A DNA stretch of 32,815 nucleotides from an uncultured Candidatus Saccharibacteria bacterium (lineage in GTDB: Bacteria > Patescibacteriota > DYJS01 > CAYMEI01): positions 1 to 32,815 of the forward strand of contig CAYMEI010000002.1 of assembly GCA_964389605.1 (NCBI GenBank), read 5' to 3'. The position numbers and the translations under genes are program-made. The notes under the pieces were generated by a model. That model was not told the origin of the DNA. It ran no database searches and saw only the letters and a list, made by a program, of their open reading frames with translations. The first letter of the stretch is position 1, and each line of letters starts with the position of its first letter. Shown here piece by piece: positions 1 to 32,815 of the stretch.

Positions 1-22
1 GGCTAAAGCACGCCTTAAGCGG

Positions 23-55
23 TTACAGGGGTGGACACCGAAGGTGGACGGGGTA
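23..55 (+). repeat. Partial copy of the GC-rich TTACAGGGG(C/T)GGAC repeat family
   Basis: ttacaggggtggac at 23-36 matches the 5' half of the copies at 5238, 5328 and 5372. It is followed by a second GGTGGAC at 43-49. There is no complementary arm, so it is not a hairpin here. Confidence 0.3.
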
Positions 56-342
56 ATAATACTCTCTGTCTATCAATTGTATACCTGTTTAGATTTATTA
101 ATTCAGGTACCCTGAGCTTTAAATCCAGTACAAAACATTTAATTATTTGTCTGAATTTGTCTCTGGGTGAGTTTGCTACTTTCTGGTCTTAGTCTTTTGT
201 ACATCTATACATTTTATTTATATGTTAAGATGCTGGTTTTGTGTATATGACCCAATATTTTTACTGAATTTAGATGCACGCTTATTAGTTAAGAGTTTTT
301 GAGCTGATTTTACTTTACCGCTCTGGAATTGACTTTATTTTC

Positions 343-1707
<1,365 letters not shown>

Positions 1708-1786
1708 TCATTTTTAAATTAATTGAAATTAAAAGCTTATCAATTGGTTTTAAAGCATAATAAATATTGTATAATTAATTAAGGCA

Positions 1787-2278
1787 ATGAAATTATACGG
1801 ATCAGACGGAAAGCATATCAGGAGACTGAAAAAGATGCACCTGCTACCATCTGAAGAGCCTGGTTATAGATTTTTAATGGAAGCCCAGGAGCTTACTAGG
1901 GGTCTGGCTCAAGTATGCGGACCCAGAATTTTAACAGGAGACTCTGAAATTTTTGAGTTATACAGAACAAAGGATTTTGGTACAGACCTGGAAATACCTT
2001 TAAATTATATGAAAATACATGATTTTTTGTCCGGAACTCTTAAGACACTGTTTGGTACAGAATTGTACTATCTTTTAATACACCCGGATTTCCATGTCGG
2101 AGAGCTAAAGCATCGACTGATCAGTGCTTTCTGGCTATCTGGTGCAAGTTACGCAAAATCGCTTGCCAGCTTTGCTTCTCACATATGCAACACTATAAAC
2201 ATTAAGATTTTCGAGATATACAAAGCCAGAAACATGAATGAGTGCAAGGAAATCATTGCCAGATATATAATAAAATAA
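1787..2278 (+). CDS. Hypothetical protein, no recognisable motif
   Basis: 163-aa ATG-initiated ORF filling the gap between atpD and argS on the opposite strand. No other frame is open here. No signal peptide, TM segment or catalytic motif seen. Confidence 0.4.
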   Translation: MKLYGSDGKHIRRLKKMHLLPSEEPGYRFLMEAQELTRGLAQVCGPRILTGDSEIFELYRTKDFGTDLEIPLNYMKIHDFLSGTLKTLFGTELYYLLIHPDFHVGELKHRLISAFWLSGASYAKSLASFASHICNTINIKIFEIYKARNMNECKEIIARYIIK

Positions 2279-2298
2279 TAAGCTACAACTGGTTAATA

Positions 2299-4872
2299 CT
2301 ACATCTCCTCTATTTTTTCCAGACCAAGAATTTCCATTAATTGAGATAGTGTGTTATAAAATAGTTGTACTTCCTGAGACCTGATCAGTCTTTCTGAGTT
2401 GTCTGAAGACAGCACTTTTATATTTGTATAAAGCCTAGAGAAACTTTTGCATAGATCAAAAGCATAATCGCAAATTCTTGAAGTGCTCAACTCTTCAAAC
2501 GCAATGGCAATAACTCTCTCAAAGTCTGCAATCTTACTCAGAAGCTCGCTTTCGTAATCAGAAAAATTGTATTCAGAGTAATCAACATTTACGGCATCCA
2601 TGCAGGCAGAACTTTTTTGCATCTTGCTTAGTATCTTTCCTGCCCGTGCAAAACTGTACAAAATATATACTCCGGTGTTTCCATCAGATTTTAAGGCCTC
2701 ATCAATATCAAAAACTATTTCTGTCTGAGAATTAAATTTAAGCATAAAGTATCTGATTGCCCCTGCAGCAATTTTTTGTGCCTGTTTTTTTATATCCTCA
2801 CTTTCAAGCCCTTCCTGCTCAAGAATCTTTTTAAATCTTTCTAAAATAACTATATGTGGTTTTCCGCTTGTGCCATCGCATTCCTGCTTTTTTTGTAATA
2901 CTTCGTCTGCATCCCCAAACTTAACTACAAATCTGCCTTTTTCATATTCATCCAGATTTTGCTCTACTTTGTCTTTGGAGTGCAGCAGAACCAGAAATCC
3001 ATTATTAATATTCAATATATCTCTAGCACCCGCCCCTTCTTTTCTGTGTATCTTTACAGCATCTCCAATTTTGCCAAGTATTGTAATATCATAAAAACCG
3101 GTTTCTTCTATTATTTCTCTTCTAAGTGCCTGCTCCAGAGACTCATCTGCATTTACCCCACCCCCCACCAGAGTAATCAACCCATCTTGCCATTCCTGGT
3201 ACGCAGTCTTGCCAGTTTTTTCATCCAGCAGAATTGCAGAAACTGTGGTCCTGGTGCTCTCATTTTCCGTCTGTTCACCAAACTCAAGTTCTTCATTAAA
3301 AATACTATCATATTTAGATAGATCTATTTTGCCTGCATCTTTGAGCTTATGAGCCATGATTTTTTTGCTCATTATCTGCAAAAGATCGTCTACTTTTATC
3401 TCAACACCTTTTCTGCCACTAAATGCAACTGATTTCTTTTGTTTTTCCTCGTTGGTTAAAACGGCTCCAAAGTCCTGTGCAGTTTCCGGACTAAGTGTCA
3501 TAAAGGCATAGCTTAAGTGGTGCATATTGTGACCATGATCAAATCCTGCAGCAATTATTGATTGCTTGACTGCATCAATTACATAATCCTGTCTGGAATC
3601 AACAACTGTTATCAGGTTTTTAGCCCCATTAAAGTTTTTTTCTTCCCCTTCTTCTTCTGAAATATAACAATCAGAACCATTTTGTTGCGTAATCAAGTTC
3701 TTATAGAATAATTGTTTTCTAAGTAGCCCAAATTTCCATAAATGAAGTGCAATATCTTTAGCGGTGTAGACTTTTATACCATTGCTTTTAACCAGCACCT
3801 TATCATCTTGTGGTTTACCACTTGAATCTTTAAGATTTTTTAAAACCCAGCAACCTGCGTTTTTGCCGTTAGTCTCGTAAGTAAAATTATCTGTTTTTTT
3901 GAGTATCTCAAATGCCTCATCCCATAAATCCAGCTTAATAATGGAGCTTTCAGAGATCATGAAGTCATAAAAAATACTAAAATTCTCCATGGTCTGTATA
4001 TGCCTTTTCAGGATTGCCTTTGTAAGTTTTTTACTGAATTCATATACAGCTCCTTCACACGATTCAATTTGCTTATGAATTTCTTCCTTAATGTCTTTAA
4101 TAAGTTCGTATTCTACCACAAGCTGTTGAATTAGTACATATACTTTTGATGCTATGTGGTCTACTTTTTCCAGCTTAGAAATACTAATTTCTCCCGGGTT
4201 TAACTTTTTAAGATAATCAACGGATGATTTTTCAGAATCAGGAATTTCAAAATTATTTAGAGATAATCCATTGATTATATTTTGAAAATCTTTTTCTTCT
4301 GCAATTGCCTGAGAAAAATAATCCTTTAAAAGCAAAAAGCCGGTAGTTATAAACACCACCTGATTGCCAAGATCATCATCATAGCTGTGAGGAACGGCCT
4401 TGTAGCCCAAAAAACTGAGTAGTCTGGTTATTGAATCGCCCAGTGTAGCATTTCTGATGTGCCCGAGGTGCAGCGCTTTGTTTGGATTTGCAGAAGTATG
4501 CTCAACCAAATAATCAATTGGTTTTGCTTTATTATACTTTGTTATTTTTTTAACAGGTTTTTTTAACAGGTTTTTCAGGAGCTCATCTTTTTTAACCCAG
4601 ATATTCAGGTAACCATTTACAAATTCAACCCTTGATACAATTGTAGAATTTACAATCTCAGACCGTAGCCGTTCATAAATATCTTTAGGGGATTTTTTAA
4701 ACTCTTTTGCAAGTTTAAACAAGATAGTTGAACTAAAATCTCCAGGCTCTGTGCCGGGCGGAATTGTAACTTCAGTTTCTGGAATAGTTGCACTGCCCTG
4801 AGTCTCCACGGGTTCCTTGATGAGTAGGTTTTTTATTGAATTGTTGATTAGATTTTTAATTTCATCCTGCAC
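2299..4872 (-). CDS. argS: Arginine--tRNA ligase (class I) with an embedded Nudix module
   Basis: GTG start. The N-terminal additional domain is ArgRS-like (GDFSSTILFKLAKEFKKSP...VNGYLNIW). The HIGH motif reads HTSANPNKALHLGHIRN, followed by YDDDLGNQV. The MSTR-like loop reads AFSGRKGVEIKVDDLL. The DALR anticodon-binding part reads AIRYFML...DGNTGVYILYSFAR, and the C-terminal residue is Met as in ArgRS generally. At 857 aa it is about 250-300 aa longer than typical bacterial ArgRS. Confidence 0.9.
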   Translation of the reverse strand: MQDEIKNLINNSIKNLLIKEPVETQGSATIPETEVTIPPGTEPGDFSSTILFKLAKEFKKSPKDIYERLRSEIVNSTIVSRVEFVNGYLNIWVKKDELLKNLLKKPVKKITKYNKAKPIDYLVEHTSANPNKALHLGHIRNATLGDSITRLLSFLGYKAVPHSYDDDLGNQVVFITTGFLLLKDYFSQAIAEEKDFQNIINGLSLNNFEIPDSEKSSVDYLKKLNPGEISISKLEKVDHIASKVYVLIQQLVVEYELIKDIKEEIHKQIESCEGAVYEFSKKLTKAILKRHIQTMENFSIFYDFMISESSIIKLDLWDEAFEILKKTDNFTYETNGKNAGCWVLKNLKDSSGKPQDDKVLVKSNGIKVYTAKDIALHLWKFGLLRKQLFYKNLITQQNGSDCYISEEEGEEKNFNGAKNLITVVDSRQDYVIDAVKQSIIAAGFDHGHNMHHLSYAFMTLSPETAQDFGAVLTNEEKQKKSVAFSGRKGVEIKVDDLLQIMSKKIMAHKLKDAGKIDLSKYDSIFNEELEFGEQTENESTRTTVSAILLDEKTGKTAYQEWQDGLITLVGGGVNADESLEQALRREIIEETGFYDITILGKIGDAVKIHRKEGAGARDILNINNGFLVLLHSKDKVEQNLDEYEKGRFVVKFGDADEVLQKKQECDGTSGKPHIVILERFKKILEQEGLESEDIKKQAQKIAAGAIRYFMLKFNSQTEIVFDIDEALKSDGNTGVYILYSFARAGKILSKMQKSSACMDAVNVDYSEYNFSDYESELLSKIADFERVIAIAFEELSTSRICDYAFDLCKSFSRLYTNIKVLSSDNSERLIRSQEVQLFYNTLSQLMEILGLEKIEEM
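2887..3252 (-). other. Nudix hydrolase domain inserted inside ArgRS (Nudix box at 3094-3162)
   Basis: Residues about 541-662. GGVNADESLEQALRREIIEETGF fits Gx5Ex7REUxEExGU at every defined position. It is preceded by the beta-strand-like TVSAILLDEKTGK typical of the Nudix fold. Confidence 0.75.
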
Positions 4873-5019
4873 ATCTTTAATTTAACGAGAGTGTATTTTT
4901 AGTCTATCATACAGTTTATTTGACTAATAAAAATCACTTATCAGGATTGTTGTTAAAGCTAGGTGTGATGAGAACCAGTTACTTAGTGCATTGCAGGCTA
5001 TGAGTGTACACTAAAATAA

Positions 5020-5275
5020 CACAGATAATTTAAATACTTGTAACACAGCATGCTTGGATCGGGTACGATTTGCTGCTGAAGGTGGCAAAAAAGCCACCAT
5101 TGCAGGATGAAACCGGGGCAGGTCACAACTCACCGTGCATATCCAAAAATTAATAGCCTCTTTTGATACCCCCACTCTTACCCACAATCCATTTAAGAGT
5201 GGGGAACAAAAACTCCTGCCCCCTGCTACGCTCCATCTTTACTACAGGGGCGGACCTGCGTGTCCCCCTTTTTTT
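5020..5275 (+). ncRNA. Candidate small structured RNA (three strong hairpins, the last terminator-like)
   Basis: Hairpin 1 is 5074-5105: GGTGGC-A6-GCCACC with a flanking CTGC/GCAG extension. Hairpin 2 is a perfect 11-bp stem, CCCCACTCTTA 5170-5180 with TAAGAGTGGGG 5194-5204. Hairpin 3 plus a T7 run is at 5247-5275. A weak promoter-like TTGCAG-15 nt-TAAAAT lies at 4991-5017. No known RNA family recognised. Confidence 0.25.
5247..5275 (+). terminator. Intrinsic-terminator-like hairpin plus T7
   Basis: GGGGCGGAC (5247-5255), loop ctgcgt, GTCCCCC (5262-5268), with one bulged C, followed directly by TTTTTTT (5269-5275). No protein gene lies upstream on the + strand. Confidence 0.4.
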
Positions 5276-5327
5276 AGAGTATTATTGCAGACACAAACAT
5301 GCGTATCCACCCAACACTGTTCTGATC

Positions 5328-5510
5328 TTTATTACAGGGGCGGGGTTCTCCCACCCTTAATATCTAATTATGTTACTGCAGGGGCGGACCCGTGTCCGCC
5401 CTCCTGTAGTGTACAGTTACTATATAACTACTATATAACTTTTTTATCTTTTTAGATATTTAAAGGTTTCTAGTTTTAGGGGGCAGAAGAACCCCGCCCC
5501 TGCAGTAGTT
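5328..5510. repeat. GC-rich palindromic repeat cluster, a MITE-like unit bounded by a 15-bp perfect inverted repeat
   Basis: CAGGGGCGGGGTTCT at 5335-5349 is the exact reverse complement of AGAACCCCGCCCCTG at 5488-5502. The pair encloses a 15-bp bulged hairpin at 5375-5410, whose core is GGGCGGAC/GTCCGCCC. It also encloses an 11-bp tandem duplication, actatataact x2, at about 5419-5440. Confidence 0.55.
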
Positions 5511-5744
5511 CTACTAAACAATAAACATGGTTTTGATTTAATAATGTGGGCAGGGGTGAGCATTTCGGAATAAATGAAAGATAAATCTAAATCTTAAGAT
5601 TAGAGCCTGGTCAGCTGTAGAAATCAGCTGTGAGGGAGTAGTAGGCAAATTAAAAAGCAATACAGGCACAATATTTTAAAAACAAAAAAAAACGATCAGA
5701 AATAGCTTTGCATATTTTCTACTTTATCTTAAGAGTGTATTGTA

Positions 5745-6170
5745 ATGGCACCAAAAAAACAAGTTAAAGCTATTGTAAAACTGAACCTGCAGGCAACAAA
5801 AGCAAATCCTGCACCCCCTGTTGGTACAGCACTGGGTCCTCATGGAATTGCTATGATGGACTTCTGTAAGCAGTATAATGACCAGACCAGAGGGATGGAG
5901 GGAATTATTCCCTGTGTTGTAACAGTTTATTCAGACAGAACATTCACTTTTGTTTTAAAAACACCACCGGCATCAGAATTGCTCAAAAAGGCTGCAGGAA
6001 TACAGAAAGGAAGCAGTAAGCCCAGCATAGACAAGGTTGGCAGGGTAACAAAGGCACAGGTGATGGAGATAGTTAAAACAAAAGGGTCAGACCTTTCGGC
6101 TCACGAAGAAGATCGGGCGGTTAAGATTATTGAGGGTACTGCAAGAAGTATGGGTATACGAGTAGAGTAA
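5745..6170 (+). CDS. rplK: 50S ribosomal protein L11
   Basis: 141 aa. [24 protein letters not shown] and the rest match L11 over the full length. Confidence 0.95.
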
Positions 6171-6172
6171 GT

Positions 6173-7255
6173 ATGAAAATAGCTTCAAGGGTTTTTCTTG
6201 TATGTGTGTGTGCTTTTTCTTTGAGTGCATGCCAGTTTAAATCAAGTCAGCCAAAAGAAGAAGATAATAATAAAAAGACTGAAGTCAGGGAGCCAAAAGA
6301 GCTTCCTTTTGATGTTTTGACCCAGAATATGTTGATTGATCCAAAAGAATCAACTGAAAGTACACAAGAGATAGAAGATATAAAGGAGCAGGTTGTGAGT
6401 CTTTTAGATTCCAGTGTCTCTGATCCAATCTTTTCTTTTAGCCATTCTCCTGTGCTGGATCAGACGTTGATCGCTGTTGGATCTGAGTCAGATAATTCTC
6501 CAGAAGATAAATACAAAAAGTTTAGAGCAATATTTTTAGCCAACAGGAGACTGGATTTAGCCAAAGTTCTTGAGTACGAAGATGAAGATGAATTCTTGAT
6601 TAATCCTGTTTTTTCTGCTGATGGTATAAGCGAGATTGGATGGTTTGCATTTAATAGAGAAAGGGAGCAGACTGCTAGGAGGATCAGTGTTTACAGTATA
6701 GAAGGGAGCATGCTTACAGAATATGATATTTTACCACCTTCTGGTGTGTATATGGATCACTACGATCTGGCTGTTTTTTCTGATCAGTTCATATTTAAAA
6801 CAGACAGGGTGCAGAAACCTTTTGCAAATACAGTTTTTACTAGGGCATTCAGGAATACTCTTCAGCTAAACCCGGTACCGCTGATTTTTAACTCTGATGC
6901 TTATCCACAAGTGCTCCCGGTAGGGAACCCAATACTTTTTGAAAAGTTGATTGGATATAGAGAAATATCTCAATCTGAGCAGGAGATATTTTATTTTCTA
7001 AGATCAGACAACAGATTTTATTTAATTTCTCAGATATTGTCTGACACGCCAGAGTTAAGTGTACTGAGCACCTTTGACGGAGAAAGTATATCAGGAAACT
7101 CTGAATTAGCTGTAGACAGGGGTGTGTATTTTGTGATTAATGATCTAACCGAGAAGTCAACCTTTTATTTTTTTAGAAAAACATCGGGGGATTTAATAGA
7201 AATGGATTATGATATGGAAAAGTATGGAGAAAATTTTACAATTATAAATTCTTAA
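6173..7255 (+). CDS. Putative lipoprotein, function unknown
   Basis: 360 aa. The signal peptide has lipobox FSLSAC (Cys20). The mature N-terminus is acidic and low-complexity. It starts 2 nt after the rplK stop. Confidence 0.6.
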   Translation: MKIASRVFLVCVCAFSLSACQFKSSQPKEEDNNKKTEVREPKELPFDVLTQNMLIDPKESTESTQEIEDIKEQVVSLLDSSVSDPIFSFSHSPVLDQTLIAVGSESDNSPEDKYKKFRAIFLANRRLDLAKVLEYEDEDEFLINPVFSADGISEIGWFAFNREREQTARRISVYSIEGSMLTEYDILPPSGVYMDHYDLAVFSDQFIFKTDRVQKPFANTVFTRAFRNTLQLNPVPLIFNSDAYPQVLPVGNPILFEKLIGYREISQSEQEIFYFLRSDNRFYLISQILSDTPELSVLSTFDGESISGNSELAVDRGVYFVINDLTEKSTFYFFRKTSGDLIEMDYDMEKYGENFTIINS

Positions 7256-7257
7256 AA

Positions 7258-7767
7258 ATGAGTGATAAAACAACAGGTACAGGATATAATATTATAATAA
7301 CCGTAGCCGAAAAAGAGGCTTTACAAAAAAGACTGGAGCGCTTAATAAATGTAGCAAGACCGCAGGCCACTAGGAAATTGCAGGAGGCAAGAGAGCTTGG
7401 AGATTTAAGTGAAAATCAGTTATATGACGAGGCTTTAAAGCAAATTTCAGACATTGATTCACAGATAGACCAGATAAAAGAAAAGATTGCCAATGCTCAG
7501 GTGGTGGATACCAGCCAGAAACTGGGTATAGTGTCTATGGGGGATACAATACTTGCACAATTTAAAGAATTAAATGGAAATCCGGGTGTTGAGTTTAAAT
7601 TTAAAATAGTTGGCTCAATAGAGGCTGATCCTGCACAGAACAAGTTCAGCGCAGCCTCTCCTGTTGGAAAGGCAATAGTAGGGCTTAAAAAGGGGGACAA
7701 TTTCTCTTACACTGTTAGCAATAAGACAATAGAGGGGGTAATCAAAGATATTATTGACGAAGAATAG
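7258..7767 (+). CDS. greA: Transcription elongation factor GreA
   Basis: 169 aa. N-terminal coiled coil with ARELGDLSENQLYDEA. C-terminal globular domain with SAASPVGKAIVGLKKGD. Confidence 0.9.
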   Translation: MSDKTTGTGYNIIITVAEKEALQKRLERLINVARPQATRKLQEARELGDLSENQLYDEALKQISDIDSQIDQIKEKIANAQVVDTSQKLGIVSMGDTILAQFKELNGNPGVEFKFKIVGSIEADPAQNKFSAASPVGKAIVGLKKGDNFSYTVSNKTIEGVIKDIIDEE

Positions 7768-8212
7768 GGATGCAAGGTTGCATGCTTTAAATTTAATTTC
7801 AAAAAGAGACTATTCAGAATATAGCTTAAAAACCAGGCTGGCACAGAAGGGCTTTAGCTCTGTAGATATAAATCAGGTAGTAGATTTCTTAAAAGTCAGT
7901 AACCTGTTAAACGATACTCGTTTTGCTGAGAACTTAGTCTACTCGCTAAGAATCAGGGGATATGGAGAAAGGATGATTAAGATTAAGCTAAAACAGAAAG
8001 GTATCCAGGGAGACTTAATTAATAGTATGGTTTCTGGGCAAAATGATGATAGCGGAGTAGATAAATACACAGTAATATCTGATTTAATTGATAAAAAATT
8101 AAGGCAGGGCAAGGATTTTAATAAAATTTCTGGCTTTTTGCTAAGAAGGGGTTTTTTGCTGTCTGAATTTCTACCAATCTTAAAGCAAAAAACCGAAGAC
8201 CAGGAAAATTAA
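7754..8212 (+). CDS. recX: Recombination regulator RecX
   Basis: 152 aa with a TTG start that overlaps the greA end by 14 nt. It shows repeated three-helix RecX pattern: ALNLISKRDYSEYSLKTRLAQKGF, NDTRFAENLV and GYGERMIKIKLKQKGI. Confidence 0.8.
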   Translation: MTKNRDARLHALNLISKRDYSEYSLKTRLAQKGFSSVDINQVVDFLKVSNLLNDTRFAENLVYSLRIRGYGERMIKIKLKQKGIQGDLINSMVSGQNDDSGVDKYTVISDLIDKKLRQGKDFNKISGFLLRRGFLLSEFLPILKQKTEDQEN

Positions 8213-8265
8213 CAAGTTTTGCAAAAAAAAACTCAGGTTCTATATATCTTAATGAAAATATCCAT

Positions 8266-10521
8266 ATGAGATTTAATTTCAACAAACTGCTAATAAGTTC
8301 TTTATTCTTATTACCTGTTTTCACAGGAGAAGAAGCCATGGCCATAGAAAATGTAAGCATACCACCCAATCCAGATTTTCTGGCTTCGAAGGTAACAGAC
8401 AGAGAAGGTAAAGCACTGGAGGCTATAAATAATGCCAGAGCCAAAGACCCTTCTATTAGTAAAGACCTAGTTTTGCCAACTGAATACTGGTCTTTACCGG
8501 TTGATCAACAACTATTGTTTTTAGTAAATGACGAAAGAGTTAACAGGGGGCTCAACCCCATAAAAGGTATTGACTATACCTTACAGAATAAGATGTCTCA
8601 GCCAATGGCTGATGCGGTGCAAAACTGTGGGGTGGACTTACAGACTCCGCACATAGACAATTGCCCGGAAGGCGAAAATGGGGATAGGGGTCAAAAAGGC
8701 CCTGCCGATAGACTGGTCATGTTTCCTGGACTACATGGTCACACAAAAGCTGGTAGTTCGTATCAGGAGAATCTGGCTCTTAATTCGGCAGGTGCTCCGG
8801 GCGCTCTTTATACCTGGATATACGATGATGGGGATAATACAGGTAATACTTACACACACAGGAAGTCTTTTCTGTTTGATTTTTCAGAAAATGCCTACAT
8901 AGGTATAGGGTATCATGGTGCAGGTGAGGTAGATTTATTTAATGGAGGTACACCTGTGGATACTATTAAGAATGTACAGATTGTAGAAGTAGATTTTATA
9001 GACTATCAGACGGATTTTACACCTTCTTCTAAGAAGCTTTATACACAGGTACTGAAAGCACTGGATGTGCCGGTTGAACCAGAACCAGAACCAGTTGATC
9101 CTATAGTAAATCCTGTTGATTATAACTATGATTTTGTTTTTTTTGTTAAGCAGGGAGATTATGACTATACAAGGGATGGTGATCCTGTATTTGTGATTAA
9201 TAATGCAGATGGAAGAGTAATTGACTTTCAGTTTACAAATAACACAGATATTCCAATTACCGGATCTGGGAAAAATGGCATAAAGATAGGATCTTTAAAT
9301 GTTGATGGCAGGCGGGATGCTCCGCATGAGCTGTTAAGTGATAATATAGGGGAAGACTCGTCGCAGCCTTTAAAAGGCAACAGAGTCAACCTGCCGGTTG
9401 TAGAGGACGGGCAGACAAAGACCATCAAGCTGGAAGTACCACCTGGATCAGAAACAGGACCAGACTATATATGTCTTGGTATTGTGCAGGAAGGGGTACA
9501 GTGGTTTAAAAAAAACGAATTATGTTTTTGGGTATATAATTTAAAAGATTTAACAGATACGAATGACCTGGTTATTAATGATTTGTCAGAGTATAGTTAT
9601 GAATGGGTGCAGACAGAGAAAAAGAACTTTACAGTCAAGCAGGGTGAGTCTGTTAAGGGGACTGTTAAGCTAAAAAATACAGGAACAGCTACTTGGTATC
9701 CCGGTCTTTTTAATCTGGGTACCGTTAATCCGGTTGATTCTTTTTCTAATCTTTATCACAGTAGCTGGTTTCCGGGAGGAAACAGAAACAGGGTTATTCT
9801 TCCACGCAAGGTCAAGCCAGGTGAAACAGTGGAGGTAGATATCAATCTACAGGGAGAGCAGCTGGGTCCTCAGAGAGTATTTTTTCAGGGCATAGTAGAA
9901 ACTGCCGGGTGGATAAAAGAAGATAAAAATAGATCTATGTACCTGGGAGCCTTGGTGACAAATCAGGATGGCACAATACCTAAGTATACTTTAGACCAGA
10001 ATCCTTCTGCCTATAACTACGAAGGGGTTGATCAGTCAGATTTTAGTAATGAGGGTACTATTGGAGATAAGCTTGCATTCTGGTTTGAAATAAAAAATAC
10101 AGGAACAGCTCCATTTGTAAAAGGATACACCAGAATGGGCTCAAGTGGAGAGTGCTTTGATCCGGTCAAGCTTGGGGGTCCATATGAACTTACAACTGTT
10201 AATGGAGTTGTTAAAAATGGCTGTAATGGGGTCAGGCTGATAGACACTTCCAGTAGATTTGCTGATTCTACAGAAGATACAAAGTGGCTGCAGGATGGAG
10301 CAGGAAGGTACAACAGGATAGATATGATGAATGAACCAATTGTGTGGTCTGGAGAGGTTGCAAGATTTGAAGGAGATTTTTATTTATCAGAAGAAGTGTT
10401 GAATAATTTTCCTTCTAGGGTGCAGGATGATACTTTTGTTGCTCAATTTTTTACTCCTGTAATGGAGCATATTACTTGGATGAAAGATATGGGTGTTCAT
10501 CTGGGGGTAAGGGTGGCCTGA
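8266..10521 (+). CDS. Secreted multidomain protein: CAP/SCP-like domain, PEPEP linker, repeated beta-sandwich (NBR1/Ig-like) modules
   Basis: 751 aa with an N-terminal signal peptide (LLISSLFLLPVFTGEEAMA). CAP-like landmarks at about 8416-8911 are NDERVNRGLNP, H, ENLAL, THRKSFL and YIGIGY. The linker reads PVEPEPEPVDP. Two modules share the motif (V/E)(K/I)LKNTGTA(T/P)(W/F). Confidence 0.6.
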   Translation: MRFNFNKLLISSLFLLPVFTGEEAMAIENVSIPPNPDFLASKVTDREGKALEAINNARAKDPSISKDLVLPTEYWSLPVDQQLLFLVNDERVNRGLNPIKGIDYTLQNKMSQPMADAVQNCGVDLQTPHIDNCPEGENGDRGQKGPADRLVMFPGLHGHTKAGSSYQENLALNSAGAPGALYTWIYDDGDNTGNTYTHRKSFLFDFSENAYIGIGYHGAGEVDLFNGGTPVDTIKNVQIVEVDFIDYQTDFTPSSKKLYTQVLKALDVPVEPEPEPVDPIVNPVDYNYDFVFFVKQGDYDYTRDGDPVFVINNADGRVIDFQFTNNTDIPITGSGKNGIKIGSLNVDGRRDAPHELLSDNIGEDSSQPLKGNRVNLPVVEDGQTKTIKLEVPPGSETGPDYICLGIVQEGVQWFKKNELCFWVYNLKDLTDTNDLVINDLSEYSYEWVQTEKKNFTVKQGESVKGTVKLKNTGTATWYPGLFNLGTVNPVDSFSNLYHSSWFPGGNRNRVILPRKVKPGETVEVDINLQGEQLGPQRVFFQGIVETAGWIKEDKNRSMYLGALVTNQDGTIPKYTLDQNPSAYNYEGVDQSDFSNEGTIGDKLAFWFEIKNTGTAPFVKGYTRMGSSGECFDPVKLGGPYELTTVNGVVKNGCNGVRLIDTSSRFADSTEDTKWLQDGAGRYNRIDMMNEPIVWSGEVARFEGDFYLSEEVLNNFPSRVQDDTFVAQFFTPVMEHITWMKDMGVHLGVRVA

Positions 10522-10604
10522 GGTGGACTCGTGTGTCCGCCCTTCTGCTAAAACAGTGCTGGCAGAGTTATACTGAGTAGTAAAAGCACCCCACGCCCCT
10601 CTAC
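10522..10604. repeat. Further copies of the GC-rich repeat family directly after the 8266-10521 stop codon
   Basis: A hairpin is formed by GGTGGAC (10522-10528) and GTCCGCC (10535-10541). An inverted degenerate copy, caccccacgcccctctac, lies at 10588-10604 (compare accccgcccctgcagtag at 5491-5508). Confidence 0.4.
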
Positions 10605-10756
10605 ACTTCAGCCTCTTTTGTTTGTTGTTTAAAAGTCTTTTTAATTAGAATCTTACCTTATTGAATATATATTGATTACTTAATCTATAAATTGTGTGTA
10701 GATTTTTTAAAACCAAGATTCTTGATTGCTCTGGTGCTGGTGGGGAGGTGAAGTTT

Positions 10757-10789
10757 ATGAACATTTTCTATTTTTATCTATTTATTTAA
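10757..10789 (+). promoter_or_regulatory. Candidate leader-peptide uORF (MNIFYFYLFI) with a strong SD, upstream of the RND gene
   Basis: GGAGG at 10744-10748 lies 8 nt before ATG 10757. There are 10 codons, 8 of them aromatic or aliphatic, ending at TAA 10787-10789. It ends 106 nt upstream of the RND start codon. Confidence 0.3.
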
Positions 10790-10856
10790 GCGTACAGAAA
10801 ATAAGAGCAGAATCCTTGACAATAAGCTTCTGAATATTAGTCATATTTTTGGACAG

Positions 10857-10874
10857 TGTTCATTCAGTTGAACA
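10857..10874. promoter_or_regulatory. Operator-like inverted repeat TGTTCA-N6-TGAACA
   Basis: The arms are 10857-10862 and 10869-10874, about 22 nt upstream of the RND ATG. A TTGACA hexamer lies at 10816-10821. A second copy, ACAGTATTCA, follows as a direct repeat of ACAGTGTTCA. Confidence 0.2.
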
Positions 10875-10895
10875 GTATTCAATTAAGTCAAAAAT

Positions 10896-13800
10896 ATGAA
10901 TGAGCAAACTAATCAAAATAATACCAATAATACCAAAGAAGTGTCAAATTTTTTTGTAAAATGGACTAGATTTTTTGTAGATAAGTAGCGACTGACCATC
11001 ATACTTATTGCAACCATTACACTGGCTGGATCTTTTGGTGTTGCATCTAATCAGAGGCAGGATTTTCCAACTATTCCAACAAATTTTATACAGGTTACCT
11101 TAACCTACCCGGGTGCATCTTCTGTTGATGTAGAACAGCAGGTTGTAATACCGGTTGAGCAGGTTTTAAAAGATGTTGATCATGTAGAGAAAATAAGATC
11201 TAACGCATCAGATAATTTTGCGGCACTGTTTATAGAGATGGGTATTTTTGATACAGGTGATCTAACTGATGCTGCTGATAAAATGACAGCAGAAATAAAC
11301 AAAGTTAATTTACCTTCAGATGTTGATTTTAATGTTGAGTCTATAGAAGCAGGTGGGCCTACAATAGCTGTTGGGCTGGTGTCTGATGAAAATAGAACAA
11401 ACAAGGAGCTTTTGCAGATAGCTTCGGATATAAAGGCAGATATAGAGGCATCTTCTAATGAAATCAGTCATGTAGATATTGCTCCGGACGATAGCTTTAA
11501 GGTTAACATAGTCCTGGATCAGCAGATGTTAACACAGAACCAGCTGAGCCATAGTGCAGTTTCAAGTACAATTCAGTCTTATATATCTTCTCTTCCTAGT
11601 GGAAGTATAAAAACAGAGGAGGGTGTGGATGAATCCATTAATATAAATGCACCTGCCCAGAATATTGAGGATATAGAGAATATTTTAATAGGCGGAGTAA
11701 GGCTTAATGACATTGCTCAGATTGAAAGAATACCCGTAAATTCAGAAAATATAACATTTGCAGGCTTCTTGGAAGATGGAAAAGGGGTTGCAAAAGAGTC
11801 TGTATATATGGAGATTTATAAAACAGACCAAGGTGATTCAATTAATATTTCTAATGCAGTGCTAGATACCATAGATAGTCTGAAAAAAGCAGGAGATATT
11901 CCAGACGATGTAAGAGCTGTTACTTTATTTGATTCGGCACCAAGTGTTGAAAAACAGATCACTGATTTACTGGGAAGTGCTTCTCTGGGTCTGGTACTGA
12001 TTTTGGTTGTACTCCTTTTCTTTATCAATTTCAGGGCAGCTGTTGTTGTTGCCACGATTCTACCTCTGGCTTTTCTGGCTACACTTTTTACGCTGTATGT
12101 TATTGGCTTTACTATTAATATTCTAACTCTTTTTGCCATGATTCTCTCTCTGGGAATTTTAGTAGATAATGCAATTGTTATTACAGAAGGAATTGTTTTT
12201 GAGCTGGAAAAAGGCGTTTCCAAAAGAGAGGCAACCCTCAGGGCACTTAAAAACCTTGGGCCAGCCGTTACCACAGCAACAGCCACAACTTTGGTTGTAT
12301 TTATTCCTTTTGCCAGTGTTGGCGGCATAATGGGAGAATTTATTAAGTATATTCCTTATACCATAATCATTATGCTGATAATATCTTACTTTCTGGCTAT
12401 TTCTATAACTCCATTATTTGGAAAATGGCTTTTAAAAGAAGAGGAGGGTGGCAAAAAGATGGAAAGCTGGCATAAATATCTGGTATTTCCTTTAGTAGTA
12501 AAATATGGACAAAAAGGTATAGATGATATTGCAAATGGGTACAAAAAATTAATTTACAGAGTACATAAACACATTATACCAAAAACTGTTACTTTGGTGC
12601 TGTCAATAATTTTAATTTTTGGGAGGCTTTTTAGTGTTGGACAACTCAAGGGAGAGCAGATGCCCTCGGTGGATAGTTCTTTGCTGCTTGTTACTTTTGA
12701 ATTCCCAACCGGTACTACTTTTGAAACCAGAAAAGAAGTTGTATCAAAAGCTCAGGAAGAAATTGTGGATATACCATTTTTCCAGACATCTCTAAATTTT
12801 CCAACCGGAGAAATATACATTACCATAGAAGAACCCACAGAAAGAAGAGGGGAAGACCTAGATGGTTTTGATGTTGCAGAACAGCTGGATAAAGATTTAC
12901 AGGGTATAGCACAAGAGTATGAAGGAGTAAGGATAAATGCTGGTCTGGCTGGTTATGGTCCTCCTGCAAGTGAATATGATGTTACTTTGGAAATAAAAGA
13001 TAATGATCTTTTAGACTTGGAGAGGGTTTCGGGTGAAATTAATGAATTTGCTGAAAGTAGAAATGATATAGAAAGAGTGATAAACGGATACACCGACAGA
13101 CTGGTATCTTCTGTAGAAGTTGATTTTATTGATCAGGCTTTAAGTGATAGAGGTATAAGTAATTTGCAGGCTGCAGGTGCCATAAGGTCTGTTTTTTCCA
13201 GCGAAGAGCTGGGGAGAGTTACCGTCAGGGATGATGGCGTTTCGGACAGGGTGTATATTGAATTTTCAGATGAGGCTAAGAATTCTTTAGAAGATTTAAG
13301 GATGCTGCCAGTTGCGCCTAGGACAGTTTTGTCTGATATTGCAGAAATTGACTAGGTAGAAAAACTTAATTCTATAATCAGGCTTGAAGGGTGGAGGGCT
13401 ATACAGATAGACTTTGCCTTAAAGGAAGATGCTGACTCTGTTGAATTTCAGGGGCAATTAGAGGAGTTTTTGGGGTTCAAAAGAGAGAACGGAGCCTTAC
13501 AGATAGACAATAATGGCAGGGTTAGTGAGCTGGGACTGGATGGGGGAGCAGATAGTATTTCTTTTGGTGGATTTCAGGCGGATGTCTAGGGGGACCAATG
13601 ATGATTTAATACTGGTTTCACTTTTAGCAATGATTGCTGTTTATATTATTCTAATTAATCAGTTTAATTCATATGTAAAACCTGCACTTATTATGCTTGT
13701 AGTAGTTACTGCATTTTCTGGCGTTTTCCCTGGTCTGTTTATATTTGACGAGTCAATAAATCTGGTGTCAGGGTTGGGTATAGTTGCCTTGATTGGTATT

Positions 13801-14181
13801 GCGGTTAACGATGCCATTGTATTTATTGATACACTGCAAAAGAAAAGAAAAGAAGAACCAGAAGCGGAGCTTAGCGAAATTCTGGCAGAGACTGGAAGAT
13901 TAAGATTTAAGCCTATTCTGTCTACAACTCTTACCACAATTCTGGGTATACTGCCTTTAGCCATAACAGACCCATTCTGGAGGGGGCTTGGGATAAGCCT
14001 TATATTTGGGCTAATATTTTCTACTGTTGCTACTCTTGTAATCATGCCAACAGTGTACAAGGCTTTTGTGTGGTTTTGGGCTAATGCTGTATTAAAACCT
14101 GCCGATAAGGTATTCAAAAAGGATTTTTCACAAAAATATAAAATGACCACCCTTGGTTCAGAGGGTAAGCAGGGTCGTTAA
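10896..14181 (+). pseudogene. RND-family (AcrB-like) efflux permease, interrupted by in-frame TAG codons and one frameshift
   Basis: One frame runs from ATG 10896 (NFFVKWTRFFVDK-TAG-RLTIILIATITLAG...YPGASSVDVEQQVVIPVEQ) straight into track ORF 11238-13355. It continues stop-free for 77 codons past TAG 13353-13355. It then needs a +1 shift near the G5 run (about 13584-13592) to join ORF 13513-14181, which carries TM7-12 (QFNSYVKPALIML, GIAVNDAIVFID, RLRFKPILSTTLTTILGILPLA). Total length is about 1,095 codons, typical for RND. Confidence 0.75.
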
Positions 14182-14235
14182 AATTGTAGTACAGTGTGTC
14201 TACTGTGCCTCATATCCAAATTTTATACCTCCCGT

Positions 14236-14270
14236 CAGAGACGCAAAATATTGCGTCTCTGTTATTTTTA
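14236..14270 (+). terminator. Rho-independent terminator after the RND gene
   Basis: Perfect 11-bp stem, CAGAGACGCAA (14236-14246) with TTGCGTCTCTG (14251-14261), and a 4-nt loop. It is followed by TTATTTTTA. Confidence 0.6.
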
Positions 14271-14928
14271 TAAGCAAGAGTGAGCTGTAAAAGAATAATT
14301 TTACACCCTATCTAACCACAAACCCTGATTTATTTTTAGAATTCACCACTTTCACAGATCGTGTAATCAAGAATAATCTTGTAATACAGATATCCCATTG
14401 CTTTATGATTATACTAAATATACTATAATAGGTAGAAAAGCAGGTTATTCCAAGAGTAGTAAAAGATGGTTCATATATCGGAGAGAGAGCAGTTTATAGG
14501 GGACTATGCTAGGAGAGGAACAAGAGCTGAGCAACCCTCTGCCCTAACGGAAAGATTACATGCGAGGTTTATGAACCACTTTTTTGCGTTGCTAGTTTAT
14601 AACAAATTACGCAAATCCGGATGGAGTGTAAAAGAGTGCTTCGATTTTCTTGCAATGGGTAAAGACCCAGAAACAGAGAAACTGCACAGTGTCCGCGAAG
14701 AGATGGGTATTCCAAAGATGGTCCCTCTGGGGGGTTATAGTTGCATTTATTGATACAGTAAAAAAGGATAGGGATGTTAGTCTGCAAGAGCGGTATGAAG
14801 AGTTTTTGCGTTACTCGGTTCCAAATAGAGAGGTTAGAAGAAAACTATCTGAGGAGCATGATGTAAAACCCAGAGAGCTTGATGGGATTATCAGGAATCA
14901 GTCGGGAGAGCAGAACCGTTCTCTTGTT

Positions 14929-15129
14929 GAACTGGTGAGCAATGCAATTGATTACTCAGAAGAGGGTGGAGCTGTAGATGTTGAGCTACAGGAAAGTGGT
15001 TTTACAGTAAAAGATAGTGGCAAGGGTATGAGTCCTAAGCAGATTTTTGAGCGTCTGCTTATCCCTAAGTCTTCTGGCTCGGCAGCTGAGGAGGATAATA
15101 CAATTGGGCGGTTTGGTATGGGGTTCTAT
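14929..15129 (+). other. GHKL ATPase module 1 (Bergerat fold motifs)
   Basis: N box ELVSNAIDYS, G1 box VKDSGKGM, G2 box GRFGMGFY. The in-frame TAA lies 6 codons after the G2 box. Confidence 0.75.
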
Positions 15130-18100
15130 ACAGCGCTATCGCACCTGTAAAACGAGGGGGATACTCTGATTGTTTATACTCATAATGGAACTGCTGGATA
15201 TGAGATACATTTTGTGCTTCAGGATGGAGAGATAAAGGTATTCACAAGAGAAAACAATGACCTTGAGCAGGGGACGACTGTTGCTTTGAATGTGCAGGAG
15301 TTTAACAGAGCAGATGCAGATTGGATTGTTAAGGATTATATGCGATACAACCGAAATGCTGAAGTAAGGCTTGGTGGTGAGAGTGTTGGTGTGGCTGATA
15401 GTATGAAAGCGGTAGAGGTTGAGTTTAACGAAGGCGGCAAGAATGCGCTACTTTACCGCAACCGTGAAGAAGGAAACACTGAACCATGCGAGGTAACTGT
15501 TTGTGTGCACGGTGTAAAGATAGAAGGGATTCTGGTAGAAGGAGAGAATCTTCCTGCCGAGGTGGTTCTTGATCTATCAAGAGTTATTGGCTTGGCAGAG
15601 AACCGTGGAGAGATAGCTGTTGATAGTAAAGCAGTTGAGGCTGTGAAACAGTTAACTGAAGTTGTTACAGCGCAGGAAAACCCGATACCTCTTTTTAATG
15701 CACTTTACCCACTGGTAGCAAAACTACAAAAGCGCGAAAGAACACGGCTAAAAGAGAATAATATGGTTGAGCTACTGCAGAGTAGTGCCCGTGAATTTTT
15801 CCCAGACAGTAAAACACTTGTTCCTAACGCTCCAGAATTTCAGATGCTTGCTATAGAAGATGCAGTGTATGTACACCCCGGACTTCACAGGGTAAACTAT
15901 CTTGAGCTCCCTGGTGTTGAGCGGTGCAGTGGTTTTCAGTCAGAAACTCACACTGTTTACCTGGTTGATTTGGTATAGGGTGCCTCAGATGTTGTGCTTG
16001 AAGCTCCAGATCACAAAGTCTTTTTACTTGATAGGGCAGTTTATGAGAGACACAAATCAACTCCAACCCTTCTTGATCTTTACCTGAATTTGGGCAGGCG
16101 GGAGAAGGTGGGGAGTTTTGTGCCATATATTGAGCGGAGACGCGCTGAGACTGGGGAGCAGACTGTTACAGATACCACTGCTCCTGAACTGCAAGGAGTT
16201 TCTGTAGCGGCAGGTGGTGAGCAAGCTACCGATGTTACAGGAGAAAAAAACAAAAGTAACCGAAACTGAAAAACAAGAAGGCTGGGTTTTACCGGAAAGT
16301 CTTCTGGTAGAGCATTATAGAATGTTTCAGAAAGCTGCGAATCTATCCCCCATAGGATATGGAGAACTGCTTTCAGTTAGTGAAATATGGGCCGTCTATA
16401 GACCAGATGATTGGGGTATTCCCGATTATCTGTGGGGAAGGTCTGATTACCATAGTGTTCCAGCCGAAGAGATGGATGAAGGTGCGGAATTAAGGATGCA
16501 GAGCTTAAGAGCATTCTATGCATTTTTTCGGAAGAGACTTTTGTTGAATTTGCGAAGTATACCAAAGAAGAAAGAAGGAAGCAATTTATTGCCCGAATGA
16601 AGCAACTTCTCCCCAGTATTTATGGTCTTTTTAAGCCAACCATAAGATATAACCAGGAAACCAAGGAGAAAGAAATTGATAAATCAAGCGAAGAAAGGGT
16701 AAGTAGATCACTGGCATTTATTGAAGATAATAAGAGAGTTGATATAAAGAAGGTTTTTGAGAATGATTTTATTAATAATAATTTTAACTGGGCAATTGAG
16801 TTCTTTTTAGGTTATCTTGAACACATAGACAGGCTTAGAAGTGTGCATCCAGAGAATAGACCGGTTTTTGAGCTAGTCTTTTCCCATCAGAGAAGGCTCG
16901 GCATAACCGGCGATCGCTACAGTAACTACGAGGATAAACTGGCAGATCTTAGGAGAAACTGCACTCGCGATTTCCCTTTCACCAGGCAGTTTTGTGAAGA
17001 GGCTTTACGCCCGGCGCTTAATTCACCATTTATTAACGCAGGAGACCTCTTTGCGCAACTGGGTTTTGTTGGTGAAAAAATAACAGAGTTTAAAGAGACT
17101 ATACATAGGGTCAGATTAATGGAACAGGTAGTAGCTGAGCTAAATACAAAAGGTTTTACAGGTGATATTGGTATTAGAGATCTTTATGACAGTTCAGATT
17201 TAAGCGGAAAAGCCAAAGAGATACTCATTATGATGAGTCATGAGAAAGACGATAAGGAAAGAGGAAAGAGTAAGCATGGAAGAGGTGATAAAGGGTTAGC
17301 AATGCATGGCGGGAGAGAAAAACTGATCTCATATAGTGAAATAGTCTATGATCTGGAGCATCAGAAGAGAAAACTTGCTAGTATGAAGAGAGAGGTTGAA
17401 GGGGCTGAAGGTTTTAAAAGTGGTGTCGGGCAGTTTGGAAGCAATTTAAGCAGATTTCTGCAGATGCCAGAGCTAAGGAGTTTGGAGGGGCAGATGCTGC
17501 CAAACCAGATGAGTCTGTTTTCCTGTGTTGAGTTCAAGAGAGAGAAAAAGCATCGAAAATATGAGTATGAGCAAGTATTCCTGACTAACCCTGTATATTG
17601 TGGGAGCCAGGAGTTCTCTGATAAGCGTTTGCAGATAATTAACGATACAATAAAGAGGCATTTTTGTATTGATATACAGCAATATAACCAAAGGAAACGC
17701 CTTGAATTATACTTACAACGAACCTGGAAAGCGCTGGGATTGTCGGATGAAACTTTTGCACGAATCAATGATGTACTGGTAATAGCTGGAGAAAGAGATT
17801 TGCATGAAGTGGTTTATAATGAAGATTATATGCAGGAAGTGGTTGCCCAGCTGGGTGATCTATACACTCCAATAATAGTAGTAGACTACCTTGAATTTTT
17901 TGGTGGAATTGCGAAAAACAATACTGAAGGGCTACTGGGAGATCTGAATGCCAAGGCGCTTTCACTCTGGAAGCATCTTGTAAAACTTTCACCCGAAGAA
18001 TACGAACGCGTAAAGAGTCATGCAAGAATGCGACCCAACTATGGTGCTGAAGATTACTACTATTTCAGATCTCTTGATGTACCACCTCGGGATATTCCCC

Positions 18101-18399
18101 GCGAAATACGAGCATATGTTCTTTATATGAGAACACCCAATCCAGAACTTCTAAACTACAAGCCTGACGATCATTACGATATATCTCTTGACGAGTATGG
18201 AGGTAAGTCTCAGTTATCAGATCTATCTGTTGCAAAGTCAGGTAATCAGAGAAGATTTATGGGATTCAACGGAACTCCCAAAGAGCTACAGCAGTTAGTT
18301 GAGCAGGAGAGCGATGGTAAGGATACTGAAATTGTCAGGCGAGAGATTATACACGCTATGAGCTATCTATCTGTTAATGATGGCTATCTGTTTATCCGT

Positions 18400-18729
18400 G
18401 AGTTAATCAGCAACAGTATTGATGCTATTAAGAAAACAACAGAGTCAGAGGTGAGCAAGAAAGAAGGAGACTTCTCTTTGCAGGACTGGGTAAAAAGCGC
18501 AAAGATGCTGCTAAAAAGCCTCAGAAGGCGAAACAGAGATGACCCGGAGGTTAACCGGACTGTTCATATTGAACACTTTATGCAAGCAAGAGAAGATGAG
18601 CAAGATAGGTTGATTGTTGTTGCACAAGATGGTGTAGGTATGACCTTCCGGGAAGTTATTAACTATCTTTTAGTGCGGGGAGAGCGCAGTAGTTCTGAGA
18701 AAGGAAAGTTTGGGCAGAAGTTTTTTACA
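18400..18729 (+). other. GHKL ATPase module 2
   Basis: N box ELISNSIDAI, G1 box VAQDGVGM, degenerate G2 box GKFGQKFFT. The downstream segment (GIVIDLPTGIELIVSGNDIA) parallels module 1 (EVVLDLSRVIGLAENRGEIA). Confidence 0.65.
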
Positions 18730-20008
18730 GTTCTCCAGGGCGCAGAAGAGGTGTTTGTTAAAACAGGGGTTGGTGATGGTCAGGTGACTTACTGTAAACT
18801 TGTACCACAGTACGACGAGCATGATCAGATAGTTGATGTGTTAGTTGAGTACGACATAAGAAATGAAGCAGATTTCAAGGGTACTGTGATCCAGAAAGTA
18901 GTTAAAAGTGATTTCCCGGAGATGGAGGCGGCGCTACTGAAGGACGCCACAATAACTTACGGTGGGCTAGTTGATGGAAACCTTGTTAGGATTGATTATG
19001 GAGGTGAACAGATTAACCAGCCACAAGGGGTTCTTGCTCAAAGAAACCTGCCTGATTTTGGAGAACTGAAAATATACGATGCATCAGAGGATGCAGTGAC
19101 ACAGAACGGTATATTTGTTCGTGATCTTGGACCAGAGTACTTTCTGGGTGTTCCGACTCATGTACAGAAGGCACTTACAGATCACGGTATTGTTATTGAT
19201 TTACCAACCGGAATTGAACTTATAGTTTCGGGGAACGATATAGCAGGACCAGTTAAGGAAAAAGTTTTTTCACTACTACAAGATGCGATACCAGTTTTGG
19301 CTATGCAAAGCTATCTACGGCTTTTTGCAAAAGGGGCGATAAACCTGGATAGTTTGCCATATGACTTTTTTTCACAGGGAGAAGAACAGCTTATCTTTTA
19401 TAAGACAAAAAATTGACAAAGCAGTTCAGGATGATGCAGATCGCATCAGCAGAGGTGAGACGATAAAAAACTACGACAGATACTTTGATGAAAATAACTT
19501 TGTACAGCTACTTACCCTTATCCCTGGAATAAGCGTAGGTGATGAAGTTCTATCTTTACTGGAGATTGCCGAAAGAACAGCTTTAGGAGAGGAGCTTGAC
19601 CTGCCGCCTAGAATTGAATGGATGATTAACCAAGCAAAAGACCATCGTGAGCGGATTGAAAGACAAGAAGCAGCCTTTAGGGAAGAAGGGAAGAGAGAGG
19701 TTAGGGACTTTTTTGTTCAGGGTGTAGATAAAGAACAGCTGGGTGTTTATTATGTACTGGATATTGCAACAAAACTCCTGTGTTCAATTATGGGTAGTGA
19801 TGACATCCAGATATCCTACTATCTGAAACCCGATGGATCGATGGCACATGCCGCAAGGGTGACATATACAGAGGGTGACGAGACCAAAGAACTGAAATTG
19901 ATTGGGTGGAATCTTCTAGCTACAGATACACTAGACTATATTGAGGCAGTGCTTAAGAAACAGAATCCAACTGCACACCAGCGACATGAGTTCTGGGATA
20001 CAGTTCCA

Positions 20009-20023
20009 CATGAGCTAAGGCAT
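20009..20023 (+). other. HExxH (HELRH) zinc-metallopeptidase-like motif
   Basis: FWDTVPHELRHILEGSGQWTH, about 65 codons before the stop. This is a motif only and the fold is unverified. Confidence 0.3.
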
Positions 20024-20288
20024 ATCTTAGAAGGCTCAGGGCAATGGACGCACAACAGTGGTTTCTATCAGGGGCAACTGGAGCTGGTAAGAGGCTTGCT
20101 TATGAAGCCAGATTTTACTATTGAAGGCTTTGAGGAAACACTACAGAGACAAGGATGGAGTGATAGAAGAGTTTCAGTAGATGAGCTTCTGGAGTTGATG
20201 GGACAGGTGTAAGTAGAGTAAGAATAAAGACTTTCTGCACCCCTAGACATAATGGTTGCAACACCACCACACCGTAGTATAAGTTTTT

Positions 20289-21680
20289 TCACCCAACACT
20301 CCCCTCCATCTCCATATCAATAAGCTTTACAAGCTCTAGGGCAAACTCCAAGGGTAATTTTTTTATAACAGGATCAATAAATCCTCTAACAATCATACTT
20401 ATTGCAATGTCTTCCGGGATACCTCTGGCTGTTAAATAAAAAATCTTTTCCTGATCAATTTTACTCACACTTGCTTCGTGCTGAATTTTACTTGTAGAGT
20501 TGGAACATACATTTACCGGATATGTATAAGCTTTACTTTTACTGTCTGCTATTATACCATCGCAATTTATGTTACTTTGGGCATTTTGAGCTGTTGGTTT
20601 AATATCAATTTTACCCAGGTAAGTAGTATTTCCGCCATCTTTGACAATAGACTTTGACACAACTCTGGAAGTTGTATTTTTACCAATGTGAATCATTTTG
20701 GTTCCAGTGTGCTGAGTCTGATTTTCTCCAGCCATTGCCAGGGAAATAATTTCTCCGTGTGCATTATCCCCAGCCAGCACGCAACTTGGGTACTTCATGG
20801 TTACTTTTGAGCCAATATTCCCATCTATCCACTCCATTTTTGCGGATTTCTGCACAAGAGCTCTCTTGGTAACAAGATTATAAATATTATCTGCCCAGTT
20901 CTGGATTGTTGTATACTGGACTCTTGAATTTTTTTCGCAAAATACTTCTACAACAGCAGCGTGCAGGCTTTGAGATGAAAAATTGGGAGCAGTACATCCT
21001 TCTATGTATTCAACTTCTGCTCCTTCTTCTGCTATTATTAGGGTCCTTTCAAACTGTCCAAACTTTTCTGTATTAATTCTAAAATAAGCCTGAAGAGGCA
21101 TTGATACTTTTACACCCTTTGGGACAAAAACAAAACTGCCCCCACTGAAAAATACACTATTGAGAGCCGCAAATTTATTATCTGATGGTGGTATTAGTTT
21201 GCTGAAATATTTTTTTACAATTTCTGGATGTTTCTTGATTGCTGAATCTGTATCCATGAAAATTACACCCTGGTCTTCTATTATCTTTTTGGCTTTTGCC
21301 AAAACAACATCACTGTCAAACTGAACCTCTACACCACTAAAATATTTTTTTTCTGCTTCTGGAATTCCAAGCCTGTCAAAAGTTTCTTTTACTTTTTCAG
21401 GGAGCTCATCCCATTCTTCTGCCCTGGTTTTTTGGGGTTTGCTGTAGTAAACCAGTTGTTCATAGTCTATCTCGGATAAATCTGCTCCCCACTCCGGGGT
21501 TGGCATTTTATTAAAAATTTCAAGAGATTTTAGCCTGAAATCCAGCACCCATTCTGGCTCCTCTTTGATTTTGCTCATTTCAACAACTAAATCTGGAGAG
21601 ATTTTTCCTTTGACTACTCTTAAGGCAGTCTGGTTAACCGAAAATCCATACTTTGTGTAATCTCTATGAACTGTTTGCAC
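20289..21680 (-). CDS. sufB: Fe-S cluster assembly protein SufB
   Basis: 463 aa with a GTG start. It has the N-terminal YTKYGF motif, a long beta-helix region and a C-terminal ...MEMEGSVG, matching the SufB pattern over the full length. Confidence 0.9.
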   Translation of the reverse strand: MQTVHRDYTKYGFSVNQTALRVVKGKISPDLVVEMSKIKEEPEWVLDFRLKSLEIFNKMPTPEWGADLSEIDYEQLVYYSKPQKTRAEEWDELPEKVKETFDRLGIPEAEKKYFSGVEVQFDSDVVLAKAKKIIEDQGVIFMDTDSAIKKHPEIVKKYFSKLIPPSDNKFAALNSVFFSGGSFVFVPKGVKVSMPLQAYFRINTEKFGQFERTLIIAEEGAEVEYIEGCTAPNFSSQSLHAAVVEVFCEKNSRVQYTTIQNWADNIYNLVTKRALVQKSAKMEWIDGNIGSKVTMKYPSCVLAGDNAHGEIISLAMAGENQTQHTGTKMIHIGKNTTSRVVSKSIVKDGGNTTYLGKIDIKPTAQNAQSNINCDGIIADSKSKAYTYPVNVCSNSTSKIQHEASVSKIDQEKIFYLTARGIPEDIAISMIVRGFIDPVIKKLPLEFALELVKLIDMEMEGSVG

Positions 21681-21761
21681 CTGCTAATGTTAACTTAAAA
21701 GATTTTGTATAATTGTGGAGTTGTAAACAACAATTCTATCTAGAAATTAAAAAAGGTCTAA

Positions 21762-22424
21762 GTGCAAAACACTGGAGCGTTGTTTTGCAACAATACAGAT
21801 GCTAAAATAGAACTGTTAAATACCAAAAATATGGTAGTTGAATTTATAGTAGATCAAGATTATGGGGTAGAAGGCAGTCAGGTAAGTGGTATGGAGCTAC
21901 TTAAACTGATAAAAATACGGTCATCAAGTAATTTTATAATGCAACAGCTCATTAAAGATGGTAGATCCAGTCTGGAAGCTCGTAGCGCTGTATTTCCATT
22001 TGTGACATACAGAGAAAGTGGTGAATCGGAACAGATAGAAATAGTTGTCAATGAAGGACTGAATAGTATATCAGAAGAGACTATAAAAAAGTATGAACAC
22101 TTGCTAGGTTATATAAATTACCCAATATCCAGAGAAGCAGAGGAATATCTTGCACAAACTACAGAAGAAGCTGTAGAGCGTGGCTCACATAGTACAATAT
22201 TAATTGAATTTATACTTGGAAGCGGAATAAGGGGGGATGTATCTTCTGAGCTAAGAACCAGAGAGAAGGGTGTTTATTTTGAGCTTACAGAGCCATTGCG
22301 TATTGCCTACAAAGAGGAGGTTGTAGATACCAATGATATATTTGATCTTTTGTTTGGTCTTGATGATGGGTACATTTCTGGTATGCACCTTTTTGCCACA
22401 ATAGGGCTGGGGGGGAATGTTTGA
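21762..22424 (+). CDS. Hypothetical protein
   Basis: 220 aa with a GTG start (an alternative ATG lies at 21831). It is acidic, with no motif recognised, and runs divergent from sufB. Confidence 0.45.
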   Translation: MQNTGALFCNNTDAKIELLNTKNMVVEFIVDQDYGVEGSQVSGMELLKLIKIRSSSNFIMQQLIKDGRSSLEARSAVFPFVTYRESGESEQIEIVVNEGLNSISEETIKKYEHLLGYINYPISREAEEYLAQTTEEAVERGSHSTILIEFILGSGIRGDVSSELRTREKGVYFELTEPLRIAYKEEVVDTNDIFDLLFGLDDGYISGMHLFATIGLGGNV

Positions 22425-22623
22425 GTTTAATCTGCAGGACTCATCTGATGACTTAGATGAACTTTTCTTTCAATCATTTGAGAATGTGAGTTTACGGCAA
22501 AATATACTACCTAAAAATTCAATCCCTAAATCTGGCAATAAATCTACTGAGCAGATAGACAGGCTTTTTTCTGTGGCACTTAAGGCTTACAAAATGAACA
22601 AAGGTCTACTGGTTGATAGATAG
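22417..22623 (+). CDS. Hypothetical small protein, start overlapping the preceding stop
   Basis: 68 aa. Its ATG lies inside the last codons of 21762-22424 (8-nt overlap), which suggests translational coupling. Confidence 0.35.
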   Translation: MFEFNLQDSSDDLDELFFQSFENVSLRQNILPKNSIPKSGNKSTEQIDRLFSVALKAYKMNKGLLVDR

Positions 22624-22855
22624 AAAGCAAGGTTATCAGTTAAATGAAATCAGTATTTTTACTCGCCAAATATTTTTGTGATTTTGTATATTAAAAAACC
22701 AGAGCAACAAAGAGAATCCTCCATAAAGCCTGCAACACAATCAGCTCCTGTAAGAGTACCTGGAAGGAATCGGTAGATGTACTGTGGGTAACAAGGTAAA
22801 TTTTAAAGTGTGTGTACTATTTGAAAAATCATTTTTAAATGTTTGAGTTTTATTA

Positions 22856-24145
22856 GTGAGTTTAGAAACTGGTATTTTATCTGAAGAACAAAAACAGGCG
22901 CTTGATATTATAAAAAAAGGGGGGAATATATTTATTACAGGAGGGGCAGGGACGGGTAAATCATTTTTATTAAATTATTTAAAGCAGGAGTTTGATAAAA
23001 AACTGCATGTTACTGCATCTACAGGAATAGCCGCTGTAAATGTTGGGGGTACCACCCTTCACTCATGGGCATCTCTTGGGATTGGAAAGTCTGATCCGTC
23101 CAGCATTGCAAACCGTATAAAAAGGAACTTTGCTGTTTCTCAGCGGGTAAGGTTTGCACAAATGGTGGCCATTGACGAAGTTTCTATGATTTCAGCTGAA
23201 CTTTTGGATAAACTGGACCAGGTATTAAAAATTGTAAGACAAAACAACTATCCTTTTGGGGGTATACAACTGGTATTATTTGGAGATTTTTTGCAATTAC
23301 CACCTGTTTTTAAAGGTAACACCAGTGAAGGTTTTTTTGAGGAGCTAAATGAGTACTCGTTTGAATCCAGATCATGGGCAGAGGCTCAGGTGAATTCTGT
23401 AGCTTTAAAATACATGCACAGGCAGAAAGACAGTACATTCATAAATCTACTAAATAATTTAAGAGTCGGGAAGCTGAACTCGGGGGACATAGATATATTA
23501 AATTCTAGAACTAAAGCAAAAATTGATATAGATTTAAAGCCAACAATTTTAACAACCCACAACTTTCAGGCAGATATTGTAAATAAAACAGAGCTTGAGA
23601 AAATTAAAGCTAGGACGCTTGTTTTTAAGGCTAGGCAGGAGGGCGAGGAAGGTTTTCTGAGCTTTTTAAAAAAGAGCATAATGGTTCCGCTTGAGTTAAG
23701 ATTAAAAGCAGGGGCACAGGTTATAATGCTTAAAAATACTTATCAGGATTTAGGTATCATTAATGGTTCCAGGGGGGAGATAGTGAGTTTTGAGTCTGAT
23801 AGTTCTTTTCCTGTGGTTAAATTTTTAAATGGGCAGACGATAACTGTCTCTCCTGAAGAATGGAGGTATGAAGAATTAGATAATTACGGCAGAAATCAGA
23901 CAAAGGCTTTAATAAAGCAAATTCCATTAAGACTTGCATATGCAATTACTGTACATAAATCTCAAGGGATGACACTTGAGGCAATTGAATGTGATCTTGG
24001 CAGGTCTTTTAGCGAAGGGCAGGTTTATGTTGCACTTTCCAGGTCTAAGACAATTGAGGGGGTGTTTTTGAAAAGTTTTGACCATGGTCTGGTTAAAGTA
24101 AACCAGAAAGCCTTGAGTTTTTATGAACATCGGAGTTTAATATAA
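22856..24145 (+). CDS. PIF1/RecD-family SF1 DNA helicase
   Basis: 429 aa. The GTG start is required because the first internal Met lies after Walker A. Motifs: Walker A GGAGTGKS (22941-22963), Walker B VAIDEVSM, FGDFLQLPPV, AITVHKSQG and YVALSRSK. Confidence 0.85.
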   Translation: MSLETGILSEEQKQALDIIKKGGNIFITGGAGTGKSFLLNYLKQEFDKKLHVTASTGIAAVNVGGTTLHSWASLGIGKSDPSSIANRIKRNFAVSQRVRFAQMVAIDEVSMISAELLDKLDQVLKIVRQNNYPFGGIQLVLFGDFLQLPPVFKGNTSEGFFEELNEYSFESRSWAEAQVNSVALKYMHRQKDSTFINLLNNLRVGKLNSGDIDILNSRTKAKIDIDLKPTILTTHNFQADIVNKTELEKIKARTLVFKARQEGEEGFLSFLKKSIMVPLELRLKAGAQVIMLKNTYQDLGIINGSRGEIVSFESDSSFPVVKFLNGQTITVSPEEWRYEELDNYGRNQTKALIKQIPLRLAYAITVHKSQGMTLEAIECDLGRSFSEGQVYVALSRSKTIEGVFLKSFDHGLVKVNQKALSFYEHRSLI

Positions 24146-24187
24146 GATAATATTGCTTGATTAAGTAGGATATATAAATTCTGATCC

Positions 24188-24544
24188 GTGCCTGTCCCCG
24201 AAGACAGTGCTGCACTTTCTGATCTTATGAGAAGCCTACAGGATTCAGTATTTGGCTTATCTGAACCGCCATTAGTATCTTATTTTAAATATGAAGAAAG
24301 CACTGGAGATTATAGTTTTGACACAACAGTATTGGAATTTTTTGATTATAATGAATTATATGACAGTCTTAATAAAGATGAAAAGCAGGAATATGATGAT
24401 TTGCTGGCTTTGGAAGAAAGAATTCAAGAAAGATTTGGTGAACTGTATGAAGAGTTACCTGAATCAGAAAAAGCAGACATTGCAAAGATTATGGAAATTG
24501 AGGAACAGGATGGAGAGGAGTTTTTGGAAGACATAAACTCTTAA
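24188..24544 (+). CDS. Highly acidic small protein, function unknown
   Basis: 118 aa with a GTG start. There are roughly 35 Asp/Glu against fewer than 10 Lys/Arg. The C-terminus is IMEIEEQDGEEFLEDINS. The overlapping +1-frame ORF 24291-24536 is Lys/Trp-rich and looks like a shadow. Confidence 0.5.
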   Translation: MPVPEDSAALSDLMRSLQDSVFGLSEPPLVSYFKYEESTGDYSFDTTVLEFFDYNELYDSLNKDEKQEYDDLLALEERIQERFGELYEELPESEKADIAKIMEIEEQDGEEFLEDINS

Positions 24545-24595
24545 TACCTGCTTCTTATTCACCAAATTATACAAATCAATTAGAATGATCATGAT

Positions 24596-25915
24596 TTGCC
24601 AAATATTGTACCAGTACCTCAGGACTTTGAAACTGAGCTAAACATATTGTCTGCAGGCTTTTATGATAGCTCAAGTCTGCAGCAGATTTGTTTAAACCTG
24701 CAAAAAGATGAATTTTTTAATGCTTTTGCGGTTTTATTCTTTGAAATTTATCAAAAATGTTTTGATTCTGCTGTTCCGGTCAATGAAGCTACGCTCAGGG
24801 CTCAGCTGAAGAAGCTGGAAAGACATGGTCAGGATACTGAAGAATTTTTGTATAAAATAATTGCCTGTGAGCCTCAGGTGTATTCTCTGGAATACTTTAT
24901 ACAGGATTTAAAAGAAAAAGCTTCCAAGAGGCATCTTTTGAATGCATCCAAAAGAATTGCAAATCTTTCTATGTCTACAATTGATCTGAATGAAGTGCTG
25001 GATGAAACAGAAAAACTTATTTTTGAGATCACCCAGAAATCTGCCAGAAAGACTTTTCTTAAAATATCTGATGTTCTTACCAGCAGTTTTGACAGAATAG
25101 AAAAACTTGCAGAAACTGGATCCGGGCTCAGGGGCATACCAACTGGTTTTAATGATCTGGACAGGTGTTTGTCTGGGCTACAAAATGGGGATTTTATAAT
25201 TATTGCAGCAAGACCTTCTGTGGGTAAATCTTCGCTGGGTTTTTCTCTTGGGAGGTATGCTTCGGTAGAGAAAAATTATTCCGTAGGTATTTTTTCTCTG
25301 GAGATGTCTGCCGACCAGATATCTGATAGATTTTTGAGTATTGAGGGGGAAATTGATCTTGCAAGGATAAGGAGTGGTCAATTAAGGGATGAGGATTATG
25401 CAAATCTGGCAGAGGCAATTGGTAAATTATCCGAAGCCAAAATTTATATAGAAGATTCTTCTATGTCGGGTATCTTAGACATAAAGGCAAAGGCTCGCAG
25501 GGCCAAGTCTGAGCATAGTCTGGATTTGATTATCATTGATTACCTTCAGCTGATAGAAGGAAACAAGGGAAAGGAGAATCGTGCCCAGGAGGTTTCGGAT
25601 ATTTCAAGACAACTCAAAAGCCTTGCAAGAGAGCTCAATGTTCCTGTTATAGCTTTGTCACAGCTTTCCAGAGCAGTTGAAAGCAGACCAAATAAAAAAC
25701 CAATCCTTTCAGATTTAAGAGAATCCGGATCAATTGAGCAGGATGCAGATGTGGTAATGTTTATTCACAGGGCAGATCTGTATTCACAGATGGAAGACCC
25801 GGAGGCTGCTGGCAGTGCAGAGATTATTGTAGCAAAACACAGAAATGGACCAACGGGTGTGTTTAAGCTTGGGTGGGTTGCCGAATTTGCAACATTTAAG
25901 GATATTTCTCAGTAA
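24596..25915 (+). CDS. dnaB: Replicative DNA helicase DnaB
   Basis: 439 aa. The TTG start is required to retain the N-terminal domain. Motifs: ETELNILSAGF, GFNDLDRCLSGLQNGDFIIIAARPSVGKSS (Walker A), IIDYLQLI, SQLSRAVESR and SDLRESGSIEQDADVVMFIHR. Confidence 0.95.
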   Translation: MPNIVPVPQDFETELNILSAGFYDSSSLQQICLNLQKDEFFNAFAVLFFEIYQKCFDSAVPVNEATLRAQLKKLERHGQDTEEFLYKIIACEPQVYSLEYFIQDLKEKASKRHLLNASKRIANLSMSTIDLNEVLDETEKLIFEITQKSARKTFLKISDVLTSSFDRIEKLAETGSGLRGIPTGFNDLDRCLSGLQNGDFIIIAARPSVGKSSLGFSLGRYASVEKNYSVGIFSLEMSADQISDRFLSIEGEIDLARIRSGQLRDEDYANLAEAIGKLSEAKIYIEDSSMSGILDIKAKARRAKSEHSLDLIIIDYLQLIEGNKGKENRAQEVSDISRQLKSLARELNVPVIALSQLSRAVESRPNKKPILSDLRESGSIEQDADVVMFIHRADLYSQMEDPEAAGSAEIIVAKHRNGPTGVFKLGWVAEFATFKDISQ

Positions 25916-25937
25916 AGATTGTGTTATAATATACTTC

Positions 25938-28406
25938 TTACCCAATCTTGCCAACTCTTTCTTCTATTTCTCTTTCAATAGTCTGTCTGTCTACACCATA
26001 TTTCAGCTTACTCATCTGCTTAATCAGCTCTCCAAGCTGTTCACTGGAATCTGCCTGAATCGGGATTGTTCCAAAAGAAAAAGGCTTACTCTGTGTTCCA
26101 CCAACCATTAATTTTGCAAATACGCTTCTGTTAGGCAGGTTGGCAACATCGTTTTTGTCAAAGTATCCAGGAAATAGCTCTGCTATTTTTTCTGCATCTT
26201 CCACACCAACACGCATAGCCAGAATAGATCCAACATTTCCAAAAACAGCAGACAGGATTTTTTCGTCAATCTGCTTGGTGTACTGATGAGCAATTGTTAA
26301 AGACAGCCTGTACTTACGAGCTTCTGACAAAATGGCAGAAAAGGAATCTGAGGCAAAGTTCTGGAACTCATCAACATATAAAAAATGAGGCTTCCATGGC
26401 TTGGGCTTGCTGACTCTTTTAAAAGCACCCGCCAGAAGTTTTGCCACAACAATCATACCTACAAGACTCATGCTAAACTCTCCAAGCCTTCCTTTATTTA
26501 AATTACAAAGCAGAATTTTGCCTTCATCCATGACTTCTTCAAAATCAAAGGCTGATCTTGACTGTCCAATAATGTTTCTCATAAGCGGAGAAGATATAAA
26601 TCTACCAAACTTAGACAAGACCCATGGGATAAGTTCACCTTTCATGTTTCCGGATGTCTTTTTAACTTCTACTGTCCAGAACTGTTTAACTAGGAAGTTT
26701 TTGATACTTTTAGAAACCTGATCCTGAAATGCATCATCAGCAATAAGTCTTGGCATTTCAACCAGCGTTCTTGGCTCTTCAGATGATTCATCCTCCATTA
26801 GGGCAATAAGACCATTTCTTGTCCAGTGTTCAAACATAGGACCCATGCTTTGAGAGTCAAAAAGTTTTCCCAAAATAGCTAAAAATTCCTGAACATTGTG
26901 GTCTTTTTCCTGTTCTGTTGACCACTCAAAAATATTCAGCCCCATTGGATAATCTATATCTGCAGGATCAAAATAAATCACATCATCTATTCTTTCTTTT
27001 GGGATGTAAGTTAAAATATCCTGCACATCTTCTCCGTGTGGATCCAAGTAGGTTATTCCATATCCAGCTTTAATATCGGAAACCATCATCTGCTTTAAGA
27101 GCGTTGATTTACCTGTACCAGTCTGACCAATTACATATACATGCCTGAATCTGTCTTCCAGACCAATTGTTATGTCTTTTTCCTGACCCCTGAATATACT
27201 TTTCCCGATCAGGGTTCCGCCAGGGTCCATACCCAAGGGTGGAATTGCCCCTTTACTGGGTAGCCACTTAATATCTGGCGTAGTAATAAACTTATTGGGC
27301 AGGTGAAACATGGTTGCAAGCTCTTCTGAGTTTAAAATGGATGTATTATTTAAATTATGGTTACGCATAACCATATCTGATATTAACCTAAAGCTTGTTT
27401 CTTTAGTTTTTTTAAGCCTATTGAATTCCGGATGAGCAAATTGTGCAAAAATACCTTCTATATTTTCCAGTTTTGATTTGGCATCAATTTCGTTGTCAGA
27501 TATTATTGCAAATCTTACTGCAGAGGAGAACCCAAATTTGGAAGATTTTTCGCTAATTGCTTTTATCCTTTCTTCGTCCAAGGGTGTAAGTCTTTGTTTT
27601 TCCTGTTTTTCCTCTGTCTCTCTTTGCTTTTTTTCCTGCTCTGCACTTCCATCTGTGTCTGTCAATTTAGCACTGTTTACAAGTTCTCCAAAAAAGCCAA
27701 AGGTTGATTTCATAAATTTATCTACAACGGTATTACTCTCTTCGTATTCTCCTTTTTGTATTTTCTTGATTGTCTCTCTTGCAGAACTTCTCCACATTTG
27801 ATTATCCACAGGTTTAAAAATCAGTTGTACAAAGGCACCGTCAATACCCTTCATGCCTGAAATTGCAGTTGTAAGGCTGTTCAGCGGGTCATATTCTAGG
27901 TTTTTATAGGTTTTTAGTGGAAGCAGAGATTCTTTTTCCAGTTTCATTTCGGCGCACTCAACAACCCCCCCCCCAGAAAATATATTATGATCATCTTCTC
28001 TTTCTGTTACTTTACAGTCGGGGTATACAGAATATATCTGCTTTATAAGATAATTCTTGAATTCCTTTCTGACAGTAAAGAAGAAGCTAAGCTCCTCCTT
28101 GTGGCTGATAATTTCAAAACTGACTACTGGCTCTGTTCTGGTTTTGAATATGTTTTTAACTTTATTTTTTCTAAAAATACTCCATAAGTTGCTGTAAAAA
28201 GGCTCAACTGATGCAAGGACTGTTTTCAGGTCCTGTTTTTTTGTTTCTTCGTTTTGGGCATCTTTAGGGCTGTCCACCTGTAACACAACAAGTTCCAGGG
28301 TGCTTTGCATGGTTGTTGATTCTTTGCGCTTAATCTTAAAAAAAATAAATAAAGAAGTAGTAATTACTAAGAGAGCAGTAATAATCAATGCAATTAAAAT
28401 ATCCAT
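25938..28406 (-). CDS. VirD4/TraG-like coupling-protein ATPase (FtsK/HerA superfamily) with an N-terminal TM anchor and an uncharacterised domain of about 400 aa
   Basis: 822 aa. N-terminal TM helix (ILIALIITALLVITTSLFIFF). Walker A VIGQTGTGKST (about 27103-27129). Walker B FLYVDEFQNFA. ARKYRLSLTIAHQY is typical of T4CP/TraD C-terminal modules. Confidence 0.6.
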   Translation of the reverse strand: MDILIALIITALLVITTSLFIFFKIKRKESTTMQSTLELVVLQVDSPKDAQNEETKKQDLKTVLASVEPFYSNLWSIFRKNKVKNIFKTRTEPVVSFEIISHKEELSFFFTVRKEFKNYLIKQIYSVYPDCKVTEREDDHNIFSGGGVVECAEMKLEKESLLPLKTYKNLEYDPLNSLTTAISGMKGIDGAFVQLIFKPVDNQMWRSSARETIKKIQKGEYEESNTVVDKFMKSTFGFFGELVNSAKLTDTDGSAEQEKKQRETEEKQEKQRLTPLDEERIKAISEKSSKFGFSSAVRFAIISDNEIDAKSKLENIEGIFAQFAHPEFNRLKKTKETSFRLISDMVMRNHNLNNTSILNSEELATMFHLPNKFITTPDIKWLPSKGAIPPLGMDPGGTLIGKSIFRGQEKDITIGLEDRFRHVYVIGQTGTGKSTLLKQMMVSDIKAGYGITYLDPHGEDVQDILTYIPKERIDDVIYFDPADIDYPMGLNIFEWSTEQEKDHNVQEFLAILGKLFDSQSMGPMFEHWTRNGLIALMEDESSEEPRTLVEMPRLIADDAFQDQVSKSIKNFLVKQFWTVEVKKTSGNMKGELIPWVLSKFGRFISSPLMRNIIGQSRSAFDFEEVMDEGKILLCNLNKGRLGEFSMSLVGMIVVAKLLAGAFKRVSKPKPWKPHFLYVDEFQNFASDSFSAILSEARKYRLSLTIAHQYTKQIDEKILSAVFGNVGSILAMRVGVEDAEKIAELFPGYFDKNDVANLPNRSVFAKLMVGGTQSKPFSFGTIPIQADSSEQLGELIKQMSKLKYGVDRQTIEREIEERVGKIG
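27966..27974. repeat. C9 (G9 on the coding strand) homopolymer inside the VirD4-like gene
   Basis: aacaaCCCCCCCCCagaa encodes FSGGGVV. It is the longest G/C run in the window and sits in an AT-rich genome. Confidence 0.9.
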
Positions 28407-28846
28407 CTACTAATTTTTCACTTACCTCATTTAATTATAAAAGAAAATTTTCAGTTGTTAATCTTGTTAAGTTTCTGTTTTTTTTAAGTCAGTTTTTATT
28501 ATTTTTATTTTTTATATATAATCAGGGTATTTTAACTTCTTACCTGATATTATTTTTATTTTTTCACAACTCTCTGATTGCGGCATTATTTTCTCCAACA
28601 TTAATTTTATTGGTCAATACAGAAATAGCATTATTTTTTTTAGCATTCTTTCTGTTCTCAGTATTGCTTGGCTTTTTAAAACAAAAAGCAGGAATTTTTG
28701 ATTATAGAATCATAGTCAGTCTTTTGTTTGTAGTATTTGCATACTTTTTTTTATTGGGGGATGTCAGTTCATCTTTCCTTGTAATTAATTTCTTATCAAA
28801 TTTGATTGTTTTGCTAGTATGTTCACTGATTGATGAAAAAGAGTAA
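28388..28846 (+). CDS. Polytopic membrane protein (possibly MreD-like, by position only)
   Basis: 152 aa, about 4-5 hydrophobic segments, Phe/Leu-rich. Its stop overlaps the PBP2 start by 14-17 nt. The only in-frame ATG/GTG/TTG start overlaps the divergent 25938-28406 start codon region by 19 nt. Confidence 0.4.
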   Translation: MQLKYPSTNFSLTSFNYKRKFSVVNLVKFLFFLSQFLLFLFFIYNQGILTSYLILFLFFHNSLIAALFSPTLILLVNTEIALFFLAFFLFSVLLGFLKQKAGIFDYRIIVSLLFVVFAYFFLLGDVSSSFLVINFLSNLIVLLVCSLIDEKE

Positions 28847-30680
28847 GAGTCAGGATTACTATATTCCTTTGTCTATTGGGGAGACTTTTAAAAAGAGCGT
28901 TTATTTCTCAGACAGCTTGGTGATCAGACTACTTTTAATTATTTTTTCACTGTTCTTTTTTGTGTCTGCAGGCAGAGTGGTGTACTTGCAGGTTTTTAAT
29001 CAGGATAGAGTTAGTGCGCTTGGGGATAATTATGTAGAAATACCAGACAGGGGTATTATTTTTGATAGAAATCATAAACAGCTGGTTGCCAACAGGAAGA
29101 GGTTTTTAGTAGAGATTAACCCGCTGGAGCTCAAAAAAGACAACTCTTATAGAGAGGAATTTTTCAATTACCTGCAATCAGATTTTAGCCTGAGTGATCA
29201 GGATGTCAGTTCTTTAAAAGACAGGGTGAGATTAGACTTCTCTGAAAATATTTTTGTTACTGAGGTGAATGAAGATAAATATTTTGAGTCAGTAAGCAAA
29301 ATTGACAAGTATCCCGGGTTAAGTCTTTCTGCAGGCATAAACAGGGAATATCTGGAAAATGGCTCTATGTCTCACATTTTAGGTTATACAAGTCCGCCCA
29401 ACCTGAATGATCTGGGCTACGAGCTGGACTCAAGCCAATTATATAAAATGCACATTGGAAGGGGTGGTGTAGAAGAGTACTACAATAGCATTTTATCTGG
29501 CAAGCCGCTTATTGAAACTTTTGGTAAACTTGAGCAGGACTACGAAGAGGCAAGAAATTTAATACTTACAATTGATGTTGAATTACAGAAATCAATTGAA
29601 GGACTAATGCAGGATAGTCTTAACGACTACGGCAAAGAAAAAGCTTCGGCTATAGTTATGGATGTACAGACAGGTGAGGTTTTGTCTATGGTTTCTTATC
29701 CTTTTTATGATAATAACCTGTGGACCAATCCGCAGGAGAATTCGGATAAAATAAGGGAGCTTTTAAATGACCAGGAAAGGTCTCCATTGATAAACAGGTC
29801 AATATCTGGCGTATATCCTCCGGGTTCAACATTTAAGCCTGTAGTAGCGCAATTTGCTTTAAATGATGGCTTGATAGATGAAGAAACCACAATAGAAGAT
29901 ACCGGAGCCTTCAAGATTGCAGAAAAAACTTTTTATGGATGGAACAAGTCAGGCCTGGGCAGGCTGGATGTAAAAGGTGCAATAGCTCAAAGTAGCAATA
30001 TTTACTTTCATACTCTTGCGGGAGGATTACTTGAGGAGGGCCATGAAATGGACGGGCTGGGATATGAAAAAATGATTTCTTATATGAAAATGTTTGAAAT
30101 GGATAGACCTACAGGAGTAGATATTGCTAATGAATTTACAGGATTTATACCAACCGAAGAATGGAAAAAACAAAAGTATGATGAGGAGTGGTTTATTGGA
30201 GATACAGCACAGCTTGGAACAGGGCAGGGGAGTATGCTTGTAACACCATTAAAGCTTTTGCAGATAAATTCAGTGGTGGCAAATGGGGGTAAGCTGATTA
30301 CCCCGTTTGTTTTGGACCAGGTTCTGGATCAATCTGGCAAAATTGTGCAGAAAAAAAAACCTCAGATAAAGGATATGGGTTTTGATCAAAAGAATTTAAA
30401 TTTAATAAAAGAAGGCATGCGAATGACAGTTACTCACCCAAGAGGAACGGCCAGGGATCTGAATTTTAGAAGTATTGAAATACTGGGGAAAACCGGAACT
30501 GCAGAAAGATATTCAAATGACCCGGAGCCTCACGCATGGTTTGTGGGTTTTTCTCCCTATAAAGACACTAGGTATGGGGTAGTTGTAATTATAGAAAATG
30601 GGTTAGAGGGCGGAAATACTGCCGCCCCGCTTGCTGGAGAGATATTTAAGAGATTAAAAGAGTTTGGGTATTTGCAGTAG
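28830..30680 (+). CDS. mrdA: Penicillin-binding protein 2 (elongasome D,D-transpeptidase)
   Basis: 616 aa. The track ORF starts at TTG 28830, but ATG 28833 is the likelier start. N-terminal TM anchor. Motifs: SxxK STFK (PPGSTFKPV), SxN (AQSSNIYF) and KTG (GKTGTAE). Confidence 0.9.
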   Translation: MMKKSKSQDYYIPLSIGETFKKSVYFSDSLVIRLLLIIFSLFFFVSAGRVVYLQVFNQDRVSALGDNYVEIPDRGIIFDRNHKQLVANRKRFLVEINPLELKKDNSYREEFFNYLQSDFSLSDQDVSSLKDRVRLDFSENIFVTEVNEDKYFESVSKIDKYPGLSLSAGINREYLENGSMSHILGYTSPPNLNDLGYELDSSQLYKMHIGRGGVEEYYNSILSGKPLIETFGKLEQDYEEARNLILTIDVELQKSIEGLMQDSLNDYGKEKASAIVMDVQTGEVLSMVSYPFYDNNLWTNPQENSDKIRELLNDQERSPLINRSISGVYPPGSTFKPVVAQFALNDGLIDEETTIEDTGAFKIAEKTFYGWNKSGLGRLDVKGAIAQSSNIYFHTLAGGLLEEGHEMDGLGYEKMISYMKMFEMDRPTGVDIANEFTGFIPTEEWKKQKYDEEWFIGDTAQLGTGQGSMLVTPLKLLQINSVVANGGKLITPFVLDQVLDQSGKIVQKKKPQIKDMGFDQKNLNLIKEGMRMTVTHPRGTARDLNFRSIEILGKTGTAERYSNDPEPHAWFVGFSPYKDTRYGVVVIIENGLEGGNTAAPLAGEIFKRLKEFGYLQ

Positions 30681-30716
30681 ATTGTTGTTCCTGTTTGATT
30701 TTATTGACTATCTCAT

Positions 30717-31655
30717 TCACCCATTTACCCAGTGCGGTGCTATTAATCCCTGTCCGCAATCCTGGCCACTTAAAAACATGCATTTATCCTTAACAAATCT
30801 TTCTTCTGTGTATTCAAAAGTAACTGGTTTTATGACTTTTCTTTTTTTGTATTCATTGGTATCAAGTAAAATCTCTGTTGTATATTCTTTGGGTCCAGTA
30901 AAAATATATGCAGGGTACATGCTTGCATTTTCCCATTCTGAATTTCTGGATATAGAATAATGAACCCTGCTTGCGCCTGGTTTATAGACTTGCATTATAT
31001 GAGATATAGCAGAAGGTGCCTCCTGTTCGCCTCCACATATTAGATATATTTCATCTCCCTGTTCAAAAAGTCCGCTCACAGAAAACTTTCCACTTACATC
31101 CTGCATTGAATTATTAAAAATCTGCTCTGTGTCAAGCTCAATACTCTCTATAGTTTTGATCAGGTTTTGCAATTGTGGTGAGCCTTCGGGGAAGTAGTGA
31201 TAAAATTGTCTGGTATTTTTTATAACTACTCCACCTGGTGCGCAGTACTGATATTCAAACTGTACAAATGGTGCAGGGATGAATGTTGATGTTTCTGCAT
31301 ATTCATTACTTGACTTAATTGATCTGTAGACTTCCAGTGGTCCAGAGTTGATCCAGCTGTTACCTCCTGCCAGATCTGGAGATCTTCCAAGTAGCATTGA
31401 ATAAACATCTGCTACATATTGCTTCATTGCACTTTCATATTCTTTTGACTTCTGTATTGTTCTAAGCGTTGTGGTAAGCTCTTTGTCTTTCCATGTATTA
31501 TAATCATTATCTGTAAGACCTCTACCCATAATTGACCTGAATACTGTGTTCAAATCTTCCCAGTGAGTTGCCTGAGCACTAACTGTATTAAATGTAAAAA
31601 TTGTAGCAGGCGCAGTAACTGCCAATATTATTGTTTTTAAAAAATTATTTTTCAT
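30717..31655 (-). CDS. Secreted protein with a DUF4214-like repeat
   Basis: 312 aa. Signal peptide ...TFNTVSAQA. VADVYSMLLGRSPDLAGGNSWINSG...IKSSNEY fits the DUF4214 pattern (LGRxPDxxGxxxW...S.E). A weaker first copy reads FRSIMGRGLTDNDYNTW. Confidence 0.5.
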   Translation of the reverse strand: MKNNFLKTIILAVTAPATIFTFNTVSAQATHWEDLNTVFRSIMGRGLTDNDYNTWKDKELTTTLRTIQKSKEYESAMKQYVADVYSMLLGRSPDLAGGNSWINSGPLEVYRSIKSSNEYAETSTFIPAPFVQFEYQYCAPGGVVIKNTRQFYHYFPEGSPQLQNLIKTIESIELDTEQIFNNSMQDVSGKFSVSGLFEQGDEIYLICGGEQEAPSAISHIMQVYKPGASRVHYSISRNSEWENASMYPAYIFTGPKEYTTEILLDTNEYKKRKVIKPVTFEYTEERFVKDKCMFLSGQDCGQGLIAPHWVNG

Positions 31656-31795
31656 TTTTGTTTCTTACTAAAATAAAAACAGTTATTTAGCAAGAAAGTA
31701 ATAGTACGGTAATGGTTAAACTGAATCTTCTACATATGAATCTAAGGGATAATGTTGTGTTTGTGGTGTCAGAAGGCAGGTTTTGGTTATATCTA

Positions 31796-32455
31796 TCAGC
31801 TGGTAGTATTTATTAAGATCTTTCTTACTTCATCAAAACTGCCTGCTATATATGTAGGGTTAAATTTTAGCAGATTGGCCTTGTTGTGAAATCTTTCATG
31901 TTCTTCGGGGTAAAAAAGCACAGAGTCAATACCTGCAGACTGTGCTGCCCCCAGGTCATTTTTTGTGTCTCCTATTATAATTGTACTATCTTTGGATGCC
32001 CCTGATTGTTCAATTGCTTTAAAAATCATTTCGGGGTGGGGTTTGTGATTGTTTACAGAATTCCTATCCAGTATTAAATCAAATACATTTAACAGTCTAT
32101 GTTTTTTTAGTGCAGGGAGTATAAATTCTTTTAATGATGTAGAAGTCAACGCCAGTTGTCTTTTTTGAGATTTAATATCAAGAAGTAGTTCTTTTGCACC
32201 TTCATATAAATCAACCTGCTTAATATCATGGTTAACTTTTTCCATTAGTTGAGCATGAAATTCTTCTATGTTTTTAACACCCCGTTGTTCTGGAGCCTGC
32301 CAATTCCCGAACACTTGAGTAGTTATTATATTATCATCCAGGATGAACCCATGTTTTTTAAAAGTATCTTTATACGCATTTAGCCATATTTGAAGTGTCT
32401 TGGCTAGACACCCGTCCCAGTCAAAAAGAATGGCTGTGTAATTTTTAGTGCTCAT
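31796..32455 (-). CDS. HAD-superfamily (subfamily IA) phosphatase
   Basis: 219 aa. Motif I FDWDGCL, motif II LTSTS, motif III/IV K...GDTKNDLGAAQSAG. Confidence 0.8.
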   Translation of the reverse strand: MSTKNYTAILFDWDGCLAKTLQIWLNAYKDTFKKHGFILDDNIITTQVFGNWQAPEQRGVKNIEEFHAQLMEKVNHDIKQVDLYEGAKELLLDIKSQKRQLALTSTSLKEFILPALKKHRLLNVFDLILDRNSVNNHKPHPEMIFKAIEQSGASKDSTIIIGDTKNDLGAAQSAGIDSVLFYPEEHERFHNKANLLKFNPTYIAGSFDEVRKILINTTS

Positions 32456-32635
32456 TCATTTTGTTTTTAGTAGTGTATGTATAAAAGAAAAAAAATCGCC
32501 CAATCCATAACACAGTCTTAAGCACTTAGGGGTTCATATGATTTGTGGCATAGAAACTAGATTTGGTGAATGAATTGCAGGACCGTTTAATAAAACTCTA
32601 TTAATTTTTATTCAAATCACTAAGAATTTACTGAA

Positions 32636-32708
32636 GCCAAAGTAGCTCAGCTGGTAGAGCAGACGCTTCGTAAGCGTAAGGTCGAGAGTTCAAGTCTCTC
32701 CTTTGGCT
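32636..32708 (+). tRNA. tRNA-Thr (anticodon CGU)
   Basis: Manual cloverleaf: acceptor GCCAAAG/CTTTGGC, D arm GCTC-AGCTGGTA-GAGC, anticodon stem GACGC/GCGTA (one G-A mismatch), and loop TT-CGT-AA. The variable loop is AGGTC, the T arm is GAGAG-TTCAAGT-CTCTC, and the discriminator is T. No CCA is encoded. Confidence 0.9.
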
Positions 32709-32815
32709 CGGTCTGTTGAGTGAGGTGTTGTCTGATTAAATGAATTTTTTTAGTAAATTCTGAGGTAAAATCTGAAATTCCTCTAAAACACACTTAGCCT
32801 GTTAAGCTGTACTAA

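Follow-up and report, generated by a model that had tools for sequence, protein, structure and literature searches.

A gene in the window, by which we mean the whole 32,815-nt stretch of DNA analysed here, from an uncultured Candidatus Saccharibacteria bacterium of the Patescibacteria (CPR), encodes an arginyl-tRNA synthetase (ArgRS) with a complete Nudix domain nested in its chain. This is a real new domain architecture made of two known families. We consider it likely that the product is a genuine bifunctional protein, that is a canonical class Ia ArgRS into which a complete Nudix domain with a conserved linker was inserted in frame. The initial annotation had described a complete Nudix module within an intact ArgRS encoded by one uninterrupted frame, and the Pfam match, the predicted fold and the structural matches all agree with this description. 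The frame runs without interruption over all 857 codons in the ORF list; it lies on the minus strand, which had not been given before. The features of the gene and its product are listed in Table 1.

Table 1. Features of the argS-Nudix gene and its product (nucleotide positions refer to the window; aa, residues of the 857-aa protein)
Feature	Residues (aa)	Position (nt)	Strand	Basis or remark
argS-Nudix gene		2299..4872	-	857 codons + stop, GTG start; ORF list
ArgRS N-terminal (Add1) domain	4-91	4600..4863	-	Pfam Arg_tRNA_synt_N, E=2e-14
Class I catalytic (Rossmann) domain and stem-contact helix	102-513	3334..4569	-	Pfam tRNA-synt_1d
HIGH motif, HLGH	135-138	4459..4470	-	Invariant alignment columns
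KMSKS-equivalent loop, SGRKG	485-489	3406..3420	-	Invariant alignment columns
Whole insert, 183 aa	514-696	2785..3333	-	Alignments with normal ArgRSs
N-terminal linker, KIDLSKY..IFxEELEFGE, short helix and short strand	514-538	3259..3333	-	Conserved with L001
Nudix fold proper	539-686	2815..3258	-	AF2 secondary structure, Foldseek
Nudix strands	539-550, 556-560, 569-572, 596-601, 606-612, 617-630, 649-653			AF2
Nudix helices	579-591 (catalytic); 655-665 and 668-686 (C-terminal)			AF2
Nudix box, GGVNADESLEQALRREIIEETGF	571-593	3094..3162	-	Regex over six frames
Acidic loop, VEQNLDEYEKG	636-646	2935..2967	-	11/11 residues identical in L001
DALR anticodon-binding domain	697-857	2302..2784	-	DALR_1 match aa 737-857, E=6.8e-19

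The three Pfam families of an ArgRS (Arg_tRNA_synt_N, the class I catalytic family and DALR_1) scored above their gathering cut-offs, and the HMM search that had been suggested with the initial annotation indeed matched NUDIX, tRNA-synt_1d and DALR_1 on the same protein. The TIGR00456 argS model reached 288.7 bits against a cut-off of 261.65, while NF002447 stayed below its cut-off of 460 (367.7 bits), because the insert splits the match. In an alignment with seven normal ArgRSs, H135, G137, H138, S485, G486, R487 and G489 occupy invariant columns; the four of them that belong to the SGRKG loop are unchanged in an alignment of 73 sequences as well. The AF2 model of the whole protein has a pLDDT of 87.5 and a pTM of 0.85, with pLDDT values of 85-98 for the DALR helix bundle, and a Foldseek search with this model retrieved the P. 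horikoshii ArgRS from an ArgRS-tRNA complex (2zue_A, E=1.6e-37, TMt 0.84) and 1iq0 (E=4.8e-34). With the canonical ArgRS of about 620 aa (NF002447/TIGR00456; 2zue, 1iq0) the protein shares the Add1 domain, the Rossmann domain with HIGH motif and MSxRKG-type loop, the stem-contact helix and the DALR bundle, at 33-38% sequence identity and a structural TMt of 0.82-0.84. It differs from the canonical enzyme by the 183-aa Nudix-containing insert at the junction of the catalytic and DALR domains, and by a second insert of about 40-50 aa within the catalytic domain. Judged by sequence and modelled structure, the ArgRS part is intact, with the full set of four domains, the motifs and the three-dimensional architecture, and charging of tRNA-Arg is predicted.

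The alignments with normal ArgRSs also define the extent of the insert, which had been put at about 120 residues and is clearly longer. The coordinates proposed for it (2887-3252) translate to aa 541-662 and do include the box, but they omit the linker at aa 514-538 and the helices at aa 663-686. The insert is missing from every other ArgRS in the alignments of 7 and of 73 sequences. It sits in the loop between the helix that follows the SGRKG loop and the first DALR helix, in line with the earlier view that the insertion occurred at a surface junction, here the junction at which the catalytic/stem-contact part meets the DALR domain. This site is a length-variable surface loop that tolerates extra length. 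By eye, the loop at the same junction also seems longer in three other ArgRSs (P0212, P0163 and P0248). The GC content at third codon positions (GC3) is 0.306 in the insert and 0.313 in the remainder of the gene. An origin from an intein or a mobile element was considered and rejected, as there is no endonuclease or other extra domain and GC3 equals that of the host gene. Within the linker, the whole-protein AF2 model shows a helix at 518-525 and the insert-only model an additional strand, both at a pLDDT of only about 60-70. With linkers predicted at a pLDDT of about 60, the model does not fix where the lobe lies with respect to the ArgRS active site and the path of the tRNA.

The identity of the insert as a Nudix domain is supported by sequence and by predicted structure. 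As had been noted initially, the box GGVNADESLEQALRREIIEETGF fits the consensus Gx5Ex7REUxEExGU at all defined positions; it is the single match to this consensus over the six frames of the window, and a match in the window protein is expected by chance with a frequency of about 4e-7. Pfam NUDIX (PF00293) matched the window protein with E=9.4e-9 and 35.8 bits, compared to a gathering cut-off of 21.1. Two independent AF2 runs, one with the whole protein and one with the insert only, gave the expected order of Nudix strands and helices, with the box on its helix between the strands of a mixed sheet and the two C-terminal helices (pLDDT of the predicted model 79). A Foldseek search with the insert resulted in 557 matches at E<=1e-3, in which about 150-178 columns aligned to entire Nudix enzymes of 133-165 aa with TMt values of 0.68-0.78. 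RppH of E. coli (6vcq, E=1.3e-8, TMt 0.70) and the Ap4A hydrolase of Aquifex (3i7u_C, TMt 0.78) were the top neighbours, and the MutT/nudix protein of E. faecalis (2azw) was aligned with a TMt of 0.72. Thus, the models and Foldseek matches predict that the Nudix part folds as a complete, autonomous alpha/beta/alpha lobe. The fold is common to the insert and to RppH (NudH) and the Aquifex and lupin Ap4A hydrolases over nearly the whole length, as are the box helix and the catalytic glutamates, but sequence identity to these stand-alone enzymes is only 15-18%, and in PDB sequence searches the likeness to characterised Nudix enzymes did not extend beyond the box and the first strands. Unlike the stand-alone enzymes, the domain is nested in another enzyme and has an invariant loop of its own, VEQNLDEYEKG. 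This acidic loop is the sole segment of the model with a pLDDT below 50, and it may represent a flexible loop that binds substrate or metal.

A second gene of this type was found on a contig from a different sample (protein P0121 on L001, JGI sample 3300037317). Its product is 59% identical to the window protein over aa 450-857, insert included, and aligns in one piece with only 5 gapped positions and with the insert at the same two junctions. The ORF extends past the contig end and is therefore a truncated full-length gene. Identity amounts to 62% in the insert, 67% in the catalytic flank and 54% in the DALR domain, and PF00293 matched P0121 with 46.2 bits (E=5.6e-12, profile positions 21-119 of 134). 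In the region of the linker (aa 514-540) 19 of 27 residues are identical, and so are 20 of the 23 residues in the box window (aa 570-592), 12 of these 20 being encoded by different codons. Synonymous divergence between the two genes is saturated (pS about 0.8), while pN is 0.26 for the insert and 0.242 for the Nudix fold proper, compared to 0.21 and 0.32 for the ArgRS flanks. These substitution patterns demonstrate that purifying selection acts on the insert with the same strength as on the ArgRS domains, although two sequences with the insert give little resolving power for conservation at the level of single residues. The ArgRS-Nudix arrangement existed before at least two lineages of Patescibacteria diverged.

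The architecture is rare. Among the 150 best ArgRS cluster representatives (out of 1.84 billion), only two carry the Nudix insert, and the other 148 have no Nudix-sized insert: 142 of them are not longer than 691 aa, and a scan of the six longer ones (713-935 aa) gave no NUDIX match. The idea of a lineage-wide spread raised in the initial annotation is thus overstated, considering that the next-closest ArgRSs among these 150 (identity <=38%) are without the insert. PF00293 was not among the precomputed domains of the 120 word-index matches to the whole protein, and the word-index search with the insert alone yielded 153 candidates, none of them significant. The whole-protein word-index search overlooked P0121, which shows that the index is lossy for this family. 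Scans of metagenome contigs gave no match to the peptide patterns KIDLSKY and IF[NS]EELEF or to a degenerate DNA pattern for RREIIEETGFYD. A scan of genome contigs retrieved a lone Nudix-like match in a Clostridia MAG (L002; 27% identity over 82 aa) and no further ArgRS-Nudix gene, and no second contig turned up when the window protein was looked up by exact match; the window protein and P0121 each form a singleton 90% cluster. In a synteny comparison on the spread within the lineage, the closest atpD relatives (76-78% identity) had no argS beside atpD. Our literature search revealed no published description of a Nudix-bearing ArgRS, and the literature and database searches together agree with the earlier statement that no described ArgRS with an internal Nudix domain is known.

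If the protein is bifunctional, the ArgRS core would charge tRNA-Arg independently of the Nudix lobe. The lobe would be catalytically active through the glutamates of REx2EE in the box helix, which bind Mg2+, and would cut a diphosphate bond in a compound of the type nucleoside-5'-(poly)phosphate-X. In order to get an idea on the putative substrate, signatures of Nudix subfamilies were considered. None of the NCBIfam Nudix subfamily models came near its cut-off: the RppH equivalog models scored about 12-20 bits against cut-offs of 116-259 (best 20.3 versus 116, NF001938), and the NudC model NF001299 scored 20.5 bits against 158. The NudC motif SQPWPFPxS that follows the box is absent from the window protein. 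A proline some 15-16 residues behind the box marks ADP-ribose pyrophosphatases; aa 594-672 of the window protein contain no proline. By a subfamily rule that is said to stem from Dunn et al. 1999, ApnA hydrolases have a conserved tyrosine about 16-18 residues after the box. No tyrosine or other aromatic residue of this kind is present at +16 to +18 (counted from F593), where H609, R610 and K611 are found. The Foldseek E-values of RppH, MutT-like proteins, NudI, NudG and Ap4A hydrolases differ by no more than about two orders of magnitude, a spread so flat that the ranking does not discriminate among Nudix subfamilies. Because no subfamily signature was found, we do not assign a substrate. Given an active domain, a dinucleoside polyphosphate or another free nucleotide housekeeping substrate is quite conceivable, in which case the fusion would merely ensure that, in a reduced genome, the hydrolase is co-expressed with translation. 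More tentatively, (p)ppGpp, ADP-ribose, oxidised NTPs or yet another nucleotide may be proposed, and it is doubtful that the substrate is the 5' end of an RNA or tRNA which the tRNA-binding platform of ArgRS presents.

This last substrate leads to a more specific proposal, in which the lobe resembles RppH in function, acts as a pyrophosphohydrolase on the 5' end or as a decapping enzyme for tRNA-Arg or other ArgRS-bound RNA, and couples the 5'-end status to aminoacylation, for example by converting a 5'-triphosphate or an Np4 or NAD cap to a 5'-monophosphate with the help of the tRNA-binding surface of ArgRS. The top structural neighbours include RNA-bound and Ap4A-bound forms of E. coli RppH (4s2y, 6d1v, 7sp3), the RppH models rank high among the NCBIfam subfamily matches, weak as these are, the host protein itself binds RNA, and the conservation of the linker suggests a fixed geometry. 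We nevertheless regard this as unlikely, considering the non-discriminating structural ranking and the low RppH model scores. Furthermore, RNase P leaves mature tRNA with a 5'-monophosphate already, and the insertion at the junction of stem-contact part and anticodon-binding domain is distant in sequence from the acceptor-end pocket. A role in cleaning up the synthetase's own by-products, as put forward in the initial annotation, is even harder to sustain. The close structural matches do include Ap4A hydrolases, from Aquifex (3i7u), lupin (1f3y) and Chlamydia (CT771, 4mpo), and Nudix enzymes are established Ap4A hydrolases (PMC13627108). The aromatic residue that marks ApnA hydrolases is replaced by H, R and K, and no subfamily model came near its cut-off. 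Moreover, formation of Arg-AMP by ArgRS needs the presence of tRNA, and ArgRS reportedly shows no detectable Ap4A synthesis. On this point our literature search yielded solely the citation of Goerlich et al. 1982 (PMID 7128581) among the references of PMC13627108. With activation dependent on tRNA and Ap4A synthesis reportedly absent, clean-up in cis would lack a source, and hydrolysis by this lobe of Ap4A or related dinucleoside polyphosphates made by the same synthetase is very unlikely. Ap4A produced by other synthetases is a possible substrate.

It is also improbable that the Nudix fold is non-catalytic and acts as a ligand sensor, or as a structural or RNA-binding lobe, that tunes ArgRS activity to a nucleotide metabolite in the manner of NrtR/AraR. 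Nudix-fold regulators are known (AraR, 5bs6, is among the weak sequence matches), and there are Nudix domains whose box looks intact although they sense ligands and are not enzymes. The conserved linker and the insertion beside the anticodon-binding domain would suit allosteric coupling, and the regions for substrate specificity are unlike those of any characterised enzyme. On the other hand, regulatory Nudix domains usually have degraded boxes, whereas all catalytic positions of the box (REx2EE, both glycines, hydrophobics) are identical in both lineages despite the saturated synonymous divergence. An artefact, be it an assembly chimera, a mis-joined contig or a decaying pseudogene, has a negligible probability. 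The 90% cluster of the window protein does consist of one sequence on one contig, and the metagenome and genome contig scans gave no close relatives. The uninterrupted frame, the equal GC3 inside and outside the insert and a pN far below pS argue against an artefact, and the independent assembly of P0121 from another sample, a protein of 59% identity in which both junctions of the insert are the same, rules out the chimera that had been named as a caveat in the initial annotation. A bifunctional ArgRS-Nudix protein is our preferred reading.

Such a bifunctional protein can be compared to other enzymes with fused domains. Several aminoacyl-tRNA synthetases (aaRSs) host hydrolytic editing domains, namely CP1 of Leu/Ile/ValRS, INS of ProRS and B3/4 of PheRS. 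These are likewise second hydrolytic domains in a synthetase, and several are inserted in a core loop, but they have unrelated folds and cleave aminoacyl esters or adenylates, whereas Nudix chemistry is directed at diphosphate bonds; ArgRS is not known to need editing. A domain scan identified another ArgRS (P0175) as a B3_4-ArgRS fusion, which shows that ArgRS is able to acquire extra domains. In NadM-Nudix (NMN adenylyltransferase/ADP-ribose pyrophosphatase, 2qjo), which is among the Foldseek matches of the window protein, a Nudix domain is also joined to a nucleotidyl-transferring Rossmann-fold enzyme. There the Nudix domain is terminal and its partner belongs to the same NAD pathway, while in ArgRS-Nudix it is nested, and we know of no pathway link between Nudix chemistry and arginylation.

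Editing and non-translational functions of aaRSs were gained mainly through acquired extra domains, and we found no earlier description of a Nudix pyrophosphohydrolase nested in a class I synthetase. With this gene, the streamlined genomes of Patescibacteria provide a clear example of a domain that is nested in frame and has been maintained by selection. In the case of an active Nudix lobe, tRNA charging and hydrolysis of a nucleotide or an RNA end would be combined in one polypeptide, and the question which nucleotide signal or RNA end links to arginine charging could be addressed directly. Should the RNA-directed proposal be true, a Patescibacteria lineage with reduced genomes would have a physical coupling between aminoacylation and the maturation or surveillance of RNA 5' ends. 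The automatic name given to P0121 by JGI is 'ADP-ribose pyrophosphatase YjhB', a generic COG label. Since the fragment is named only as an ADP-ribose pyrophosphatase, annotation pipelines can overlook the ArgRS of such an organism.

The argS gene, which starts with GTG, encodes a protein of 857 codons whose ArgRS core our data show to be intact. The protein passed the NCBIfam argS equivalog model TIGR00456 (288.7 versus a cut-off of 261.65), and in an alignment with seven other sequences the HIGH motif (HLGH) and the remaining invariant ArgRS columns were undamaged. The SGRKG loop, the counterpart of KMSKS in ArgRS, is invariant. Modelling of the whole protein in AlphaFold2 with 73 sequences reached a mean pLDDT of 87.5 and a pTM of 0.85, and ArgRS structures ranked first in a Foldseek search with this model (2zue_A, E=1.6e-37, TMt 0.84; 1iq0). 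Every ArgRS feature that could be tested was found.

Alignment first with seven and then with 72 other sequences (71 ordinary ArgRSs and P0121, a relative with the same insert) delimited an insert of 183 aa, while about 120 extra residues had initially been counted. It starts 24 residues past the SGRKG loop and ends at the first DALR helix, at a junction that is a short loop in other ArgRSs. Because longer loops, as judged by eye, appear at this junction in three further ArgRSs (P0212, P0163, P0248), the site seems to tolerate insertions. The interval to which the initial annotation had assigned the module (2887..3252) omits a minor part of the Nudix fold. It contains GGVNADESLEQALRREIIEETGF, and this sequence does agree with all defined positions of the Nudix box Gx5Ex7REUxEExGU, as had been claimed; the match is unique across the six frames of the window, with a chance expectation of about 4e-7 given the protein composition. 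The Pfam NUDIX profile was recognised with 35.8 bits (gathering score 21.1) alongside Arg_tRNA_synt_N, tRNA-synt_1d and DALR_1, and all testable features of the Nudix superfamily were present.

Features of the ArgRS-Nudix protein and of the remaining window; identity and pN refer to the comparison with metagenome contig L001
Feature	Residues (aa)	Window position	Basis	Identity	pN
argS ORF		2299..4872, minus
Arg_tRNA_synt_N	4-91		Pfam
HIGH motif	135-138		alignment
Second insert	~183-232	~4177-4326
tRNA-synt_1d			Pfam
Catalytic flank	436-513			67%	0.207
SGRKG loop	485-489		alignment
Insert	514-696	2785..3333, minus	ArgRS alignments	62%	0.261
Helix	518-525		AlphaFold2, whole protein
Nudix fold	539-686				0.242
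Strands	539-550, 556-560, 569-572		AlphaFold2, whole protein
Initially annotated module	541-662	2887..3252, minus
NUDIX	541-604		Pfam, E=9.4e-9
Nudix box		3094..3162	pattern match
Nudix box helix	579-591		AlphaFold2, whole protein
Strands	596-601, 606-612, 617-630, 649-653		AlphaFold2, whole protein
Acidic loop	636-646		AlphaFold2, whole protein
Helices	655-665, 668-686		AlphaFold2, whole protein
DALR domain	697-857			54%	0.316
DALR_1	737-857		Pfam
ORF overlapping repeat		5135..5455
Repeat region		5239-5507
Inverted repeat copy		5494-5507
360-aa ORF		6173-7255
AcrB/RND-type ORFs		11238-13355, 13513-14181	Pfam ACR_tran
GHKL ORF		14650-15150	HATPase_c_3
Intervals among ORFs after GHKL ORF		15214-15978, 16214-19416
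Pif1 helicase		22856-24145
STAND/HerA-like NTPase		25938-28406

Within the insert, pLDDT was 72-88 across most of the fold core, about 62-67 at aa 601-620 and about 60 in the N-linker, and fell below 50 only in the acidic loop. A model of the insert only, built with two sequences, had the same topology (pLDDT 79). In the search with the whole model, the insert locally matched E. coli RppH, Aquifex Ap4A hydrolase and a MutT/nudix protein after the ArgRSs. The insert model gave 557 PDB matches at E<=1e-3. The 50 listed all have the Nudix fold; RppH (6vcq, E=1.3e-8), 2azw and 3i7u were the best. Since these alignments (about 150-178 columns, TMt 0.68-0.78) span whole enzymes of 133-165 aa, the insert is predicted to form a Nudix lobe that is complete, autonomous and placed in a surface loop; model and Foldseek agree here with the initial proposal.

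When 1.84 billion cluster representatives were searched exhaustively with HMMER, one insert-bearing relative emerged, P0121, with 59% identity. A single alignment spans aa 450-857 including the insert, with only 5 gapped positions. P0121 stems from the 1753-bp JGI metagenome contig L001 (sample 3300037317), and its ORF leaves the contig through the 5' end, still in the ArgRS frame; it therefore represents a full-length ArgRS-Nudix gene cut off by the contig end, and it comes from an independent assembly. This rules out an assembly chimera and bears out that the insert is real. GC3 is equal in the insert (0.306) and in the rest of argS (0.313). The NUDIX match of P0121 is stronger than that of the window protein (E=5.6e-12, profile positions 21-119 of 134). 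Synonymous sites are saturated (pS about 0.8 in every region). Across aa 570-592, which span the Nudix box, 20/23 residues are identical, and the codons differ at 12 of these 20. Outside the box, conservation is highest in the N-linker (KIDLSKY, IFxEELEFGE), in DGTSGxPHIV and in the acidic loop VEQNLDEYEKG, the low-confidence loop of the model, which is identical at 11/11 positions. Judged from this comparison, the insert has the conservation pattern of a functional domain. At its source P0121 (Ga0401364_0111225) is named only 'ADP-ribose pyrophosphatase YjhB (NUDIX family)', yet its sequence is the C-terminal half of an ArgRS; here, automatic naming conceals the domain architecture.

ArgRS and Nudix activities would coexist in one protein. 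The glutamates of REx2EE in the box helix would bind Mg2+, and the lobe would hydrolyse the diphosphate linkage of a nucleoside-(poly)phosphate-X substrate. Further metal or substrate contacts may come from the acidic loop, which is invariant and flexible. In sequence searches, similarity to characterised Nudix enzymes ends after the box. The NCBIfam Nudix subfamily models all scored about 20 bits or less on the window protein, none of them close to its cut-off (95-449). The insert lacks the Tyr at +16 to +18 after the box that marks ApnA hydrolases, the Pro at +15/16 of ADP-ribose pyrophosphatases, SQPWPFPxS of NudC and the upstream FPGG-type CoA motif. It failed the tests for RppH, ApnA, ADP-ribose pyrophosphatase and NudC identity. 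Its structural neighbours in Foldseek tend to the RppH/Ap4A-hydrolase group, in a flat ranking.

The most economical reading is that the lobe hydrolyses free dinucleoside polyphosphates or other nucleotides, the fusion ensuring co-expression where the genome is small. The most interesting of the possible readings would be an RNA-end-directed activity exploiting the tRNA-binding platform of ArgRS. A non-catalytic sensor is possible, but fits poorly with the perfectly conserved catalytic box. Removal of Ap4A made by the lobe's own synthetase, as initially suggested, is the weakest version, since activation of arginine by ArgRS requires bound tRNA and the enzyme reportedly does not make Ap4A.

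In agreement with the initial annotation, no description of an ArgRS, or of any aaRS, with a Nudix domain was found in full-text searches of the literature. Among the nearest analogies are hydrolytic editing domains nested in other synthetases; NadM-Nudix is also close, but there the Nudix fusion is terminal. What we rate as new in ArgRS-Nudix is its architecture, which is under selection and combines two well-known families, rather than a fold or a chemistry. It is relevant mainly to aaRS and Nudix specialists, and comprises two sequences, both from uncultured organisms.

Among the best 150 ArgRS-like representatives, the insert is confined to the window protein and P0121, each a singleton cluster. 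The next-best matches are at most 38% identical (600-690 aa), and six longer ArgRSs among the 150 (713-935 aa) have other extensions and no Nudix domain. PF00293 was absent from the precomputed domains of all 120 word-index matches, and the metagenome and species-representative genome collections scanned held no further member. The fusion thus appears limited to a narrow sublineage. The AtpD encoded in the window is 76-78% identical to metagenome proteins, 74% to a Candidatus Dojkabacteria protein and 66-68% to proteins named Moranbacteria, Moraniibacteriota, Parcubacteria and Patescibacteria group, one being labelled Pseudomonadales. The neighbours of argS are chromosomal housekeeping genes (atpD, rplK, greA, recX, sufB, dnaB, a PBP). 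These relatives and neighbours indicate that the host is a Patescibacteria (CPR) bacterium. P0175, a 935-aa homologue from outside the window and one of the six longer proteins, is an ArgRS with an N-terminal B3_4 (PF03483, E=5e-26), a PheRS-beta editing-type fold, and thus shows another unusual domain acquisition.

A second insert in the window argS, also lineage-specific and about 40-50 aa long, lies in the catalytic domain directly past aa 181 and is predicted to be helical at aa 191-230 (pLDDT 74-84); P0212 apparently has a large insert in the same part. Between argS and rplK lie four direct copies of the GC-rich repeat TTACTRCAGGGGCGGACC, 43-47 nt apart, and one inverted copy (27-nt arms, 81% complementary); the repeat overlaps a spurious-looking ORF with 'LYYRGG' repeats. 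CRISPR would need a wider spacing, and Rfam gave no match in the region; a REP/MITE-like element or a structured RNA is possible. Directly after rplK (L11), where rplA (L1) usually follows, lies the gene for a 360-aa product with no Pfam or NCBIfam match. An AcrB/RND-type transporter apparently occupies two ORFs (ACR_tran positions 97-781 and 859-1020) about 160 nt apart, and the first ~96 profile positions are absent; a frameshifted gene, a split gene or an unusual architecture could explain this. A sacsin-like ATP-binding domain (GHKL/HATPase_c_3) is encoded by a 166-aa ORF. The three ORFs after it (254, 128 and 939 aa) matched no family; for the 939-aa one, a faint similarity to an HSP90/HtpG-like ATPase was seen. 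These four ORFs, the STAND/HerA-like NTPase and the Pif1 helicase may jointly form a conflict or defence-type cluster.
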